64,000 nucleotides of DNA, taken from the IMG/VR virus record IMGVR_UViG_3300032007_000028; one strand, written 5' to 3'. The notes beneath the pieces were generated by a model. It did not search any database. It was not told the DNA's origin and was given only the letters and a program-made list of their open reading frames with translations. Origin of the DNA: a virus. Lineage: Duplodnaviria > Caudoviricetes. Made by a program: the position numbers and the translations under genes. Below, piece by piece: positions 1-64,000 of the stretch (positions are counted from its first letter, which is position 1; the number at the start of each line of letters is the position of its first letter).

Positions 1-1204
1 CAACCGTGATTGTCTGAGCGGCCGCTGTACCAGTACCAATACCCGTAACGGCGGATGCGGTAGTTGCTGTGCCAAGACCAGTCATGATTGTCGCGCCCAC
101 AGCGTCTGTAGAATCGAGAGAACCAGTCGCGACTGTCGTAGCATTAGACGCGCTCGTTGCGGCCGTAGTGGACTTGGTGACGACTTTGGACGTCGTGACT
201 TCTGTGTTGCTCGTGACGACGGGAACCGTAACGTCGGTGTTCGTCTTGACCGATGCGACGGTCACGGGTGTATTGCTCGTGACGACCGGAACAGTGACGT
301 CAGTGAACGTATACGGTGTGATGCTTTGCGAGCCGTTGATGCCGGTGACGCTACCCTGCGTGACTGACGCTGTGCCGAATGACAACGTTTCGTTTGCGAC
401 GGAAGCGGTTGCGAGAATTGAACTCGTGTCTGCGTTGCCAACATAGGACACAGACGTTGCGGTCGCCGCGGGTTTCGCGAGACTGACGGCTGTACCAGCA
501 GTCGCTTTGGAAGCGGTCGTCGGGTCGTCGAGAACGAGATTGGTAGCAGTCTTGCTTTCGGTTACGACTTTGCTCGCGGTGGTAGCTGTACCAAACACCG
601 TCTTGGTCGCGACGTAGTCGGTCGATGAGTTGATTGAAGTGAACGTCACGTCTGCGCCAACGCCTTTGATTGACGTGGTTTCTAGTTTGTTCGTGACACC
701 AGGATACGACTTGACGAATGTGTCGTTCGTACCACCAGTGAACGTGACGGAAGAAGACGAGTTCGTAAACGTCGTCGCTTCGCCAAGAACCACATCTTGC
801 GTACCCTGTTGGTACACGACGGTGTCTTTGTACGCGAGTGCACCGAGATTGTCGATGTCGATGTCGGTTGAGCCGAGGACTTCCCACACCCACGACGGCG
901 TCGCTTCTGTGCCCTCGTTCAACGTGACGTATTCGTAGTACTTGGACGCACCGGCTTGGGTGGAGTCGGGTACCATGAATATATAAGAATGGTCGGCGGC
1001 GGCGGCTTGCAAAGTACCGACGATTTCCGTGCCGTGGTCGTACCAGACGACGCCATACGGGGTATCGGCCGCGTTGGTCGACTTCTTGAATTTAAGACCC
1101 GCTGAGGCGAGACCTTCAATCAAATCACGCGCTTCCTGGTCCTTTATGTCATACGTTTGCCCATTTGGCAACGTAATCTTTGAAATGTACTGTTTATCAG
1201 GCAT
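1..1204 (-). CDS. Thr/Ser/Val-rich virion (tail fibre/adhesin-like) protein, runs off the left edge
   Basis: Not in ORF track (no stop in window). ATG at 1204 after AGGAG RBS; MPDKQYISKITLPNGQTYDIKDQEAR... open to position 1; low-complexity beta-strand repeats. Confidence 0.7.
   Translation of the reverse strand, partial: MPDKQYISKITLPNGQTYDIKDQEARDLIEGLASAGLKFKKSTNAADTPYGVVWYDHGTEIVGTLQAAAADHSYIFMVPDSTQAGASKYYEYVTLNEGTEATPSWVWEVLGSTDIDIDNLGALAYKDTVVYQQGTQDVVLGEATTFTNSSSSVTFTGGTNDTFVKSYPGVTNKLETTSIKGVGADVTFTSINSSTDYVATKTVFGTATTASKVVTESKTATNLVLDDPTTASKATAGTAVSLAKPAATATSVSYVGNADTSSILATASVANETLSFGTASVTQGSVTGINGSQSITPYTFTDVTVPVVTSNTPVTVASVKTNTDVTVPVVTSNTEVTTSKVVTKSTTAATSASNATTVATGSLDSTDAVGATIMTGLGTATTASAVTGIGTGTAAAQTITV
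203..301 (-). repeat. Intragenic 33-bp imperfect direct repeat (DVTVPVVTSNT x2, 66-bp spacing)
   Basis: tgtgttgctcgtgacgacgggaaccgtaacgtc (203-235) and tgtattgctcgtgacgaccggaacagtgacgtc (269-301). Confidence 0.8.
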
Positions 1205-1222
1205 TCATTGTTCTCCTAAGTC

Positions 1223-1978
1223 TTAGTCAGTCAATAATTTTAGCAGATGATTAGCAGACACGCCAATTGGCTCAACCTCTGCGCTAACCTTCGTTCTATG
1301 CAATAGTTCCAACTCGGCACGTATCTCTTCTATACGCTCATCTACGAGTATACTGTACTCGTATTCGCCAGTATTCATATCGACCGTGAATTCGCTCATG
1401 TGAGACACACCGATATCGTTGAGAACGGACGCCGTGAATATTCTGAGGTCGTTTGCCATTCTGTTCAATCTATATAGATGCTGTTGATACACGATACACG
1501 TCTGCTTGCGAGCGGTCAACGAGGCCAACTGCTGAACCGTAAGAGTCCCAAACGGTTCGAACAACTCGAACGTCTTATCGGGATAGAACGTATCGGTAGA
1601 CAGAACGTTTCCGTCTGCGTCCAACAGTTTCCAGCGTATACCTGCATCGCCAAGGTCTTCGACCTCAAACGACTTCGCATATGCTCTCATGTCGACGTCT
1701 ATGTCGTCTATGCGTTTGTCGAGACGTGCTTCCTCAGATTGCGCCCTCTCTGTCTCCTTCTCAATCTTCGTATTGAGATACGTAATCGACTGAATGGGAC
1801 CGAACGACACGTAGAGTCTACCTTCGTCCTTCTCAGTTGGCTCACGGCATACGGGAGGCAAAGGCATCACGTCTTTGTTCTTCGCGCTCGTTGGATTCGT
1901 GCTCTTGTCGACGGTGCCGTTTGCGCGTACCGTATATACGGCTCTTTCGTATGAATCGTCGAAACCCATACGACTCAC
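1223..1978 (-). CDS. Hypothetical structural-module protein
   Basis: 251 aa ORF with RBS, coupled to neighbour; short coiled coil ETERAQSEEARLDKRID. Confidence 0.6.
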   Translation of the reverse strand: MSRMGFDDSYERAVYTVRANGTVDKSTNPTSAKNKDVMPLPPVCREPTEKDEGRLYVSFGPIQSITYLNTKIEKETERAQSEEARLDKRIDDIDVDMRAYAKSFEVEDLGDAGIRWKLLDADGNVLSTDTFYPDKTFELFEPFGTLTVQQLASLTARKQTCIVYQQHLYRLNRMANDLRIFTASVLNDIGVSHMSEFTVDMNTGEYEYSILVDERIEEIRAELELLHRTKVSAEVEPIGVSANHLLKLLTD

Positions 1979-2373
1979 CTCTCCTCCAACGTTCTTCTGA
2001 GCGTTATGTCGAACAATCTGCTGAACAGTATCGTACCGTCTTTGTCGACGCGAATCTGAGCGATGCAGTCAAGCAGTCTGTCGTCGAACAAGGACGTCTC
2101 CTCAGGCGTCAACGTGCATTCGACGAATCTGCCGTTTTCGGCGTCAATCACGTCGCTTGGACCGATGTGCTTGGTCAACTTGACCTTATCCTGTTGCAGA
2201 TACGTTATCGTAATTTCATCGAAGTCTCCTTCGTCGCAATAGAACGGGAACTCGAAAACGTGAGTGCATGTGCCACCGATGAACATCTCCTGCTTGGGCT
2301 TTCTGGGCCAAAAGCGTCTGATGTTGTCGGGTGGTACGTAACTATCGTCGAAATACTTTTCATATGCGACCAT
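1975..2373 (-). CDS. BppU-like baseplate/Ig-fold structural protein
   Basis: G-T-T-H-x-F-x-F-P start and 'CTLTPEETSLF...AQIRV' pattern typical of BppU N-terminal-like domains. Confidence 0.5.
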   Translation of the reverse strand: MVAYEKYFDDSYVPPDNIRRFWPRKPKQEMFIGGTCTHVFEFPFYCDEGDFDEITITYLQQDKVKLTKHIGPSDVIDAENGRFVECTLTPEETSLFDDRLLDCIAQIRVDKDGTILFSRLFDITLRRTLEER

Positions 2374-2388
2374 ATTAGTTTCCTCCCG

Positions 2389-3117
2389 TTATCGTATGCC
2401 AAGAGACTTGACCGTGAATTTGTATACCTTGCCCTGCCTGTTGGCGTTCCATGAATCTGCGAACAGTTTCGCCCTCTCATTGAGATGCTTTCTGTCGTAG
2501 CTCAACTCGATGTATTCGCCATCGTTGTAGTCGGCTATCTTACGACCTGTGTTGGGGTCGATTTCGTATGCGAACAAGCCGAAGACCTCATTGCCCTCGG
2601 ACAGATGTTTGTTGAGTTCTTTCGCGATGCGCTTGTCGGCTCTCGTTACCTTTTCGTCGACGATTTCGTCATCGTATTTCGCAGATGCGAATTCTACTTC
2701 GGGTTCTTCTTCGGGCTTCTCTGCACTCTGCATTCCGTCGTAGATGAGGTCACCAGTCTTGGGGTCAATCGTGGCGAGTATCGTATGCAAAGCGCCTATC
2801 TCAAGCGTTCTGCCGTCGACCAAAGAATTGAGCTGAGAGACAACGTCTTCGCCATATTTGTCCGTAACCGTGGCGATGATTGAATTCAGTCTGTCGATGG
2901 ACTCATACGTCGCTGAGATTTCGTTCATAAGCAAAGACGCGTATGCGTTGCGCTCGATTTCGTCGTCGACCTTCTCAACGGGCTCTTCGACGTCAGAGAG
3001 AGCGGTCTCGACTTCGCCCTCAGGTTCGGTCGAGACCACTATCGGTTCGTCAGGCAATGCGGGAGGAAGAACCTCGTCTTCCGGCTCTTCGAGTATCAGT
3101 TTCTCTCTGAGTTGCAT
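2389..3117 (-). CDS. Acidic putative internal head protein
   Basis: 242 aa, very acidic, starts MQLREKLILEE (L-x-E motifs). Confidence 0.45.
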   Translation of the reverse strand: MQLREKLILEEPEDEVLPPALPDEPIVVSTEPEGEVETALSDVEEPVEKVDDEIERNAYASLLMNEISATYESIDRLNSIIATVTDKYGEDVVSQLNSLVDGRTLEIGALHTILATIDPKTGDLIYDGMQSAEKPEEEPEVEFASAKYDDEIVDEKVTRADKRIAKELNKHLSEGNEVFGLFAYEIDPNTGRKIADYNDGEYIELSYDRKHLNERAKLFADSWNANRQGKVYKFTVKSLGIR

Positions 3118-3121
3118 CTGA

Positions 3122-6100
3122 CTATTCCTCCTCTTCGTAGATGCCGAGCCATTCTTTGACGAAATCCCAATCGAACCACAGCAGGTCGTTAAGTTTCGTC
3201 ATCGTAATGCCATCGGGATATTCTTCTTCGAGTATCGTTTCGAGACTGTCAACGAGGTTGTTGTCCTGTATATAGTCCCAGTGCGAGACTGCACCGCCCC
3301 ACGGTTCGTATTCACTGATGTCTGAGATTATCTTGAGACTCTCCTCGACCTTATTGTTGCCACCGAACTTCTCGTGTGCATAGTCTATGACTTCGTCGGT
3401 CTGATACAAACCTTCGTACCAGAGAACTCCATCAGGATACATCCCGTTGTGTTTTGCGAGATACGCGTCATCGTCGTTCGAGTCTACGTATTCCTTGATT
3501 TCGGCTTCGAGACCTGCGAGTTCTTCGTCTGAGAGTTCGCGTCTCAGTTCGTCGAAGTGACGAGACTGCTTGAGAGTCGACAGAGCCGGATATTTGGAGC
3601 GTTCTTTCGCAGACGCTTTTTTCGCATCGTCAAGGTCTTCGTACCATTGACCGGCTTCGAGGTCGCTCGTCGCGAGATGCGGTTCGTATTCTGATTCGTC
3701 TTCGTTTTCGGCTTGTTCTCTGCCGCCATCGGAGATGACGTAGTCGAGATACTCTTTGCAGTGTTCTTGTACGAATTTGTCGAACTCTGCTTCGACTTCG
3801 GGGTCATCGGAGTCTGAATCTTCGTGACCAGTCTCTTCCAAGAACATGTCCCACAAAGCGTTTTCGATGTCCCAGTAATTGAGTCTGTGCCCAAGGTATT
3901 CGAGTTCGGGGTCGGATTGCGTGCCGTTCCAGATAAACTCAACGCCTTCGCAACCACGATACCATCTCTCGTTGTCAAGAGACTCTTCGCATTTGCTCTC
4001 TTCGAGTCTGATGAACACACCGACGTTGTCGCAGAGGTCGTAGAGTTCGCCGAGAAGATAGTCGCACTCGTCTTCGTCGTAATCCTCCAAGTTTTCGAAC
4101 CCATCGATGAGGTCGTATGTTTCGCTGTCGTCGCCAAGATATTCCTCGACGTCTTTCAATATAGCGATTGCGGCCTTTCTGATGCCTTCGTAGTCTGCAT
4201 CGTTTATCGCATCGTGAAGTCCATGATTGCTGACCGTCTTCTCCCAACGGGCTTTTCTCTTTGGAGCTTCACCATCACGATGGCTCATAGCGTCCAGAGC
4301 GGCCTGCACTTGACGCTCTTGGTCTTCCTCGTCTTCAGATTCCTTAATGCACCCATTCACGCGCTTACCTTTAATCTTGTTGGAACGATTCATGGATTCG
4401 TCGTAGATAAAACTCAGGTCTTCTTTGTGTTTGGCAATCAGCTTTCTGAGGTTCTCGGGTGTGTTCTTCATGATGTCGAAGGTGAATCCGTCTTCGCTCT
4501 TTCCCTTTGTGACAGCGTCTTCTACGGAGGAGAATTCTTCGTCATCAGGGTCATCGGACAAATTAAACGAAAGCACTACGCCTTCTCCATCGTTGTAGCA
4601 AATCAACTCGTCCTCTTCGTGATAGTAATCGTCGGAGATTAAATTGGCTTTGTATTTCTCGAATTCAGCATCCGTCAGTTCAACGGGTTCGTCTGCATGA
4701 GATTGTTCCATCTCTTCTTCCTCTTTTGCGATAAAGTGATTCGCGTTCAAGACAGGCACAACTTTAATGACGGAGGAAAGATAATCTTCGTCTTTGGTTT
4801 CCAATTCTTCCATGCTGTCGACTCGTAGGTAATTACGAAGTTCTTCTTTGCCTTTCGAATCATCACCAGCGTTATGCCAGTACGACGTGATGTGTTCGCC
4901 TACGTCATGTGCGATGTCGACGAGGCTGGGAATGCTATTTTTGTCGTAGTATTTTGTCGCGTTCTTTATGTCTATGCCCCCTAACTTCGAAGGAAGTTTG
5001 GTGAGATGGTGAGTACTGCATGAGACATTGGCGCCTCTTTGCGATACACCATCTTTGTCGGAAACGTAGAATCTGTAGTCTGGGTCTTTGCGACCATAGA
5101 AACGAACCACATAGAATAAGGCTTCATCTTTATCGTCGTGTTTGACGTTTATTTCGCCAGCGTCGAGCGTGGGACCAAATTTCGTAAAGTCTGTCCAATG
5201 CGACAGAAGTTTACGCATGTCTTCCTTCGAATTGAACAAGTAGAAATCTTCGAAAGCTCCTGTTTTCGGACCTATACGGGCAATGAACGGCTTGTCGTTG
5301 CCGTCTTCCTTGAGAGAGTCATTGACCAGATTCTGCTTATTCTGTCTTTCTGTGGACTTGCAGAGTTCGTCTTTGGTTTCCTTAGACATTCTAGAAACAC
5401 GCTTTTTGGCTTCTTTCTCGTTTTCGCAAGAACCATTTGCGACGAGTCTGTCAGCAAGTTCTTTGTCGGAGCAAGATTCGTTCTTCTCTTTCCCTTCGTA
5501 CAAACGAAGTTCTTTTGCCTTCCACTTATTGAGTGCTTCGACAGCTTTCTGCCACTTGTCTTCGCCTTCTCCACAGTCTTTGCTGAACACGCGTTCCTGC
5601 TCGTTGTCGAAGTGATAGGTATTGATGTCGTCTGCATCGCCATAGGGACGCTTATAGACGTCCTTGACCACGTCGACGAAGACATAGCAGTCGTCGAGAG
5701 TATGGCCCATCAAAGACACAGTCACATGATAGATGACCTTCTCATCATCGTTGTCGACCGCGATTCTGTTGCTGTGCAGACTGCGCTTCAATTCGATGAC
5801 TCTGTCGACGAGATGTTGCGGGTCGAAGTCTTTGAGAGTACCATTAATCCACCAACCGGAAACGGGTTCCTCATATTCGCCATCGTGAATCTCTTCGCAG
5901 AGTTCTTCGTCTTCGCATTCGCACTTGCCCTCTTTAACGCATTCTACAATCTTGTCGAGGATTTCATGATTCTCTGCACAGTCGATGATAGTCTCAGGCA
6001 AAGCGTGGGTTTCTTTTAATATGTAATCGCGTTGAACGTCGGTGAGTTCGAAACGGGAGAAACCATCTTTGATAGCCTGTTCCATGGCCTCAGCATCACC

Positions 6101-6646
6101 GTCGAAGACTTCCATGTCATCGATACGAGCGATGTAGAGAGGGGAGTTCTCAGCGTCTTGGAATACGCCATAGCCATGTACGAGTTCGAATCCAGTCCAA
6201 CCGTTCTCTTCGCCAATTCTGATTTGCTCTTCGTTGGGTCTGATGTCACCTTCGATGGCGTCCGTTCTCTTGCCGACGTAGATTTCGGGTTCGTTGCTTC
6301 CCTCTTCGACGTCTTCTTTGAGATAAGAAACGTCGTATCTCATGCCTTCCGTTTTGCTACGGGAGATTTTGTATGCGATTCCGTTTTCCTTGAGGTTCTT
6401 GACGAAAGCGGCCAATTCGCTTCTGCTCTTAAGGGATTCGACGAAGTCTTTGCCCTTCGTTTCGAGGGCGACCTTGCGTGCGTCTTTCAGTCTCTTCTGC
6501 ACTTCGGCACGAATCTTGGCCGCTTGCTCTTCGACGTCTTCGGGCCAATTGGTCTTGCGAGAAACGTCGACCGGCTCCAAAACGGTGCCAGTATCGGTCT
6601 TCTTGTCCTCAATCAACGTATCGCGTTTGATTTTGTTGATTTTCAT
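3122..6646 (-). CDS. 1174 aa acidic modular protein, putative protease-processed internal head polyprotein
   Basis: GGAGG RBS; repeated [LIV]-x-E-[SDG] motifs between unrelated modules; preceded by TGCTAAA motif. Confidence 0.6.
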   Translation of the reverse strand: MKINKIKRDTLIEDKKTDTGTVLEPVDVSRKTNWPEDVEEQAAKIRAEVQKRLKDARKVALETKGKDFVESLKSRSELAAFVKNLKENGIAYKISRSKTEGMRYDVSYLKEDVEEGSNEPEIYVGKRTDAIEGDIRPNEEQIRIGEENGWTGFELVHGYGVFQDAENSPLYIARIDDMEVFDGDAEAMEQAIKDGFSRFELTDVQRDYILKETHALPETIIDCAENHEILDKIVECVKEGKCECEDEELCEEIHDGEYEEPVSGWWINGTLKDFDPQHLVDRVIELKRSLHSNRIAVDNDDEKVIYHVTVSLMGHTLDDCYVFVDVVKDVYKRPYGDADDINTYHFDNEQERVFSKDCGEGEDKWQKAVEALNKWKAKELRLYEGKEKNESCSDKELADRLVANGSCENEKEAKKRVSRMSKETKDELCKSTERQNKQNLVNDSLKEDGNDKPFIARIGPKTGAFEDFYLFNSKEDMRKLLSHWTDFTKFGPTLDAGEINVKHDDKDEALFYVVRFYGRKDPDYRFYVSDKDGVSQRGANVSCSTHHLTKLPSKLGGIDIKNATKYYDKNSIPSLVDIAHDVGEHITSYWHNAGDDSKGKEELRNYLRVDSMEELETKDEDYLSSVIKVVPVLNANHFIAKEEEEMEQSHADEPVELTDAEFEKYKANLISDDYYHEEDELICYNDGEGVVLSFNLSDDPDDEEFSSVEDAVTKGKSEDGFTFDIMKNTPENLRKLIAKHKEDLSFIYDESMNRSNKIKGKRVNGCIKESEDEEDQERQVQAALDAMSHRDGEAPKRKARWEKTVSNHGLHDAINDADYEGIRKAAIAILKDVEEYLGDDSETYDLIDGFENLEDYDEDECDYLLGELYDLCDNVGVFIRLEESKCEESLDNERWYRGCEGVEFIWNGTQSDPELEYLGHRLNYWDIENALWDMFLEETGHEDSDSDDPEVEAEFDKFVQEHCKEYLDYVISDGGREQAENEDESEYEPHLATSDLEAGQWYEDLDDAKKASAKERSKYPALSTLKQSRHFDELRRELSDEELAGLEAEIKEYVDSNDDDAYLAKHNGMYPDGVLWYEGLYQTDEVIDYAHEKFGGNNKVEESLKIISDISEYEPWGGAVSHWDYIQDNNLVDSLETILEEEYPDGITMTKLNDLLWFDWDFVKEWLGIYEEEE

Positions 6647-6715
6647 ATGTGTTTCCTCCTACCTTTATAGATTAGGCATAACTCAATCGATTAATTTAGC
6701 AAAAATCGTCAGAGA

Positions 6716-7837
6716 TTATCCAACGATTCTCCCACGAGTCACTTTCGTCTGCTTGACTCCTTTGTACTCGTCGTGGGACTTGACCGTCGCAACGACCTTC
6801 ATGCCAGCTTCTAGATACGTGGAAGTCGACCAGATGATGACGTTACCATCAGTGGTGACGATTTCGTACATATACGAATCGAGAGCGTAATAGGAATATT
6901 GGGAATTGCTCTTCGTATAGAGGGTACGAACGTTGGCGATTTCGAATTCGATGCGTTCACCGACTTCTCCAACGTAACCACTATTCTGCTTCTTGAGTTC
7001 TTCCAACGCACGACGCTTTTCTTCCGCTTTCTTCTTGAGATAGACGTTGACGAGGGAAGCGAGAAGGGCGATGTCCCTGTCGTCGTAGCCAGTGACGCTC
7101 TGCCACATGGTCTTGGCGTTGTAGGAGTATTCGCTGTCGGTCTTCATGTTGGCGACGAACTCGTCGATTTCGGCAAGCTCGTCCTTGTACTCGTCGAAGC
7201 GACCACCATCACGAAGGGCCTTCGAGATGCGACCAGCGGTGATGCCACCAGACACGTAACCATCGTTGGACACGATTTCGTAGCAAGCGCGCTTGACTTT
7301 GAGATTGGGATATCCATACCCGCTGGGCAACGAACCACCAAGAAGGTCGAAGTCGTCTTCGAGATAGGCTTCTTCGCACTTGTCGAGGAACGACATCATC
7401 TCAGCGCAGACCTTAGCGTCGAGACCGTTGGTGTACTGCATGAGGCACTGACGACCGACTTGCTTGAATTCGTCCGTATCGACGTTGTGGATGATGTAGG
7501 TGTCTTTGCGAACGCGATTGGTGTTGCAGTGCTCGCAGTGGGCTTCGCAAGTGCGGAACCGTTCGGGAAGTTTGTCTTCGAGGGTATCGTCGACGCAACG
7601 GATGATATTGCCGTTTTCGCGATGTTCGAGGGTACCAACGAATTCCCAACCGTTGATGCGATAGAAGCCTTCGACCTCGACTTCACGAGCTTTGTAGACG
7701 AGACCAGGGTATCTTTCGCTCTTGACGTCGATGACGTTTGAAGACACGTCGAAGACCACGTCGACGCCTTTGTTGGCGATACGTGCGATTTTCTTTCTGA
7801 GTGCTTCGATTTTGACTTCGGGAATGGTGTAGGTCAT
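6716..7837 (-). CDS. Conserved phage protein with Cys-cluster (CEHC...C) and C-terminal OB-fold
   Basis: HCEHCNTNRVRKDTY...VGRQC; C-terminal 'YVGEVGERIEF...ATVKSHDEYKGVKQTKVTR' OB-like; own sigmaA promoter. Confidence 0.6.
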   Translation of the reverse strand: MTYTIPEVKIEALRKKIARIANKGVDVVFDVSSNVIDVKSERYPGLVYKAREVEVEGFYRINGWEFVGTLEHRENGNIIRCVDDTLEDKLPERFRTCEAHCEHCNTNRVRKDTYIIHNVDTDEFKQVGRQCLMQYTNGLDAKVCAEMMSFLDKCEEAYLEDDFDLLGGSLPSGYGYPNLKVKRACYEIVSNDGYVSGGITAGRISKALRDGGRFDEYKDELAEIDEFVANMKTDSEYSYNAKTMWQSVTGYDDRDIALLASLVNVYLKKKAEEKRRALEELKKQNSGYVGEVGERIEFEIANVRTLYTKSNSQYSYYALDSYMYEIVTTDGNVIIWSTSTYLEAGMKVVATVKSHDEYKGVKQTKVTRGRIVG

Positions 7838-7867
7838 AGTTGGTCCCTCTCTTAATTTCTTGCTTAT

Positions 7868-7896
7868 ATTATATAGAGAAAATTTTAGAGTGTAAA
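7868..7896 (-). promoter_or_regulatory. sigmaA-type promoter TTTACA-17-TATAAT
   Basis: Minus strand tttaca ctctaaaattttctcta tataat upstream of the 7837 start. Confidence 0.75.
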
Positions 7897-7913
7897 GAAA
7901 AAAAGCAACCGAG

Positions 7914-8222
7914 TTATTTCGATTGCTTCGCTTTCTCTTGGAGTCGCTTGAACTTGTCGTATTCTGCGTCTCTGACCTTCACGTATTTCTGAGGCAGTTC
8001 GCCCTCGTCGTCGAGCCATGCAATTGGAATCGCATAGCACTTTATCTTACCGTTCGTGGTCGACTTGCATTCCCGTATGACCTTGTCCCCATCGAACGAG
8101 TAGAGCGACGTTTTGTTCCTGTCGCAACAGAAGAATAGTTCGTTTCTTCCAAACGTGACCTTACGCACGTCTACCAACACCTCTTGTGTGCTGTACTTGG
8201 GTTGCCAAATCGCTATCGCCAT
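7914..8222 (-). CDS. Hypothetical protein
   Basis: ORF; start moved to MAIAIWQ after GGGAG RBS. Confidence 0.6.
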   Translation of the reverse strand: MAIAIWQPKYSTQEVLVDVRKVTFGRNELFFCCDRNKTSLYSFDGDKVIRECKSTTNGKIKCYAIPIAWLDDEGELPQKYVKVRDAEYDKFKRLQEKAKQSK

Positions 8223-8235
8223 AAATCTCCCTTCT

Positions 8236-8472
8236 TCACAACAATTCACTGTTGCCAGAGAACGACCACATATTCAAGTCGGTGTACTCACGCTTGCTAT
8301 TCAATTCGTCGTCGGTATGTATTTCCGATTCGTCGAGATAGCGTATGTATTTGTCATCGATGGATTTTAGTTTGTACGTCGTATTGCAGTGGTCGTCAAT
8401 CATGATTCCGCAGACGACGAGGTCCTCGCCTCCGAACTTGACTTGCTCGTCGATGTCGTATTTAGTTATCAT
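8236..8472 (-). CDS. Hypothetical small SH3-like protein
   Basis: MITKYDIDEQVKF... pattern. Confidence 0.5.
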   Translation of the reverse strand: MITKYDIDEQVKFGGEDLVVCGIMIDDHCNTTYKLKSIDDKYIRYLDESEIHTDDELNSKREYTDLNMWSFSGNSELL

Positions 8473-8890
8473 CTTCTTCCGACTTCTTTCCGCATGCAAT
8501 CTGCTTCTCAAACTCAATCTGCTCGCGCTCGTCGTACCAACGACCGTACTGATTCTTCTTGTACGTAGGATGCTCTTTGAGCCAATTGTTCAGATACTCG
8601 TCGCATTCTTCGTCGTATAGATAGACGACGCTTTCGTCTGGCAATTCTAGGGCACGCATCACCACATGCTGGTCGTCGACGAACTCGAATTTCTCTTCGC
8701 CATAGGCACTGTCATAGTAATGTTCGAACCAGTCGACGACGGTGGTCGTACCGTCGGTCCACATGTGAACGTCCATGAATACGTCCTCGCTCTTCTCGTT
8801 GTACTCGACGAAATACTTCAGCAGTTTGTCGAGCAATCCGTTTTTGATGTCCTCCGCAGAGAACGACATCGAATTGTATTTTGTCTTCAT
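8462..8890 (-). CDS. Hypothetical protein
   Basis: 142 aa ORF with AAGGAG RBS and upstream TGTATAAT. Confidence 0.65.
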   Translation of the reverse strand: MKTKYNSMSFSAEDIKNGLLDKLLKYFVEYNEKSEDVFMDVHMWTDGTTTVVDWFEHYYDSAYGEEKFEFVDDQHVVMRALELPDESVVYLYDEECDEYLNNWLKEHPTYKKNQYGRWYDEREQIEFEKQIACGKKSEEDDN

Positions 8891-8960
8891 GATTGGGGCT
8901 CCTTTCTTGGTCTGCTTTATTATACAATCTCAGGTCGCTTAGACGCATACTTCGCATGAA

Positions 8961-9024
8961 TGTGAATAACTATGTGAATAAAATGTGAATAACTTTTTGA
9001 AATTCTGTCCTGCTATGTGAATAA
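8961..9024. promoter_or_regulatory. Cluster of four co-oriented DnaA boxes (TTATTCACA on minus strand)
   Basis: TGTGAATAA at 8961-8969, 8973-8981, 8984-8992, 9016-9024; matches TTATNCACA consensus. Confidence 0.75.
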
Positions 9025-9237
9025 CTTTTTCCTCATGTAAATTCTTTTCATTTTCGTTCTCATCAAAAAGTGTAGACGCCATCGAATCTTTTTCACGATT
9101 TTTCAGTAAATCTTCTCAAATTGTCTAAAAATGTCTCTTCAATTTTTGAAAATTTTCGGTGCTAAACTGTCGTAGAAGTAATAATAAATAGTCAAAATAA
9201 CTCTTTTCAAACTTCATTCAAACTCCAAAAAACACAT

Positions 9238-9293
9238 TATATACGTGTGTGTGCGTATATGTGTACGTATGTGTGTATGTGCATATGTATGTA
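9238..9293. repeat. 56-bp perfectly alternating purine/pyrimidine tract
   Basis: tatatacgtgtgtgtgcgtatatgtgtacgtatgtgtgtatgtgcatatgtatgta; imperfect continuation to about 9325. Confidence 0.85.
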
Positions 9294-9327
9294 GGTGTAC
9301 GTAGTGTACGTATACGCATAGCGTAAA

Positions 9328-9364
9328 TAAAAAGACGTTGCATGTAGAACGTCTTCTTTTTTTA
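9328..9364. terminator. Bidirectional intrinsic terminator
   Basis: AAGACGTT-gcatgtag-AACGTCTT flanked by A-run and T-run, at end of 9362..9955. Confidence 0.6.
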
Positions 9365-9955
9365 CCATATGGAGTCGTCTGTATCGTCTTCGTTGTTCCT
9401 ACGCTCGATTCTGAGTTCATAGCAATCGTCGAACAAGAAGTCAGACAGACAGCTGATTTTGTATCTGACGAGAAACCAGTCAATCGCATCGTCGAAGCCG
9501 TGGAATGAGTCGTGTTCGTTCATGAGTTCCATGTTAGCCACATCGCCAATCATGGATTCCCTAAGGCCGCATTTCGTCTTCGTGTAACGAGTGCTTATCT
9601 TGATGCCATACAAGCGTTTGTCGAGTGAGTACATCTCGAATTCGTCGTGCATTAGTCTATGGTAGAACGTATGGTACACATCGTCGATGGCAGTCGTGCA
9701 GTCCGATGCCAATCTGCTTCTTTTGAATTGGCTGTCTTCGTCTGCTGGAATCCTGTATTTGTTCTTCGCGAACGTGGCCACGAGATAGGTGATTAGGAAC
9801 GCGAATTTGTTCTTGAATCCGCGAATCGTCTCCACTTTGTCTCCGTACTTTCGCAACCGTACGTGTACGTAACCGTCTTTGCAGGCGAATTTACGAGTCC
9901 TCGTACGAAAGCCGTTCGTAGGGGTGTATTTCACACAGTAAGTAAGCTCGTTCAT
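9362..9955 (-). CDS. Hypothetical protein
   Basis: 197 aa ORF coupled to upstream gene. Confidence 0.6.
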   Translation of the reverse strand: MNELTYCVKYTPTNGFRTRTRKFACKDGYVHVRLRKYGDKVETIRGFKNKFAFLITYLVATFAKNKYRIPADEDSQFKRSRLASDCTTAIDDVYHTFYHRLMHDEFEMYSLDKRLYGIKISTRYTKTKCGLRESMIGDVANMELMNEHDSFHGFDDAIDWFLVRYKISCLSDFLFDDCYELRIERRNNEDDTDDSIW

Positions 9956-10878
9956 CTCAATTCGTCCTCATTCAATACCAATACGTTCACTCGACCTGAC
10001 AGCACGGTGCATGCGTCTAGACCAATCAGACCAGGGAACATCTTCGATTCGTAGATTGGGTTTTCGTCGTCTTTCAACCACTTGTCGAGTTCGTGTGCGT
10101 AATCTAGTCTATTGTAGAAGTCGCTCGTGTGCCAGTGACCGCATACGAGTATCTTTCCCTTTTCGGTTTCTGGCGCGAACAGACCTGCTTTGAACTTCCT
10201 CCACGGGCATCCCCACATCGCATTCTCCCATCTGTCGTCGCTTGCGTCTCGCCAGTTCGGGTCGTAACTGTCCGGTGTGTCTTTTATCAGGGCACCAGCC
10301 CACCTCGATTTCTCGAAGTCTATGTGTTCGTCGACTGGCACGAAAGCGTGCACGAATACGTATTTGCCCAATTCGAGATAGTTGCGCCATTCGTCTGAGC
10401 CAATCCAGTACAATATCTCTTTCAGCTTCTCGTTGTCGTATATCGTATTCTCGACTCTCTCACATTCGTTTTCGAGGTCCCGTTGCCACGCGTCCCACTC
10501 GGGAGTACCGTAGTCGGGCAGACCCGCTTTGAAGCCACGTTCGATGACATAGTCACGTCTCCATGTGTCTGAGATGCCAGCTATGTCGTACAGCGTCTTG
10601 TCGGTGCCATTGTGCATGTCATGCGATTCGGCGTGACCTCTTTCGACCAATTCCCTAAGCAGGGTTTCGTGATTGCCACGAATCAGATATCTGCGCTCTA
10701 CTGGTAGCGACCTTATGAACTCGTAGACCTGCAGTGGCTTACGACCTCTGTCGAAGATGTCACCACAGACTATGAGAATATGCTCTTCGTTATTCTCGTC
10801 GAAGCCAGCTTCTTTCAGAGACGTCATCCATTCGTCGTAGAAGCCATGTATGTCAGAACACACAAAGTATTTCTTCAT
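9952..10878 (-). CDS. Calcineurin-like metallophosphoesterase (PPP-like)
   Basis: SDIHG, GDIFDRG, RGNHE, VHA, CGHWH motifs. Confidence 0.9.
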   Translation of the reverse strand: MKKYFVCSDIHGFYDEWMTSLKEAGFDENNEEHILIVCGDIFDRGRKPLQVYEFIRSLPVERRYLIRGNHETLLRELVERGHAESHDMHNGTDKTLYDIAGISDTWRRDYVIERGFKAGLPDYGTPEWDAWQRDLENECERVENTIYDNEKLKEILYWIGSDEWRNYLELGKYVFVHAFVPVDEHIDFEKSRWAGALIKDTPDSYDPNWRDASDDRWENAMWGCPWRKFKAGLFAPETEKGKILVCGHWHTSDFYNRLDYAHELDKWLKDDENPIYESKMFPGLIGLDACTVLSGRVNVLVLNEDELR

Positions 10879-10921
10879 TTCGTTTTCTCCTCAGATGCGA
10901 AGAAAACTCTTCGCTAGTATA

Positions 10922-11332
10922 TTATACTGCACGAATCGTGATTCCGAATCCGCAAAGTATGGCTTCGTAACCAATCTTGGTGAAGTATCTCGCGAAGAAT
11001 TCGAGTTGCAGGTCGTCGAATCGTTCCCAAGAGCTTATCTTCATCAGGGGGTACTCGACTTCGTTTGAGAACCTCAGTCCATTGATTATGTTGTTTAAGT
11101 TGTACTTGAAGTCGTCGCTCTTCATGAAGTCCCCGTATTCCGAATCGACGTCCATCGTGAGCCACATTTGCTCACGGTCAATCTCGTGCATCGCGTCGGT
11201 ATTTGGTTTTTCGTCAAGAATCGGCACCCACTTCTCCCGTCTGTAGTTGAATCTATCCCACGACTCAAACCCGTAATACGAGTTATATCGATACAGAGTG
11301 TCGTCGTCGCTGACGAAGTACTTTGTCGTCAT
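10922..11332 (-). CDS. Hypothetical protein
   Basis: Start moved to MTTKYF after GGAGGT RBS. Confidence 0.55.
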   Translation of the reverse strand: MTTKYFVSDDDTLYRYNSYYGFESWDRFNYRREKWVPILDEKPNTDAMHEIDREQMWLTMDVDSEYGDFMKSDDFKYNLNNIINGLRFSNEVEYPLMKISSWERFDDLQLEFFARYFTKIGYEAILCGFGITIRAV

Positions 11333-11571
11333 TGTGCTGTCACCTCCGCGATTTTGTCTTTGAGCGTCTTGAGCACATCGAGCGTCACGAACTTTTCCAT
11401 CGCGTTCTTGGGCTTGCCCATGATTGCTTCGTAGAGAGAATAGTATTCCCAGAGAAGCCAAGTCTCCTTGTCGCCATCGATTTGATAGAGCCACTCCTGC
11501 TCGAATTCCTGTGCGAGCAGTCGTTCAAGCGTGCGCATCTGGTCGTCGTTCAGTCTGATTGTCTTGGTCAT
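11329..11571 (-). CDS. Hypothetical protein
   Basis: Coupled small ORF with GAGGT RBS. Confidence 0.55.
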   Translation of the reverse strand: MTKTIRLNDDQMRTLERLLAQEFEQEWLYQIDGDKETWLLWEYYSLYEAIMGKPKNAMEKFVTLDVLKTLKDKIAEVTAQ

Positions 11572-11581
11572 CGTTTTCACC

Positions 11582-11899
11582 TCAGCAGTATCTGTGCTCG
11601 TATTTGGAGCGCATGAACTCCTCGAAGTCTTTGTCTTCGAATACGGCTTCTAGGAACCCGTCGTCGTACTCCAATGCATACGACAGGGCGGAACATGCGC
11701 CATTCACATACGCGTCGCGTTCTTCGTTCGTCTTATATTGAAGGGGCACGGGGGTGAGGAAGTCGATGACGTCGCTTGCGTAGACGTCGACTTCGACCAC
11801 ACGTTCTCCAGATACTTCGTAGCCGTCGCCGTCTCCGATGGGCGCACCGAGGACGTCGTAGGTGAGTTTGAGTTTTCCAACGGTTTTGTCTTTTTCCAT
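11582..11899 (-). CDS. Hypothetical acidic protein
   Basis: Start moved to MEKDKT after AAGGAG RBS. Confidence 0.6.
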   Translation of the reverse strand: MEKDKTVGKLKLTYDVLGAPIGDGDGYEVSGERVVEVDVYASDVIDFLTPVPLQYKTNEERDAYVNGACSALSYALEYDDGFLEAVFEDKDFEEFMRSKYEHRYC

Positions 11900-11912
11900 G
11901 TTCGTATTCTCC

Positions 11913-12530
11913 TTATTCGATTTCACTGAGTTTCTTGTCACGCTCGCGTTCGAGTTTGGCGACGAGTCGTTTCGCTTTCGCGATTTTCTTCGCGTATTGC
12001 GTCTTAATCGCTTTCCTACGCGCTTTGACCTTGTCCTTGATATTCTGTTCGATTTGGGCGTTGGCGACGTTCTGGGCGTGTTTCTCGCGTTCCTGAGACG
12101 TTGGCTCGCGCCAGTAGCCGTACACGCAACGTGTACCATCGCGGGTGCAGTCGTATGTATCATACAACTTTCCGTCTTTGACGCACGTGAGATGACGCGA
12201 CGTTCTGACGATGTAGTTGCCTTTCGCGGGAAGGTCGTGGGAACTGAGATGCGCTTGGCAGCCCGTGCCGATTCCCATCAGAGGGACCCAGACCCAGCCA
12301 AGTTCTCCCTCGATGTACTTCTTCTCGGTCTCTTTGTAGACGCCGTTGCGGGCACTGCTCTTACCACGCTTACGGGAACCGGTGCGTTCGCCTTTCGCGA
12401 GACGGTTGATTCCGTCGTAGATTTCCTTGTAGTCTTTGCCAGTCGCGTTCGCGATTGCTCTGACCACGCAGTCGCCAACCCTTCCCCTGAAGTACTTGGA
12501 ACGACCGCCATCGCTGTAGATGAATTCCAT
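11913..12530 (-). CDS. Conserved phage protein with GDCVVRAI motif (papain-fold-like Cys/His/Asp) and basic coiled-coil tail
   Basis: GDCVVRAIA...RHLTCVKDG..YDTYD; own sigmaA promoter. Confidence 0.6.
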   Translation of the reverse strand: MEFIYSDGGRSKYFRGRVGDCVVRAIANATGKDYKEIYDGINRLAKGERTGSRKRGKSSARNGVYKETEKKYIEGELGWVWVPLMGIGTGCQAHLSSHDLPAKGNYIVRTSRHLTCVKDGKLYDTYDCTRDGTRCVYGYWREPTSQEREKHAQNVANAQIEQNIKDKVKARRKAIKTQYAKKIAKAKRLVAKLERERDKKLSEIE

Positions 12531-12563
12531 GATGTAATCTCCTTTCGATTGCTTCCTGAGAAG

Positions 12564-12592
12564 ATTATATCATGACCTCGCAAGCGTGTCAA
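12564..12592 (-). promoter_or_regulatory. Consensus sigmaA promoter TTGACA-17-TATAAT with extended -10 TG
   Basis: Minus strand ttgaca cgcttgcgaggtcatga tataat. Confidence 0.85.
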
Positions 12593-12618
12593 ATCTTTCT
12601 TTCTACGAAAAGAAGGGA

Positions 12619-12828
12619 CTATTTGTCCCTCCTCAATGCATAATGCAGAGCATTGCAGATGTTATATGACAGCGAGTATATCGCGTCCCAGCCTTCGTTG
12701 TGTCGTTCTTCGTAAGCGACGCACACTACGTTTCTCAACGTCTCCCTGTCGACGTCGTCGAACTTCGAAGACAGTTTAATCATCGTCTCTTCCACTTTCG
12801 CTCTGAATATTTCGTAATCGTTCTTCAT
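12619..12828 (-). CDS. Hypothetical protein
   Basis: Start moved to MKNDYE after GAGGAG RBS. Confidence 0.55.
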   Translation of the reverse strand: MKNDYEIFRAKVEETMIKLSSKFDDVDRETLRNVVCVAYEERHNEGWDAIYSLSYNICNALHYALRRDK

Positions 12829-13319
12829 GCGTCTATGTTCTCCTCGATGTCTTTGCAGTCTTTGCCCTTCGCGTGTTTTTCGCATACGGGAAGAATCCAG
12901 CCAAGCGTGTACTTCGTCGACTTTTCGCCACAATAGATGCAGTGATGGAACGACCGTGTTTCGTATTCGTCTAAGATGTCCAGTACTCTGTCTGGCGCAC
13001 TTGCGTATATCCTCAGCTCGCCGTACTTCTCCTTCACTTCGCAGATTTCGACGGCGCGCTTTGGGAACCGTTTGCCGTATTCGTCGATGAGTGCTTTTCT
13101 GATGCGCTCGCTCATCTCTTTGCCAAAGGCCTTCTTCCAGCCTTCCGGTATATCATCGTACCAAGTCGAGTCGTATGCGGTACGACGCTTGCCTTTGCTA
13201 TCGGGATAGACGAACGCCCAAAAGGGATAACGTTTAAGGAAGAAGAAGTTTCTAATGACGACGAAAGGTTTGCTCAACCACCATCTGAGTCTGTTGCAGA
13301 ATCGTTTGAATCCCATCAT
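12825..13319 (-). CDS. Conserved phage protein (KEKYGxLR motif, C-terminal CxxC..C)
   Basis: IPEGW...VKEKYGELRIY...CIYCG...PVCEKH. Confidence 0.65.
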   Translation of the reverse strand: MMGFKRFCNRLRWWLSKPFVVIRNFFFLKRYPFWAFVYPDSKGKRRTAYDSTWYDDIPEGWKKAFGKEMSERIRKALIDEYGKRFPKRAVEICEVKEKYGELRIYASAPDRVLDILDEYETRSFHHCIYCGEKSTKYTLGWILPVCEKHAKGKDCKDIEENIDA

Positions 13320-13957
13320 TCACGCTCCAATTCAAACGAATACACTCTACCCTCGAACGCTCTGGGCTCAACGATTCTTCTGATTTCGCCAATCACTCTG
13401 AGAGGATATTTCTCGGTATACACCTTAATGAGGTTGAACACGCCGTCTTTGGCATGCATCTCCTTATCGTACAGAAGATTCTCGGCTTCCTTCTTTGTCA
13501 CCGCTTCGTTGGTCAATTCACGAATCTTATTCGCAGAAGCCGAAAACGAATCCAACTCATATACCCTATACTTAAGATTATCATGTCTCTTGACGTTCTC
13601 CAGATAGTCTTCGTAGTTATAGGGCCGTCTTATCGAACCGCTGTTGTCGTCCAAGAACTTCGTAAGATACTCGATGAACTCAACAGAACATTTCCTGTTC
13701 CCGTTCTCGTCGTCGAGACCATCACGGAAATTATACATGAGTTGGTCCGAAATACATTCGTCGCAAAGCTGTACAGCGGTACGCAACGCACAGTCTTTGT
13801 CCACGTCGAGCATCATCGGCAAATATTTCATAACATCGTCGTATGCACCCCATGGCATCAAGTGGTTGTTCCTCTTATAGCCGTATCTGCAAGACTGTAT
13901 CAGGAATCTGTACATGTCATGGACATTGACTTCAACGACCTTGTCTTCTTCGTCCAT
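13316..13957 (-). CDS. Hypothetical protein
   Basis: 213 aa ORF, GAGGT RBS, upstream TTGTATAAT. Confidence 0.65.
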   Translation of the reverse strand: MDEEDKVVEVNVHDMYRFLIQSCRYGYKRNNHLMPWGAYDDVMKYLPMMLDVDKDCALRTAVQLCDECISDQLMYNFRDGLDDENGNRKCSVEFIEYLTKFLDDNSGSIRRPYNYEDYLENVKRHDNLKYRVYELDSFSASANKIRELTNEAVTKKEAENLLYDKEMHAKDGVFNLIKVYTEKYPLRVIGEIRRIVEPRAFEGRVYSFELERE

Positions 13958-13994
13958 CTTCTTCTACCTCCATATATCGAAAGTATTATACAAC

Positions 13995-14075
13995 AAGAAA
14001 AAGCGACGCATACGGATGAAAGGATAAGAACCGAATACGTCGCATGGGCAAACAGACGAAAAATTCGTTTGCTTA
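13995..14075 (-). ncRNA. Candidate ~80-nt sRNA with anti-SD loop and terminator
   Basis: Downstream of TGCTAAA motif; hairpins GCAAAC..GTTTGC and GCGACGTAT-CGG[TTCTTATCCTTTCAT]CCG-ATGCGTCGC followed by U-run. Confidence 0.45.
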
Positions 14076-14110
14076 CGAGTATTTTAGCAAAAAGAAAAGC
14101 GTGATTTGAA

Positions 14111-14317
14111 TCACACTTCTTCCTTCGACTTCTCCCTCGCGCTTATTTCTTCTGCTTCTTCCTCGCCCTCTTTGACTCTGCCCATCGGCACATAGTCGTA
14201 TCCACCATCTGTGGTCATGCCAACATACAGTATTCCGTCTTTGACATGGTAGGGGATATTGTCGACTATGATTTCCCTTCCGTCGGCCATGACTATCTTT
14301 TCGGTCTTGGTGTACAT
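14111..14317 (-). CDS. Hypothetical protein
   Basis: 68 aa ORF. Confidence 0.5.
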   Translation of the reverse strand: MYTKTEKIVMADGREIIVDNIPYHVKDGILYVGMTTDGGYDYVPMGRVKEGEEEAEEISAREKSKEEV

Positions 14318-14333
14318 ACCATTTCTCTTCAGT

Positions 14334-14483
14334 TCAGTTCTTTTCCCCGTCCGTTGTCACACGAGGTAGCATTCTCTCAGCACCGGCTTCTTCGATTTCG
14401 ATTGCCACACCGGTTTCAGGCGGAAGGTTCGGCAAGAACTTTTCGATGATTTCCTCGGTCGTCAATTTAAGTTTCAATTTCAT
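14334..14483 (-). CDS. Hypothetical small protein
   Basis: MKLKLKLTTEE after GAGGGA RBS. Confidence 0.45.
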   Translation of the reverse strand: MKLKLKLTTEEIIEKFLPNLPPETGVAIEIEEAGAERMLPRVTTDGEKN

Positions 14484-14514
14484 TTTCTTTCCCTCGTTGA
14501 ACGCTTTTGTGATT

Positions 14515-15078
14515 TTATTCAGCATCGATATATTGCCAAGACCATGGCGCTTTGTGTAAATATTTATATTCGTAATATTCCATAGGTTCACCGCATTCAG
14601 GACATAACAATTCTTTAGGCGGTTCTTTTTTAATGCTTGTGTGGAATTCGCACAACATTCGTGGTCTGTCGAAGATTTCCAAGTCTTCGATATGCCAAGC
14701 GTATAGTTTCACCTGCTCATCGCGCCTTACTGGTGCATACTTGGTAAGGTCTTCCGGTGTTAGGCATGCGTCTTTAAGAGTTTCGTAAAAGAAGCTGTCT
14801 TTAAACGCATAAGCGTACTTGCCCATATCGTCTATTCTTTTAAGCGTGAATTTTGCGACAATCATTCCGTTCCATAGTCCAGCTTTGAATGTTTTCTTGT
14901 TATGGAAGAACTCTTGTCTGATGTGCCTGTATAGGTTTGGTTTTGTCTTCGTGCAGTAGATATAGACATCAGTCGGCAACTCGCACTTGGGTGCGGTTTT
15001 CAGAACAAGAAGGGTCTTTTCCCCGTTTAGAATTTTGGCAACCGATTCGGGCTTAATCGAAATCAATATGCTTTTCAT
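14515..15078 (-). CDS. ASCH-domain protein
   Basis: ILISIKP...KILNGEKT...VYIYCTK...AWHI...APWSWQY. Confidence 0.8.
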   Translation of the reverse strand: MKSILISIKPESVAKILNGEKTLLVLKTAPKCELPTDVYIYCTKTKPNLYRHIRQEFFHNKKTFKAGLWNGMIVAKFTLKRIDDMGKYAYAFKDSFFYETLKDACLTPEDLTKYAPVRRDEQVKLYAWHIEDLEIFDRPRMLCEFHTSIKKEPPKELLCPECGEPMEYYEYKYLHKAPWSWQYIDAE

Positions 15079-15409
15079 ATTTCTTTATCTCCTCGTCAAT
15101 ATAATAGAGGCACTCAGGCCATTCGTAAGTGGGACACTCAGGCCATTCGAAGAAGGCGATGGCGATGCATGAATTGTTTAGGTATTCGAACTTTGTCTTA
15201 TCGTTCTCCCCGTCTTGTAAGTACCACCCGGCGCCGAACTTTCCCGATGTGCGCCATTCGCAGACATGGGGGATTCCGGCGAAGGCGGATGCTTTCTCTT
15301 TGAATCGAACCAAAGCCCAGTCGTGTTTCCCTTTTTCGGTAAAATAGAATTTTATTGGCCGCCATTCGTTGAGATTAACATCTTCCATTGCATACATATT
15401 GTCGTTCAT
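15053..15409 (-). CDS. Hypothetical protein
   Basis: Start moved to MNDNMY after AAGGA RBS. Confidence 0.55.
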   Translation of the reverse strand: MNDNMYAMEDVNLNEWRPIKFYFTEKGKHDWALVRFKEKASAFAGIPHVCEWRTSGKFGAGWYLQDGENDKTKFEYLNNSCIAIAFFEWPECPTYEWPECLYYIDEEIKKYEKHIDFD

Positions 15410-15489
15410 TGCTTTCCTTCTCAGTTTAATCGAAATAAATACAGATTTTTCGCATTCTTTACGCTTTAACTGCTTTTTAACGTACAATT

Positions 15490-15768
15490 TTAGCGGGGAG
15501 GCCATCCGCCTCCGTTGTATTTGCCGGGATACCACGAACATTGCGTAAGTTCTTTCGACCACTGTGAATCGTCTTGGGTAGTTTGAATAATCTCTACGTT
15601 GTCGAACACTGTCTTTTCGGTCGTGTGTTCTTCTCCCAGCCACTTCGACACCGCGTTGAACGAACAGAAAGTGCTGAACATAAGTGCTTTATGGAGTTTG
15701 GCGAAGTTCAGCAACTCGTTTGCGAGTTCGTCGTCGGTAAGCGACATCAGCCACTCTCTATTTGTCAT
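15490..15768 (-). CDS. Hypothetical phage protein (MTNREWL..L.D.ELA type)
   Basis: Common phage small-protein N-terminus. Confidence 0.55.
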   Translation of the reverse strand: MTNREWLMSLTDDELANELLNFAKLHKALMFSTFCSFNAVSKWLGEEHTTEKTVFDNVEIIQTTQDDSQWSKELTQCSWYPGKYNGGGWPPR

Positions 15769-15888
15769 TTCGATTACCCTCTGCTTTCTTGTTCGTTCTC
15801 ATTATTTTTTCGCTTTCACAAAACTTTCACATCGAGATTTTATATCGATATTATATAACTTTCGAAATTATTTTTGACGATGTTGCGT

Positions 15889-16518
15889 TTATTCGTTGTC
15901 TTCGCCCATCTGCTCGACTGAAGCTCGTCTCGCCCGTTTTCTCTCCCTCTTCGTCTTTCTGACGATTGCGGAATCTATCGTCGTTCTGTGTATCGAGTGC
16001 ACTTCTTTGAGAAGACCTTCCTGTAATAGGGAAGACAGACATATTGGCGTATAGTCTATATGTTCTGCGCATACGTTTAGATGTCTTTCTCCACAGTCTT
16101 TCTTGTCGTGGGCGTGACCGTGTATGTTGAACAGATAGTCTGGTAGGCCCTGTATTGGTTCGTGTGACAGTATGAGTCTGTCGTTTATCATAAGTGGGCC
16201 TTCGTATACTTCGTCGAATAGTCTGATGTAGTTGGACGCTCCTTTGTCGTGATTGCCCAACAGCAGTATCTTATACCCTCTTATCTTCTTGACGAACTCG
16301 ACGTCGCCAATGTCGCCTAGGAATATGATTGTGTCTTTTCTCCCGACCTTGGAATTGATTCTTCTGACCTGTTCTTCGTCGCCTGGGTAGCTTTCACCTC
16401 TGAACGACTTCGATTCTTCGTCGTCGAAATGTGCGTCGCTGTATATCCAGATTGAGTTTCTGTGCTCACCGTCTGTGCACGACCACTTCGAGAATATGTC
16501 GTATAGATGATTCGTCAT
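15889..16518 (-). CDS. Calcineurin-like metallophosphoesterase
   Basis: SDAHF, LGD, GNHD, SHEP, HGHAH. Confidence 0.9.
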   Translation of the reverse strand: MTNHLYDIFSKWSCTDGEHRNSIWIYSDAHFDDEESKSFRGESYPGDEEQVRRINSKVGRKDTIIFLGDIGDVEFVKKIRGYKILLLGNHDKGASNYIRLFDEVYEGPLMINDRLILSHEPIQGLPDYLFNIHGHAHDKKDCGERHLNVCAEHIDYTPICLSSLLQEGLLKEVHSIHRTTIDSAIVRKTKRERKRARRASVEQMGEDNE

Positions 16519-17045
16519 TCGTCTTCACCATTCAATATGCGTATCGCTTTGTCTGCAAGCTCTTTCGTCAGACCGAACGCGTAGTCTGTTTTGATTAGGA
16601 AAATATCATTATTGAGATATGGTTCTATATCCTTCGTCTCGTCGTCGAATACGACTGCCCTTTCGAGAACGTCTCTGTGTTTATATGACCAAAGCAGTAT
16701 CTCAGCACCTCTGTCGTCGACTCTTCCAACATCGCTCCACGACAATCTGACTTGCTTGACGTCCGTAAGCGTCTTCAGTGTGGTTCTATCGACTCCCTCG
16801 TCTGTGATTCCACGAAGGTGCATACCGAACGACGCGAGTCTGTCCATGACCGTTGACAACGAGTTCGGAAAGATTCTCCACGACGACGTCAGCACTATCT
16901 CCGCGTTCGTTTCGTCGATGATTCTACGCAACAGCGAAAGATGCTCGTCGTAGATGTCTACCTGCTCTACGTCGTAGCTTTCGTACTCTTCATGACTGAG
17001 GTAATGGTTCATCACACCATCTATGTCCAAAAACACGACTTTCAT
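16515..17045 (-). CDS. HAD-superfamily (Swiss-Army-Knife RNA-repair-like) phosphatase
   Basis: FLDIDGV, IVLTSSWR, RGAEI, VFDD; start corrected to MKVVFLD. Confidence 0.85.
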   Translation of the reverse strand: MKVVFLDIDGVMNHYLSHEEYESYDVEQVDIYDEHLSLLRRIIDETNAEIVLTSSWRIFPNSLSTVMDRLASFGMHLRGITDEGVDRTTLKTLTDVKQVRLSWSDVGRVDDRGAEILLWSYKHRDVLERAVVFDDETKDIEPYLNNDIFLIKTDYAFGLTKELADKAIRILNGEDE

Positions 17046-17066
17046 ATGTTTACCTCTTATGTAATA

Positions 17067-17140
17067 TGGTGCCAGTTGCTGGAATCGGACCAACATCGGA
17101 GGATTACAAAGCCCCTGTTCTGCCATTGAACTAAACTGGC
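17067..17140 (-). tRNA. tRNA-Thr(UGU)
   Basis: Cloverleaf GCCAGTT/AACTGGC, loop TT-TGT-AA, encoded CCA; atypical T-loop TCCGATT and C31-U39 mismatch. Confidence 0.8.
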
Positions 17141-17144
17141 GTAT

Positions 17145-17219
17145 TGGCGGGCCAGGAGGGAATCGAACCCTCTACATCGCAGTGACAGTGCGACAGTTTA
17201 ACCGTTAGCCTACAAGCCC
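17145..17219 (-). tRNA. tRNA-Asp(GUC)
   Basis: Cloverleaf, loop CT-GTC-AC, G73, CCA. Confidence 0.9.
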
Positions 17220-17223
17220 GAAT

Positions 17224-17480
17224 TGAGCGATGATAACTGTGTCGCCCACACAGTGCTGTATTGGGTAGCAACCCCTGCAACAACCAAAGTCCTACCAGAT
17301 GCTATGTTATGCTGGGACTTTATCAGGTGGCCAAACCTGCGAGCTAGTGCGGACTCTAGGGGTTAGGTCGACTCATGCCCTACGTGCCGCGGTGTACGCT
17401 TGATTGTTGCTTCATCATTGGACTGTTGCTGAATCGTAACAGGGCCACTACGCCACGACGAGGCTGATGAACTGTAGTGG
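17224..17480 (-). ncRNA. Candidate ~255-nt multi-stem structured RNA between tRNA-Ser and tRNA-Asp
   Basis: No ORF; many stems incl. CCACTAC/GTAGTGG, GCAACAATC/GGTTGTTGC, AAAGTCC/GGACTTT, CAGGT/ACCTG, ACTGTGT/ACACAGT. Confidence 0.6.
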
Positions 17481-17482
17481 AA

Positions 17483-17570
17483 TGGCGGAAGGGCTGGGAT
17501 TCGAACCCAGGGTAGTTTTGCCTACGCTTGTTTTCAAGACAAGTGCCTTCAACCGCTCGGCCACCCTTCC
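17483..17570 (-). tRNA. tRNA-Ser(UGA)
   Basis: Long variable arm, loop CT-TGA-AA, G73, CCA. Confidence 0.92.
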
Positions 17571-17583
17571 AACGTTAAGACGC

Positions 17584-18252
17584 TCATTCGTCTAATGACA
17601 CGAGAGCGTCGTACACGACATCTGGATAATGGGACTTGACGCACTTGGGAATCCACCACTTATTGGGCGCAAGCGAGATGTCGCCATATATCTGAATGAT
17701 GTCTCCCACATGTGTATACTTGAATATGACGGGAGGGCAGTGCGTTACGATGTCGTTGTTCGTTCTGACGATGAAGAAGTTGCTCCATCTCTCACGCAAA
17801 GCCTTCTTGACTCTGAAGCCAGCATAGAATCTAGGCGCTTCGAATCCAAAGCCAATCAGACCGCAGTCGCGAAGGTCTGGGCGATGATACCACACGCATT
17901 CGTGGCAAAGTCCTGCCAATGCACCACCATGTGAGTAGCCAACGACGACGACCTTGTTCCATTTATATTCGCCGTCTGAATCGCGCTCATCGATTTTTTC
18001 GATGACGATATCTTCAACCTCTTTCCACGCTGACAGAAACCCTCTGTGAACCCTGTAGGGAATCTCCATGTCTTTGTAGGGCTTTTTGCCGAATAGGAAG
18101 TTTCTTATCCAGTCTGTTACGCTGGACGAGCCTTGAAAGAATACATAGAGCGTATCATCATCTTCGACGAACGCGTAGTTCACGTCGTTTCCGACGGTCT
18201 GATACTCAACGTCGAACGCACATGCTCTGAACAATTCTTTTAACATCGTCAT
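17584..18252 (-). CDS. Lipase class 3 (alpha/beta hydrolase)
   Basis: FQGS..TDW, VHRGF, GYSHGG nucleophile elbow, DIVTHCPP, C-terminal His. Confidence 0.85.
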   Translation of the reverse strand: MTMLKELFRACAFDVEYQTVGNDVNYAFVEDDDTLYVFFQGSSSVTDWIRNFLFGKKPYKDMEIPYRVHRGFLSAWKEVEDIVIEKIDERDSDGEYKWNKVVVVGYSHGGALAGLCHECVWYHRPDLRDCGLIGFGFEAPRFYAGFRVKKALRERWSNFFIVRTNNDIVTHCPPVIFKYTHVGDIIQIYGDISLAPNKWWIPKCVKSHYPDVVYDALVSLDE

Positions 18253-18268
18253 TCACATCCCCCAATCG

Positions 18269-18607
18269 TCATTTCAATTTTATTTCGCCAGAGTCAATCA
18301 ACTTCCTGCTCTTCACTCCGCGAAGGGTCTTTTCCTCTTCGTCGAATTCGAGCATGTCCATGCCAATTGCAGGATAGAGTCTCGGTTTGCCATTCTCGAC
18401 GTCGACTCGTACGTCGTTCAGATACAGAAAGTCCCCACAGTCAATCGTGACGTCGTCGTTTGTGACGATGGACATCATCGAGTATTCGCGCTTGTTAAGC
18501 TTGACGGTCGCAGACTTTTCGTCCGTAACGATGTATGCGTGACCGAAGTACGTTTTGTTCTTGTTTTTTGAAACTATCTTCTCTTCTCTCATACGTCTTG
18601 ACCTCAA
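18269..18607 (-). CDS. Hypothetical protein
   Basis: 112 aa ORF; start uncertain. Confidence 0.5.
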   Translation of the reverse strand: MRSRRMREEKIVSKNKNKTYFGHAYIVTDEKSATVKLNKREYSMMSIVTNDDVTIDCGDFLYLNDVRVDVENGKPRLYPAIGMDMLEFDEEEKTLRGVKSRKLIDSGEIKLK

Positions 18608-19074
18608 TAACTGTCGTAGAATTCCAACTCGTACGACTCTTTGTCGTCAACGGTCTTCAGGAACCAGAGAAGTTCGAACGCATACGTCAAATCGGACCAA
18701 TATTTGTCGCAGATACCGGCGTCGTCGTATTCCCATTCGCAAGTGTCATCAGCCCACTTGTAACTGCTGTCCCATTCCCAAATGGATTCACCAGAGTTCT
18801 TCCACGTTAAGCCTCGATACACCTGTTCGCGAAGATGGTCGAGAATCTTCTCAAACACTTCGAGACTGATGTGATATTTGTAGTCGTTTTCGTCTTCGAA
18901 GCACTGATTTTCTGCGAGAACGTCGAGGATTGCACCGCGAACGTTCCAACATTTGCGCCAGTAGAGAACGTCGTAGCTTCCCTCGCTGTAGGATTCAAAA
19001 GCCGTTTTCAACTTCTCAGGAAGATTGAGTTTGTTGTCTTTGATTTTCAACATGATTCCGTTGTCGAGTCCCAT
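18604..19074 (-). CDS. Conserved phage hypothetical protein (MGLD...YWRK type)
   Basis: MGLDNGI...YWRKCWNVR...FYDSY. Confidence 0.65.
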   Translation of the reverse strand: MGLDNGIMLKIKDNKLNLPEKLKTAFESYSEGSYDVLYWRKCWNVRGAILDVLAENQCFEDENDYKYHISLEVFEKILDHLREQVYRGLTWKNSGESIWEWDSSYKWADDTCEWEYDDAGICDKYWSDLTYAFELLWFLKTVDDKESYELEFYDSY

Positions 19075-19093
19075 AAGAATTCCTTTCGTTATC

Positions 19094-19339
19094 TCACTTT
19101 CTCGTCTTCAAGCCCATAATCATGTAAAGCAACGCGAACGTCGCACCTAGACTTGAGAACGAGCCAAGTACTGTAATAAGCGTGGCGATGTTCTCATTCA
19201 TCAATCCCTTGTCAAACGAGACGGATGCGTAAGCGAGTGAGAACAAAGACGCAAACACTATCGCAACGAGAGAGATGGCGATAGTGAGCGGTGTCTTGCT
19301 CTTTATGATTACTTGTGCTCGGAGATGCGTTCGAACCAA
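19094..19339 (-). CDS. Small two-TM membrane protein
   Basis: Two hydrophobic segments; start uncertain. Confidence 0.45.
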   Translation of the reverse strand: MVRTHLRAQVIIKSKTPLTIAISLVAIVFASLFSLAYASVSFDKGLMNENIATLITVLGSFSSLGATFALLYMIMGLKTRK

Positions 19340-19581
19340 GCCTTCTTCTCTGCGATTGTCTTCAACTTGCAGAAATCCGCCCAGTCGAGGTCATTCGCGC
19401 TTTTGCGACCTCTGTCGATGCACGCCATGCGCCAGCTTTCTTTGTCGTTGTACTTATCGAGAACGCCAGCTTTCGCGAATTCCATGGACAGAACTTTCCC
19501 GTACTCAGCGAATTGATGGCGCTTGGGTCCGTGAGATTTGTGCGGACCACCAGACGCTCCGCTTCTTTTTGCTTTTGCCAT
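19309..19581 (-). CDS. Small basic hypothetical protein
   Basis: 90 aa, Lys/Arg/Gly-rich N-terminus. Confidence 0.6.
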   Translation of the reverse strand: MAKAKRSGASGGPHKSHGPKRHQFAEYGKVLSMEFAKAGVLDKYNDKESWRMACIDRGRKSANDLDWADFCKLKTIAEKKAWFERISEHK

Positions 19582-19607
19582 CTTTTTTGCCCTTTCTTTC
19601 TGTATTG

Positions 19608-19681
19608 TGGTGGACCCTGGGAGAATCGAACTCCCGACTCAAGCGTGCAAAGCTAGTGTTATCCCCCTTAACCAAGGGCCC
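19608..19681 (-). tRNA. tRNA-Ala(UGC)
   Basis: G3-U70 pair, loop TT-TGC-AC, CCA. Confidence 0.9.
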
Positions 19682-19684
19682 AAT

Positions 19685-19868
19685 TTGATGAGCGTTCTTC
19701 GATACGAGCCGAGTAGACGGTCGTCATCCGTCAAGTGCTGACTGGGCACACCACATGTTCCTCGTCGCGTCGATACGCTCTGGGTTTGAGATTTACGACC
19801 TCGTTTTTCCTATCTTCTACGACGGGAGGCAATCTCCGTTTCGCGAAACGTTATCGTTTCGACAGCCA
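19685..19868 (-). ncRNA. Candidate ~180-nt structured RNA between tRNA-Gly and tRNA-Ala
   Basis: Stems CGAAACG/CGTTTCG, GGAG/CTCC, GAGGT/ATCTC, GACGG/CCGTC, long-range GAGCGT/ACGCTC. Confidence 0.45.
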
Positions 19869-19869
19869 C

Positions 19870-19943
19870 TGGAGCAGAATGTGGGAATCGAACCCACGTA
19901 ATCAGTTTGGAAGACTGAGATTCTACCGTTGAATCAATTCTGC
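19870..19943 (-). tRNA. tRNA-Gly(UCC)
   Basis: Cloverleaf, loop CT-TCC-AA, U73, CCA. Confidence 0.92.
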
Positions 19944-20113
19944 GTGTTTGCTCGTCACTTGCTCATGTAGTAGCCGTAGAGCTTTGTCATCTGTTCGTTT
20001 TTGACGAACGCGTCGATGATGTGACGAACCATGTTCTTGAGAACATACATATATTATACACCCCCTTGCGAATGACTGCGCATAATCTGGTCGTTTTGCG
20101 CTGGGGGTTATGG

Positions 20114-20347
20114 CTACTTCGCTTCTTTCTTCTTTTCGCGACACTTACGTGTACGTGCGTTGGACTTGTCTTGAATCTCGCGAAGACGGGCGTTCTTGCG
20201 AGACAGTTCGGCTGTAAGAGCGATGATTTCTGAGTTCATTCTGTCAGTCATCGCTTTGTACGTGAGTTCCATGTGCTCGTACTTCTTTTTGAGTTCTTCG
20301 AGTTCCTTCGTGAGTTGCTCGATTTTTCTCTGCTTCATTCCAAACAT
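20114..20347 (-). CDS. Small coiled-coil protein
   Basis: 77 aa, heptad pattern, GAAAGGA RBS. Confidence 0.6.
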   Translation of the reverse strand: MFGMKQRKIEQLTKELEELKKKYEHMELTYKAMTDRMNSEIIALTAELSRKNARLREIQDKSNARTRKCREKKKEAK

Positions 20348-20373
20348 ATTCGTGTTCCTTTCTTTTTATGATT

Positions 20374-20449
20374 TGGTGCCCTTTGACGGGCTCGAACCGC
20401 CGACCCTCTCGATGTAGGCGAGATGCTCTCCCAACTGAGCTAAAAGGGC
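20374..20449 (-). tRNA. tRNA-Val(UAC)
   Basis: Cloverleaf, loop CC-TAC-AT (C33 in place of U33), CCA. Confidence 0.85.
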
Positions 20450-20456
20450 TGGTTTT

Positions 20457-20849
20457 CTACTTCTTTGCTTCGGCAATCTCGTTTTTGTACTTGACGAAGT
20501 CCTCGTCAAGCAACAACATCGCTTTGTCGATTTCGAGAACGAGATTCAATGCTTTCTTCTTGATGTCTTGAAACATCGTTTTGAACTCACGGTTACCCAT
20601 GCATTGCCCACGTCTCGAAGCGAGCGCGACGCCTTTGATTAGATTGTACTCGTCATCATCTGAACAAGTCGACTTTCCAGTCGTTCTGACTTTGTTCAAA
20701 GATACCAGTTTGAAGTATGCGTCAACTAGATTTTTGTACGCATCTTGCACAGCGCAATGATAACTAAACTTAGTTACGCCCTTGACGATGGTCATTTTGC
20801 CACTTTTGATGCGGTCCGTTTCGAAATACGAAATAGGCTTTCTCGCCAT
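20457..20849 (-). CDS. Conserved phage hypothetical protein
   Basis: GKSTCSDDDEYNLIKGVALA motif; start corrected to MARKP. Confidence 0.6.
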   Translation of the reverse strand: MARKPISYFETDRIKSGKMTIVKGVTKFSYHCAVQDAYKNLVDAYFKLVSLNKVRTTGKSTCSDDDEYNLIKGVALASRRGQCMGNREFKTMFQDIKKKALNLVLEIDKAMLLLDEDFVKYKNEIAEAKK

Positions 20850-20920
20850 ATTCAATGTTCCTTTCCGCTTACGTCTGAATACGACGAAGCACATCGAAGA
20901 CGATGAAGTTGATTTTGTTT

Positions 20921-20996
20921 TGGTGCCTACTGAGAGAATCGAACTCCCAACCTACGGTTTACGATACCGTTGCTCTGCCAATTGAGCTAAGTGGGC
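20921..20996 (-). tRNA. tRNA-Thr(CGU)
   Basis: Cloverleaf, loop AT-CGT-AA, CCA. Confidence 0.88.
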
Positions 20997-21024
20997 GACT
21001 GCGATTTTGTAACCGCTTACATGG

Positions 21025-21100
21025 TGGTTGCAGATGACGGGGTCGAACCGTCTTCCTTCGAATTTTTGCATTCGACGAACTTCCGAAGTTCCCATCCGCA
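21025..21100 (-). ncRNA. tRNA-like RNA with 8-nt non-canonical anticodon loop, ends ACCACCA
   Basis: Acceptor TGCGGAT/ATCTGCA, D arm GAAC/GTTC, arm TCGAA[TGCAAAAA]TTCGA, T arm GACGG-TTCGACC-CCGTC. Confidence 0.7.
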
Positions 21101-21146
21101 ATATGGCTCAACTGTTTTTGCGAAGGTAGTTGACACCTCGACGACG

Positions 21147-21365
21147 TTAGATTCTGCTGATGTAGAAGTTCACGCCGTTAGTGCAACGATAGGTCTTGTA
21201 ATGCTTGTCGTCGTAGATTTCCACGACGCTGATGTGATTCTTCTTGAGAGATTTGTACATCTCCCTTTCAGCATCGCGTCTTGTGAGGAATTCCCTCGAC
21301 TTGAATTTGAGACCCGTCGAAGCGAGCGAGTAACGATGGTTACCCATGAGAAGTGTGTTGAACAT
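21147..21365 (-). CDS. Hypothetical protein
   Basis: 72 aa, GGAGG RBS, structured leader. Confidence 0.6.
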   Translation of the reverse strand: MFNTLLMGNHRYSLASTGLKFKSREFLTRRDAEREMYKSLKKNHISVVEIYDDKHYKTYRCTNGVNFYISRI

Positions 21366-21515
21366 ATTCAGTTCCCTCCAAGTAGTTTTTAACAGGGGTC
21401 ATTTCGGACCCCGCTTGGAGACACACCTCAGAATGATGCGAGTGCATCAGTCTCAGAGCATATTATACAACCATCGTCGACACGCAAGCGAACATTTTCG
21501 CTTACGAGCACTAAT

Positions 21516-21692
21516 TTAGCACTGTTCCAAAGCGAGTTCGGCCATATCCAACAGCGAATTGGCTAGAGCGATTGTCTTCGCCGTCTGCTTCAAAGACACT
21601 TTACCAGATTCGAACAGTTTAGATGCGCAATTCAACATGCTTTCCGCCTTTTTCGTGAGCATAAGTGCGCGTTTCGCGTTTTCGTAGTTCAT
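21516..21692 (-). CDS. Small helical protein (58 aa, below ORF-track cutoff)
   Basis: MNYENAKRALML...ALEQC*, AAGGAG RBS, overlaps stop of FtsH-like gene. Confidence 0.55.
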   Translation of the reverse strand: MNYENAKRALMLTKKAESMLNCASKLFESGKVSLKQTAKTIALANSLLDMAELALEQC

Positions 21693-23080
21693 AATTCAAT
21701 CTCCTTGAGCATGTCGATGTCAACTTTCTTCAGTTTTTTGTTCAACTCCTTTTTGTGCGAGTGGTAGAACGAGATGGCGCCAATCAGTTCGTCTTTCGAC
21801 AGTGAATCGTTGTTGATAAGCGCACGATATACCATATATTTACAGAGGTTTCTGCGTTTCTTGATGATTTTGATTGCACGTTTGAACTGTGCATTCATCA
21901 GTTTTTGATACCCTTTGTCCCTCAGGGTTCTCGTATACTCGGAACTTGAACCAAGAGACGTGGGCGAAATGCCGCCGAAATCGAGCATGCCACAGTTGAC
22001 GAGCGCCATAAACATGTCGATTGTGTTTTCCAAGTCACCACTCGAACCAGTCGACGTCGCACCAAGAAACACGCGTTCGCTTGCCATGCCACCAAGTGAG
22101 ATGCACATGTCGTCGAGGAGTTCCTGCTTCGTATAGACATTGGTGGATTCGTCTTTGGGGAAGTCATCGTCGTCGAAGAAGGGGTTTCTGTCGTAATCAC
22201 GTTCGAACTTGGTGAACCCATTGGTGTCCCCATAGCGAATGGCGGAAATCGAACCACAGTTGCCATTGAGACTCGCGCTGACGATTGCGTGACCGACTTC
22301 GTGAATGAGCACCTTAGTCGCGTTGGACTTATTCTTCCAGCGTTTACCAATCGTCTCGAAGTTCATTTCGTTGATGAGTTTTTCGAAATCCTCAACGCAG
22401 ATTTTTTCTTTGGAGTCGACGTACTCGATGAGCGCGTTGTTGATGAGCGTGCTGATGTCTGCACCAGACATGCCAGCCAACTTGACCGCAAGGCTCGTGA
22501 CGTTCAACTCGTCGAACGTCTTGAAGCCCTTGATGTAGTATTTGATGATTTCCTCACGCGAATGCAAATCGGGCAAGTCGACCTTGATTTTCTTGTCGAA
22601 GCGACCACTTCTCGTCAACGACGACGGAATGTCTTGGTAGTTGTTCGTCGACGCGATAATCATCACACCGCCATGAGACTCGTACCCATCCAGTTTCGTG
22701 AGCAAGAACTTAAGAACCTGTTTGGACAAGTCGCTTTCGAAGTGCGAAGACGTTACGAGTTCCGCGATTTCGTCGATGTACACAATCGAAGGGGTCGACT
22801 TTTCAGCGTCTGCGAACGTTTTTTGAAGACCTTTGAGAACCTGCGTCTCGTCGTCACCCGATTCGAAATAGTGAAAGGGGATTCCACACTCTTTTGACAA
22901 AGCTGACGCCATGAGCGTTTTGCCACATCCAGGCGGGCCCTGCAGAATGAGGCCTCGTGGCAAACGAATGCCCCTCTTCTCATACTTGTCATAGTTCTTG
23001 AACAGATTGATTAGTTTGCGCAACTCGTCTTTTTCGGCTTCGTAGCCTGCGATTGAGTTCATGCCAATTTTTCTTTTCAT
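21689..23080 (-). CDS. FtsH-like AAA+ / M41 zinc metalloprotease lacking membrane anchor
   Basis: GPPGCGKT, IYIDE, SLTRSGRFD, HEVGH, LGGMASE, GSSGD. Confidence 0.9.
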   Translation of the reverse strand: MKRKIGMNSIAGYEAEKDELRKLINLFKNYDKYEKRGIRLPRGLILQGPPGCGKTLMASALSKECGIPFHYFESGDDETQVLKGLQKTFADAEKSTPSIVYIDEIAELVTSSHFESDLSKQVLKFLLTKLDGYESHGGVMIIASTNNYQDIPSSLTRSGRFDKKIKVDLPDLHSREEIIKYYIKGFKTFDELNVTSLAVKLAGMSGADISTLINNALIEYVDSKEKICVEDFEKLINEMNFETIGKRWKNKSNATKVLIHEVGHAIVSASLNGNCGSISAIRYGDTNGFTKFERDYDRNPFFDDDDFPKDESTNVYTKQELLDDMCISLGGMASERVFLGATSTGSSGDLENTIDMFMALVNCGMLDFGGISPTSLGSSSEYTRTLRDKGYQKLMNAQFKRAIKIIKKRRNLCKYMVYRALINNDSLSKDELIGAISFYHSHKKELNKKLKKVDIDMLKEIEL

Positions 23081-23088
23081 ATCGATGC

Positions 23089-23664
23089 TTATCTCCCTTG
23101 TTTAGTTATCTCGATGTATCTGTCGTTCATGTACTGCGACCATCCGCTGTACGATTCGTCTCTGCTGTCGATGACGAACTTACCCGTCTCCTCGTGGGCC
23201 TTGCTACGTCTGGCGCAATCGAAGAACATATCTCTCGTCGTGTTGTTGACAAGCAACGTGTTTATGTTGCATTCGTCGATGCGTTTCGTCTTTCTATAGG
23301 CCACGCGAATCGTGTGCTTCTCTGGGTCTCGAAGCAATACGCTCGTCCCAGGCACTTCGTCGAAGTTCGCTTTGTACTTGACGTTCGTGTCTATGAAGCC
23401 CTTGACGGTGTTCGCGTGATGCTTGTGCGCTATCGCCTTGAACGTTTTGTCGGCATCGTCGTTCGCAACGTAGAACACATTGATTGAACCGTCTTCCTTC
23501 ACGATGCATTTCGAAGAAAAAAGCAAAGACAGCACTTCGTCGGAATTCATATTCAGGAACGAATACGACTCCACTTCGCACACATCTTCGCTGTTTGTGA
23601 TTTTGATGATGTTTCCTTTTACCCGTCTGACAATCATTTGTGATTCCTCGATGACATTATACAA
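23089..23664 (-). CDS. Hypothetical protein
   Basis: 191 aa ORF; likely start at MIVRR. Confidence 0.55.
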   Translation of the reverse strand: MYNVIEESQMIVRRVKGNIIKITNSEDVCEVESYSFLNMNSDEVLSLLFSSKCIVKEDGSINVFYVANDDADKTFKAIAHKHHANTVKGFIDTNVKYKANFDEVPGTSVLLRDPEKHTIRVAYRKTKRIDECNINTLLVNNTTRDMFFDCARRSKAHEETGKFVIDSRDESYSGWSQYMNDRYIEITKQGR

Positions 23665-23680
23665 TCGAGGTCATACTGTG

Positions 23681-23914
23681 TCAACGAGTTTTGGAAAGTT
23701 CTTCTTTTCTTTTTCTTTCCGCGTCCCACACAAGAGAAGACGTGATGTCGCCATTCGCGAGTATGCGACCATAGAAATCGACGGTCACGTTCCTGTCTTT
23801 CTTGAACGTGCCCAATATCTTTCCGTATCTGTCATGCGCAGTCACGTCGCCTCTGGCGTCTACGTCTGTGTAGCCAACGACTGCTCCATAGAAGTCCTTT
23901 ATGTTGTTTCTCAT
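23681..23914 (-). CDS. Small beta-hairpin repeat protein
   Basis: Repeats DFYGAVVG / DRYGKILG / DFYGRILA; GGAGG RBS. Confidence 0.6.
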   Translation of the reverse strand: MRNNIKDFYGAVVGYTDVDARGDVTAHDRYGKILGTFKKDRNVTVDFYGRILANGDITSSLVWDAERKRKEELSKTR

Positions 23915-23952
23915 TCGCATTCCTCCAAATTGTTGCGACACTGTCACGACTT

Positions 23953-24327
23953 TTACATGCTTCTCGTTTGTTCTTGCCAATATCTGCGTAAGTCTGGCGT
24001 CAGCGCCAAAGCCTCTTCTTCCGAGATGTTCTGAACGTCGAACAGATTCCCGTCTTTTGGATTGAGGAAGTCGCGTATTTCCTTGCACAGCATCTTATCG
24101 CTGGATTGCGCTTTCAAATAAGTATAAGAGAAGACTGTACCTATGTGGTCTTCGTCGTCGAGAGGACCGAATTTGAGAATGTGACACGAGCCAGCGATTG
24201 TGCGAATCAGCATGAACTTCGAGAATCCATAATCGTCTGTTGCCCGTATCGTCGCATTGTATAGGTCGTCGACTTCGAAGTCAGCGTCGTACGTTACGCT
24301 TTTCCTATATTCGAATTTCTTTCGCAT
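23953..24327 (-). CDS. Hypothetical protein
   Basis: 124 aa ORF. Confidence 0.55.
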   Translation of the reverse strand: MRKKFEYRKSVTYDADFEVDDLYNATIRATDDYGFSKFMLIRTIAGSCHILKFGPLDDEDHIGTVFSYTYLKAQSSDKMLCKEIRDFLNPKDGNLFDVQNISEEEALALTPDLRRYWQEQTRSM

Positions 24328-25010
24328 TCTTTCTTCTTGTATTCAGCGACTTTGCGCTTCTCTTCTTCGGTCAACGGAATCGTCTCAATCATGCCAGCCA
24401 TGTATCTCTGCGAGAACTCCAACGCATTGCCCATCTTCTTGGCTTCGGGGTCACTTTCGTATTTCTCGACATCGAACTTGTGAATGTTCTTGAGTGTCTG
24501 CAGATACATCGCGATGATGGTCTGTTTCTCGTCTTCGTCGAGGTCGTCGTAGCCTTCGAGAATCTCCATGCCGATATCTTCGAGCAACGTTCCGTCGATG
24601 AGCTGAATCATCTGCTGAAGCCACATGGATGCGACTCCCTCGAACGCGTTGTGCTCGGTCTTGCCCGTGGGGGTTTGATAGATGACCTGCACGCTGTCGC
24701 TTCTCGGCACGAGATACTCGGTGTCTCCTGACTGCAGTGGTTGCTTCTCTCGACTCAAACGGGCACTCAGTTCAAGTTCCACGACGGGGTTTATCAGCGT
24801 TCGAATGTCACCATCGGAGAATTTAAGGCAGACGATTCTCGCGTCTTCGCCAATTTGAGGGGCGCAAATCGCGCAAAGCGATTCGTTTTTGCGTAGTTCT
24901 TCTTTCATTTCGTTGATGATTCTCTTGGCGTTCTTCTCGCCTTCTGCGGTCGATAGGTCCACTTCTAGTGCGCGTTTTCTCAATTGATTTTTTGACAATA
25001 CAGGCTTCAT
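24294..25010 (-). CDS. Peptide deformylase homologue with degenerate active site
   Basis: PDF-like sequence (LRKRA.EV, APQIG, LINP, V.R...V.V.YQ..G) but CAICAPQ, EKQPL and QQMIQL replace GxGxAAxQ, EGCLS, HExxH. Confidence 0.75.
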   Translation of the reverse strand: MKPVLSKNQLRKRALEVDLSTAEGEKNAKRIINEMKEELRKNESLCAICAPQIGEDARIVCLKFSDGDIRTLINPVVELELSARLSREKQPLQSGDTEYLVPRSDSVQVIYQTPTGKTEHNAFEGVASMWLQQMIQLIDGTLLEDIGMEILEGYDDLDEDEKQTIIAMYLQTLKNIHKFDVEKYESDPEAKKMGNALEFSQRYMAGMIETIPLTEEEKRKVAEYKKKECERNSNIGKA

Positions 25011-25282
25011 TCCTTTGCCTCCGAAATCTCTACAGCATAGTATTCTTCGCCAAAGTCGGACTTCAGCGTAACGTCGAATTCGTCTGACAGATAGACGAGG
25101 GTGGAACCTTCTGTACCCAAATCGATTCCTTCTGGGTCGAGGTCCAGATTCTCGTTCTTGTCAAGTCTGGAATACATTCTCGCGAACTCGTTAGAGTCTT
25201 CCAACTGAATGACGTAAACGTCGTCGTAATACTTGCCTTCTTTGTCTATGCCTAAGGTCTTTGCGAATTCGTCTGGTCTCAT
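25007..25282 (-). CDS. Hypothetical acidic protein
   Basis: 91 aa coupled ORF. Confidence 0.6.
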   Translation of the reverse strand: MRPDEFAKTLGIDKEGKYYDDVYVIQLEDSNEFARMYSRLDKNENLDLDPEGIDLGTEGSTLVYLSDEFDVTLKSDFGEEYYAVEISEAKE

Positions 25283-25629
25283 ATTCGTGCCTCCTCGACG
25301 AGTTTCTTGAAGTCAGCAAGCGCGTCTTTCGACTCATCTAGAATAGCTTCTTTCGAGGAGCCTTGAAGATAGTCGTACCACTTCTGATTGACCTTCTCTT
25401 CCTTAATCTGCTTCTCTTTGCGCTTGGGCTTGTTCAGCAAGAACATTATGTACGCGATTCTCGTATAGTTCGCTTTCACGATATCGAGTTCGCTGTTCGC
25501 TTCGTCCAGTTGGGCCTTGGTTATCTTGCCCTGCTTGAACAGCAAGTCGAATTCCTTTGCCGTCTTCTCGGCTTCTGTCATCACCTGCTGTTGTTGCAGA
25601 AAGTAATCTACTACATCCTTTCTAGCCAT
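25279..25629 (-). CDS. Hypothetical helical protein
   Basis: 116 aa coupled ORF. Confidence 0.6.
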   Translation of the reverse strand: MARKDVVDYFLQQQQVMTEAEKTAKEFDLLFKQGKITKAQLDEANSELDIVKANYTRIAYIMFLLNKPKRKEKQIKEEKVNQKWYDYLQGSSKEAILDESKDALADFKKLVEEARI

Positions 25630-25643
25630 GTTCGTACCTCTCT

Positions 25644-26837
25644 TTAAATGATATCAAGATTGATGCTGTGGTTGATGAGGTTGTCTTCATCGAATATCAG
25701 CAACGTTTGGGCAGGCTTCGTGTATTTGCGAATGCTCTCTGCGTATTGGTCTGTTCCGCAAACGCTTCCGTTGGTTAGGACCCGCATGTTCTGGAAGTGC
25801 TTGGCGCGCTCTTCATGAAAGTGGCCCAACAATACGTAATGTATATATTCGCCAGTCGCGCCAATGAAATCTTGAAACGAATGATTCGGTTTATTGAGAT
25901 GACCGTGGGCGAACATCACGAGTTTTCCGTTCATCAGTCTGAACTTGCCCATCGAGATAGTTAAATTGTCGTGGGCGAATTCGATGTTCGTGTCTCTCAA
26001 ACGTTCTTCGAGATACCAATCGATGAGTCTGAAGAAGTTCTCCTTCTCGATGCTTTCGTTCTTGTTGGGAAGAATACGAGAATGGTTATCGGAACAACTA
26101 CGATACACAACGACGGGTGCGGCCTTCTGAAGTTCGTTCAGCGCCTTTGAGACAAGTTCGCTTGCTTGCATGACCTGTGTGATGACGTCGAATTCCTGCT
26201 CTACGCGAATCGTCGTGTGAATGTCGCCGTGAATCAGGTCGCCAAGATTGACGACGTTTAGTTTGACGACGTCGTTCGCCTTGCAGTACTTGATTACGTC
26301 TTTGACCCATTTGTCGAGTCTCTTGGTCGCGATTTCAAGATTGTACTTATTGCAGTATTCGTCGATGCACATGCCTATATGCAAATCGCTTAACAAGGCA
26401 ATCGCTTCTGCTCTCGATTCGCCAACGTATCCCTGATACTTGCATTGAGGAAGGGCTTTTAACTCTTCTACGGCAAGCACTATCGAATCACGCAAACGCT
26501 CGACGCGGGCTTCGTCGCGAAGCTGTCTGTTGAGAGTCGTGCGCTCGTCGCGAAGACGCTGACGCTCTTTGTACAGTTCGTGCATTTCGTTCACAGACTG
26601 AGGCAACGTATCGACTTCGACGTTTATTTTGTTGGCCTTCATATATCTTTTTATTAACGCGCGATATGACTCCGCAGTATTTGGATAACAAGTAGTCACA
26701 GTCAGCCATTCCCAATTGCGTTCGTTCTGAGGCAATTCGCGATGCATGACGCCAAGCGTGATGTAGTCGTCATGAGTCAGTTCGCCATTCGCGCTGAGAA
26801 GTTCGTTGTATTTTTCGATTATTTCATTTCTGGTCAT
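25644..26837 (-). CDS. Metallophosphoesterase with N-terminal coiled coil
   Basis: SDLHIG, LGDLIHG, DNHSR, AHGH, GHFH. Confidence 0.85.
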   Translation of the reverse strand: MTRNEIIEKYNELLSANGELTHDDYITLGVMHRELPQNERNWEWLTVTTCYPNTAESYRALIKRYMKANKINVEVDTLPQSVNEMHELYKERQRLRDERTTLNRQLRDEARVERLRDSIVLAVEELKALPQCKYQGYVGESRAEAIALLSDLHIGMCIDEYCNKYNLEIATKRLDKWVKDVIKYCKANDVVKLNVVNLGDLIHGDIHTTIRVEQEFDVITQVMQASELVSKALNELQKAAPVVVYRSCSDNHSRILPNKNESIEKENFFRLIDWYLEERLRDTNIEFAHDNLTISMGKFRLMNGKLVMFAHGHLNKPNHSFQDFIGATGEYIHYVLLGHFHEERAKHFQNMRVLTNGSVCGTDQYAESIRKYTKPAQTLLIFDEDNLINHSINLDII

Positions 26838-27369
26838 TTTCGTTCTCCGTATCGATTTCGTCGACTTCGATTATGTCGTTGTTCGTTTCGTTCTGCTGTT
26901 GGATTTGCGCCAACATCTTCTTGACCGCGTCCATTACGCGTTCTCTAGACTCTCTTGGTAATTCGTTCGATGTGACGTTCACCGTGATGTCGTTCTTCGT
27001 GTGATTGATTGATATAGGCGGTGAATTGTCTATACCACTGAACGTCTTCGTAGAGTGGTCGAGACCGTTCTGTATGGCCGTCATGTAGTCAATCAGTTCT
27101 TTGTGGGACAACTCATCATGATGATTCACGACTCTGTCTTTGACCTTATCGAGTATGTCGTCGAGCAGTTCGCTTTGGGCGGACGCCCTCGTCATGCTCT
27201 TCTTCATGATGCTTATATTGAAAAGATTCGCGATTTCACGAAGTTCTTGCGAGTTTTTGGCGTGGTCCAACTTCGTGAAAAGCTCTTTGTCGTCAGTGAC
27301 TTCGACAAGTTGGTTTTCGCTGTCCTCGATATCTTCTTTCTGTGTACGAATCTCTTCGTTGTCAAGCAT
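26824..27369 (-). CDS. Hypothetical helical protein
   Basis: 181 aa coupled ORF. Confidence 0.6.
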   Translation of the reverse strand: MLDNEEIRTQKEDIEDSENQLVEVTDDKELFTKLDHAKNSQELREIANLFNISIMKKSMTRASAQSELLDDILDKVKDRVVNHHDELSHKELIDYMTAIQNGLDHSTKTFSGIDNSPPISINHTKNDITVNVTSNELPRESRERVMDAVKKMLAQIQQQNETNNDIIEVDEIDTENENDQK

Positions 27370-27695
27370 TAGAATAAGTCCTTGTAAGTGTTCTCCACAC
27401 GTTCTTTGAGCGCAGTCTCAAAACGTAGTTCAAGGGGTCCTTTTTCGCCTTTTGCGACGCTTCTGATACCCTCTTCTAATTTCGCAGACGGGACGAATCT
27501 GAACTTCGCGCCTTCTTCCGATATAGAGATACGCAAAACGCCATAACCAAAATCGTATTCGACTTCGTGCATTCCCTCTAGCAAAGCGTTCTGCACGCCG
27601 TCGACGAGGACCTCGGACTGCAATTCAGAAATCTTGTCCAGATTCTTCTGATTGATTGTCGTCAGCGTCGAGATTTGTTTGTTCATCGTTTCCAT
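27369..27695 (-). CDS. Hypothetical protein (possible HU-like arm motif)
   Basis: GYGVLRI...KFRFVPSAKLE resembles HU/IHF beta elements. Confidence 0.5.
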   Translation of the reverse strand: METMNKQISTLTTINQKNLDKISELQSEVLVDGVQNALLEGMHEVEYDFGYGVLRISISEEGAKFRFVPSAKLEEGIRSVAKGEKGPLELRFETALKERVENTYKDLF

Positions 27696-27933
27696 AAACG
27701 TTGTCCTTCCATTTCAGATTCTTCTTTCGTATCGCTCTCATCACTTTCTCAAGGCTTCTCGTCATTATATACTCGCGTTGCTTCTGCATCGTCAACGCGT
27801 ATTGCTCTTCCGAGAAGTTGAGTTTCTTTCTGACCAAATCGAACAACCTTCGCGGGTGTTCCTGCAGGTCGTGCAATTCCGCTTCGATATTATACAATGC
27901 AAGAGAAAATTCGTTATCGTGGTTCGAAATCAT
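27625..27933 (-). CDS. Hypothetical protein
   Basis: 102 aa ORF, overlaps both neighbours; start uncertain. Confidence 0.35.
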   Translation of the reverse strand: MISNHDNEFSLALYNIEAELHDLQEHPRRLFDLVRKKLNFSEEQYALTMQKQREYIMTRSLEKVMRAIRKKNLKWKDNVYGNDEQTNLDADDNQSEESGQDF

Positions 27934-28294
27934 AGTTCTTCATGACCTCCACGACCTTCTCATACGCTTTCGTCAACTCCTTTATATTGACGTCTGGTGT
28001 AATCGTGTCGTTTATCGCGTCTTCGAGCGTCATCCCGCTCAAATCGCATCTTTCGTATACGGTAAGGGCTTCGGTCAACGTAATCAACTCAGACGTCGTT
28101 GGTATTCGTATCGTCATGCCGCCGAATAGACTGAGCACATTGAGAAGGCTCTCTTTGTCCATTGCGTATGCCAATTCGCTCAACGTTGAATACTCATCGG
28201 TTTCGTTGAGACAGTACAGAACGAACAGCATGAGCGAATACACGTCCTTCTGACTGAGTATGTTCAGACTCTTTATTATGTTGCTTTTCTTCAT
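27914..28294 (-). CDS. Mor-like transcription regulator
   Basis: LFGGMTIRIPT matches Mor/C-family GG-x-x-I-x-I-P motif; start corrected to MKKSNI. Confidence 0.55.
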   Translation of the reverse strand: MKKSNIIKSLNILSQKDVYSLMLFVLYCLNETDEYSTLSELAYAMDKESLLNVLSLFGGMTIRIPTTSELITLTEALTVYERCDLSGMTLEDAINDTITPDVNIKELTKAYEKVVEVMKNYDFEPR

Positions 28295-28295
28295 G

Positions 28296-29147
28296 CTACT
28301 CTGACCATTCCTCGTCGTTTGAGAATTTGTCTGCATACGCGCTTGCCACGATGGAATCGAGAACGTCGTCGGGTAAAGTGTAGGCGGCCCTCGTATCGTT
28401 TATCTCTTTGCCCAGATTCTTACGGACTTTGTTGACGAGCATTGACACGTATTGCTTCAAAGATGGGCTGACGCACCATAGAAGAGGTTCGCTCGTCCTC
28501 TCTATCTCCATGAATTTCATGAACAGTTCGTCGTTCTTGTTGGATTTCGTATCGAGCTTCTTATTCAGCTTTCTCTTGTTTTCGTTGCTGAGAGTCGTCT
28601 GCGACAGCATCGTGAGCATCATCGACATGCGAAGGTTCTTGCGCATCTTTGCGTTCTTCGCATACGGTGTGTGCTTGACCACGTCGTCTATGAAATCGAT
28701 GAGGTTGTTCAACTCGTCGTATATCGCGGAAACAAGGTACTCACGCTGATAGTCGCTTTGAATCGACTGTCTCATCTTCTCACTCAGACTGTCGTCGAAC
28801 ACGTCTTCGTCCTCGCTCGCTTCAGTCGTCATGTTGAACGCTTCGTTCTGATACATGACCTTAAGCGGATATAAGGACGCCTTCGCGTAATTGAGCAACG
28901 ACTTAACACGCTCTCCGTTCATCTGCTTCTTCATGAAGCGCATATAGATTGTGCTCGCGGCGAACTGCGCGAATCCGTCATAGTCGGCAAAATTTCTGAA
29001 GTAGCTTTTCTTAAAGGCGAGCATTCTGAAAATCAGATACATATAACGATACAGTTTTTCGTCGTCTCTGTTTTCGGTATAGAATTCGTTGTCGAACTCT
29101 ATACATAAATCTGTATACTTCATCCCTTCTGGTTTCGCATAACTCAT
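28296..29147 (-). CDS. Putative phage sigma factor (gp55-like position)
   Basis: Helical, region-2-like 'LYRYMYLIFRMLAFKKSYF...KSLLNYAKASL'; adjacent to SbcCD. Confidence 0.4.
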   Translation of the reverse strand: MSYAKPEGMKYTDLCIEFDNEFYTENRDDEKLYRYMYLIFRMLAFKKSYFRNFADYDGFAQFAASTIYMRFMKKQMNGERVKSLLNYAKASLYPLKVMYQNEAFNMTTEASEDEDVFDDSLSEKMRQSIQSDYQREYLVSAIYDELNNLIDFIDDVVKHTPYAKNAKMRKNLRMSMMLTMLSQTTLSNENKRKLNKKLDTKSNKNDELFMKFMEIERTSEPLLWCVSPSLKQYVSMLVNKVRKNLGKEINDTRAAYTLPDDVLDSIVASAYADKFSNDEEWSE

Positions 29148-29148
29148 A

Positions 29149-31029
29149 TCATCTTACCTCACTTATGCCGTTTTCGTTTTTCACAATCGTTATTTCGCTG
29201 TCTGCCGGAATCTGCAACTCATCACTGTGATGCGATACGATAAAGACGCTGTCCACATCGCTCAACTCATTGACGATGAACGACATCACCCTGTCGCAAC
29301 TGAGCGAATCGAGAGCGTCGGTTATTTCGTCAAGAACCAATATGTTCGACGAGAATCCACACTGCTTGGACATCATGTCTCGAATCGCGAACTGCACGAC
29401 CAAGTCCAGTCTCTGCTTTTCGCCGCCACTCAGATTGCCGTAGTCTTTTCCTCTGTAGACGATGTCCAGGTCGTTGCCATTCAACTCAAACGACACATCG
29501 TCTGTATTGAATATCTTAGAGCAGTAGTTCTTCGCTCGTGCGTCTATATAGTCTATTATATTCTGCAGTAGATAGCCTCTGAAGTCACGTTTTGCGAACG
29601 TGCTCATTTTGTTTACGACGGACAATCTTTCGTCCAGTTCGTTCGCTTTGCCTTCATGAACTTCAATATCTTTCTTCAGATTCGAGGTCTCTGTCTCGAT
29701 TCCGTTCAATTCGTTGCGCAGTTCTTCTAGTCTCGTTTTCCTCGTGTTAAGTTCCGTCTTAAGTTTCGTATACTCATTCGACTTAGCGGAAACCTCGTTC
29801 TGTAGAATCGAGTTTGTCCTATTCGTCAATGCGGATGTTTCCTTCTTCAGGGAATCGACTCTGCCCTTTGCGTTTTCTATGTTCTTGTCAAAGTCTTCTG
29901 ATATTCGTCTCAATACGTCTGCGTACCCTTCGTTGTCGTCGGCTATATCGTATTCAATCTCTTCTATTCTCTGTCTTATTTCCGCCAGTTCGTTCTTTTG
30001 AGCGTCACAACTCGGCTTGACGACTCCGACCAATTTTTGACCGCACGTGGGACAAACGTCTCTTATGCCCTCGATGTGCTCAATCTCATGAGTGAGGGAT
30101 GACGCTCTCGCGTCGAGGGACGATTTGCGACCAATCAATTCGCTCTGCGTTTCGCTGTGCTGAGTCATCACTTTCGACAGCGCGTTCGATTTATCTTGCG
30201 ACAGCGTAGACAACGACGCGATTGCCGAGTCGAGGTTATCGTTGCTCGACTTAAGCTCATCGTTCAAGGACTTCACAAGCGATTTCGCGTTTTCGATGTC
30301 TTCTTCGAGAGTCTTCAATCTCGTCTCATCGTCCACCATCCCTTCAAGACGGACGATGTCGCTATTCACTTTCGCCCGTGATTCTTCGTATACACTTAGT
30401 TTCGACTTCAAAGACGCAATCGTCTTGTCGTTTTCGTTCCTCGCATTCGAGAGAACGTCAAGTCTGTCCGATATGCGTCTCTTTATGTCTTCTATCATGA
30501 AGTCGGACTTCGAAAGATGCTCAAGCACCTCTTTTCTACCACTCGGCGTATTCGACGTGAACTTTTGGGGCAGTCCCTGTCCAAGCAACACGACGCTACC
30601 AATAAGTTCTTTCGTCACGTCTGGCAAAAGCTGAGACAGCATCGTCTGCGACTCCCTTATGCCTTTGCCACCAACGTCTTCCCCATCCACGATTATCTTG
30701 AGATTCGTGTGCAATACGGAATCGTCATGGCTTCTCGTCAGCACGAACGACTTCTCGTCGGCTTCGAATTCGAGACTGACCCAACAACCGTCGTTGTATG
30801 CGATGTTCGCAGTCGAAGAACCCTTCAGACCACTTAGCGTTTCACCTGTGAGAACGTAGCTTATCGCGTTCCATATTGACGACTTTCCAGAACCATTGCT
30901 CTTGGCCGCGTCGCTTGGGTCCAAATTGATTCCCTTGACCAAACAAAAGCCTCTATCGCACAGTTCTATCTCCGCGTCCGCGAACGACATAAAATGATGC
31001 AATTTAATCTTCTTGAATACAATCTTCAT
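29149..31029 (-). CDS. sbcC: SbcC/Rad50-like ATPase
   Basis: SNGSGKSS, coiled coil, CPTC zinc hook, LSGGE, LVLDE, VSH. Confidence 0.92.
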   Translation of the reverse strand: MKIVFKKIKLHHFMSFADAEIELCDRGFCLVKGINLDPSDAAKSNGSGKSSIWNAISYVLTGETLSGLKGSSTANIAYNDGCWVSLEFEADEKSFVLTRSHDDSVLHTNLKIIVDGEDVGGKGIRESQTMLSQLLPDVTKELIGSVVLLGQGLPQKFTSNTPSGRKEVLEHLSKSDFMIEDIKRRISDRLDVLSNARNENDKTIASLKSKLSVYEESRAKVNSDIVRLEGMVDDETRLKTLEEDIENAKSLVKSLNDELKSSNDNLDSAIASLSTLSQDKSNALSKVMTQHSETQSELIGRKSSLDARASSLTHEIEHIEGIRDVCPTCGQKLVGVVKPSCDAQKNELAEIRQRIEEIEYDIADDNEGYADVLRRISEDFDKNIENAKGRVDSLKKETSALTNRTNSILQNEVSAKSNEYTKLKTELNTRKTRLEELRNELNGIETETSNLKKDIEVHEGKANELDERLSVVNKMSTFAKRDFRGYLLQNIIDYIDARAKNYCSKIFNTDDVSFELNGNDLDIVYRGKDYGNLSGGEKQRLDLVVQFAIRDMMSKQCGFSSNILVLDEITDALDSLSCDRVMSFIVNELSDVDSVFIVSHHSDELQIPADSEITIVKNENGISEVR

Positions 31030-32048
31030 CGTCTGCAAACCTCTCCCAACTCAGACATGACTATATCCGTTTTGCCTAGTCTGTCTATCACAAACTTGTC
31101 GAACTCACCGAGATGACCGTCTACTCCATAGTCGAATTTGACGTCTTCTGTTGGAGAACTTTTCGTCGAAACTATTGTCATCTTATACGTCACGACGTTA
31201 TGTCTCGCGAGGATTTCATTGACTCTATCGACATACTTTTCGTCGCATCTCAAAGACAAGACTGCATTCTGCTTTATGTCGTCCAATTTTCTCAAAGACG
31301 TTTCGTCGACGATGTCCAACTTATAGAAATTGAACGCGTACGGATTGTCGAAGAACGACGTTTCAAGCGTGTCTGTGCCGATGAGCATCGTCTGATGACC
31401 GTATCTGAACGCGTCTTCGGAAAAGTTTTGACCAGTGAGATTGCCAAGGTTTATCGCGAACAATCTTTTGCCATCGAAGAACTTCGTCTGATTATGAAGA
31501 TGCCCGTTCACATAGAGAGACGTATTGCCCTTTATTTCGTCTAACGAATATCCAAATTTGGACTCATACGCACCGTAACGTATTCCGCTGATGTCGTTAT
31601 GCGAGAAGACGATTCTCTTTTTGTCGTTGGGCAAAATTTCCGACAGTGGTCTTCTCGTGTCTTCCGTGAAATAGGGAATGAAAGCTATGTCGTCTTCTAT
31701 CTTAATCTTGTCTATGACTTCAAAGCCCTCTTTGCGAAGGGCGTTGGTGGAACTATACTGCAGGTCTATCATCGACGATTCGTGATTGCCTACAATGAAC
31801 GCATGGCGAATCGACTTAGCCCAATTTATCTTCTGAAGAACGGAAATCTCCTCTGAGTTGATATCACATCTATCGAAGAAGTCTCCAAGATACACAATCA
31901 AATCTGCATTTGTTTCCAGGGCTTTATTCTCAGCCCAATCTATCGAAGACAAAAGATTTGACAATCTCGTCGAACAATCTTTGTTTCTTGTTCTCAATAT
32001 CGACGAATACGTCGACCAATGTACGTCACCTACTACGAAAATCTTCAT
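31026..32048 (-). CDS. sbcD: SbcD/Mre11-like nuclease
   Basis: GDVH, GDFFD, GNHE, SHN, NGHLH; adjacent to SbcC. Confidence 0.88.
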   Translation of the reverse strand: MKIFVVGDVHWSTYSSILRTRNKDCSTRLSNLLSSIDWAENKALETNADLIVYLGDFFDRCDINSEEISVLQKINWAKSIRHAFIVGNHESSMIDLQYSSTNALRKEGFEVIDKIKIEDDIAFIPYFTEDTRRPLSEILPNDKKRIVFSHNDISGIRYGAYESKFGYSLDEIKGNTSLYVNGHLHNQTKFFDGKRLFAINLGNLTGQNFSEDAFRYGHQTMLIGTDTLETSFFDNPYAFNFYKLDIVDETSLRKLDDIKQNAVLSLRCDEKYVDRVNEILARHNVVTYKMTIVSTKSSPTEDVKFDYGVDGHLGEFDKFVIDRLGKTDIVMSELGEVCRR

Positions 32049-32080
32049 ACGAGAATATTATACAATGCACATAAGAAAAA

Positions 32081-32560
32081 TCACTTTCTTACGAAAGTGT
32101 ATTCCTTGTTCGTGTTTTCGAGCCAATTGACCCATTTATAGCCGTATTTCGACGCAGTGTATTCGAATATCGCCTGGTCATACGGTTCGTTCGGCAATCC
32201 CTTTGACATTCTGATTCGCTGATACCAGTATCTTATCGCCGAAGGTATCGACACGAGAAATAGTTGAAACGGTCCGAGAATGAGTTGCTGTATCGCATGA
32301 CCGAACTCGTGTCTTCTCGTATGTTCGAACCAATCTGGACTCGTTTCGGAATAGTTTCCGCAGAGGGCGACCGCACCGATGCTGAGACCTCCCCAATTAC
32401 CGCCAATCTCGACGATTATCGAGCACCCGTTTCGATGCGCTTTATAACCGTTTACAGCCAATGCGAGCACGATGATTAGACCAGGGATTGTGAACAGGCA
32501 TCCCCACGTGAGTGAGACGAGCCAGAACATGATTGAAAATAGAATCTTTTTTGCTTTCAT
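32081..32560 (-). CDS. Membrane protein with HExxH metallopeptidase motif
   Basis: N-terminal TM, GGLSIG, HEFGH, downstream E in AIFE. Confidence 0.7.
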   Translation of the reverse strand: MKAKKILFSIMFWLVSLTWGCLFTIPGLIIVLALAVNGYKAHRNGCSIIVEIGGNWGGLSIGAVALCGNYSETSPDWFEHTRRHEFGHAIQQLILGPFQLFLVSIPSAIRYWYQRIRMSKGLPNEPYDQAIFEYTASKYGYKWVNWLENTNKEYTFVRK

Positions 32561-32567
32561 AACTACC

Positions 32568-33470
32568 TCATGACATAATTTTGCATACGACGTAATCTAT
32601 TTGACGCTCTCTCGACAAGTCCAATCTGCCTGTTTTCAACTGCCAGTCGAACGACGACAGATACTCAATCGCGTCTATCAGTTTATCGTTGCTGAACTTG
32701 TTGCAGGAATAACGAATCGCTGAGAATTTCTTAGGGTTCATACCAAGTTTCTCAGATGTCGCTGAACTGTCCATCTGCACGGAACACACGTCTTTGAAGT
32801 TATTGCGAAGAATGGATACGAGGGCATACGCCTCAGACTGTGTGTTGAGATACGCATTCAGGAGTGCGCCAACGCTTGCTTTGTCGTTCTTGACTATTGC
32901 ATTCACCAAAGGGAACGGCGAGTCGTCTAACCCATATGCACCAGACTCGAACATTTTGTCGAACGCTTCCGACTGTGCTTCGTTTGAGAATACAGAGAGT
33001 TTCAAGGCTTCGTTTTCAGAAGCGAAGGGGTCGCTTTTGCAGAGTTTTACGAGAGTCTTCGCTCGGTCTTTGGTGAGACCTTGACAAATCGTCGTAACGT
33101 AATCCTCTATCTGCCAATCAACGAGTTTCGGGAACTTGACTTCGAGTTCATTTAGTTCATATGTGCATTTTTTGCACATTACTATGAAGTTGCTTTTCTT
33201 GGACATATACTCTATGTCTTCTTTCGACACTTCGAGTTTATCGCAGATGAACACATGCAACACATCGTCGCTTGCTGAGAATGAGTCGTCGATTGACGTG
33301 ATGAACTCTTCCAGCGTTTCGTGATAGACAATCTCAAGTTCGTTTTTGCTCGCTATCGCTTTGAGATATTGCAGAGGTAAGAACTTCGAATCCTCCCACA
33401 CGAATACGTAGGCGATGTTGTCGATACGACCTTCAGATAATATTTTGTTCTTCAGTTCCTCTACGGTCAT
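32568..33470 (-). CDS. holA: DNA Pol III delta (HolA)-like clamp-loader subunit
   Basis: NEALKL, PFPLVNAI, KLGMNP, DWQLKTG; next to delta-prime and DnaX. Confidence 0.7.
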   Translation of the reverse strand: MTVEELKNKILSEGRIDNIAYVFVWEDSKFLPLQYLKAIASKNELEIVYHETLEEFITSIDDSFSASDDVLHVFICDKLEVSKEDIEYMSKKSNFIVMCKKCTYELNELEVKFPKLVDWQIEDYVTTICQGLTKDRAKTLVKLCKSDPFASENEALKLSVFSNEAQSEAFDKMFESGAYGLDDSPFPLVNAIVKNDKASVGALLNAYLNTQSEAYALVSILRNNFKDVCSVQMDSSATSEKLGMNPKKFSAIRYSCNKFSNDKLIDAIEYLSSFDWQLKTGRLDLSRERQIDYVVCKIMS

Positions 33471-34255
33471 TTTGACTTCGCCACCTTCCACAGTTTCACG
33501 ATTAAATGCTCGACGAACATCTCTTTGTTCGGAGAGTACGTCGACAGTTTGGAAATCTCTTCGTCTATTGTTTCGTACATCGTTTTATATGAAGGGTCTT
33601 CGAGTGCTCTGTCATACGACATCCTCAACAGAACGTCGAGGAACAAGTCATATGATATTTTGTCGTACTCGTCTTTGTAGTTTATCTTATTCACGATTGT
33701 CAGCGCATTCGGAAATCTAGCTTTTCCTATGTTCGACATAATGGACTCGGAAAGGGCAATCGTGTCGTCGATGGTCTTCTCGTTTATCTTCAACAACTTT
33801 CCAGGCGTGCGACAGTATTTAATTAGTCTATCAGCGTTGTCTTTGTTCTTGCAGAACGACAGAAGTTCATCGTCAGCGTAGACGTCGAACGTAAACGACA
33901 CGCATCTATTGACTATCGTCTCCAATACGGAATTCTTCGACTCACATAGGATTATGATATACGAATTGTCGAGTGGCTCTTCCAAGAATTTGAGAATGAC
34001 GTTCTGCTCACGCTCGGTCGCATTCGACAAGTCGATGAGATAGATACCTTCGAGCGTCTTTTCGTATATGCCAGAAATCGTTTCGAAGTCGATGTTTTCG
34101 GAGATATCGTACAGAGATAGACCATAATACGACGAAATCTCGTTGGCTAGAACGTGTTTACCACACCCGTCTTCCCCAATAAACATCATAGAATGGGGCA
34201 ACGAGTAGAGGTCGAATGATTTGAGTTCTTTCAGTAATCTATCTTGACCAATCAT
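33467..34255 (-). CDS. holB: DNA Pol III delta-prime (HolB)-like subunit
   Basis: IGQ, degenerate Walker A GEDGCGK, QNVILKFLEEP, LETIVNRC. Confidence 0.8.
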   Translation of the reverse strand: MIGQDRLLKELKSFDLYSLPHSMMFIGEDGCGKHVLANEISSYYGLSLYDISENIDFETISGIYEKTLEGIYLIDLSNATEREQNVILKFLEEPLDNSYIIILCESKNSVLETIVNRCVSFTFDVYADDELLSFCKNKDNADRLIKYCRTPGKLLKINEKTIDDTIALSESIMSNIGKARFPNALTIVNKINYKDEYDKISYDLFLDVLLRMSYDRALEDPSYKTMYETIDEEISKLSTYSPNKEMFVEHLIVKLWKVAKSK

Positions 34256-35295
34256 AATTGCGCGTCGCACAGACTAGCGATTTCAATCGTCGCCGTCATG
34301 TGCTGATTAGAATCGTTTTTCATTTTGTATTTGATGTCGTTGACCTTCGTCACCAGAGACGAGAACACCTTGCATGAATTCTCAATGCCTGTTGCGTACT
34401 TGACGCATCGCGAATCGTTTTCGTGTTTTGGGTTGAGTACGGTCGTAGGTAGTTTCGTATAGGAAATATCCCCAAACAGACAATACTTATTCAAGTCTAG
34501 AAGAAAGCCAATATACTGGTCGATGAACGTCTTCGTTTCGATTCCGTCCATGTGCAGTCTTTCCATAGTCGCTATGACAGAACGTCTATCACCGTCGATG
34601 ATTGCGTTGGTCACGTCGAACATCGCGTCGTATGACACGTTGCCCAACACCTTGAGAACGTTGTTCATAGACAGGTCGACGCTGAAACTGGCGCACTTCT
34701 CTAGCATGGATATCGCGTCTCTGACACCACCATTGGCAAGCTTTGCAATATAGTCGCAAGCGTCTTCGCAATTTAAGAAGCCTTCGCACTTCGAGATGTA
34801 AATCAATCTGTCCCTTACCTGCTCAAACGGAACGCGAGTCAGCGTGAATTTCATCAAACGATTCATAATCGTCGCGGGAATCTTCTGAGGGTCCGTGGTG
34901 CAGAAAATGAATATCGTATACTTGGGTGGCTCCTCTAGGCACTTCAGAAACGCGTTCCATGCGGCCGTTGTGAGCATATGGGCTTCGTCTACGATAATCG
35001 TCTTGTATTCAGAGTCGAGACTTCTTGAGCTTGCTTCGAATATGAGAGAACGCACGTTGTCAACACCGTTGTTCGACGCACCGTCTACTTCGATTGGACT
35101 GCCTTTGCCTTTGTTTATGCAAGATGAGAAGATTCTCGCAAGAGTGGTTTTGCCATCGCCTGAGGGACCACAAAACAAATATGCGTTCTTAAACGTGTTC
35201 GTTTCAAGTTGATGCTTGAGAATCCGAATCGTGTACTCCTGAGAGAGAACGCTTTCGAAATTCTGCGGTCGATATTTTACTGCTAGTGATGGCAT
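34252..35295 (-). CDS. dnaX: DNA Pol III gamma/tau (DnaX)-like clamp-loader ATPase
   Basis: KYRPQNF, GPSGDGKTT, DGASNNGVD, DEAHML, GGVRDAISMLE. Confidence 0.92.
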   Translation of the reverse strand: MPSLAVKYRPQNFESVLSQEYTIRILKHQLETNTFKNAYLFCGPSGDGKTTLARIFSSCINKGKGSPIEVDGASNNGVDNVRSLIFEASSRSLDSEYKTIIVDEAHMLTTAAWNAFLKCLEEPPKYTIFIFCTTDPQKIPATIMNRLMKFTLTRVPFEQVRDRLIYISKCEGFLNCEDACDYIAKLANGGVRDAISMLEKCASFSVDLSMNNVLKVLGNVSYDAMFDVTNAIIDGDRRSVIATMERLHMDGIETKTFIDQYIGFLLDLNKYCLFGDISYTKLPTTVLNPKHENDSRCVKYATGIENSCKVFSSLVTKVNDIKYKMKNDSNQHMTATIEIASLCDAQL

Positions 35296-35305
35296 CTGTT
35301 GTCTC

Positions 35306-35656
35306 CTACAATTCTTTTTCTACGCTGACCATGTTTTCTGGCAGCCAGCCTTCCCACATTGCTTTCGTCTCGTCTTCAGCGACGCTTACGACGTGAATCA
35401 TCGTACCAAGCTTACGGTCGACTTCGACTCGCATTCTGTCGCACTTTGGGACCGTACCATGATTCCAGTTTCTGTACAGAACGTCATTCGACTTCGGGTC
35501 GAGCAACGAGCGGTCTATATTTATTATATAATAGCGACCTATCGAAATCGACAGATTCGTCTTCTTTGGTATGAAATACGTTTGCGTATCCGCGTCATAA
35601 TTCGCGAGAGAGGCCACGCTTACCTTGAGAAGTTGCTTTTCCGCTTGCTTACTCAT
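35306..35656 (-). CDS. Hypothetical protein
   Basis: 116 aa coupled ORF. Confidence 0.6.
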   Translation of the reverse strand: MSKQAEKQLLKVSVASLANYDADTQTYFIPKKTNLSISIGRYYIINIDRSLLDPKSNDVLYRNWNHGTVPKCDRMRVEVDRKLGTMIHVVSVAEDETKAMWEGWLPENMVSVEKEL

Positions 35657-36533
35657 CTCTTTCGTCCACGACGTAGGTGGCTATGATGTCTGCCGCATGC
35701 AATAGCGAAACAAGACCATACTTGCTCATAATCGCTGTAATCTCCTCTACCCCATATTTATCTGAATACGAGTACTGATTGACGAGTGCTACAGTTTCTT
35801 CTTTCGTAAGAGGGATATACGCGCTGATTGCATAGTAAGCGGAGAAGCCCTTCGAGCCAATGACGTCCCTTGTGGACGAGTCTACGACTTTATACACTTT
35901 CTTGGACACCCAATCGAAGTTGCCCAACTCGTCGTGCTTCTTCCCAGCGTCGCTGTAGACCTTCTCGTTTTTGATTCCCTCTTCGTAAATCTGCGCTCTG
36001 CACACATCGTGTAACAATGCGACGATTGCGATTGACACATCATCGTATTTGTGTTGAGATGGAACGGGCAGATTGGCGATGAATCTGCGACATGCGATTC
36101 TATATGCGGCCGCTTCTGCGTCCGTATGGATTCCGATGACGCTCATCAACTCGTCCTCAAGTTCTTCTTCGTTCATGCCAACGACGGAGATGCAGTGTTG
36201 CATAACGGCATTGAATCCCATACGCCCTTCATTCACGTCGTCGAGGAGAACGCTTTGATATCGAGAGACGTTCTCCAACTGAGCGTCGTCTTTGAACACG
36301 TTGGTCATCACGTAACCATCACCGAAGTTTTTGTTGAGGTTGAGCATGACGTCGTATACGTTGAGCGAGTGCTGTAATAAGCCACCTTCGAACGAGCAGT
36401 GATACTGCGTAGATGCTGGTGCTTTGAAGAAGCCGATAGTCTCTAAGTAGTTCAATAATCCATCGATGTCGCAATCGTTTCTTTTGTCTGCGATTCCATA
36501 AAGAAGTTCTTTGAATCTGTCTTTGTTGCTCAT
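35649..36533 (-). CDS. HD-domain protein with ~90-aa internal insertion
   Basis: APASTQYH...GGLLQHSLNV ... LLHD ... LHAAD; start corrected to MSNKD. Confidence 0.75.
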   Translation of the reverse strand: MSNKDRFKELLYGIADKRNDCDIDGLLNYLETIGFFKAPASTQYHCSFEGGLLQHSLNVYDVMLNLNKNFGDGYVMTNVFKDDAQLENVSRYQSVLLDDVNEGRMGFNAVMQHCISVVGMNEEELEDELMSVIGIHTDAEAAAYRIACRRFIANLPVPSQHKYDDVSIAIVALLHDVCRAQIYEEGIKNEKVYSDAGKKHDELGNFDWVSKKVYKVVDSSTRDVIGSKGFSAYYAISAYIPLTKEETVALVNQYSYSDKYGVEEITAIMSKYGLVSLLHAADIIATYVVDERDE

Positions 36534-36623
36534 GTAGTCTCCTTTTCTATAAAAGAATAGCTCCATGATTACCGAGGAGCGACGGCACATGTTCAAGTGC
36601 ATGTGACACTTTAAATTATACAA

Positions 36624-36700
36624 TGGCACCCCCGTGCCGACTCGAACGGCAGACCCACAGCTTAGAAGGCTGTTGCTCTATCCAACTGAGCTACGGGGGT
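36624..36700 (-). tRNA. tRNA-Arg(UCU)
   Basis: Cloverleaf, loop CT-TCT-AA, CCA. Confidence 0.93.
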
Positions 36701-36746
36701 ATATATGAGAATATGCAAGTAGTCAAATTCTCATCATTTTATCGAA

Positions 36747-36823
36747 TGGTCCGCCCTCGGCGACTTGAACGCCGAACCTTGCGATTATAAGTCGCACGCT
36801 CTGACCAATTGAGCTAAGGGCGG
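36747..36823 (-). tRNA. tRNA-Ile(UAU)
   Basis: Cloverleaf, loop CT-TAT-AA, A73, CCA. Confidence 0.9.
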
Positions 36824-36895
36824 ATGTCTGAGATGATGTCGTTCATCTCAGAAGACGCGTCTTTTCTCGTGGCTTAGACGTAACCACATAACCAA

Positions 36896-36951
36896 TGAGC
36901 CGACCAACTAAGGAGATAATTTACAGGAGGCAACCATGAATCGTCGGCTCA
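36896..36951 (-). ncRNA. Promoter-proximal hairpin with anti-SD/anti-AUG loop
   Basis: 9-bp stem TGAGCCGAC/GTCGGCTCA, loop GATTCATGGTTGCCTCCTGTAAATTATCTCCTTAGTTG; TATAAT at 36957-36962. Confidence 0.55.
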
Positions 36952-36967
36952 GATGTATTATACAACG

Positions 36968-37438
36968 TTATGCGTCTTTCTGCTGACTTTCGAGAATATG
37001 TTGCTTCATCTTTTCGGTATTCTCTTCGGTGGTGATGACGACGTACGGAGTCTTCTTCGCTACCACGAATTGGGAAATCGCTTCGTTGAGTTGCTGATTG
37101 CTCTTAAGTTCTTTCTTGAGGGCGTTCTTATTCAACTCTTCTTTAACTCTGAGAAGGGTGTCGTAGTGAAGGCTCTTGATGAGAGCGATGACGTCTGCAT
37201 CGGAAGTATACGATACGGAATCGCGCTCGAATTTGGTCGCGACCATGCCACCGTAAGAGATTGCGTCGGAACCGTCTTCGACGATGTACTCAAGGGCGTT
37301 CGCTTCGATTTCGTCCATCTGGGCCTGAAGCTCTTTGATTTGTTCGTCGAGTTTCTTCTTCTGTTCTTCGAGAGAAGTCTTTTCTTCTTTAAGGGATTTG
37401 TAGGCGAGTAGTGATTGGTTGAATTCTTGATTTGTCAT
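36968..37438 (-). CDS. Gam/Gp157-like coiled-coil protein
   Basis: N-terminal coiled coil, 'RVKEELNKNALKKEL' motif; sigmaA promoter at 37462-37489. Confidence 0.55.
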   Translation of the reverse strand: MTNQEFNQSLLAYKSLKEEKTSLEEQKKKLDEQIKELQAQMDEIEANALEYIVEDGSDAISYGGMVATKFERDSVSYTSDADVIALIKSLHYDTLLRVKEELNKNALKKELKSNQQLNEAISQFVVAKKTPYVVITTEENTEKMKQHILESQQKDA

Positions 37439-37461
37439 AAGTTTTAATCTCCACACTAAAC

Positions 37462-37489
37462 ATTATAGTGGCTATAGACGATATGTCAA
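37462..37489 (-). promoter_or_regulatory. sigmaA-type promoter TTGACA-16-TATAAT
   Basis: Direct read of minus strand. Confidence 0.7.
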
Positions 37490-37842
37490 GCGTTTTCTTC
37501 AATTAATTTTTCACAGAGGAACCTGAATAGTTTCTCATCGATTACGAAATAGTTCTTCTGGTCTGGACCAAACTCAAACGCAATCGCTGTATTGGACATT
37601 CGCACGGAGAACGCGTCTTCTTTGTTCTTTTCTATCCACGCTTTCTTGATTGAGAACGAATTCTTCTCCGTCATCGGCGTCTTGCATTCGACCAACATGG
37701 ACGCTGATTCTAGAACGACGTCGCCAGCAGAGAAGTCGGCCGCGCCAGAATTCGCCATTCTACGTCCGCCAATCAGTCTCGCAACGTAACTTTCCTGTGC
37801 GGTAGAGAACGTTCTTGTGGCTTCAGGGTTCTTCTTAGGCAT
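37486..37842 (-). CDS. PD-(D/E)xK nuclease / Holliday-junction resolvase-like
   Basis: QE..VA, NSGA...GDV, LVECKT, SFSIKK. Confidence 0.75.
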   Translation of the reverse strand: MPKKNPEATRTFSTAQESYVARLIGGRRMANSGAADFSAGDVVLESASMLVECKTPMTEKNSFSIKKAWIEKNKEDAFSVRMSNTAIAFEFGPDQKNYFVIDEKLFRFLCEKLIEENA

Positions 37843-38179
37843 CCGGACCACCGTCCTTCTTCGGCTTGATTAGATTCTTCAGTTCATCTTCAAGACCGTC
37901 TTTGACAGAAGCCTCCTGCTTTGCGATGAGTTCTCTGTTCGCGACGATACCCAACGCTTCGTTGGGAGTGACCCAAACTGGAATCAACTCACTCAGTTGA
38001 GGGTCCGCTGACGCAAACTCCATCACGAATAGGTTTTTGTCGACGATGGAACGATACGACGTGACCATATAATTGTTTCTGAGAAAGAATGCAGTCTGAT
38101 TGGCAATCTCGACCAACATGTCTTCGAATGTTTCGTAATCACCTCTTTTGAAGATGATTTTGCTAGTCTCTTCTTGCAT
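37835..38179 (-). CDS. Hypothetical protein
   Basis: Start corrected to MQEETS after GAGGAG RBS. Confidence 0.6.
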   Translation of the reverse strand: MQEETSKIIFKRGDYETFEDMLVEIANQTAFFLRNNYMVTSYRSIVDKNLFVMEFASADPQLSELIPVWVTPNEALGIVANRELIAKQEASVKDGLEDELKNLIKPKKDGGPDA

Positions 38180-38180
38180 G

Positions 38181-39353
38181 TTATTTCTCCTCTTCTGCGA
38201 AATCGACTTCGAACGTTTCGGCAACGTTCACATTTAGCATCTTTTCGAACGACACGACGTTCGGGTCGTCTTTCTTGGACAAAGTTTCGTATACTTTATC
38301 ATATAGTTTATGCCACACGTCCAGATGCGTCTCGAAGTACGGCTTCAGATTCTTCTTTCCGCGAATCTTCACGGGAGCGCCATCTGCGTCAAGCATCGGT
38401 TCTCCCGTCTCGGGATTGAGCACGATATACGAACCTGCGGCGGGGTTGTCGATGTAGCCGAAGTACGTCGCGACGTCGATGGTGTCTTGCAGAATGTCGA
38501 CGCCCTTCGTGAAGGAGATGCAAGTTCTGCCCAACTTTCTGTCCCATTTGCACACTTTCGTTTTGAGAACGGCAACTTCCATGATGTAGCCTGCGGGAGA
38601 CTCAGCGTTAGACGACAATTCGTTACCATCTTCGTCGAAGAACTTGCCCTTCTTGACTTTGAGACGAACAGAGCATCCATGCTTCCACCCACGACCACCT
38701 GATGTGACTTCGGCCGGGCCATACGGGTTTAAACCATCGCGCAACTGCTGAATGCCGATTAGAGTGCAATCGTATTTGATGAGAAGACTTGTGATGCGCT
38801 TGACGAAGTCGCCCAACGTATACGCGATACCGCCCATGGACTTCTTGTCGAGGCTCTCGTCATGGACCTGCTGACTGACGAGCATGTTGAGGGAGTCGAT
38901 TACGACCAGACCGACCTCACCAGTTTTGACGATATTGATTACGTCAGTGAGAATGTCTTCAGCAGACTGGTCTTCTGGACGATAGCACAATGTCTTCACA
39001 CGCTCATCGTTCATGTCATAGCCAGCTTTTAAAGCCCAAGAAGGTTCGACACTGCATTCGAGGTCTACGTAAAGAATGCTTCGAGGATTATCTGGGTTCT
39101 TCTTCACTTCCTTCTTCTGATAGGATGCGCAGATAAGAAACGCGAGCGTCGTTTTGCCTGAGCCTTCTGCACCACTCAACTCAATGATTTTGCGTTCTGG
39201 CAGAGAGTTGTACAGACAAAAGTCAAGTCCGGGTGAACCCATCGACAAAGTACCGTATGCCGTTAAATCGTCGACACCGACCGTAATCGCGTTTTTCGTT
39301 TGTTTCTTTTGAATGTTCTTAAGTATTTCAGTAAGCGTAAGTTCGTTAGCCAT
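38181..39353 (-). CDS. recA: RecA/UvsX recombinase
   Basis: GAEGSGKTT, VVIDS, IQQLRD, TSGGRGWKH. Confidence 0.92.
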   Translation of the reverse strand: MANELTLTEILKNIQKKQTKNAITVGVDDLTAYGTLSMGSPGLDFCLYNSLPERKIIELSGAEGSGKTTLAFLICASYQKKEVKKNPDNPRSILYVDLECSVEPSWALKAGYDMNDERVKTLCYRPEDQSAEDILTDVINIVKTGEVGLVVIDSLNMLVSQQVHDESLDKKSMGGIAYTLGDFVKRITSLLIKYDCTLIGIQQLRDGLNPYGPAEVTSGGRGWKHGCSVRLKVKKGKFFDEDGNELSSNAESPAGYIMEVAVLKTKVCKWDRKLGRTCISFTKGVDILQDTIDVATYFGYIDNPAAGSYIVLNPETGEPMLDADGAPVKIRGKKNLKPYFETHLDVWHKLYDKVYETLSKKDDPNVVSFEKMLNVNVAETFEVDFAEEEK

Positions 39354-39354
39354 G

Positions 39355-39780
39355 TCAATCCCCCATTTCGCACACGCATTCACCGACAATGTTCATCTCG
39401 TCGTTTTGCACCGTATAATGCACTTCATTCAGATAACTGCGTATCGTCTGCTCGCCAATCGCGCTCATCGCGGCCAGTATCTCATCCCGTCTGGTTCGCT
39501 TCAGAACCTCGTCGAGACGTTCGTGGTCGGACAGCACTACGTTCCAATCGAGCACGCCACTTTCGTAAGCGATACGCGTATCTTTCATCACATTCATAAC
39601 GTCCTCGTCCAGCCAATATGCCGTCGGTCTGAACTCTTTGCCAAGACGTTTGTACACTTCGTAATCTATCAAGTCGTTCAAACCGAGTTCAAGCTCGACG
39701 TCGATATCGAACGGCTCATCGAGATTCAGCCCACAGTCAAGACAATGTACGGACATTCCCATAGATAGATAGTACGTCAT
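39355..39780 (-). CDS. Hypothetical protein
   Basis: 141 aa coupled ORF. Confidence 0.55.
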   Translation of the reverse strand: MTYYLSMGMSVHCLDCGLNLDEPFDIDVELELGLNDLIDYEVYKRLGKEFRPTAYWLDEDVMNVMKDTRIAYESGVLDWNVVLSDHERLDEVLKRTRRDEILAAMSAIGEQTIRSYLNEVHYTVQNDEMNIVGECVCEMGD

Positions 39781-40331
39781 TGAGATGTAACCCCCATAGA
39801 GATTCTGATTTCTTCCGTTCTGCTGGAAATGATTCGGCGTAAACAGTTCATCATGTCCTGAGCCGAAGCGACTTTGCCTTTCAGCACTTTATACGCGTGG
39901 TCGTAAATCGAAGCGACGACGTTCTCGTACTGAGATTCTATCGCGGCCTTCGCTTGAAGCTCTGATACGGTAATCTTGCTTTTGCCCTTATCGTCTTTGT
40001 CTTTGCTTTCACGTATCGTGCTACGTGCGTATACTTCTTTATACGCAGACGTGGCCATATCCGATTTGATGCCGAGAGTTTCAAGTTTCTCATTCATGAA
40101 GTAAATCATGTTCGACAGTTCAAGATAATATGACTGCAACGTCTCCATTGATGCGTCGTTGTTCTTCACACAAGTAACGAAGATGTCGCTCATCAAGCCG
40201 TCCAATGCTTCGCTATACTCGTGAACGATTTCAGAACACATCTCGTTAAAGTATTTCGTGTTCGACTCAGTCTGCGAAACCACTTCGGAAACGCGGTCTG
40301 TGTCCAGATTGTTAAGAAACGATTCGTTCAT
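39777..40331 (-). CDS. Helical protein, UvsY-like recombination mediator candidate
   Basis: KITVSELQAKA plus C-terminal helix; between RecU and RecA. Confidence 0.45.
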   Translation of the reverse strand: MNESFLNNLDTDRVSEVVSQTESNTKYFNEMCSEIVHEYSEALDGLMSDIFVTCVKNNDASMETLQSYYLELSNMIYFMNEKLETLGIKSDMATSAYKEVYARSTIRESKDKDDKGKSKITVSELQAKAAIESQYENVVASIYDHAYKVLKGKVASAQDMMNCLRRIISSRTEEIRISMGVTSQ

Positions 40332-40801
40332 TTGTCTTCCTCTATGAAATCTATTATATCACGATAGTCCGTATTCATGAACACCCTCTTCTTCGTAGAC
40401 GGCAAATCGAGATATCTGTATCCGTCGAGTTTTCTGACGTTTATGGACTTGCATCCGTCCTTCATCATGTTCGTTATCGTGTCGACGGGGAAATACATCA
40501 CCTTGTCGTGGTCTTGCATCCACAAAACGACACCTGGGTATACGCCCTTCAGAGGCTCATATTGCTTGAGGTCGTCGTACTGTCTCAGCGAAGAGAACGG
40601 AAACGTATTGCCAAGATGCGTCTTCACTTCTACGAGAAACAGTTTTCCAGACACGTATGCGATGTAGTCCGCGGGGTTTCTGGACGAGCCGTAATACCCG
40701 CTTGTGTCATCCTTCAATCTCAGCAAAAAAGAATTAGGGAACGATGTCCCCCAATCCTTTTCGAACTGCTTCTCGAATTTTTTGCCTTTGTTGTCAGCCA
40801 T
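40328..40801 (-). CDS. recU: RecU-like Holliday junction resolvase
   Basis: NKGKKFE, PADY, VEVKT, FPFSSLRQ. Confidence 0.75.
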   Translation of the reverse strand: MADNKGKKFEKQFEKDWGTSFPNSFLLRLKDDTSGYYGSSRNPADYIAYVSGKLFLVEVKTHLGNTFPFSSLRQYDDLKQYEPLKGVYPGVVLWMQDHDKVMYFPVDTITNMMKDGCKSINVRKLDGYRYLDLPSTKKRVFMNTDYRDIIDFIEEDK

Positions 40802-40802
40802 A

Positions 40803-41933
40803 TTACGAAATGACCCTGTTGGATACGACGTTCTTGATTGCGCCATTCGCGACTACCACGACTTGGTCGTCGCCGAAGTTGATGGTCACGAATTGCTCGT
40901 CGCTGTTGTCGAGGATGTTCTTGATGCCAACGACGTTGAGGTTGATTGTGAAGCGAACGTCACCTTCGAGTTCTTTATCGTAATACTGCAACGTCTCGAC
41001 GTTTTCTTTTCGAGCATCATAGATATTGAGTCTGTCGTTGAGGAATTCGAACACGCAGACGCCTTTCGCGATGATGTTCGACGTGGAGAACAGCAACAGA
41101 CGGTCGATTGCGTCGGAGAGTTCTTTCGCACGAATCGGTGCGCTGTACGGGAACGTTTTCGTAGCTTTGCCACGCACTGCGGCCTTAGGCACGGAATTGA
41201 CGATTGCTTCGTCGCTCGTGACGATTGAGTAGATTACGACGCCTTCGTCTTCGAAGCGAACGCGAGTCTGAACCATGCCATTGACCTCAACGTGTCCCAA
41301 CGAGAACTTGATGTCTTCCCCCTTAAGCAATTTGAACAGTTTGACGACTTTCTGATTGAGCAAGACGGTAACTGGAACGGGAAGACTGAACGAGTTGACG
41401 CAAGCGGAAGAGTTTGTCCAAGTGATGCAACCTTCTTGGTCTAAGAAGTACAGCTTTTGAACTGGACGGGAAATGGTGCCGTTGTTGAACTCAGGCCCGT
41501 TGAAGTTGAGCATACTGACAAGTTTGTCACGCTGAATGGTCATATCGACCGTACTTTCATCAAAGTCGAGTTTGGGCAAGACGACCATTTCCGATTCGAG
41601 ATACTTCATCGGGAACTTGTACACACCGTTGGCTTGCACTTCGAGAGACGTTCCGTTGATACGCAATTCCATTTCGGCTGTGGTGATTTTGCTGACCAGC
41701 GTCAAGAACACCTTGGCGTCGACGACAGCGCGGAAACTTTCGTCTTCGGGTGCGTCGAGAACGACGCTCACATAATACTCTCCGTTCGTGACGTTGAGAT
41801 GAATCTTGCCTTCGTGGGCATCGACTTCGAGGGTATCGTAGCCGTAAATCACGTTCTTGATTGCGGAGTCGGTATCGACAGCACCAAGAATCTTCTTACA
41901 AGCTTCCTGAAATTCTTCTGTTTTGATAATCAT
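40803..41933 (-). CDS. dnaN: DNA sliding clamp (bacterial beta type)
   Basis: 376 aa three-domain beta-clamp pattern (VTNGE..., KELSDAIDRL, INLNV..IKNIL); clamp loader nearby. Confidence 0.75.
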   Translation of the reverse strand: MIIKTEEFQEACKKILGAVDTDSAIKNVIYGYDTLEVDAHEGKIHLNVTNGEYYVSVVLDAPEDESFRAVVDAKVFLTLVSKITTAEMELRINGTSLEVQANGVYKFPMKYLESEMVVLPKLDFDESTVDMTIQRDKLVSMLNFNGPEFNNGTISRPVQKLYFLDQEGCITWTNSSACVNSFSLPVPVTVLLNQKVVKLFKLLKGEDIKFSLGHVEVNGMVQTRVRFEDEGVVIYSIVTSDEAIVNSVPKAAVRGKATKTFPYSAPIRAKELSDAIDRLLLFSTSNIIAKGVCVFEFLNDRLNIYDARKENVETLQYYDKELEGDVRFTINLNVVGIKNILDNSDEQFVTINFGDDQVVVVANGAIKNVVSNRVIS

Positions 41934-41959
41934 AACATTTCTCCTGTGATTTAATGATT

Positions 41960-42178
41960 TTATTTTTGTTCTTCGAATTCCAACGGCGTCGTCAAATCGA
42001 CCAAATCGTTTGTTTCCTTGACGATTTTACCCAAATAGAAATTCGTACCGTCTGTATGCTCGACGTATAGTTTACCGTCATTCACGTAATAGCACTCCAC
42101 GTGTGGCAACAACAACGTCGTATCGATTACCTTACCATTGAGGACCTCGATGTATCTCTTAAGCGAATATCTCAACAT
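41960..42178 (-). CDS. Hypothetical protein
   Basis: 72 aa ORF. Confidence 0.5.
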   Translation of the reverse strand: MLRYSLKRYIEVLNGKVIDTTLLLPHVECYYVNDGKLYVEHTDGTNFYLGKIVKETNDLVDLTTPLEFEEQK

Positions 42179-42180
42179 GT

Positions 42181-42627
42181 TTACTTACCCCCATCTTCGT
42201 GAATCTCGCCACGAATCCTTTCTTTAAGATACGAACTGCTGTATTTGTGATTTCTCGATAGATACACGATTTCCTTTCCCATGTTGAGGAGAAGTTGTTT
42301 GTTCTCGAAATCCTGACCTTTGTGGTCCTCTCCGAGAAAGTAAACATCGAAATACGTGCTCTGCAACATATCGCCAGCGTCAGCGCAATCCTCGTACGGG
42401 ATTACTTCGTCGACGCCCTTGATGTTCTTTAATTGAATGAATCTCTCGTAAATCGTCTGTATTGGGTTTTTGTAATTCGGGCAACAATGGAGCGCAACGA
42501 TTAGATAATCGCATTTCGATTTCGCTTCCTGTATCGCCAGTATGTGACCAGCGTGTATGACATCGGCCACCATCGGGTATATGCCTATCTTCTTTTTTCG
42601 TGTTTTGTCTGTCATCGCATCATTCAC
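42181..42627 (-). CDS. Cytidylyltransferase (TagD/glycerol-3-phosphate CTase-like)
   Basis: DVIHAGH (HxGH), ER..QL..IK.VDEVIPY, R...YSSS. Confidence 0.85.
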   Translation of the reverse strand: MNDAMTDKTRKKKIGIYPMVADVIHAGHILAIQEAKSKCDYLIVALHCCPNYKNPIQTIYERFIQLKNIKGVDEVIPYEDCADAGDMLQSTYFDVYFLGEDHKGQDFENKQLLLNMGKEIVYLSRNHKYSSSYLKERIRGEIHEDGGK

Positions 42628-42659
42628 CTCGTCGCGTATGTCTTATACATATTATATAA

Positions 42660-43511
42660 TCAACGTCTGAATCTGTCGCTGATTATTTTCGGTACGGCGG
42701 TTTCCCAATCGATGAGGTGGTGTATTCTCTTATGCGTCGACCCCATTTCTGAAATTTTGACGCAACTTGGACATAGCATTACGCTATAGAACGATTTGAC
42801 GTATGTGCCATATTGCAGATAAGCGGCCGTTATACCGCCCTCGTTCGCCTGTGTCTGAGGCTGGTCGAGACACATATCCCTCGTCGTGAAGAACAAATAC
42901 CCTCTCTTACCATAATCGATGTATGCGTTCACGTCGTCGTTGAATCTACCGAGGAATTGAAAGGGTCTGTCGACTCTGCAGAAAAACGAATTCATCGCCT
43001 TTCTCGTTATCTGTTGTCTCCAAACTGTACTTCCCAAACCACCGAGAAAATCGCCAGTCTGGGCGAATGCGACGCACATCGCGCCACTGGAATCGAGAAA
43101 TTCAAGATAAGGCCCAATCAATTCATCGAATTGCGTGACATATCTCGTCTTCATGGAGCTGTTTTCCTCGAATCTTTGTCTAAAACACATATAGTCGTCT
43201 TCCAATTCAAGAAAATACTGAAGACCAAGTTTACTAGCTATACGATGAAATACGTTTCTCGCAAAAGTTGGCACACCACGACCGTCGAAATTGTCCATGA
43301 TATCGAACGTCTTCCCAGCTTCGACTTTATCGAATACGATAATATGCTCTGCACCGAAATTCTCGACGTATTTAGGGGCCTGTTCGTCTTCGTTGTCTAT
43401 CACTATATACCATTTACCCGAATAATTTACTTTCTTCAACGTGTCAACGGTACGTACATTGTCTGCGCGACCATGTGACAGAATCAATATAGCGAAATCG
43501 TCTCTTACCAT
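42660..43511 (-). CDS. GT-A glycosyltransferase (TET-associated/GREB1-like type)
   Basis: ILSHGRA, ARN, LEDDY, RKAMNSFF, NDDV, QTQANEGG, YVKSFYSV. Confidence 0.75.
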   Translation of the reverse strand: MVRDDFAILILSHGRADNVRTVDTLKKVNYSGKWYIVIDNEDEQAPKYVENFGAEHIIVFDKVEAGKTFDIMDNFDGRGVPTFARNVFHRIASKLGLQYFLELEDDYMCFRQRFEENSSMKTRYVTQFDELIGPYLEFLDSSGAMCVAFAQTGDFLGGLGSTVWRQQITRKAMNSFFCRVDRPFQFLGRFNDDVNAYIDYGKRGYLFFTTRDMCLDQPQTQANEGGITAAYLQYGTYVKSFYSVMLCPSCVKISEMGSTHKRIHHLIDWETAVPKIISDRFRR

Positions 43512-43513
43512 GA

Positions 43514-44374
43514 TTATCTCCTGAATTTATCGCTTACTATCTTTTGAAATTGGTTGTCCAGTTTCATTGATGGCCACCAATTACCGACGCGTTTGCCGAC
43601 TTGCTTTGTGGAACACGACGATGGGAACAGCATCGTCGAATAGAAACTTCTCGTGAATTGTTTCGTCATCGCATACGCCTCTCCCATACCATTCGATTTC
43701 GTAGTGCTTGATTGCGAGCCCTGTGGTTCTGCGTGAATCTGTATATAGGGTATCGTGAACACCAATCTACCAATTTGACCATTCGACAGACAGGTGTTGA
43801 AGTCGTCATAGAATATCGTTTTCCACCTCAGTCTTCTTTCGCTGTTGAGAAGAAATATATTCGAACCGACCCTCTTATCTATCACCTTGTCGAACGATTG
43901 GACACCTCCGATGAACATTCCCGGATGGGCAAACGATAGCCCGTATATGTCGTTTTCGTTCATGAATTCGAATAAATACGACAGTACATCATTGAATCGT
44001 CTCATGCTCATGGACCTCAATGAGCCATTATCTGGCATCCTAACCCTGAGGTCGATTATGTCGTCGTCGAGTACGATATAATCTCCAATTGCGAATCTAC
44101 TTGCGTATTCGTCGACCACGACTCTCGCGTAAAACGGGGACGCCTTGATTAAGCCATCTTTTGACATGGCCGTATCCTCGACGAACAACCACTGATTTTT
44201 ATCGAATACCAATAAATTTTCAGCACCGTACTTCGCAACGTAGTCGTCAAGGCATACGTCGTCGACGTCTATCACGATTTTGTACTCACCGTCGTAGCCA
44301 AGTCGTTTCAGCATATCCAACGTCGGGCACTCGTTTGGTCTATTATGAGACAGTATAAACGAAATCATCGTCAA
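43514..44374 (-). CDS. GT-A glycosyltransferase paralogue
   Basis: ILSHNRP, YAR, LDDDI, YDDF, NGMGEAY, RSFYS. Confidence 0.7.
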   Translation of the reverse strand: MTMISFILSHNRPNECPTLDMLKRLGYDGEYKIVIDVDDVCLDDYVAKYGAENLLVFDKNQWLFVEDTAMSKDGLIKASPFYARVVVDEYASRFAIGDYIVLDDDIIDLRVRMPDNGSLRSMSMRRFNDVLSYLFEFMNENDIYGLSFAHPGMFIGGVQSFDKVIDKRVGSNIFLLNSERRLRWKTIFYDDFNTCLSNGQIGRLVFTIPYIQIHAEPQGSQSSTTKSNGMGEAYAMTKQFTRSFYSTMLFPSSCSTKQVGKRVGNWWPSMKLDNQFQKIVSDKFRR

Positions 44375-44778
44375 TCGTTAGCGGCCTCGACGCCGGTGTC
44401 TTCCATTATCTTCTTTATGTTCTTGCTTAATTTGACATACCCATTTGCGATTGCGTCGTCGATGTCGATGATGACGAGTGCGCTTTTCTCCATGAGTCTC
44501 TGCATCTCACTGCTTGCATGTGCGTAATAGTCTGCGATGAGTGAATAGGTGAACACCAAGTGCCTCGTTGCGGCCAATCTGAGAAATGCCTTCTCATCGT
44601 CGGAAACTGAAGACGCGTTGATATCGGCCAACAACTCCTGATATTTACCGACATTGACAAGAGAGTCCAATCTAGGACACTCGGCCTTTGGCAAATACTG
44701 AGGTACTCCGACCTTCGTCGTGTATTTCTTATCTTCTTCAGTCTCTTCGATTCCAAATAAATTTATTTCAGTTCTCAT
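44371..44778 (-). CDS. Small protein coupled to glycosyltransferases
   Basis: YTTKV..PQYLP, FLRLAATRH..F.Y..IADYYAH; first gene of cassette. Confidence 0.65.
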   Translation of the reverse strand: MRTEINLFGIEETEEDKKYTTKVGVPQYLPKAECPRLDSLVNVGKYQELLADINASSVSDDEKAFLRLAATRHLVFTYSLIADYYAHASSEMQRLMEKSALVIIDIDDAIANGYVKLSKNIKKIMEDTGVEAAND

Positions 44779-44824
44779 GGTGTTCCTTTCACTCCAATAT
44801 TTATGATATGATTCTATTATACAC

Positions 44825-45922
44825 TCAGTTATTAAGACATTGCAATATGAACTCCCTCGTCGACTCGATGTGCTCTTCGCAAATCTTATCGATGGCCTGT
44901 TCTTCAGTCATGCCTTTGCCCATGAACGCTTTCTTGTCCGTCTGCAATTCGTTACAGTATACATTGTAGTACCAACGTTCGGATACATCGGCGTCGCATT
45001 TGAACGGAACGACGCAGTGTTCAGCAATACAAGTGGACATTACGTAAGACAATCTCTTTGCGACCTCGTCTGCGTTCTCTTTTGGGCATTCGCCAATCAA
45101 TTCGTCGTGAACACCTATCAACATTCTGAATCCAAGACGATTCAGTTCTTCGTCGTTGTGAATCTTAATCATGGCGACTTTCGTCATCGTGGCCGCACCG
45201 CCTTGAATGCGAGCGTTTACGCACTGACGTTCGGAACGAGATATGAGATTGCTGTTCGAATGAATGGAGATGCCATCTTCCTTCGCGTCGTTTATCACAT
45301 TGACGACAGACCTTCTGTCCTTCGCTTTATGCAACTTTTCAAGAAGCGCACTCTCGACTTTCGGGTCTATCGAACGATAAGAGCATCCGATGATTGGATT
45401 AAACGTCGATGCGTTGTCGTTCATATACTTTATAGAGTATTCGGGAAGAAGCAAATCAGGCAATCTACGACGACGACCATACCAGTCTTCGACGTAGCCA
45501 GTTTTACGAGCACTGGACATCGTATCGTCCGTCCACTTTCTCACCTTGGGAAATCCGTTATAGAATCCGTCGATGATGCTTTGTGCTTCCTTCTGGTCGC
45601 ATTCCAGTCTCTGAGCGATGCCTTGAACCGACATCCCATAGATAATTCCAAGTAGAAGACCCTTTACGGAAGACCTTCTCTTTGCGCCAGCTTCGCTTCG
45701 TTTCCCTGTCTTGGGATTGAACTCAAGATTATCCTCGTAATTATTGTGATATACACGAGACGCAATCGTTGCATAAAGGTCTTTTCCCTGTTTGTATGCA
45801 TCAATCATCGCCTCGTCTTTCGCGTAATTGGCTAATAGTCTAGGTTCCTGTTGCGGCTTCTCTTACGAGAAGTCGCTACCGACAAGAACGTAAGGCGTTC
45901 TTACAGTAATCGACTTCTTCAT
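44825..45922 (-). CDS. polA: DNA polymerase A C-terminal (catalytic) fragment, interrupted by a 12-nt TAA-containing insert at 45854-45865
   Basis: AGAAAGGAGG RBS then MKKSITVRTPYVLVGSDFS*EKPQQEPRLLA in one frame; motif B KGLLLGIIYG, NARIQG, motif C VHDEL. Confidence 0.85.
45853..45876 (-). other. Stop-codon hairpin in polA motif A (candidate recoding/bypass element)
   Basis: GCG-A-CTTCTC-GTAA-GAGAAG-C-CGC; GNRA tetraloop contains the TAA. Confidence 0.75.
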
Positions 45923-46000
45923 AAATCTGCCCTCCTTTCTTTGCGATGCGAACATGTGCATCGTCTTGTAGAAGTATACATTATTATACTACTTGTTGCA

Positions 46001-47671
46001 CTACATTGCATCTTGCGCACACTTAAGAATATATTTTTTGGAACCTGCTCCATAAATGCACGCAAACGAATTTTCCTTCAACTCTGCGTATTTGCTAGGC
46101 TGTCTGTTTACCACGCTTCTGTCCTTCAGCACCCACCATTTATTGGGGCCGGTGTATCCTATGAACTTCATGCCAGACGCCTCGTACCCTTTTCCATCGA
46201 ATTTGTTGAAATCGCAATAGCTGAATATCTCTTCGGGTCTGTTATTCTTTATAAAATGATGCAGTAGTTTCGAAACGCCGCCAACGACAATGTTGTTGGA
46301 ACCGGGACAACCTCTTATTATTTCCCAGCAAGAGTCGTTCTTCAGATTGCGATTGTATTTCGTTTTGCTGAACGACATCAACTGAACCAGATTCCCCTCG
46401 TGAAACAGACCATACGTTATCTGAGCGTTTCTGTGCCCTTGAAGATGGTTCGATTCGTTGAATATCTTCGCTTCCGCATTCGAAATCTCGCGTATTTCGC
46501 ACTGTCTGGCGTAGATTTTATTCTCATATTTGCCAACTGCGATGGAGAGCATCGATTTTATGACCTTGCACTTCGTCTCGTCTTCCCATTCGTGTTGATA
46601 TATCTGAATCAGACGAATTCCGTTCTTCTCGGCCATCTTAGCCTTGTTCAGATGATAGTTTTTATTCGCGATGCATAGACTCGAATGCCAATACGTTCCG
46701 TTTACCTCGATGCCTATCTTCTTTTCTGGCAAATACGCGTCCATTTCGTAGTAGTTGCCATCGTCGTCTCGAAGAATGCTCTTGCAGTTCGTTATTATCT
46801 GCCCATCGTAGATGCTTTTCAGAAATCCGATTACGTTCTGTTCCAGTATGGACGTTCCCTTCGAGTGATTCGTTCTCGCATACTCGTCGAACAACGGAAT
46901 ATATTTCTTACTGACATATGTATAAGTGTCCGATTTTCTAATCACGTCATCTATAATGGGTGTTTCGTTTCGATAATAACAATACGCGGTAAGTTGTTTC
47001 CTCGTCAGATTCTTTACGGCTATATAACCAATCGAATCGTAATAATCATCTCGTGCTTTTATTCGTTCCGCAAAGGACAGCTTCTTCGCTTTTCCCGGCA
47101 CAAAACCTTCCGGCACCTTATCATCCATCTTCAGTCTTATGTCGTTGACACCGTCAGTATACCAGAACAGTTTTCTCTTCATCGCGCATATCTTATACAC
47201 ATCTTTGTACAAGGTGCCTTTTACGAACCCGTCTGGTATCTCTTCATTCGGCCCAAAGTACTTATTGACTTTACCATTGTTGTACAGCGTCAATCCTGCC
47301 GTCGTCGATATGCCCATTCCAATTGAGTACCCGTTCTCGATTGCGTCGCCGGGCTTTATGAGTGTCTTCTTTTTCCCGTTGTTTACCCATACGTACCCTG
47401 ATGTACCGCTTCCGTAGTTGGTTCTGCCAGGATGATAATCTGCTGGTGCGCAACAGTCTTCAGACAACTGCAAATCGTCTTTTCCGTTTGTATACCAATG
47501 CTTCTCTAATTTAGGCGACCGCACGTCGAACAGCTTCAATGCGATAGCTCGCTCCTTCTTTGTGACACCATATTTCGAACATATATATTCGATACTGTGA
47601 ATCGCCAAGTCTTTCTTGAAGTCTTCTCCGTTTTCCGACTGCACGATGCCAAGAATTTTCTTCTTACCCAT
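46001..47671 (-). CDS. Putative homing endonuclease: WYxNG repeats + Vsr/DUF559-like nuclease + GNAT-like C-terminal domain
   Basis: WYTNG/WVNNG/LYNNG/WYTDG repeats; EMDAY...IGIEVNGTYWHS...IRLIQIYQHEW; IYARQC...NHLQG...GGVSKLL..F. Confidence 0.75.
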   Translation of the reverse strand: MGKKKILGIVQSENGEDFKKDLAIHSIEYICSKYGVTKKERAIALKLFDVRSPKLEKHWYTNGKDDLQLSEDCCAPADYHPGRTNYGSGTSGYVWVNNGKKKTLIKPGDAIENGYSIGMGISTTAGLTLYNNGKVNKYFGPNEEIPDGFVKGTLYKDVYKICAMKRKLFWYTDGVNDIRLKMDDKVPEGFVPGKAKKLSFAERIKARDDYYDSIGYIAVKNLTRKQLTAYCYYRNETPIIDDVIRKSDTYTYVSKKYIPLFDEYARTNHSKGTSILEQNVIGFLKSIYDGQIITNCKSILRDDDGNYYEMDAYLPEKKIGIEVNGTYWHSSLCIANKNYHLNKAKMAEKNGIRLIQIYQHEWEDETKCKVIKSMLSIAVGKYENKIYARQCEIREISNAEAKIFNESNHLQGHRNAQITYGLFHEGNLVQLMSFSKTKYNRNLKNDSCWEIIRGCPGSNNIVVGGVSKLLHHFIKNNRPEEIFSYCDFNKFDGKGYEASGMKFIGYTGPNKWWVLKDRSVVNRQPSKYAELKENSFACIYGAGSKKYILKCAQDAM

Positions 47672-47819
47672 TTATGCCATAATATGTCTCTAATATAAGA
47701 CGAACGACGTCGGACATCGTAACGTCTTTTTTGAATGCGTCTTCGCGAATGCGTTCTCTCAATTCCGACGATATTCTCATATTGAACTGCACTTCGTTTT
47801 TGTTCTGCTGTTTGGACAT
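47664..47819 (-). CDS. Arc/MetJ-type ribbon-helix-helix protein (51 aa, below ORF-track cutoff)
   Basis: MSKQQNKNEVQFNMRISSELRERIREDAFKKDVTMSDVVRLILETYYGING*; AAGGAG RBS. Confidence 0.8.
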   Translation of the reverse strand: MSKQQNKNEVQFNMRISSELRERIREDAFKKDVTMSDVVRLILETYYGING

Positions 47820-47847
47820 ATTTCTCCTTTCATATTACTTTAGCACA

Positions 47848-49449
47848 TTATTTTTGTAATACCGTATTACACTTAGTATACAATAGTACGTAGTCGTCGA
47901 ACTCTTTCGTGTCGATAATCGTAAGAATATCGCCGTCATCCGTTTTAATCGTATCTCCTACTTTTACGAGTTTTGACGAAACCCATTCGTCATTTACGCA
48001 AATTTCGTCGATTTTTGATACCTTGAAGCAATCATCATCTTCTTCTACTTGATGATAATTAGTCGAAGCTTTGAACATCATTCGTATTTCGTGATTCTTT
48101 GAAGGAATTTGTTGTAGATTCGGATTCGAACACGAGAAACGACCCGTAGCGGCCCCAACTTGATTGAACGAGCAGTGAACTCTCCCGTCCTTCTTGTTGA
48201 CGTAGTCTGGAATCTTGTCGATGAAGTTGTTTACGAGAGTCTTGAACGTCTTTCTTTCGAGAAGAATGCGTAAAATCGGAACGTCTCGCTCCTCTAGAAT
48301 CTGAGGAATCGTATTCTTATCAGTGCTTCTTGGTTTCTTTCTGTTGATTGGCGGAATCTTGAGGATGTCATAAATAAGAATCGCAAGTTGTGTCGGGGAT
48401 TCCAGATTGATTGGGTCTTCCAACTGCTCGGACTTCGTTTTGTTACCTATCAACGTCTGTGCGTCTTTCGTTTTTCGCCAATTTTCGATTAACGGCCTTA
48501 ATTTTGACATTTCGTCCATTATCGGCTTATCGTAATCGTCTAGAATCTTATGATACTTCACGCCAAGTCTGCTCGCGTAGTCTAAGTCCACTTCGATTCC
48601 GCAGTCTTCCATTTCCATGACGACTCTGAGACACGGAAACTCGACGTTCATCAGCAAATTGTAGATTCGTTCATTTTCCTTCTTCTCGAATTCGTGAAGT
48701 TGATACGAATAGAGCTGATAGGTCATCAACGCGTCGGTAGCAGAGTACAACGCGAACAGTTCTGGGTCGAAAATCGCATAACTTTCCTTCTCAAACAGAT
48801 GTTCAATGTCGTATTTGCCGTGGTCTTTGTCGATGTGAAGAATGTATTGTTCCTTAAGACTCGCAGGCTCGTTTTCGTTGAGAATCTGAGACGCAATCAT
48901 CGTATCCCAATGATACGGCACGTCGATTCCGCAAGTATGTCTGATGACGCGAATGTCGAATGATGCGTTGTGATAGATGACTTTGACTTTTGCTTCTACG
49001 ACACGGGAAAATTCCTCTTTGAGGTCGTTTTCCGTAAGTTGATTTGGCAAACGCTCGTTCGTCACACGATTGACGTGATGAATGGGAACGTACGCCTGCT
49101 TTTCATTGGGTGTATAAAGACATGCACCCATAATCAAACAGGTCAAAGGGTCCAACGAGTTGTTGGTTTCCGTGTCGAGCGCAAGAACGCCGTTTTCGAT
49201 GCACTTAGAAATGTATCTGTGCAGTTCGTCTCTGTCACGAATGACCTCTGTGTCGTCTTTGTGTTTACCTAAAATGGCCATGACGTTTGATTCAATCACG
49301 GCCATTTTATCTTCCAATGACAACTTCGATGAAATCTTCTTCGTGCTAGAGACTTTTTTGGGGGAATTGATTTTGTCGAGAAGTTTCTCTGTGTCGTTGA
49401 CTGGCAACGAGAACTCCTCGCCCCACAATAAACTCTCTTTAGCTGTCAT
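47848..49449 (-). CDS. polA: DNA polymerase A N-terminal fragment (3'-5' exonuclease + thumb) with Hint-like C-terminal tail
   Basis: ALDTET, YHNASFD, YSATDA; NLESPTQL, TGRFSCSNPNLQQIP...IRMMFKA then 72 non-Pol residues. Confidence 0.9.
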   Translation of the reverse strand: MTAKESLLWGEEFSLPVNDTEKLLDKINSPKKVSSTKKISSKLSLEDKMAVIESNVMAILGKHKDDTEVIRDRDELHRYISKCIENGVLALDTETNNSLDPLTCLIMGACLYTPNEKQAYVPIHHVNRVTNERLPNQLTENDLKEEFSRVVEAKVKVIYHNASFDIRVIRHTCGIDVPYHWDTMIASQILNENEPASLKEQYILHIDKDHGKYDIEHLFEKESYAIFDPELFALYSATDALMTYQLYSYQLHEFEKKENERIYNLLMNVEFPCLRVVMEMEDCGIEVDLDYASRLGVKYHKILDDYDKPIMDEMSKLRPLIENWRKTKDAQTLIGNKTKSEQLEDPINLESPTQLAILIYDILKIPPINRKKPRSTDKNTIPQILEERDVPILRILLERKTFKTLVNNFIDKIPDYVNKKDGRVHCSFNQVGAATGRFSCSNPNLQQIPSKNHEIRMMFKASTNYHQVEEDDDCFKVSKIDEICVNDEWVSSKLVKVGDTIKTDDGDILTIIDTKEFDDYVLLYTKCNTVLQK

Positions 49450-49488
49450 ATCATATATTATATAACGGGTTACGGTATAAGTCTACGA

Positions 49489-50352
49489 TTATTTATAGTC
49501 GTAGGTACGACGGGGTCTTGCGACTGTCGGGTCGTTTGCACCACCAACTGCGGTGTCGAAGCGACGTTGGGGAATCTCTTCCTGAACGGGCTGGCGAGCC
49601 ATGGTCGCGTCGCCCATCACGCTCACGTCTACCTTCGGTTTCTGCTCGGTATATTCGTACTTCGCAGTTTGCTGAGGATAAGTCTGTGTTTGCGTGACTT
49701 TGATTTCCTCGTTGTTGGCTTGAGGCGCATGCTTTGTAAACGTACCCGTTTCTAGAATCTCGTTCATCTCATCGAAGGTACGTTCCATGTACGAATGATG
49801 ATTGAGTTCGAAGCCATCGAAACCAGAGAAGTCTTTCACAAAACCAGCTTCTTCGCTGTACATGGCGGGATTCTTGAACATGATGTCATAAGACACCTTC
49901 ATGTCGCCTTTCGCCCCACGACGAACGACTTTGAAGACGACGTCGCGTAAATCGCCATATTCGCGAAGATAGGATTCGAGCGTCTTTGCGAAGAACGCGG
50001 GACGTTCCCACACCTTGGGGGTGACTGTGACTTTGCCTTGTTCGTCGGTGGCGTATTCGAGCAAGCGAACGAACATTTTGGCAGAGCGTTTTTCACCAGC
50101 TTCGCAAAGAGGGCATTTGCTTAATGGTTCCTTTGCGGTGCGTAAACACGCGATGGTGCGGAACTTATCATCGACTTTGACGCGATGAACGTCGACGAAT
50201 TCGAATTCGTTGGTTGAAGAATAGGCGAATCGAACGATGGCGCTGGATTCGTTGTCAGGAAGAGAGAAGTACCCGACCTTGCGTTCATTGCGATTGCTGG
50301 ATGCACGATTCTCTTCCATGGTTTTGTAGGTTTCGTAAGTGTAGATTCCCAT
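49489..50352 (-). CDS. Single-stranded DNA-binding protein (gp32-like)
   Basis: H...C...CPLC zinc site, KVWER, R.G.KGD...Y; replication module. Confidence 0.7.
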   Translation of the reverse strand: MGIYTYETYKTMEENRASSNRNERKVGYFSLPDNESSAIVRFAYSSTNEFEFVDVHRVKVDDKFRTIACLRTAKEPLSKCPLCEAGEKRSAKMFVRLLEYATDEQGKVTVTPKVWERPAFFAKTLESYLREYGDLRDVVFKVVRRGAKGDMKVSYDIMFKNPAMYSEEAGFVKDFSGFDGFELNHHSYMERTFDEMNEILETGTFTKHAPQANNEEIKVTQTQTYPQQTAKYEYTEQKPKVDVSVMGDATMARQPVQEEIPQRRFDTAVGGANDPTVARPRRTYDYK

Positions 50353-50397
50353 GATTATCCTCTTTTCTGCTTTGTTGCGCTTTATATTATACAAGGC

Positions 50398-50838
50398 TCA
50401 TCGCATACCCGTCGAGCCCATTCTTCCCTCGCCACGTTCTGTCGTGTACAATTCGTCTGTAGTGAACAGCGAGAAGTTTGGTATGCTGAGAAATACGAGT
50501 TGGCTTATTTTATCGCCCTTTCGCACGATGTAATCGTCGTCAGAATTGTTATACAGTTTGATGATAATCGGCCCCGTATAGCCAGCGTCGATTACGCCTT
50601 CGTTCACTATCGAATATTTGCAGTTCATTCCGCTTTTCGATTTAAGAAACCCGACATAACCACTCGGTATCTGAATGTGAACTCCAGTATCGAACACACA
50701 ACTTGAGTGCGCTTTTACGACCTCGTCAGTTCTGCTGTACATGTCGAATCCCGCGTCGTCTTCGTGCGCTTTCGTTGGGGCTTTCGCCCCGTCGTCCAGT
50801 TTCATCCTCACGAAGATTGTAGGTCTAATGTTTTCCAT
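50398..50838 (-). CDS. dut: Trimeric dUTPase
   Basis: DAGFD, KSG, GVIDAGYTG, ISQLV, RGEGRMGSTG. Confidence 0.95.
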   Translation of the reverse strand: MENIRPTIFVRMKLDDGAKAPTKAHEDDAGFDMYSRTDEVVKAHSSCVFDTGVHIQIPSGYVGFLKSKSGMNCKYSIVNEGVIDAGYTGPIIIKLYNNSDDDYIVRKGDKISQLVFLSIPNFSLFTTDELYTTERGEGRMGSTGMR

Positions 50839-51799
50839 ATATCTTCTTCCATTCGTCAGACCCGATTATCGGCAAAGCGTCGAATTCGCTTTCCGTCAAG
50901 TCGTTGACGTCCTTTCCCTCTTTCATCAATATAATGTCTACGAACACGTCTTTGCGTATGTTCTTAAGGAATCTGTCGATTCCCTTTCTGCCAGCGTCGT
51001 CGCCATCGAAGCACAGATAATAATGTCTTATTTGACTTTTATTCAGTAAGTCGTATTGATACGACGTACCAGTCCCGAACAGCGCGATTGATGGGATGCC
51101 CCATCCCCATGCCGTCAGACAGTTCATCTGAGACTCTACGACCGTGACTTCTTTGATTCCGTTCCTCTTCACGACGTTGAGCAGATATACGGGCTTCTCT
51201 TTGTTGGAGTCAATCATGAACGCCTTCGATTCCACGCTTCGTCTCGTGAACATGTACAGATTGTCGTCTTCGTCCCATACGGGGAATACTATGCTTTTCG
51301 TCTTTGGGTCGTACTTGACGCCGAATCGTTCGCAGACTGCTCTCGACAGCTTTCTCTTTTCCATATAAGGATGCCAAGACTGCATCGAGTTCAATACGGA
51401 CGAGTCGATGAATTCTTTTTTGGTTTCGCCCAACTCTATCGCTTCCAACTCAAGGGGTCTGTCTACGAGCGTGTTTCCGAATCTGCTCAACAGCCATCTT
51501 TTTCCGAACTCGTCGTCAGCATCGAAGCACTCACCGACGAAATGATACAACGGTCCACGCTCTCCGCACGTGAAGCAATACATCGTACCGTATTCGACGT
51601 CTTTCGATGAACCACAGTAGACATGACACGACGGATGATTCTCTCTGCCGTCTTTGTGATGCGGGCAAGTCACGAAATAGTTGTCACCATTTCGTTCATA
51701 CGCACGAAGTTTGCCATTCGTCAGTTCTGACTTAATCGTTCTGAGAATGTTCTCGATTGGTTCGTCAATCAAACGACCATCTATAATCAAATCTGACAT
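50825..51799 (-). CDS. dnaG: DNA primase (CHC2 zinc finger + TOPRIM)
   Basis: CPHH...CFTC, VVES, CFDGDDAG, KDVND. Confidence 0.9.
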   Translation of the reverse strand: MSDLIIDGRLIDEPIENILRTIKSELTNGKLRAYERNGDNYFVTCPHHKDGRENHPSCHVYCGSSKDVEYGTMYCFTCGERGPLYHFVGECFDADDEFGKRWLLSRFGNTLVDRPLELEAIELGETKKEFIDSSVLNSMQSWHPYMEKRKLSRAVCERFGVKYDPKTKSIVFPVWDEDDNLYMFTRRSVESKAFMIDSNKEKPVYLLNVVKRNGIKEVTVVESQMNCLTAWGWGIPSIALFGTGTSYQYDLLNKSQIRHYYLCFDGDDAGRKGIDRFLKNIRKDVFVDIILMKEGKDVNDLTESEFDALPIIGSDEWKKIYGKH

Positions 51800-53064
51800 C
51801 AGAAGCAATCCTCGCCTTCGACCCCGTATCTGCTTTCGAGTTGTTCGGGCTGCACGCTTACTCCGTCGTCTTCGTTCGGAATGAACACGAATTCGCCCTT
51901 GTTCAAATCGACTTTATACGTCAGCACGTTGCCGTTTGCCGTGTCGCGGGATTTCACGAGCGTCAATTTCATGATATCGTTGTCCTTTTCGATGAACACG
52001 ATGAGCGTACTGTCTTGACCGATTCTATCGGACTGCGCGATTTGGGTGGTGTCTACGTTGCCACTTTCGGTGGTCGTTCTGTTCTGCTGAGATACGCTGA
52101 TAATCGGAATGCGTTTCATCACTTGCAACAACTTAAGGTCTTTGGAGATGTTGCTCATCTTCTCAACGGGAGTTTTGCCCCTACGAGCGTCCTCCAACAA
52201 TGACAACTGGTCGATGAACAGAATGTCCAAATGCTCTTTCTCTATGAATGCACGTAACGCATTGACGTCGGCTGGACCCGCAATCGTGTTCGGCGTGATT
52301 ACCTTAATGGAGCCCTTGAACATCGTGGGTAACGCTTCGATATACGCACGATACTCATTCATCACACTTTCGTTGCCATGAACGAGCGCGCCATTGCTGA
52401 TGTGACCAATCAACGTATCGAGACGATAGCCAACCTTGCGCTCGCTCATTTCACCGCTGTAGATACCGACGTTGAGACCTTGAGCGCAGGCTGCGCTTGC
52501 GCACTTCAACAGAATCCACGACTTACCATAGTTCGTGCGAGCGACAATTGTAGCTAGTTCTTCTTCCCTGTCGAAGCCGCCGATGATAGCGTCAAGTTCG
52601 CGAAAACCAGTAGAAACATAGTACTTATCAAGTTGCTTGGTCCTATCTACGTAGGCATCGTATCTGCTGACGTCTTTCAGCAAGTCCACGCTTGTGATTG
52701 CGGAGCCCGATTTCAAAGTCTCTTGAGACGTTCTGTAAAGACTCATCGCTTCATCCACTTTATCGGAAAGAAGAAGCGTTTTGATTCGATTGAATATCTC
52801 GGCCAGCCTACGTGTGTTGTAATCGTCTTCCAAAGTGGCGAGAAGATACGAATCGCTCTCATTCACCTCGATGACGTCGAAGTTCTTGAATTTATCGACG
52901 AAGGTGGCCAAATCGCATACGTTGCCATATTTCTGATAGTGCTCTAAGATGAATCTGAACTCATTCTTATAATCGGAAAAATAGTCCTCGTTGAGGTTAT
53001 TGAGAGTGACCATCGACAGGTCACCACTTCTGAGAATCCTATTCAATACTTGAAGTTGTATCAT
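51799..53064 (-). CDS. dnaB: Replicative DnaB-like helicase
   Basis: TGF.ELD..IGG, ARTNYGKS, SGEMS, FIDQL, SQQNR, IGQDS, KSRD. Confidence 0.92.
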   Translation of the reverse strand: MIQLQVLNRILRSGDLSMVTLNNLNEDYFSDYKNEFRFILEHYQKYGNVCDLATFVDKFKNFDVIEVNESDSYLLATLEDDYNTRRLAEIFNRIKTLLLSDKVDEAMSLYRTSQETLKSGSAITSVDLLKDVSRYDAYVDRTKQLDKYYVSTGFRELDAIIGGFDREEELATIVARTNYGKSWILLKCASAACAQGLNVGIYSGEMSERKVGYRLDTLIGHISNGALVHGNESVMNEYRAYIEALPTMFKGSIKVITPNTIAGPADVNALRAFIEKEHLDILFIDQLSLLEDARRGKTPVEKMSNISKDLKLLQVMKRIPIISVSQQNRTTTESGNVDTTQIAQSDRIGQDSTLIVFIEKDNDIMKLTLVKSRDTANGNVLTYKVDLNKGEFVFIPNEDDGVSVQPEQLESRYGVEGEDCF

Positions 53065-53074
53065 CCTTTACGCC

Positions 53075-53758
53075 TCACAGTCTCAATGCGCGTTTATCCG
53101 CGCCAAACAATTCCACGTCGTCGGAGTTGAGAACGATTCTGGAGTAGAGTCTGTCCCCAACGGCCGAGTGAAGTTCTTCGTTCGTCAGATTGGACGTGAA
53201 TATGTTCGCTTTACCACAATCCAATCGAGTGTTCAGAAAGTTCAATACGTTCTCGTGTTCGAACTGCGTCAGACCTTTCGTGCCGACTTCGTCCCATACG
53301 ACGAGATGAGCGTTCGCTATGTTCGACTTTATTCTCGTAACATAGTCGCTCTTGCTGTCGATATTGTTCTTCAACTCAACGAGCAGTCTAGGTACGTGCA
53401 CGAACAACACGATACAATCGTCTACGCGCGCCTTTGCCCACATCTTATTCACGTAAGCTTGCAACATACGCAAAGCCCACGAAGTCTTACCGTTTCCAGT
53501 GGTCGTGGAATGAATGTAAAGATTACCACCAGACTCGACGAAGTTCACGATGTGCTTCTCGATTCCAGCGAGATACTCGAACGAATCGGCATCTCGTTCG
53601 TCTGCGTCGAGAACGAGCGAAGTCCTTCGTCTCTGCTTTTCCGATAGCATGCCGTTATCGTATAGTCTTTCCGTTTTGTATCGCCTAAGACAAAAGCAAT
53701 CACAGTCGATGTGATTGCATCTGTCGATTAGCGTGCAGTTCTTGTTTTCGTCAATCAT
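53075..53758 (-). CDS. DnaC/IstB-like helicase loader ATPase
   Basis: TGNGKT, VWDEVG, IFTSNL, GDRLYSRI; N-terminal Cys cluster. Confidence 0.85.
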   Translation of the reverse strand: MIDENKNCTLIDRCNHIDCDCFCLRRYKTERLYDNGMLSEKQRRRTSLVLDADERDADSFEYLAGIEKHIVNFVESGGNLYIHSTTTGNGKTSWALRMLQAYVNKMWAKARVDDCIVLFVHVPRLLVELKNNIDSKSDYVTRIKSNIANAHLVVWDEVGTKGLTQFEHENVLNFLNTRLDCGKANIFTSNLTNEELHSAVGDRLYSRIVLNSDDVELFGADKRALRL

Positions 53759-53771
53759 GTCTTATATTATA

Positions 53772-54239
53772 TCAGCGTTGGCATTCAAACCAGCGTTCTT
53801 TGTCGCAATATCTCGAACCATCGAGCGTGAAGTGGGCGTCTGAGCGACTGTTGAGCCACGCGGTCTTGATGAACGCGGTGCCATCGTATTTGCCAAGTCC
53901 CTTGTTCCATTTCGGCGCAATCACGACGACGAGGTCCTGATTTGCCCCATATGGGATGCGAACGCAGTATTTCGTGACGAGCCAGCCAGCGACGCCGAAG
54001 TCGTAATAGCCTTTGGAGTACTCGATTTCGAACGCTTCGAAGGTTTCGGTCTTGAGTCGTTCAAGACAGTTGATGACCGCCTGACCAAGATAGTCGTGGC
54101 TTCTGTCTTCGCGATTCGACACGTGCTCTTGAAGATGTCGAGAAAGTTCGTAGTCTTTGAACGAGCTTTCAGCGAGTTTTAGTTTCTCGTCGATGCCATT
54201 TGGGTAGAACACGTCTTTGTGGAACAGTAATGAGAACAT
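53772..54239 (-). CDS. Hypothetical protein
   Basis: 155 aa; SRHL...KTAWLN...H.TLD; own promoter TTGACG..TATACT. Confidence 0.6.
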   Translation of the reverse strand: MFSLLFHKDVFYPNGIDEKLKLAESSFKDYELSRHLQEHVSNREDRSHDYLGQAVINCLERLKTETFEAFEIEYSKGYYDFGVAGWLVTKYCVRIPYGANQDLVVVIAPKWNKGLGKYDGTAFIKTAWLNSRSDAHFTLDGSRYCDKERWFECQR

Positions 54240-54297
54240 TTTGATTACCTCTTGTTTATCTACTAATAAGTATATAGAGACAACTCGACTTCGTCAA

Positions 54298-55014
54298 CTA
54301 AAACCTTTTCGAGCTTATGCTTTCTCGCGAAGCCACGTTCAACTCGCTCTTACGCGTGGGACCAAGATTCAACGCGCTCTGCTTCTCGAACGCGTCAATC
54401 GCCCACAGGCAGTTGGAATACTGATTTGCGATTGCCAAGTCGATGATTGCGTCAATCTTCTTCTGGTCGTCTTTGGCGTACGTCAGAAGCGTCTTCTGAA
54501 ACATCTCGACCGTATCCTTCGTTATCTTCCTCGACGAAGACAGAGAGTCAACCCATTTGCACAGCGACTGCTTGATGGCTTCATCGTCGACGGTTATGTG
54601 ATTCTTCAGTGCGTTGTTGATGCGTACTTTCTTCGAACGTTTTGCGTCTCCGTTCAATTTCTTCAAAGAAGTTTTTATTTCGTTGACGAATTTGCTATCG
54701 TTTCTCGTAAGCAACTCCGCCTCCCGCTTTACGTCAATCGAACACCAAGCGACGTCGTTTTCAATCACACACTCAACCCAATTGACCGCAGACAGCACAT
54801 TCAGCGCGTTTTTGACTTCGGTCGAAGACAGCGACGTATCGTTCGACAGGTCTGAAATCATGACGCCGAATTTTCCCTTCATGTCGTCCCGTCTCAATGC
54901 GCTGGAACTTTTCGCATAGACATTGAGAATCGTTGCGCACACAGTCGCGTTAAGACCGATTCGCTTCGCGACTTTCATGCTTACTCTGATGAACTCGTAA
55001 TCATCAAGCGACAT
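54298..55014 (-). CDS. Putative replication initiator (N-terminal wHTH)
   Basis: VAKRIGLNA...LSNDTSLS..EVKNALNVL...WVE; upstream of DnaC/DnaB. Confidence 0.5.
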   Translation of the reverse strand: MSLDDYEFIRVSMKVAKRIGLNATVCATILNVYAKSSSALRRDDMKGKFGVMISDLSNDTSLSSTEVKNALNVLSAVNWVECVIENDVAWCSIDVKREAELLTRNDSKFVNEIKTSLKKLNGDAKRSKKVRINNALKNHITVDDEAIKQSLCKWVDSLSSSRKITKDTVEMFQKTLLTYAKDDQKKIDAIIDLAIANQYSNCLWAIDAFEKQSALNLGPTRKSELNVASRESISSKRF

Positions 55015-55927
55015 ATGAACTCAACTCCTCGCTTTGACGAAGACTGCGCATGCCGTCGTTGATGGTCGCACACAACTTGCGATGATTCATGCGAGCGAGA
55101 CTATTCACGACGTTTTTCACGTCTTCGTAACTGCATCCGTATTTGTATGCGAATCTGGCGATGAACGAGTCGTCGAGATTCTCCACGTGGTCGATGAGCT
55201 GTTGCTTGGAGAACGTCCAGTACGAACGATACATACCAGTATCGACTTCGTTTCCCTCTTCATCGTGAAGAACGATTGTACCAGACTTGTCCTTCCGCTG
55301 ATTGAACACGTCGTAATTCAAGATTGAATCGACGATAATCGCTTCGAGGTATTCGCGTTTGATGAGAAGTTTTTCGACGATGTCGGAACAAGACACGTCA
55401 CCGATGAAGTCTTCAGTTTCGCCAATCGTATCTTCGAGGGTCCTCGACTCATCGACTGCATCGTTGAGGATGGACAGCCCCTGCATCATTTCATTCTTCT
55501 TGAAGTTGGAGAATTGATAGAATCTGGCACGGGCCGACGAAATAGCCTGATTGATGCATTTCTCGGCGCCACGCTTGTCTTTGCTGATGGACTTATTATC
55601 GTCTTCCCAAGATTGATAATGACACGCCTTCTCGATGCCGTCATACACCCACGAGATGACGTCGTAGATTGATACGTTCTTGCTGTTCGAGCTTTTCTGA
55701 TATAGATAGGGTACGACGTGCCAATAACGCACCATAAGGGCGGACAGATATTGGGACTTCGCGATTTCGTCTTTGCGCTTTCTGGCGTCGCAATATCCAT
55801 TAGCCAATTCCGTGATATCATACGGAACGTCTTCTTTTTGACCCACGATGAACCCGTCGATTGACGAGGCCGACGATACGAATTGTGAGTACATCGTCGA
55901 GAACGTGTATTTGTCTTCTTTTGTCAT
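55004..55927 (-). CDS. Putative phage sigma-70-like factor
   Basis: Region-2-like LMVRYWHVV...DVISWVYDGIEKAC.Y..W; driven by sigmaA promoter. Confidence 0.45.
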   Translation of the reverse strand: MTKEDKYTFSTMYSQFVSSASSIDGFIVGQKEDVPYDITELANGYCDARKRKDEIAKSQYLSALMVRYWHVVPYLYQKSSNSKNVSIYDVISWVYDGIEKACHYQSWEDDNKSISKDKRGAEKCINQAISSARARFYQFSNFKKNEMMQGLSILNDAVDESRTLEDTIGETEDFIGDVSCSDIVEKLLIKREYLEAIIVDSILNYDVFNQRKDKSGTIVLHDEEGNEVDTGMYRSYWTFSKQQLIDHVENLDDSFIARFAYKYGCSYEDVKNVVNSLARMNHRKLCATINDGMRSLRQSEELSSYVA

Positions 55928-55960
55928 GATTGATTCCTCCAAAGATGTCTACGACTACAC

Positions 55961-55988
55961 ATTATAGTCGTTTTTCGTCGATTGTCAA
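55961..55988 (-). promoter_or_regulatory. sigmaA-type promoter TTGACA-16-TATAAT
   Basis: Direct read of minus strand. Confidence 0.75.
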
Positions 55989-56000
55989 CTAGAGAAAATC

Positions 56001-56027
56001 AAAAAGACAAGCGATTACTTGTCTTTT
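56001..56027. terminator. Bidirectional intrinsic terminator
   Basis: AAAAGACAAG-cgatta-CTTGTCTTTT. Confidence 0.75.
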
Positions 56028-56040
56028 CGAGAACACGTTA

Positions 56041-56520
56041 TTACTTGGGCCTCTTTATGAGGTCCCTATGATTCCACAGATAATCGACGAATTGCTTCCA
56101 GTTCATTCGCAACTGCGTGTACACATCAAGTTTCTCGCCACAACTGAGATTCACGGAAGCAGAGTAGAAATGACCCCACTCATTGAGACACCCTTTTCGC
56201 TCTTCTACGAGTCTGTCGATTTCCTCCGAGTCGATGCGAGGTGTCCACGACGTGGCCACGAACTCCCATTCGTATTTCGCCCAGAAATAGTATCGCATAA
56301 TCGACACCAGTCCATCTTCGAACTTCCCGAAATCGTCCTTGCATTCTTTCTTGAGTTCGTAAAGTTCGTGTTTCAGCGAACCATGGTCGAACACATTATA
56401 GACGATGATGGCGTCTTGCTCTCTGACGATTACGTTCCAAATGAGCTTTTTATCGCATTCGTCGATGTCGTTACTGCCGTAGGTGTAGTATGAGAATGTT
56501 TCCTTTTCGTTTTTGACCAT
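56041..56520 (-). CDS. Conserved phage hypothetical protein
   Basis: YNVFDH, YYFWAKYEWE, KLDVY.QL..NW..F.DY. Confidence 0.65.
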   Translation of the reverse strand: MVKNEKETFSYYTYGSNDIDECDKKLIWNVIVREQDAIIVYNVFDHGSLKHELYELKKECKDDFGKFEDGLVSIMRYYFWAKYEWEFVATSWTPRIDSEEIDRLVEERKGCLNEWGHFYSASVNLSCGEKLDVYTQLRMNWKQFVDYLWNHRDLIKRPK

Positions 56521-56532
56521 TTCGTTTTCCTT

Positions 56533-57150
56533 TCATTTTCCCATGAGCAGATATGAGTACGCAAGATAGTACCAGTCGTAGTCGGTAGGCAGTTCGTGAG
56601 GCTCATGGTCTTTAACGAACATCATTGCACGCCACGGCTCGCTGGTCATCACGACAATCGCATCCTCCAACTCGATTGCGCTGGAATATTCGTCGATGCC
56701 CTCTTTCAATACGACGTCAAGATTGTTTTCGCGCAATTTCTTCAGTCTTCGTTTCCCAAGTCTCTTGTTCCAAGACATGTATTTTTCGTACAGACCCTCA
56801 TTGACGCGATACTCATGATGAATGTCGTACCACGTGGAGAATATCACAGTAGACGCGACCGAATACCTCGATTCGTCCTTGGCGTAGATATCGAAGAATT
56901 CCCTCTTGACCCATCTATATGCTTTTCGACTGGTCGTCAATCGCTTTGCGTTCTCGAAGAACGAGACGAAGAATCTATGCAACTCCCTTTCTGCTACCGA
57001 CCACAGATGCAACTCTTCTTTTGAGTCTATCGACCTGATTGTTCGGCGCGTCCAGGCGATTTTTTGGGCGAATATGTTAAAGACATCTTCGTAATTTATT
57101 TTCGTACGCTTTTTACCACTTGTTTTCTTGTTTTTGATTCGCATAAACAT
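56533..57150 (-). CDS. Hypothetical protein
   Basis: 205 aa ORF. Confidence 0.6.
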   Translation of the reverse strand: MFMRIKNKKTSGKKRTKINYEDVFNIFAQKIAWTRRTIRSIDSKEELHLWSVAERELHRFFVSFFENAKRLTTSRKAYRWVKREFFDIYAKDESRYSVASTVIFSTWYDIHHEYRVNEGLYEKYMSWNKRLGKRRLKKLRENNLDVVLKEGIDEYSSAIELEDAIVVMTSEPWRAMMFVKDHEPHELPTDYDWYYLAYSYLLMGK

Positions 57151-57208
57151 TTCTCGATTATATTATACAAAGAAGACGCGCTGTCGAGCACGTCTTTTTC
57201 GACACTAT

Positions 57209-57481
57209 CTATGCGTCGAAGTCTATCTCTTTCTTGTCGAGCATCTTGTTGAACTTGTCGAGAACGTTTCTGCTGTTCGGACTACCGAACACATAGCCAT
57301 CTTCCCCGACTGTTTCTTTGTCACGAGAGATGATGGTGGTGCGCTTGCATCTCATATAGCACTTTTTGCTTTGAAGGACGTGAATCAGCTTCTTCTCGCA
57401 CTCTTCAATCGATTTCCCTGGCCAGAGATGGATTGTACCGTCATTCGAGTAGAATACGGCGTAGTAGACTTTGTCTTCCAT
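57209..57481 (-). CDS. Hypothetical protein
   Basis: 90 aa, AGGAGG RBS, sigmaA promoter. Confidence 0.65.
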   Translation of the reverse strand: MEDKVYYAVFYSNDGTIHLWPGKSIEECEKKLIHVLQSKKCYMRCKRTTIISRDKETVGEDGYVFGSPNSRNVLDKFNKMLDKKEIDFDA

Positions 57482-57510
57482 GATGATGCCTCCTTGAGTT
57501 TCCTCGACTT

Positions 57511-57539
57511 ATTATAGCATCGCGAAAGTAACTTGTCAA
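57511..57539 (-). promoter_or_regulatory. Consensus sigmaA promoter TTGACA-17-TATAAT with extended -10 TG
   Basis: Minus strand ttgaca agttactttcgcgatgc tataat. Confidence 0.85.
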
Positions 57540-57586
57540 GCGAACAAAAAACGAACGACGGTTAAGTCAGCTCGTTTTCTATCGCG

Positions 57587-58171
57587 TTATTGTTCTTTGC
57601 TAGGGTCGATGATGTAACGTTCTGGATTACCTAAAGGCGCTTGTCTGAACTTGTATGTGATGTTTTCCCACACTTCGTTTCCAAACATGTCTTTGGTTTT
57701 CTCGAACATCAACTGGTTGCTCCAAGGGAACTGGAGGACGCCACAATTCTTCTTATGCCATTCCTCGACGGGCCCCTCGGGAAGAATCCAACGACCAATC
57801 TTGTACAAGTCTAGACAATTCAGAAGTTTTGTGTTTAGAAACTCTCGACCGCTGTAGATACCTACTTTTAGGTCTTTATATTTTTCGTGGATGTAATTCG
57901 CGATTCTGACGACGTCGTCGTGATTGCTGTCCCCACCCATCAAGCCGAAGCATGTAATCCCTGGATGTTCTTCAATCAGCTTATCGACTTCTTCATTCGT
58001 CAATTCGGTCCCAACATAGGGCATAAGCCACGGCTCAGAACAGTGCGAGCACATTCCGGGGCACCCCGATATGTTTACGCAAAGCGTTGTTTCCTCCGGA
58101 AATTCCGAGAACGTGACCGCTACGTCATAATATTTCAACGGCTTATTATAGCCAACGGTGTTTTCGCTCAT
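57587..58171 (-). CDS. nrdG: Anaerobic RNR activase
   Basis: SGCPGMCSHC radical-SAM motif, MGGD, SNQ; adjacent to nrdD. Confidence 0.88.
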   Translation of the reverse strand: MSENTVGYNKPLKYYDVAVTFSEFPEETTLCVNISGCPGMCSHCSEPWLMPYVGTELTNEEVDKLIEEHPGITCFGLMGGDSNHDDVVRIANYIHEKYKDLKVGIYSGREFLNTKLLNCLDLYKIGRWILPEGPVEEWHKKNCGVLQFPWSNQLMFEKTKDMFGNEVWENITYKFRQAPLGNPERYIIDPSKEQ

Positions 58172-58203
58172 CTATGCATAAATCCTTTCTCTTATATTAT
58201 ACA

Positions 58204-60093
58204 TCAGTCGCTCAGATGATTGTATGCCCTCTTCGCGGCTTCTTTCTGGCGCACTTCGCTGAAATTGCTGACTCTCTTGAGATATCCGATGATTCTCGTC
58301 GCGTAGTCAATGTCTTTAGAACCGCATTCAGGACACTCTGTAAGCATTCGCTTGTCTATGTGACCACAGTGATTGCATACCGTTGAAGGGATATTGTATG
58401 TAAAGTAGCTACAGCCTGCGTTTATTGCGACATTCATCAAGTGTCTATACTGTTTTTTCGAAAGTATTTCGTGAAGATTACAGTGATATGCAGAACCGCC
58501 ATCTAAGCAACCTATAAAGTCTTTTCCTTGAAGATACATTTTTGTAATTGGGTCATACGTATCGTCTTCGACTGGATAGAAGTATGAATTATAGCATTCT
58601 CTGCAAGACGGTACCCAATACCCATCCTCTTTATCCCATTTGTAGTGTTTGGGCCCAACCGATTCCCCAGGAATCATCTCGGTATTGAACTTACAGCGTT
58701 CAGTACGATGCTCTTTATTCAATTCTTTTATTGTTTCGAGAACGTCCTTTGCGAACTGCTTATATTGCTCGTTATTCGGCAATATCTTGATTCCATTATA
58801 TTTCGTATCAGACTTCATCCCCAAGAATTCTGCCGCCTCGATGAATCCGTTAAAGCCAACAGTAAGATATTGTCTGTTCAAATCGATAAAGCCTGCGCTG
58901 TATACAGTCAGCAGACCGGCATCAAAGTCGTCCCACAACTTATTATTCCAACTTTCGAGATATTTATGAACTCTGCAAACAATTGGCGTTATGTATTCTT
59001 TAAGTGTACACTCTTCTTTTATTTTATACCAATCCTGAACTATTCTATTTACGTTCAGAGTTATAACTCTCTTCGAACCAGTTTCTATACCACCGGCGCC
59101 AAGAGTATAAGAGAATGCGTTGTCTTCTATTGAGTTTTTTAATCGACAGCAGGAACTCAACGCATCTACGGAATCGGAGTTGTATAAGAAGAACGAGTGA
59201 CCTTCTGCCCACATCTCTGCTGTGAAATCTGCCATCTCCTCGTCAAGATATTTCTTACCGTCATGCAATAAATTCATTGTCTCAACAGGAAAAGTGAGTA
59301 TTTCGTGAGTGCGCTCTTTATTGAACCACTTCATGAACATCTTCTGAAGTTCCTTTGTGGTTTCCCAACAAGGCTCGTCGCCGTCAGGGAAGAAGAAATC
59401 TTTGAATAGAGACTTAAAATAGAACTCGTCGTAATATGCAATGTTCGTAAATGGACTTTGATAGTTTCTACTGCCAGCAGGCTGATTCACTGAATAAACG
59501 AACTGCTGAAACCAGTCTTCAATCTTACCTCTAAGAGTCTGCTTTCTATTGCCAAAAACTTCAACAACGTCATCGAGGTGTTTTATGTACTCTTCGCCGT
59601 AGTCTATACGAAGAAAATGGTCCATGTACGGAAGAAATTCTACAATAGCTACAGCGCCGGCAAATTGACCAGCAATCAAGAACACAAGATTTATTAGACC
59701 GCCTATGTAACTGTTCGTATGTTTTGGCGCGTCACTACTGCCACCAAGTTGTTTCAAACCATTCAAAATAAAAGGATACAAAGAAATTGAGCAACAGTAC
59801 GGATAGCCGCCAAGAGTAGACTCGTCATTTGTATAGATTATATGATTTTTTAGGTCGTTTTGATATGCATCAGCCAAATCTTCACCAAAATCTCTAATCA
59901 AATATCTTCTAGCAATCTCTCTTTGAACGTCTATACCTAATTTTTTGATAGACTCAGACGTCATTGTGGCGATATTTCGACTTGTCACATTTGCGTTTTG
60001 GTCATACGTAGATAGAGTTGCTGGATTCTTATTAGAATCATGATATTTGTCAAAGAAATTCATTATTTCTTGAATGCGCTTTTCCATAAACAA
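58204..60093 (-). CDS. nrdD: Anaerobic (class III) ribonucleotide reductase, no ATP cone
   Basis: PYC, SSCCRL, PGES, CxxC..CxxC, RIIGYL glycyl loop. Confidence 0.95.
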   Translation of the reverse strand: MFMEKRIQEIMNFFDKYHDSNKNPATLSTYDQNANVTSRNIATMTSESIKKLGIDVQREIARRYLIRDFGEDLADAYQNDLKNHIIYTNDESTLGGYPYCCSISLYPFILNGLKQLGGSSDAPKHTNSYIGGLINLVFLIAGQFAGAVAIVEFLPYMDHFLRIDYGEEYIKHLDDVVEVFGNRKQTLRGKIEDWFQQFVYSVNQPAGSRNYQSPFTNIAYYDEFYFKSLFKDFFFPDGDEPCWETTKELQKMFMKWFNKERTHEILTFPVETMNLLHDGKKYLDEEMADFTAEMWAEGHSFFLYNSDSVDALSSCCRLKNSIEDNAFSYTLGAGGIETGSKRVITLNVNRIVQDWYKIKEECTLKEYITPIVCRVHKYLESWNNKLWDDFDAGLLTVYSAGFIDLNRQYLTVGFNGFIEAAEFLGMKSDTKYNGIKILPNNEQYKQFAKDVLETIKELNKEHRTERCKFNTEMIPGESVGPKHYKWDKEDGYWVPSCRECYNSYFYPVEDDTYDPITKMYLQGKDFIGCLDGGSAYHCNLHEILSKKQYRHLMNVAINAGCSYFTYNIPSTVCNHCGHIDKRMLTECPECGSKDIDYATRIIGYLKRVSNFSEVRQKEAAKRAYNHLSD

Positions 60094-60105
60094 CCTCTTT
60101 TAATA

Positions 60106-60315
60106 TTATTTTCTTTCCTTAATCCAGCGAATTATCGCAGGCCCCTCTATTCTGTTACCGTCGACTTCAAGCGTCGGCGTATGCGTTATGCCAATAGATT
60201 TCATGTGTTCTATGTCTTTGCAGGACTCATGTTCAATTGCATTTTTATTCAGCAACATCTCAACCGTTCTGCACATACCGCACGAATCTTGATGATATAA
60301 TACAACTTTACTCAT
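60106..60315 (-). CDS. Glutaredoxin-like (NrdH) protein
   Basis: CGMC, TPTLEVDG. Confidence 0.85.
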   Translation of the reverse strand: MSKVVLYHQDSCGMCRTVEMLLNKNAIEHESCKDIEHMKSIGITHTPTLEVDGNRIEGPAIIRWIKERK

Positions 60316-60433
60316 CGTAACCTTCTTCCTCCGCTAATCTGATACATTCGCTCAACGCTTTCAATTCCTCGTAATCCAAGTCGTCGAAAACATTGTCGTC
60401 TTTCAAATAACTTTCGTCACCGAAGACATCCAT
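60308..60433 (-). CDS. Very acidic 41-aa peptide
   Basis: MDVFGDESYLKDDNVFDDLDYEELKALSECIRLAEEEGYDE*; AAGGAG RBS. Confidence 0.5.
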   Translation of the reverse strand: MDVFGDESYLKDDNVFDDLDYEELKALSECIRLAEEEGYDE

Positions 60434-60468
60434 ACTCTATGGTCTCCTTTCGTCTGTGTGCTCTGAAT

Positions 60469-62202
60469 TTAGCACTCTTCGATGCCCGCGATATAATCCT
60501 GCAGAATCTCAAGAGTCTCTTTATCCGACTTGTCGTCGATGATGTAATCACTCATCGCTCGTTTTCTCTCAATCGTCTTGGAGATACGCGAATCTATCGT
60601 TCTGTCGCATATCAAATTATACACGAACACGGGCTTTTTCGCACCTATTCTGTGAATTCTGTCGCACGCCTGAAGATAGTCTGATGCGGTCCACGGCTGG
60701 TCTATGAATATCATATAGGACGCACTCGTCAACGTCACACCAGTGCCCATCTTCGAGATTGTGCCTATGAATACTTTTTTGCTTGGGTCCATTTGAAACT
60801 CGTCGATGTTGTCGGAAACTTCCGCGTCGCTCATATCGCCAGTGCCTATCAAGGGCGAATATTGTATCAACGCGTCTCGCAGTCTGTATACGGGTTCCTT
60901 GAATGTCGAGAAGATTACGACCTTCTCTCCGTTGCCGACGATTTCATCGACAAGCTCGACAGCACGTTCCAACTTGCATGACGTAACATCCGAAGAAGTG
61001 AGCACGCTTGGACACGTCGTCGCCTGTTTGAGACGCACAATCAGCGAAAGCATATTGGACGCCTTAATGCTGACTTTGTCGCACATCTCGTCGATGGTCT
61101 CTTTATTGAACCACTTAGACGCGTCGTTCGAATTCCCTCGTATCAACGACAGCAGTGCGAAATACATCGAAGACTGCTCTTTGTCCATCGTCAGATATTC
61201 GTCAATGAACGTTCTCTCTGGTAAGTCAAGCATGTCCTTCGTTCTGCGAAGGGAGCAGGAATCTATCTCGTCCTTCAACGCGTCTATGTTCTTGTAGCCG
61301 ATTATTCTGCCCCTCGTCATCTGGTCGAATACACAGTACATGCTCTTGAACTTCGTGACGCTGTTCTTGGGCTCTTTTCCGATGAACACGAGTGGAACAT
61401 ACGCGTCTACTGGATTGTTCGTCAGAAGTGTGCCTGTAGCGGCTACCACATTGTTCGCGGTCAACTTCAGAAGATTCTTTCCTTGAGCCGAGGCCCATCC
61501 TTTGGCACAATGTGCCTCATCCAGGGCAATCATCCCAATCTTATTTGGGCCCTTTTGCAAAGCATCGATTATCCTGTCGTCTCTGAGCGATTCTATGTTG
61601 ACGATGATGAAGAACTCGTCTATTTTGTTCATCAGTCTCTCAGCGCGTTTCTGCACGGAATCCCATGTGATGTTGCCCGTCTTCGTCTCGTGAGCGCCAA
61701 GAATCATGCAAGACAGTTTTGAGTGTCTGTTTATCTCTTTGCGCCAATTCGCTCTAAGCGTTGCGACACCACAGATGATAAGACAGTGCTCTATCCCCTT
61801 AGATGCTTTCAGCTCCTCTGCAAGATAGATTATCTGAAGACTTTTGCCAAGACCTGGTGCGTCGAGAAGAAGAAATTTATCGTTGTTCAGACCGAACTCG
61901 ATTCCCTCTAATTGATAATCGAATGGCTTCGTTCGATATTCGTCGACGAGTTTTGGCTTAATGATGTCTTTGTCGTTTGCTTCAGGCATCAGTTTCAACT
62001 CTATGTCGTCGAAAAAAGTCAAGTTGTCTAGAATATAAGAAAGAGACGAAACTGGTACTTCCCATTCTTTCGTGTTCTTATCAAAGGAATACGTACCACA
62101 CGACTTGACGACGTTGATTAGGTTCTTGTCGTAGTCAAACGATATGAAAAGAGAGGTGAGACCACTCAGTCCTCTCTTCCTGTCTTCTCTTATTTTAATC
62201 AT
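60469..62202 (-). CDS. SNF2-family helicase with N-terminal HARP-like domain
   Basis: PGLGKS, DEAH, ATGT, LRRTK, QACDRIHRIG. Confidence 0.92.
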   Translation of the reverse strand: MIKIREDRKRGLSGLTSLFISFDYDKNLINVVKSCGTYSFDKNTKEWEVPVSSLSYILDNLTFFDDIELKLMPEANDKDIIKPKLVDEYRTKPFDYQLEGIEFGLNNDKFLLLDAPGLGKSLQIIYLAEELKASKGIEHCLIICGVATLRANWRKEINRHSKLSCMILGAHETKTGNITWDSVQKRAERLMNKIDEFFIIVNIESLRDDRIIDALQKGPNKIGMIALDEAHCAKGWASAQGKNLLKLTANNVVAATGTLLTNNPVDAYVPLVFIGKEPKNSVTKFKSMYCVFDQMTRGRIIGYKNIDALKDEIDSCSLRRTKDMLDLPERTFIDEYLTMDKEQSSMYFALLSLIRGNSNDASKWFNKETIDEMCDKVSIKASNMLSLIVRLKQATTCPSVLTSSDVTSCKLERAVELVDEIVGNGEKVVIFSTFKEPVYRLRDALIQYSPLIGTGDMSDAEVSDNIDEFQMDPSKKVFIGTISKMGTGVTLTSASYMIFIDQPWTASDYLQACDRIHRIGAKKPVFVYNLICDRTIDSRISKTIERKRAMSDYIIDDKSDKETLEILQDYIAGIEEC

Positions 62203-62498
62203 CGCCAGATACCGACGTCGTCGAATTTGATTTCATAATCGTCTTCGCATTCGTCGACCAACTTGGAAGAGAACGAAAATTCGATTGTGGAAACAAACTT
62301 TTTCGAGCAATAGTCACAGATATACTCTTCGCTTACGATGGAGTCGTCTCTGTCCGTATACTCGATTATCCCGTTTTTGTCTTTCATGACTTTGGGATGA
62401 CCGAAAAGTTCCGATGCGACGAAAATCTCTTCGGGTAAATACTCGGCACCGCAATGCGGGCACTTGATTAGATTTTTTGTGGTTTCGTTTGGTTTCAT
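62199..62498 (-). CDS. Zinc-ribbon protein
   Basis: CPHC...CDYC. Confidence 0.65.
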   Translation of the reverse strand: MKPNETTKNLIKCPHCGAEYLPEEIFVASELFGHPKVMKDKNGIIEYTDRDDSIVSEEYICDYCSKKFVSTIEFSFSSKLVDECEDDYEIKFDDVGIWR

Positions 62499-62547
62499 CG
62501 TAACATATTATACACTCAATATGATACAATGAGCGTAAATTATAAGA

Positions 62548-64000
62548 CTAATAAAATATCTCTATCCAGTTGCTTCCACCAGCGTGGGCACCGATAGCGT
62601 ATGAACCAGAGTCGTAGTAACCTCCACCACCGGTTCCCTTTGAGCCGTCTAAACCAGAGCCGTCTGCGTATGCAGATGCGCCACCACGTATGGCGTTTCC
62701 AGTTCGAGCTTCAAATTCCTTTTTCATATACGATACGTTTCTGTCTGATTCGTAATCTGTCAAAGTGCAATAGGTATAGTTGAATCCGGCAGAACCATTA
62801 CTGCCTTTTTCGCTCTTTCTGTCCCATATCAATCCTGATGAAGACGGATTATCGACGAATTTTGGATTCTCTAATTCTTCGTACGAACCTATATTGTAGC
62901 TCTCGAATTCGTCTATGTTTAGTTGGTCTCTCATGTCGTATATATCGTCGGAGTCTGTAAGTATGAACGGATACGCGCCAGACAAATCGTTGCTGTTCGC
63001 ATCATAGTTTATTACTTCGTATTCACGTTCATCTTCGTCGTTATACGCAGTAACTTTAAGTCGCTCTTCGTGACTTGACGAGTCACATTCAAACACTATT
63101 CTATTGACAGGATAGAATGTCGACGAATATGAATATGAAGACGTAACGTACATATTGCTTAGAGAAATCGTTCTCGTACCTGGCCATGAACCATATGCGC
63201 AGAAATTCTGATAGTGGTCTTTTAACAGTTGCAAATCAAGACTGCTCTTGTAGAATTCCCACACACCCAACGTTTCTTGCTTCTCCAGCCACGTTCTCAG
63301 GTCAGCATCGCCGACCTCGCCACCCTTACCATTAGTCGCTGACGACGATGAAAGAACGCCAGACTTTCCACCGCCTATGGAACGATATTTAGTATCTCGA
63401 ATTTTCAGGTACGTATCCGAACCGTCTTTACCTTTCATTGACGCACCTGATTGAGTATATGTATTGTCTGCGCCACTGCCCCCTGAGAAAACGACGTTTC
63501 CCGCGGTCAAAGTGACTATGCCAGCCCATAACGCGCCTGCCCCTCCAGTCGCATATCCCCAAGATGAGTAGTACACGCCTGCACCACCTGCTCCTTGCAC
63601 GACGGCGAAAAGTTTCGTCGGAACCACCCCTCCATGGAAATAGCTAGCAGGATAATCGAACACAGTAGTGCCGTTACCGAAATTATGCCTCAGTCTCAGT
63701 TTATCTTGATATCTTTCTATCGTCAAATCGTTACCATTCGCTGTACCGCCCTCGAAAAGCTTGCTTTTCAATGTTGGTTTTGTACCGAACGCGATAGAGG
63801 AAATCGAATAGCCGTTGTTCTTATACTGAGGCACTGTCATTGAGTCATTCCACTCGTCGTGAGATGTCCAAACCTGAAGATACTCAGAAATGTTGTTTTC
63901 CGTGAATTTATAGTTGGAATACGAAGTGAAAGCGCAGCCGTCGTAATTCGGCAACGCCTCAGATAACGGTACAGATGTACCATTTATGTTTATCTTATAG
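62548..64000 (-). CDS. Gly-rich tail/fibre-associated protein, 5' end beyond window
   Basis: Frame open to right edge; GAGGAG, GGAG, GGGG motifs. Confidence 0.6.
   Translation of the reverse strand, partial: YKININGTSVPLSEALPNYDGCAFTSYSNYKFTENNISEYLQVWTSHDEWNDSMTVPQYKNNGYSISSIAFGTKPTLKSKLFEGGTANGNDLTIERYQDKLRLRHNFGNGTTVFDYPASYFHGGVVPTKLFAVVQGAGGAGVYYSSWGYATGGAGALWAGIVTLTAGNVVFSGGSGADNTYTQSGASMKGKDGSDTYLKIRDTKYRSIGGGKSGVLSSSSATNGKGGEVGDADLRTWLEKQETLGVWEFYKSSLDLQLLKDHYQNFCAYGSWPGTRTISLSNMYVTSSYSYSSTFYPVNRIVFECDSSSHEERLKVTAYNDEDEREYEVINYDANSNDLSGAYPFILTDSDDIYDMRDQLNIDEFESYNIGSYEELENPKFVDNPSSSGLIWDRKSEKGSNGSAGFNYTYCTLTDYESDRNVSYMKKEFEARTGNAIRGGASAYADGSGLDGSKGTGGGGYYDSGSYAIGAHAGGSNWIEIFY

Follow-up and report, generated by a model that had tools for sequence, protein, structure and literature searches.

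A stem-loop displaying Shine-Dalgarno complements at the head of a phage tRNA operon, and its possible origin from a tRNA-Ile gene

Introduction

Why should the first hairpin of a phage tRNA transcript hold, in a wide loop, the complements of two ribosome-binding sites? The question arises from a stretch of 64,000 nucleotides of viral DNA (Duplodnaviria; Caudoviricetes), hereafter the window, which is the reverse strand of the 148,987-bp IMG/VR virus record IMGVR_UViG_3300032007_000028, about 99% complete. The original prediction, made from the sequence, saw in this hairpin a trans-acting RNA that silences the translation of host or phage mRNAs.

Several known systems bear on such a proposal. 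In phage T4 the RegB protein destroys GGAG sites, and in phages P1 and P7 the C4 antisense RNA is an RNase P-processed repressor that masks a ribosome-binding site. The 3' external transcribed spacer of glyW-cysT-leuZ is a functional sRNA sponge, and the tRNA region of T4 gives rise to two co-transcribed stable RNAs of unknown role, species 1 and species 2, which are cut from the tRNA precursor. Additionally, mobile elements leave partial copies of tRNA genes behind them, as att-site duplications and tRNA-linked repeats.

Genomic context

Essentially all genes are carried on the minus strand of the window, and the neighbourhood of the hairpin is a replication and recombination module with a UvsX-like recombinase, a Holliday-junction resolvase, a Gam-like protein and a clamp loader. 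The Gam-like gene (36968-37441, minus; PHROG 2205, E = 5e-5, with Pfam PF07352 below its cut-off) has a perfect sigma-70-type promoter, located by a promoter scan at 37489-37462 on the minus strand. Its stop, at 36968, lies upstream of a promoter-like word, TTGTATAAT (36957-36965, minus), which was recognized from repeat counts and heads the tRNA unit. A scan found no terminator between the Gam-like gene and the first hairpin of that unit (hairpin 1), so read-through RNA would carry the hairpin too.

The unit contains a tRNA-Ile with anticodon UAU (36823-36747, minus; Rfam tRNA model 68.7 bits) and a tRNA-Arg with anticodon UCU (36700-36624, minus; 63.3 bits), both called by ARAGORN. With these two genes downstream on the same strand, the hairpin likely stands at the 5' end of a tRNA transcript, as originally proposed. 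Directly 3' of tRNA-Arg is a second TTGTATAAT (36615-36623, minus), heading the structured 5' untranslated region of the next gene (35649-36533, minus; ATG at 36533). That untranslated region (36534-36614, minus) contains a hairpin and an element of about 27 nt that forms a small stem closed by GCUCC/GGAGC. In the closest related locus (L004, 9540-9620) the element recurs almost unchanged despite proteins that are only 46% identical, and it is a candidate for a conserved cis-regulatory RNA.

The promoter word and the start of the transcript

Ten copies of TTGTATAAT lie in the window, where 0.38 would be expected, and all of them are on the minus strand (8919-8927, 13985-13993, 21462-21470, 23656-23664, 27889-27897, 32057-32065, 36615-36623, 36957-36965, 50386-50394 and 57162-57170). 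The 149-kb genome has 13 copies, 13 of 13 on the coding strand and none on the opposite one. This repetition is clearly non-random, and since every copy follows the coding strand we read the word as a phage promoter motif. Usually it is found a short distance ahead of a ribosome-binding site, and most copies lack a -35 box; genes of related phages (L001/L005, L020 and L026) are preceded by it too. It is probably a phage-specific promoter class, distinct from sigma-70-type promoters such as that of the Gam-like gene.

One copy allows the start of transcription to be estimated. On the minus strand, the word at 32057-32065 ends 8 nt before the ATG (32048) of a 340-aa gene (31026-32048), which places transcription starts 7-9 nt downstream of the word. 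That gene begins without a Shine-Dalgarno sequence, and its mRNA is a candidate leaderless message. At the tRNA unit, where the -10-like word ends at 36957 and the stem of hairpin 1 begins at 36951, transcription would start at about 36950-36948, at the foot of the stem. Three AAGACGC half-sites lie near copies of TTGTATAAT, with about one expected; the enrichment is not clear, and the idea that they form an operator beside the promoter words was dropped.

Hairpin 1 and the leader

The hairpin itself is as first described. On the minus strand, 5 nt beyond the promoter word, a perfect 9-bp stem (36951-36943 with 36904-36896) closes a 38-nt loop (36942-36905), the whole spanning 36896-36951, with a predicted folding energy of -18.1 kcal/mol (z = -1.9). 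The loop does contain the two complements that had been reported. Word 1 (36925-36938, minus) reads CAT, 5 nt, CCTCCT, the complement of a Shine-Dalgarno sequence, spacer and ATG (on the plus strand AGGAGG at 36925-36930, 5 nt, and ATG at 36936-36938). Word 2 (36909-36915, minus) reads CTCCTTA and matches the usual 3' tail of 16S rRNA over 7 nt, with AAGGAG on the plus strand at 36910-36915. A minus-strand scan found no intrinsic terminator at hairpin 1, whose loop is 38 nt long and which is not followed by a T-run.

Perfect 9-bp inverted repeats with loops of at most 60 nt number 77 in the genome and about 43 in shuffled sequence; long-loop intergenic cases, hairpin 1 included, number four against about two by our estimate. 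Taken alone, the stem is weak evidence against chance. The content of the loop is unusual against the genome's own usage. In 149 kb, CCTCCT occurs three times and CTCCTT nine times, and three of only seven intergenic CCTCC/CTCCT positions genome-wide fall in this one loop. We estimate the chance of a two-word loop at p ~0.015 from the genome's intergenic rate and at only p ~0.05 from the base composition of tRNA-associated non-coding stretches, which are free of the constraints on mRNA leaders. Both words are predicted to be largely single-stranded, with mean unpaired probabilities of 0.85 for CCUCCU in word 1 and 0.71 for CUCCUUA in word 2.

Hairpin 1 heads a leader of about 127 nt, composed of three hairpins, before tRNA-Ile(UAU) and tRNA-Arg(UCU). 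Hairpin 2 (36869-36887, minus) folds as a 6-bp stem with a 7-nt loop, and hairpin 3 (36827-36852, minus), with a stem of 9-10 bp and a 6-nt loop, ends 3 nt ahead of the first base of tRNA-Ile. The three-hairpin leader folds at -38.6 kcal/mol (z = -2.2). Between hairpins 2 and 3 is a perfect 12-nt palindrome (36852-36863) whose 10-nt core has no second copy in the 149-kb genome; the palindrome may serve as a protein-binding site, although its half-sites are not clearly enriched near promoter words. The leader (144 nt) has a single place in the 149-kb genome, and blastn-short returned elsewhere only the 9-11-nt promoter word. A scan from 36951 to the tRNAs found no terminator-like site, so a 3' end of the leader would have to come from RNase P, and hairpin 3 would form the 3' terminus after that cleavage. 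Searches with Rfam 15 (cmscan, E up to 10; 35500-38500 and 36815-36970) returned only the tRNAs and chance-level hits.

Two ways in which the loop might pair in cis were rejected. Pairing with the 3' acceptor strand of tRNA-Ile does not agree with tRNA alleles that vary between strains while the leader stays constant, and pairing with the ribosome-binding site of the next gene comprises the 7-nt Shine-Dalgarno core only.

Reading from the plus strand

Read from the other strand, the same letters could be the ribosome-binding site and start of a small peptide, or a sponge RNA that captures CsrA or ribosomes through a GGA loop, the latter having been offered as an alternative in the original prediction. 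AGGAGG, 5 nt and ATG make a textbook start, and another intergenic anti-Shine-Dalgarno word, at genome position 20450 outside the window, is indeed the true ribosome-binding site of an opposite-strand gene. At hairpin 1, however, no plus-strand promoter-like site was found in 36400-37500; the 13 promoter words are without exception on the opposite strand, as are nearly all genes. The open reading frame shares sequence with the promoter and with the end of the Gam-like gene; it has 16 aa in the window against 39 aa in a diverged strain, L068, with unrelated tails. We consider a plus-strand element highly improbable.

Complementarity to mRNAs

If the minus strand is transcribed, the loop might pair in trans. 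The leader, freed by RNase P as an RNA of about 127 nt capped by a hairpin at both ends, would use its open loop to bind GGAG-type Shine-Dalgarno sequences, and word 1 also AUG, in host or phage mRNAs and so lower their translation, as an RNA counterpart of RegB. With both words predicted to be single-stranded and the leader closed by hairpins at either end, which would favour stability, an exapted role of this kind is possible. Elsewhere the transcribed strand strongly avoids anti-Shine-Dalgarno words, and predicted duplexes of the loop with real ribosome-binding sites reach -19 to -23 kcal/mol.

The ribosome-binding sites of 156 predicted phage gene starts were searched for the longest contiguous complement to the loop, and the matches were compared with those of 300 control loops in which the two hexamers were kept and the other 26 positions shuffled. 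The matches that had been singled out exist, with 10 nt at the start at 43511, 9 nt at 15078 and 8 nt at 23080, and sequence context showed AGGAGGCA in the ribosome-binding site of the start at 57481. Their specificity did not stand. The best control match averaged 10.1 nt and 66% of controls reached at least 10 nt, while the counts of matches of at least 8 and at least 9 nt were equalled or exceeded in 22% and 33% of controls. A loop needs only these two hexamers to do as well, and this one is generically Shine-Dalgarno-complementary, with no particular phage mRNA singled out. A genome-wide, energy-based duplex scan was dominated by G-tracts and was not specific to ribosome-binding sites.

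These results weigh against a regulator acting in trans, as does its lack of discrimination, since about 100 of the 156 phage genes have a Shine-Dalgarno match of at least 5 nt and a generic RNA would also strike the phage's own genes. No terminator was found for the leader, nothing in Rfam matched it and the related phages searched yielded no homologue, and the AU-rich centre of the loop looks like a site for RNase E or Y. The claim of a silencing RNA therefore survives in part: the exposed words are present in a conserved leader, but the targets are at chance level, no homologue was found outside the species and the words have a simpler source in a tRNA-Ile gene (see below). We regard an anti-Shine-Dalgarno regulator as unlikely, though one to be taken seriously. 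The broader form, in which a stable RNA of about 127 nt made from tRNA-gene debris would mask GGAG sites and start codons of many mRNAs as a global damper analogous to RegB, seems to us rather improbable.

RsaE/RoxS-type sRNAs of Firmicutes pair with Shine-Dalgarno sequences through C-rich unpaired motifs (for the RoxS network, see PMC8216469). The leader resembles them in its pyrimidine-rich words, which are complementary to GGAG-type sites and predicted to be exposed in a loop. It differs in that these words are CCUCCU and CUCCUUA rather than CCCC or UCCC, in that it has a promoter word but no terminator of its own and no sequence or structure match in Rfam 15, and in the lack of target enrichment. 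With C4 the leader would share maturation of a phage RNA by RNase P, and it too has a loop complementary to ribosome-binding regions. C4, however, has long and specific complementarity to one target in its own operon, whereas among the 156 phage ribosome-binding regions no complementarity of the leader beyond the generic Shine-Dalgarno core exceeded chance, and the leader has no Rfam match.

Similarity to tRNA-Ile

Another source for the words emerged when a CCTCC..CTCCT pattern was counted in five related records. The pattern was not above its reversed-pattern control, but it revealed the start of the tRNA-Ile of a related locus (L011). The minus-strand 10-mer at 36930-36921, which begins with the CCTCCT of word 1, is identical to positions 1-10 of that tRNA and matches a tRNA fragment in L004 at 9 of 10 positions. 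In a gapped local alignment, positions 1-21 of the L004 fragment fall on the loop and the 3' arm of the stem with 18 matches, 3 mismatches and one 8-nt insertion.

In a test designed post hoc, hairpin 1 was compared with the first 25 nt of 18 tRNAs, using dinucleotide shuffles. All five homologous tRNA-Ile alleles scored above chance (p = 0.001, 0.001, 0.029, 0.033 and 0.044), the best being the L004 fragment (z = 5.2) and L011 (z = 4.6), and the 13 other tRNAs, including the resident tRNA-Arg and an unrelated tRNA-Ile of L004, all gave p > 0.07. When scored against the L004 and L011 alleles, hairpin 1 falls within the best 0.03-0.09% of all genomic 60-nt windows. It resembles the tRNA-Ile alleles of relatives more than the resident allele. 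The acceptor strand of this tRNA-Ile family reads CCUCC(U/C) and is followed by U8-A9; by this comparison the anti-Shine-Dalgarno word would arise from it by accident.

ARAGORN, the Rfam tRNA model and an nhmmer profile of three tRNA-Ile alleles, run over 36824-36956, all failed to detect the similarity. With profile methods silent, the argument for this origin depends on a gapped local alignment that was spotted post hoc. We consider it probable, somewhat better than an even bet though short of proven, that the words are the remains of the 5' end of an older tRNA-Ile gene. Such an origin would account for the words without a regulatory purpose and counts against a trans-acting role.

A short 5' piece of a tRNA ahead of an intact tRNA gene of the same identity is reminiscent of the partial copies left by mobile elements. 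The present piece differs from these in that only about 21 nt are left, with an 8-nt interruption and closer likeness to the alleles of relatives, and no integrase is found nearby.

Related loci

No relatives of the Gam-like protein were found in IMG/VR viral contigs or JGI metagenome contigs, and in the protein database it belongs to only one cluster at an identity of at least 90%. A search with the recombinase gave 24 related loci, the closest of which is L004 (recombinase 82% and Gam 33% identity). After its Gam-like gene L004 has neither TTGTATAAT nor hairpin 1. In their place are, in order, a hairpin like hairpin 2 (read by eye, its stem has one two-sided and one one-sided change), a tRNA-Ile-like 5' fragment that tRNA models do not call, a 302-aa reading frame of an endonuclease family (8481-9389; PHROG 15137, E = 2e-12) and an intact tRNA-Ile(UAU). 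The intact gene is unrelated and has an 18-nt insert, assigned to the variable region by the Rfam alignment. The segment 8400-9490 of L004 looks like a nuclease-plus-replacement-tRNA cassette that disrupted a resident tRNA gene.

The covariance search advised in the original prediction gave nothing: with a model of the leader, neither 27 related loci nor 5 whole records of related phages yielded a copy. Pattern searches at the DNA level, exact or degenerate, for the loop and for hairpin 2 likewise gave 0 matches in IMG/VR and the JGI metagenomes. By these searches the leader appears confined to one phage species.

Strain comparison

Additional haplotypes were obtained from contigs retrieved by exact protein look-ups, giving three distinct full leader haplotypes (the window, L028 and L068) and one partial (L070). 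L029 is identical to the window. In L028 a patch of about 12 substitutions covers the surroundings of hairpin 3 and tRNA-Ile; the acceptor-stem changes are compensatory, all three substitutions near hairpin 3 fall outside its stem, and hairpin 1 is identical. L068 and L069 represent a second lineage, about 92% identical to the window overall; in properly framed genes, four-fold degenerate sites differ by about 30%. Their Gam-like gene is another allele, with about 50% nucleotide identity, and their inter-tRNA spacer is deleted. In these two and in L070 the tRNA-Ile and tRNA-Arg alleles are entirely different. The exchanged genes lie at 36624-36823 and 36968-37441 in the window and within 1677-2500 in L068. 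The junctions lie 2 nt before the promoter word, right after the hairpin 3 stem and in the last bases of tRNA-Arg; the Gam-like gene and the tRNA pair are cassette swaps with sharp junctions.

Between these flanks, the 142-nt segment from TTGTATAAT to hairpin 3 differs between the lineages by one substitution and one inserted base (98.6% identity), a level that only 2.2% of 142-nt windows in the 5.5-kb alignment equal. Both leader changes in L068/L069 fall in the AU-rich spacer between the two anti-Shine-Dalgarno words. Word 2 is unchanged in all haplotypes seen, hairpin 2 is invariant in all, and no stem covariation occurs among the three full and one partial haplotypes. The hairpin of the original prediction is near-identical across two diverged lineages and absent in the nearest other species.

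Such near-perfect conservation calls for selection, acting on RNA or DNA, or else for exchange in the very recent past. It is the one observation that keeps the anti-Shine-Dalgarno regulator in contention, since a leader so well preserved at about 30% neutral divergence has changed only between its two words. Exchange would suit a different explanation, in which the segment is an inert scar or a DNA-level linker for recombination with no function as RNA, near-identical through recent exchange or as a homology arm for the shuffling of cassettes. Both of its flanks have been swapped with junctions at module edges, and a second near-identical patch between the lineages, at about 35,250-35,430, itself shows recent exchange. 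Short contigs from four other samples end +8, +26 or +49 after the Gam-like stop or begin in the loop; ends at hairpin 1 fit polymorphism at this spot, as expected of a polymorphic junction. Such breaks had also suggested an invertible 38-bp segment, an idea that was dropped because neither 9-bp arms nor a 38-bp segment is large enough for known invertases and loop polymorphism in L068 and L070 accounts for the breaks. An endonuclease gene occupies the same place in L004, and one study reports nuclease genes as markers of phage exchange boundaries, where nuclease-linked replacement seems general (PMC10448857).

The scar or linker would be comparable to the promoter-early stem-loop (PeSL) cassettes of T4-type phages (Arbiol et al. 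2010, PMC2839356), small modules of promoter plus stem-loop between genes that are inserted, deleted or replaced among close relatives. In L068/L069 the Gam-like allele and tRNA cassette flanking the leader are indeed replaced at module edges. PeSLs are multi-copy, however, whereas the leader hairpin is single-copy with only the 9-nt promoter word repeated, and their stem-loops are terminators, whereas the leader hairpin lies downstream of its promoter and has no U-tract. Conversion tracts homogenizing only 142 nt would also have to end at non-homologous flanks on both sides, and two perfect hairpins of at least 9 bp within 133 nt are unlikely to arise without selection (about 0.03 each by our estimate). 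We doubt, on balance, that the segment lacks a function as RNA.

A leader that may be built partly from a tRNA remnant

The reading that we favour, with a little less than even confidence, is that hairpin 1 is the 5'-terminal stem-loop of the leader of a promoter-driven tRNA operon, built partly from a tRNA remnant and protective in cis. It draws on the observed anatomy, promoter-word statistics, tRNA-Ile 5' similarity, cassette swaps and strain conservation, and adds to them a start site, RNase P release and a protective role, which we infer.

The place may once have held a promoter, a short leader and a tRNA-Ile. A nuclease-driven replacement of the cassette, of a kind documented for the T4 tRNA region (PMC2330249), would have left the first 21 nt or so of the old tRNA-Ile before the new cassette, namely its acceptor strand, U8-A9 and D-arm, broken by the 8-nt insertion. 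This stump and a complementary stretch of the old leader would then have formed the 5'-terminal hairpin of a longer leader. RNA synthesis would start at the foot of the stem, the leader would fold into its three hairpins, and RNase P would cut it off 3 nt after hairpin 3. The paired 5' end and the 3'-terminal hairpin may act in cis to shield the precursor from end-dependent RNases and to keep the leader folded apart from the tRNAs. The complements of ribosome-binding sites in the loop would be leftovers of tRNA-Ile rather than a purpose-built antisense device. Replacement of an old tRNA-Ile cassette at a recombination hot spot would account for the words, their place, the arrangement in L004 and the swaps.

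Difficulties attend this origin in a tRNA remnant. A mere scar should drift, yet the 142 nt are 98.6% identical, and a protective 5' hairpin needs its stem and not its loop. Additionally, a perfect 9-bp stem has a chance of about 0.03 within the leader by our estimate, and would otherwise call for later selection.

Comparison with known tRNA regions

The tRNA cluster resembles the T4 tRNA region as a mobile, nuclease-associated cassette whose precursor may yield extra small RNAs. It differs in that no nuclease gene adjoins the tRNA cluster of the window (one is present in L004) and in having no sequence similarity to the T4 RNAs. In T4, the SegB homing endonuclease drives inheritance of the tRNA region (PMC2330249; see also PMC13096335).

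Like the transcribed spacers of bacterial tRNA operons, the leader would be a non-coding RNA co-transcribed with tRNAs and freed by tRNA-processing nucleases, and those spacers are a precedent for by-products that act in trans. The spacer of glyW-cysT-leuZ is a 3' one, whereas the phage element is a phage-encoded 5' leader with no known partner RNA. Leaders and transcribed spacers of bacterial tRNA operons are among the topics of two other reports (PMC9514646, PMC7213987).

If the leader is only a processed by-product, the tRNA locus of this phage is an exchangeable cassette whose earlier occupants leave recognizable 5' stumps. It would also show that an anti-Shine-Dalgarno appearance can stem simply from a tRNA acceptor strand, which calls for caution in scans that flag CCUCC loops as regulators. 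If instead the leader acts on ribosome-binding sites, phages would be able to turn tRNA-gene debris into a general damper of translation delivered by tRNA processing. To our knowledge, no example of such a damper has been described.

Other features of the genome and its relatives

Other tRNA-associated sequences of unusual form were seen in the course of this work. The 188-nt spacer between tRNA-Gly and tRNA-Ala (19682-19869, minus) has hairpins and another CCTCCCGT, the same 8-mer that starts the L004 tRNA-Ile fragment, and might represent either another tRNA stump or a structured spacer RNA. At 21025-21100 (minus), adjoining tRNA-Thr, ARAGORN predicts a tRNA whose anticodon has four bases (caaa) and to which no amino acid is assigned; it would be either an odd tRNA-like RNA or a frameshift-suppressor-type tRNA. 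In L011 a non-coding stretch of about 650 nt (7930-8590) has two tRNA-like 3' ends, each with T-arm and CCA, that are not called by ARAGORN, and L020 and L026 have a similar non-coding stretch upstream of a phosphohydrolase-like gene. These are possibly split or permuted RNAs akin to tRNA or tmRNA. Beyond the window, the two ends of the virus record (genome positions about 11-45 and 148856-148890) share a G-tract-containing sequence, which points to terminal repeats or to an assembly closed into a circle.

Follow-up and report, generated by a model that had tools for sequence, protein, structure and literature searches.

Programmed translational bypassing in phages is known best from T4 gene 60, in which a 50-nt bypass lies within a MobA homing-endonuclease element (bioRxiv 10.1101/2022.08.31.505936; Bonocora et al. 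2011 cited there). The MobA/gene 60 element comprises C-terminal and N-terminal tails, a diverged host-like segment and a bypass at the end of the insert; split forms without the bypass also occur, and in T4 the bypass insert protects its carrier from MobA (bioRxiv 10.1101/2022.08.31.505936). A 2022 survey assigned efficient programmed bypassing in bacteria and phages to one homologous family, made up of T4 gene 60 and its relatives, and described the cassette as one that 'remains unique' (bioRxiv 10.1101/2022.08.31.505936). Hops over much shorter distances have been described for synthetic stop-hops in E. coli (Weiss, Dunn, Atkins and Gesteland 1987; O'Connor et al. 1989; both cited in bioRxiv 10.1101/2022.08.31.505936) and proposed for the terminase of Streptomyces phage phiHau3, where non-coding blocks of ~7-10 nt past UUA codons are suggested to be bypassed in a regulatory manner, with partial mass spectrometry support in a heterologous host (PMC10732093). 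Free-standing homing endonucleases are also known to fracture genes, as in Aeh1 nrdA/MobE and in split-intein cases (PMC2677866).

Here we analyse a split family A DNA polymerase (PolA) gene in an uncultured, 149-kb phage (IMG/VR record IMGVR_UViG_3300032007_000028, rated 99% complete), of which a stretch of 64,000 nt (the window, to which all coordinates refer) was examined. Coding of polymerase motif A is interrupted in this gene by 12 nt that open with a stop codon. Given the anatomy of the locus and its comparison with 39 relatives, we consider it likely that ribosomes skip these 12 nt as the coding gap in a programmed, short-range translational bypass, and that the same nucleotides form the 3′ end of an endonuclease cassette that splits the sole PolA of the phage. 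The putative bypass is probably built like the T4 gene 60/MobA element and independent of it. A full-text search of freely accessible literature returned no report of bypassing in a polymerase gene.

The likeness to T4 gene 60/MobA is one of architecture as described for that element. In both systems a homing endonuclease splits an essential replication gene, of which the upstream piece carries an added C-terminal tail and the downstream piece a new N-terminal leader together with a diverged copy of the deleted host sequence. Both have a stop codon directly past the take-off codon, a hairpin at take-off and a landing codon that is matched, here in most relatives, and can move by one codon, in which case the take-off and landing codons change jointly; in both, the insert's end lies at the landing codon, and the bypass, here a putative one, can outlast loss or replacement of the endonuclease. 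The two differ in the host gene, which here is interrupted in motif A of PolA and in T4 in the Toprim domain of the topoisomerase II large subunit (Asp45/Gly46), and in dimensions, with a gap of 5-16 nt here versus 20-50 nt and a leader of 17-19 codons versus 46. Take-off is at Ser or Ala here and at Gly or Asp there, and the hosts are probably Clostridia-type gut bacteria here as opposed to Enterobacteria.

The other systems each share part of this arrangement. As in synthetic stop-hops, peptidyl-tRNA here would hop a stop to a nearby cognate triplet in any frame and over few bases, but those events are engineered or adventitious and occur at a low level, whereas the arrangement described here belongs to an essential natural gene, in which it is conserved, and it includes a dedicated leader and, for some members, a hairpin. 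The phiHau3 terminase likewise is a natural phage gene with very short gaps, the removal of which restores a conserved protein; by contrast, its trigger is a rare 'hungry' UUA codon and not a stop, it has neither an endonuclease cassette nor a split gene, and it is known from few genomes. Genes fractured by free-standing endonucleases resemble this locus in that an endonuclease gene, bringing with it a stop, a Shine–Dalgarno (SD) sequence and a start, divides an essential gene into two cistrons, and in that endonuclease families are interchangeable. There, function is restored by protein assembly or by split inteins, whereas here an untranslated gap lies past the new start and intein residues are absent.

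Motif A of a single-copy polymerase is interrupted by 12 nt

The downstream polymerase cistron is read from the minus strand. Read from the sequence, it begins with a strong SD, AGAAAGGAGG (45931-45940), followed by an ATG (45922-45920) and a 19-codon leader (45866-45922) that runs from a basic N-terminal extension through the motif A β-strand to the catalytic Asp (GAC), Phe and Ser, and so ends in GSDFS. Its last codon, Ser TCG (45868-45866), is the predicted take-off codon. The 12-nt gap (45854-45865, minus strand) consists of the stop codon TAA (45863-45865), six purines and the predicted landing triplet CCG (45854-45856). Past the gap, CAA (45853-45851) opens the sequence QQEPR in a frame that stays open for 342 codons, to a stop at 44827-44825. 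When exactly these 12 nt are deleted, GSDFS joins QQEPR and the motif regains its canonical family A form; a repeated CG leaves the gap boundaries ambiguous by 2 nt. A first-pass annotation of this DNA had mapped the SD, ATG, GSDFS leader, TAA, 12-nt gap and QQEPR frame, and all of its sequence statements hold. It had also pointed out that TCG and CCG agree at two of three positions, which is correct; CCG is the first gap triplet with such a match to TCG, and the gap of this phage holds no TCN triplet.

The C-terminal half of the polymerase (C-half; 44825-45853, minus strand) extends from QQEPR to the stop and supplies the remainder of motif A and motifs B and C, as judged by Pfam and PRK05755. 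Motifs B and C had been called intact, and the Pfam DNA_pol_A match in the C-half indeed spans model positions 161-380. At the point where reading would resume, the C-half lacks a start codon of its own, and the first in-frame start, ATG 45808, lies 15 codons downstream. In alignments to the PolI model PRK05755, the match of the N-terminal half (N-half) stops at position 660 and that of the C-half restarts at 669, demonstrating that the leader supplies exactly the 8 absent positions (661-668), including the catalytic Asp. Alignments to PolI models have no insertion between positions 660-668 and 669. The locus therefore presents features of the bypass class as found in its own sequence: two in-line segments of one protein with an untranslated gap between them, a distal segment without an initiation site, and a stop codon, TAA, directly after the take-off codon TCG.

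PolA is present in a single copy in the 99%-complete record. The phage does encode the tRNA-Ser(UGA) noted in the first-pass annotation (17483-17570, minus strand), which is able to read UCG and is a candidate for the hopping tRNA. No suppressor tRNA or altered genetic code was found in the genome of this phage, in which TAA is a normal stop that terminates 49 long frames.

A homing-endonuclease cassette splits the polymerase gene

On the minus strand, the locus is ordered as the PolA N-half with a 71-aa tail, a ribbon-helix-helix (RHH) gene, a homing endonuclease, the SD and leader, the gap and the PolA C-half. The N-half (533 aa; 47848-49449, minus strand) contains the 3′-5′ exonuclease and the polymerase as far as ...EIRMMFKAS, with Pfam matches to DNA_pol_A_exo1 and to DNA_pol_A model positions 23-152. 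It then continues into a C-terminal extension of 71 aa (residues 463-533; 47851-48063, minus strand) that is absent from unsplit relatives, has homologous tails in two gap-bearing relatives, L009 and L031, and contains no domain detected by Pfam. A split intein was considered for this arrangement and rejected: the N-half has no Hint or intein domain (Pfam, E up to 0.01), the tails in L009 and L031 lack a conserved first Cys/Ser, and the 10-residue leader before the polymerase strand lacks His-Asn.

The RHH (Arc/CopG-like) ORF encodes 51 aa (47664-47819, minus strand) and overlaps the start of the endonuclease gene; it matches Pfam CopG_antitoxin at E 4e-4, below the curated cut-off, and a PHROG Arc-like regulator at E 3e-5. 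Between the two PolA halves lies a free-standing homing endonuclease of 556 aa (46001-47671, minus strand), which matches phrog_3339 'homing endonuclease' (E 3e-66) and phrog_559 'HNH endonuclease' (E 6e-54) and has no Pfam or NCBIfam match. The occupant of this slot varies among relatives: 16 of the 23 loci sampled carry a GIY-YIG endonuclease and others an HNH (HNH_3) or LAGLIDADG enzyme, and nine loci are without any endonuclease.

Gap and split are linked. All 39 gap-bearing genes are split, versus none of 221 distinct uninterrupted motif A contexts; L019/L020, in contrast, are split and lack the gap. The extent of the insert can be read from three closely related loci. L111 is unsplit, and L029 and L031 have flanks 95-97% identical to it but contain the cassette, such that 57 nt of L111 are replaced by a cassette of 1622 nt, with an endonuclease, or of 613 nt, without one. 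Identity to L111 is ~78% in the polymerase-like part of the leader and 100% directly past the landing triplet, and this jump demonstrates that the gap is the 3′ end of the insert. Neither the splitting of the gene by this cassette nor the place of the gap at its end had been recognised in the first-pass annotation. Two cistrons that flank an endonuclease, and unsplit alleles in close relatives, are the marks of a gene split by a free-standing endonuclease, and both are present here.

The interrupted design is conserved across diverged phages

To collect relatives, we ran degenerate patterns against IMG/VR and extended the search to JGI metagenomes, GTDB genomes and GenBank. The comparison of homologous polA loci proposed in the first-pass annotation could thereby be made with 39 distinct gap-bearing relatives of the same design (about 40 diverged phages, the counts not being phylogenetically independent), with gap lengths that vary from 5 to 16 nt. 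Every one of the 39 has a GGAGG-type SD (GGAGGTGAT-type, at the same distance), a basic leader of 17-19 codons, the motif A strand, D-F/Y-S, a stop, a gap and a QQEP-type C-half. The gap, 5-16 nt in total, falls at the same site throughout, represents all three phases and, when removed, restores the motif in every relative. The stop that opens it is TAG in 29 relatives, TAA in 7 and TGA in 3. Because gap lengths occur in all three phases, one frameshift or readthrough event cannot account for all cases, and comparison of the sequences predicts that only precise omission of the gap yields the canonical motif at every gap length.

The triplets on either side of the stop are matched. In 34 of 39 cases, and in 21 of the 25 different gap types, the gap closes with a Ser codon, TCN (binomial p 5e-22 against 1/16). 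Whichever frame is read on from the stop, no TCN comes before this Ser triplet, and TCN is absent altogether from the four mismatched gap types. Non-cognate landings occur in 5 of 9 genes with a TCG or TCC take-off codon versus 0 of 30 with TCT (p 2e-4). This restriction of mismatches to TCG/TCC fits a mode of re-pairing in which two strong G:C pairs would be enough, and the TCG to CCG pair of the present phage belongs to this mismatched-landing class. In a shifted variant, an Ala take-off codon is paired with an Ala landing triplet, both having changed together. The same joint codon change was reported in the survey of T4 elements when take-off shifts from Gly to Asp (bioRxiv 10.1101/2022.08.31.505936).

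Across relatives there is no conserved start codon past the gap; the first one lies 4 to 25 codons away and none is preceded by an SD. The ratio dN/dS for the C-half is 0.02-0.10 between gap-bearing phages, including close relatives with gaps of 16, 6 and 7 nt, a level of purifying selection that implies that the gap drifts in a gene whose protein is still produced. The D-x-S-Q-Q-E spacing is unchanged in all 221 uninterrupted relatives, and in unsplit relatives at ~50% amino acid identity the motif reads straight through. One relative, L008/L009, illustrates the short end of the series: it has the same split, with an HNH endonuclease and then a homologous leader ending in D-F-S, a TCG codon and TAG plus two bases, giving a frame-changing gap of 5 nt.

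All gap-bearing members are uncultured, and their hosts are probably Clostridia-type gut bacteria. One member lies on a contig binned with a Lachnospiraceae MAG in the GTDB genomes, a scan of which gave mostly chance matches (2 real among the first 120 listed), and the variant seen in L026 recurs in an independent GenBank record, MT839691.1. In IMG/VR and JGI metagenomes, no relative of the present phage was closer than ~50-64% amino acid identity, the best match being 64% over 98 residues. Its 12-nt version of the gap was seen in one assembly only, with no near-identical second assembly found, and near-identical DNA was not detected in isolate phages. A blastn search for cultured carriers with two gap-bearing members returned only unsplit Clostridium and Streptococcus phage polymerases; in Bacillus phage Flasso and in phiCTP1 the polymerase is annotated as a single gene.

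RNA structure and leader features at the gap

Folding predicts an mRNA hairpin around the take-off codon, stop and landing triplet (45844-45889, minus strand). Its inner part (45853-45876) has a 6-bp stem, a GUAA loop (45863-45866) and a 3-bp extension, and its outer part is an 8-bp stem in which 45882-45889 pairs with 45844-45851. The first-pass annotation had placed the stop codon in the loop of such a hairpin, and the predicted structure bears this out: the 51-nt stretch at the site folds at -20.4 kcal/mol (z -4.05), with 0 of 200 shuffles folding as well.

Support for the two stems differs. When only the gap letters are shuffled, the inner hairpin of this phage stands out (z -4.4, p 0.002), and the nine gaps of at least 9 nt across relatives, in which the gap pairs with the D-F/Y codons, give a combined Fisher p of 8e-5. 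Gaps of 5-8 nt have no such hairpin and no room for one, indicating that the hairpin plays an accessory part and is not required. The outer stem, formed by V-L-V codons with Q-Q-E codons, recurs in folds and is not above synonymous-codon resampling (mean z -0.35, p 0.09); we do not claim it as a selected feature, since amino acid sequence and codon usage suffice to produce it. Whole-region fold z-scores across relatives are modest (mean -1.1). Swapping gaps between loci did not separate own from foreign gaps (p 0.16), a comparison made uninformative by an upstream arm that is nearly invariant.

Two further features of the leader are constant. The Asp codon is GAC in 39 of 39 gap-bearing cases, and GAT was found in 0 of 33 pattern matches to gap-bearing genes; close unsplit relatives use GAC in 7 cases and GAT in 5, and both codons are abundant overall. 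This invariance may stem from common ancestry, or from base pairing to a G-U-C often found ahead of the landing codon. Basic positions of the leader are kept at -17 to -11 from the take-off Ser, and leader length is held to 17-19 codons in the 39 relatives. By analogy with gene 60, it is plausible that the leader acts as a nascent-peptide signal.

A proposed model for ribosome hopping in motif A

We infer a ribosome hop from the anatomy of the locus, the conservation of its design across relatives, the matching of codons, selection on both sides of the gap and the position of the cassette boundary. In the proposed mechanism, ribosomes would initiate at the strong SD and ATG, translate the 19-codon leader and pause once UCG, paired with peptidyl-tRNA-Ser, occupies the P site and UAA the A site. 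A fraction of these ribosomes would let go of codon–anticodon pairing instead of terminating. The mRNA would then shift by 12 nt, probably aided by the hairpin, through looping-out of the gap, and perhaps by the nascent leader with its basic residues, after which the tRNA would re-pair with CCG through two of three bases, both at G:C-type positions, and decoding would restart at CAA. The product would be a C-half with an intact motif A, which would go on to assemble with the N-half. The gap probably also breaks the endonuclease target in conserved motif A DNA and would in this way protect the carrier genome, by analogy with T4 MobA/gene 60. That the element also gates polymerase synthesis, as proposed in the first-pass annotation, is conjecture.

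Against a hop in this particular phage, the landing triplet CCG is not cognate at position 1, unlike the landing triplets of 34 of 39 relatives. Latitude in P-site re-pairing has been reported in the literature. Synthetic stop-hops in E. coli are inefficient, at about 1%, and an efficiency of that order is hard to reconcile with an essential polymerase in the absence of strong stimulation by the leader or the hairpin.

Alternative explanations

The first-pass annotation had left two readings side by side, programmed ribosomal bypassing and a micro-intron or other RNA-level excision. Bypassing is supported by the 39 relatives with gaps in three phases, the 34 of 39 cognate landings, the Ala-Ala variant, purifying selection, the lack of a distal start and the T4-like cassette. 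Excision finds no support: there is no Rfam match, gaps of 5-16 nt are too short, and the pairing of codons is unpredicted by splicing. Taken more broadly, removal at the nucleic-acid level could mean RNA excision and ligation, skipping by RNA polymerase, or DNA deletion between short repeats in part of the population, and the locus offers two features that such processes might use, a hairpin base that brings the two junctions together and short direct repeats (CG, or TCN...TCN) that flank the gap. We nevertheless judge removal at this level quite unlikely. Searching the polA region (44700-49600) against Rfam at E up to 1, group I introns included, gave no match, though a true group I intron is readily detected in the sister locus L031 (76.7 bits), which served as a positive control; gaps of 5-7 nt leave no room for any structure, and the whole 5-16-nt range is far below known ribozymes. 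Nor does splicing predict that the stop always opens the gap, that every member has a leader of 17-19 codons, or that flanking triplets read by the same tRNA change jointly from Ser to Ala. A self-splicing intron of group I or II was rejected on the grounds of size, a 12-nt gap against a catalytic core of a few hundred nucleotides, and of the negative Rfam search. Stop readthrough in this phage, coupled with frameshifting in other members, would add a few residues to motif A, and the frame is indeed kept here by a gap that is a multiple of three. This too is very unlikely: each of the three gap phases would call for a mechanism of its own, the genome lacks a suppressor tRNA and uses TAA to terminate 49 long frames, and the residues would be inserted where PolI models and 221 of 221 uninterrupted relatives have none.

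A different kind of explanation confines the problem to this genome, in which the 12 nt, or the CCG, would be a recent inactivating lesion or an assembly error even if the hop is real in relatives. The 12-nt version comes from one assembly only, its landing triplet departs at position 1 from the cognate pattern of 34 of 39 relatives, and the quasi-palindrome could stem from template switching. We consider a lesion or error unlikely, as the remaining cassette and the 342-codon C-half are intact, the record is 99% complete with a single PolA, and leader length, SD, GAC, the stop directly past Ser, the purine-rich gap and the hairpin all fit the relatives; landings with two of three matches occur in four other gap types as well, and a random 12-nt artefact would not fall exactly on the hop site of relatives. 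It is extremely unlikely that the segments are not joined at all, with a 19-aa peptide released and the C-half either made from ATG 45808 or not made, leaving a three-piece or truncated enzyme or reliance on a host polymerase. An in-frame ATG does exist at 45808, but the Met that it encodes is an ordinary conserved residue of the polymerase family, the first start past the gap wanders between 4 and 25 codons among relatives without ever having an SD, the residues on either side of the gap show the conservation of a single canonical motif A, and the C-half has a low dN/dS, which points to a working protein.

Implications for phage biology

Gene callers truncate polymerases of the kind described here, and completeness estimates or 'pseudogene' calls that depend on them in gut and rumen viromes will be wrong. 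The relatives provide dozens of natural variants within a polymerase active site that differ in gap length, stop codon, landing match and hairpin, together with presence/absence alleles of the insert. If programmed bypassing is the correct reading, they would constitute a minimal natural series of 5-16 nt with which to dissect ribosome take-off and landing. The polymerase elements would then form a second, independent and much shorter bypass family beside T4 gene 60, and hopping would be a recurrent evolutionary solution tied to homing endonucleases. More tentatively, and with somewhat less than even confidence, we suggest that the SD, basic 19-codon leader, GAC, Ser codon, stop and short gap may together form a portable and self-sufficient module, efficient on Gram-positive-type ribosomes, that evolved independently of T4 gene 60 as an immunity device of homing-endonuclease cassettes, in which the gap breaks the motif A target and leaves the protein unchanged. 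If this module reading is true, selfish nucleases would have, in a split gene plus a ribosome hop, a third general solution in addition to introns and inteins.

Codon usage ahead of the proposed hop, and phage tRNA genes

The catalytic aspartate codon ahead of the proposed hop, a short translational bypass within motif A of PolA, is GAC in each of the 39 distinct gap-bearing loci and GAT in none (0/39); among close unsplit relatives, both GAC and GAT are used for this residue. The window phage encodes tRNA-Asp(GUC) beside its tRNA-Ser(UGA). The phage tRNA cluster also contains an ARAGORN-predicted tRNA-like gene (window 21025–21100, minus strand) whose anticodon has four bases (caaa); the gene ends in an encoded 3′ CCA, and its anticodon arm is drawn with either an 8-nt loop or a 6-bp stem and 6-nt loop. 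This gene may specify a frameshift-suppressor-like or otherwise aberrant tRNA.

Further features of the split polymerase loci

The split polymerases share a conserved tail added to the N-terminal half, with the common pattern W...L.VGD (window 47851–48063, minus strand; approximately 4745–4936 in the relative L009 and 5480–5690 in L031). Judged from its sequence, the tail looks like a putative small β-rich, Hint-like module devoid of catalytic residues, and it may act as a clamp joining both polymerase halves. A 51-aa Arc/CopG-like ribbon-helix-helix open reading frame (window 47664–47819, minus strand) shares 8 nt with the beginning of the homing-endonuclease gene and is a candidate regulator that may co-travel with the nuclease.

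In the cassette-bearing sister lineage L029/L031, the N-terminal half of the polymerase additionally contains a genuine group I intron, positioned between the N-L and Q-N-I-P codons (L031:5153–5394, plus strand; RF00028, 76.7 bits), and the near-identical unsplit phage L111 lacks this intron. A single polymerase gene therefore combines an intron, an endonuclease split and the proposed hop.

Family members and possible host range

The leader and 6-nt gap of L026, L029 and L031 recur in GenBank record MT839691.1 (L335; 2670–2745). This UNVERIFIED and unannotated human-gut phage scaffold supplies an independently assembled sequence for one family member. Polymerases with a D-Y-S-A motif carry a variant of the hop one codon downstream (L346 and L359:2473–2497, minus strand), with GCC as take-off and GCT as landing codon, both encoding Ala, across a gap of 5 nt; L359 derives from a 223-kb phage contig. 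Two other members, L443 (JBGVOD010000040.1) and L474, lie on contigs binned into bacterial metagenome-assembled genomes (MAGs), one of them a 130-kb contig in a fecal Lachnospiraceae MAG, a binning that hints at Clostridia as the host range.

Possible origin of the gaps

The 6-nt gap of the D-Y-S-type genes L092, L077 and L198, comprising TAG and a Ser codon, resembles a tandem duplicate of the Tyr-Ser codons just ahead of it that has since diverged; in BLAST alignments the gap pairs with these upstream codons. Two-codon duplication and then a nonsense change may have given rise to the gaps. If gaps did begin as two-codon duplications, the take-off and landing codons would have been matched from birth.
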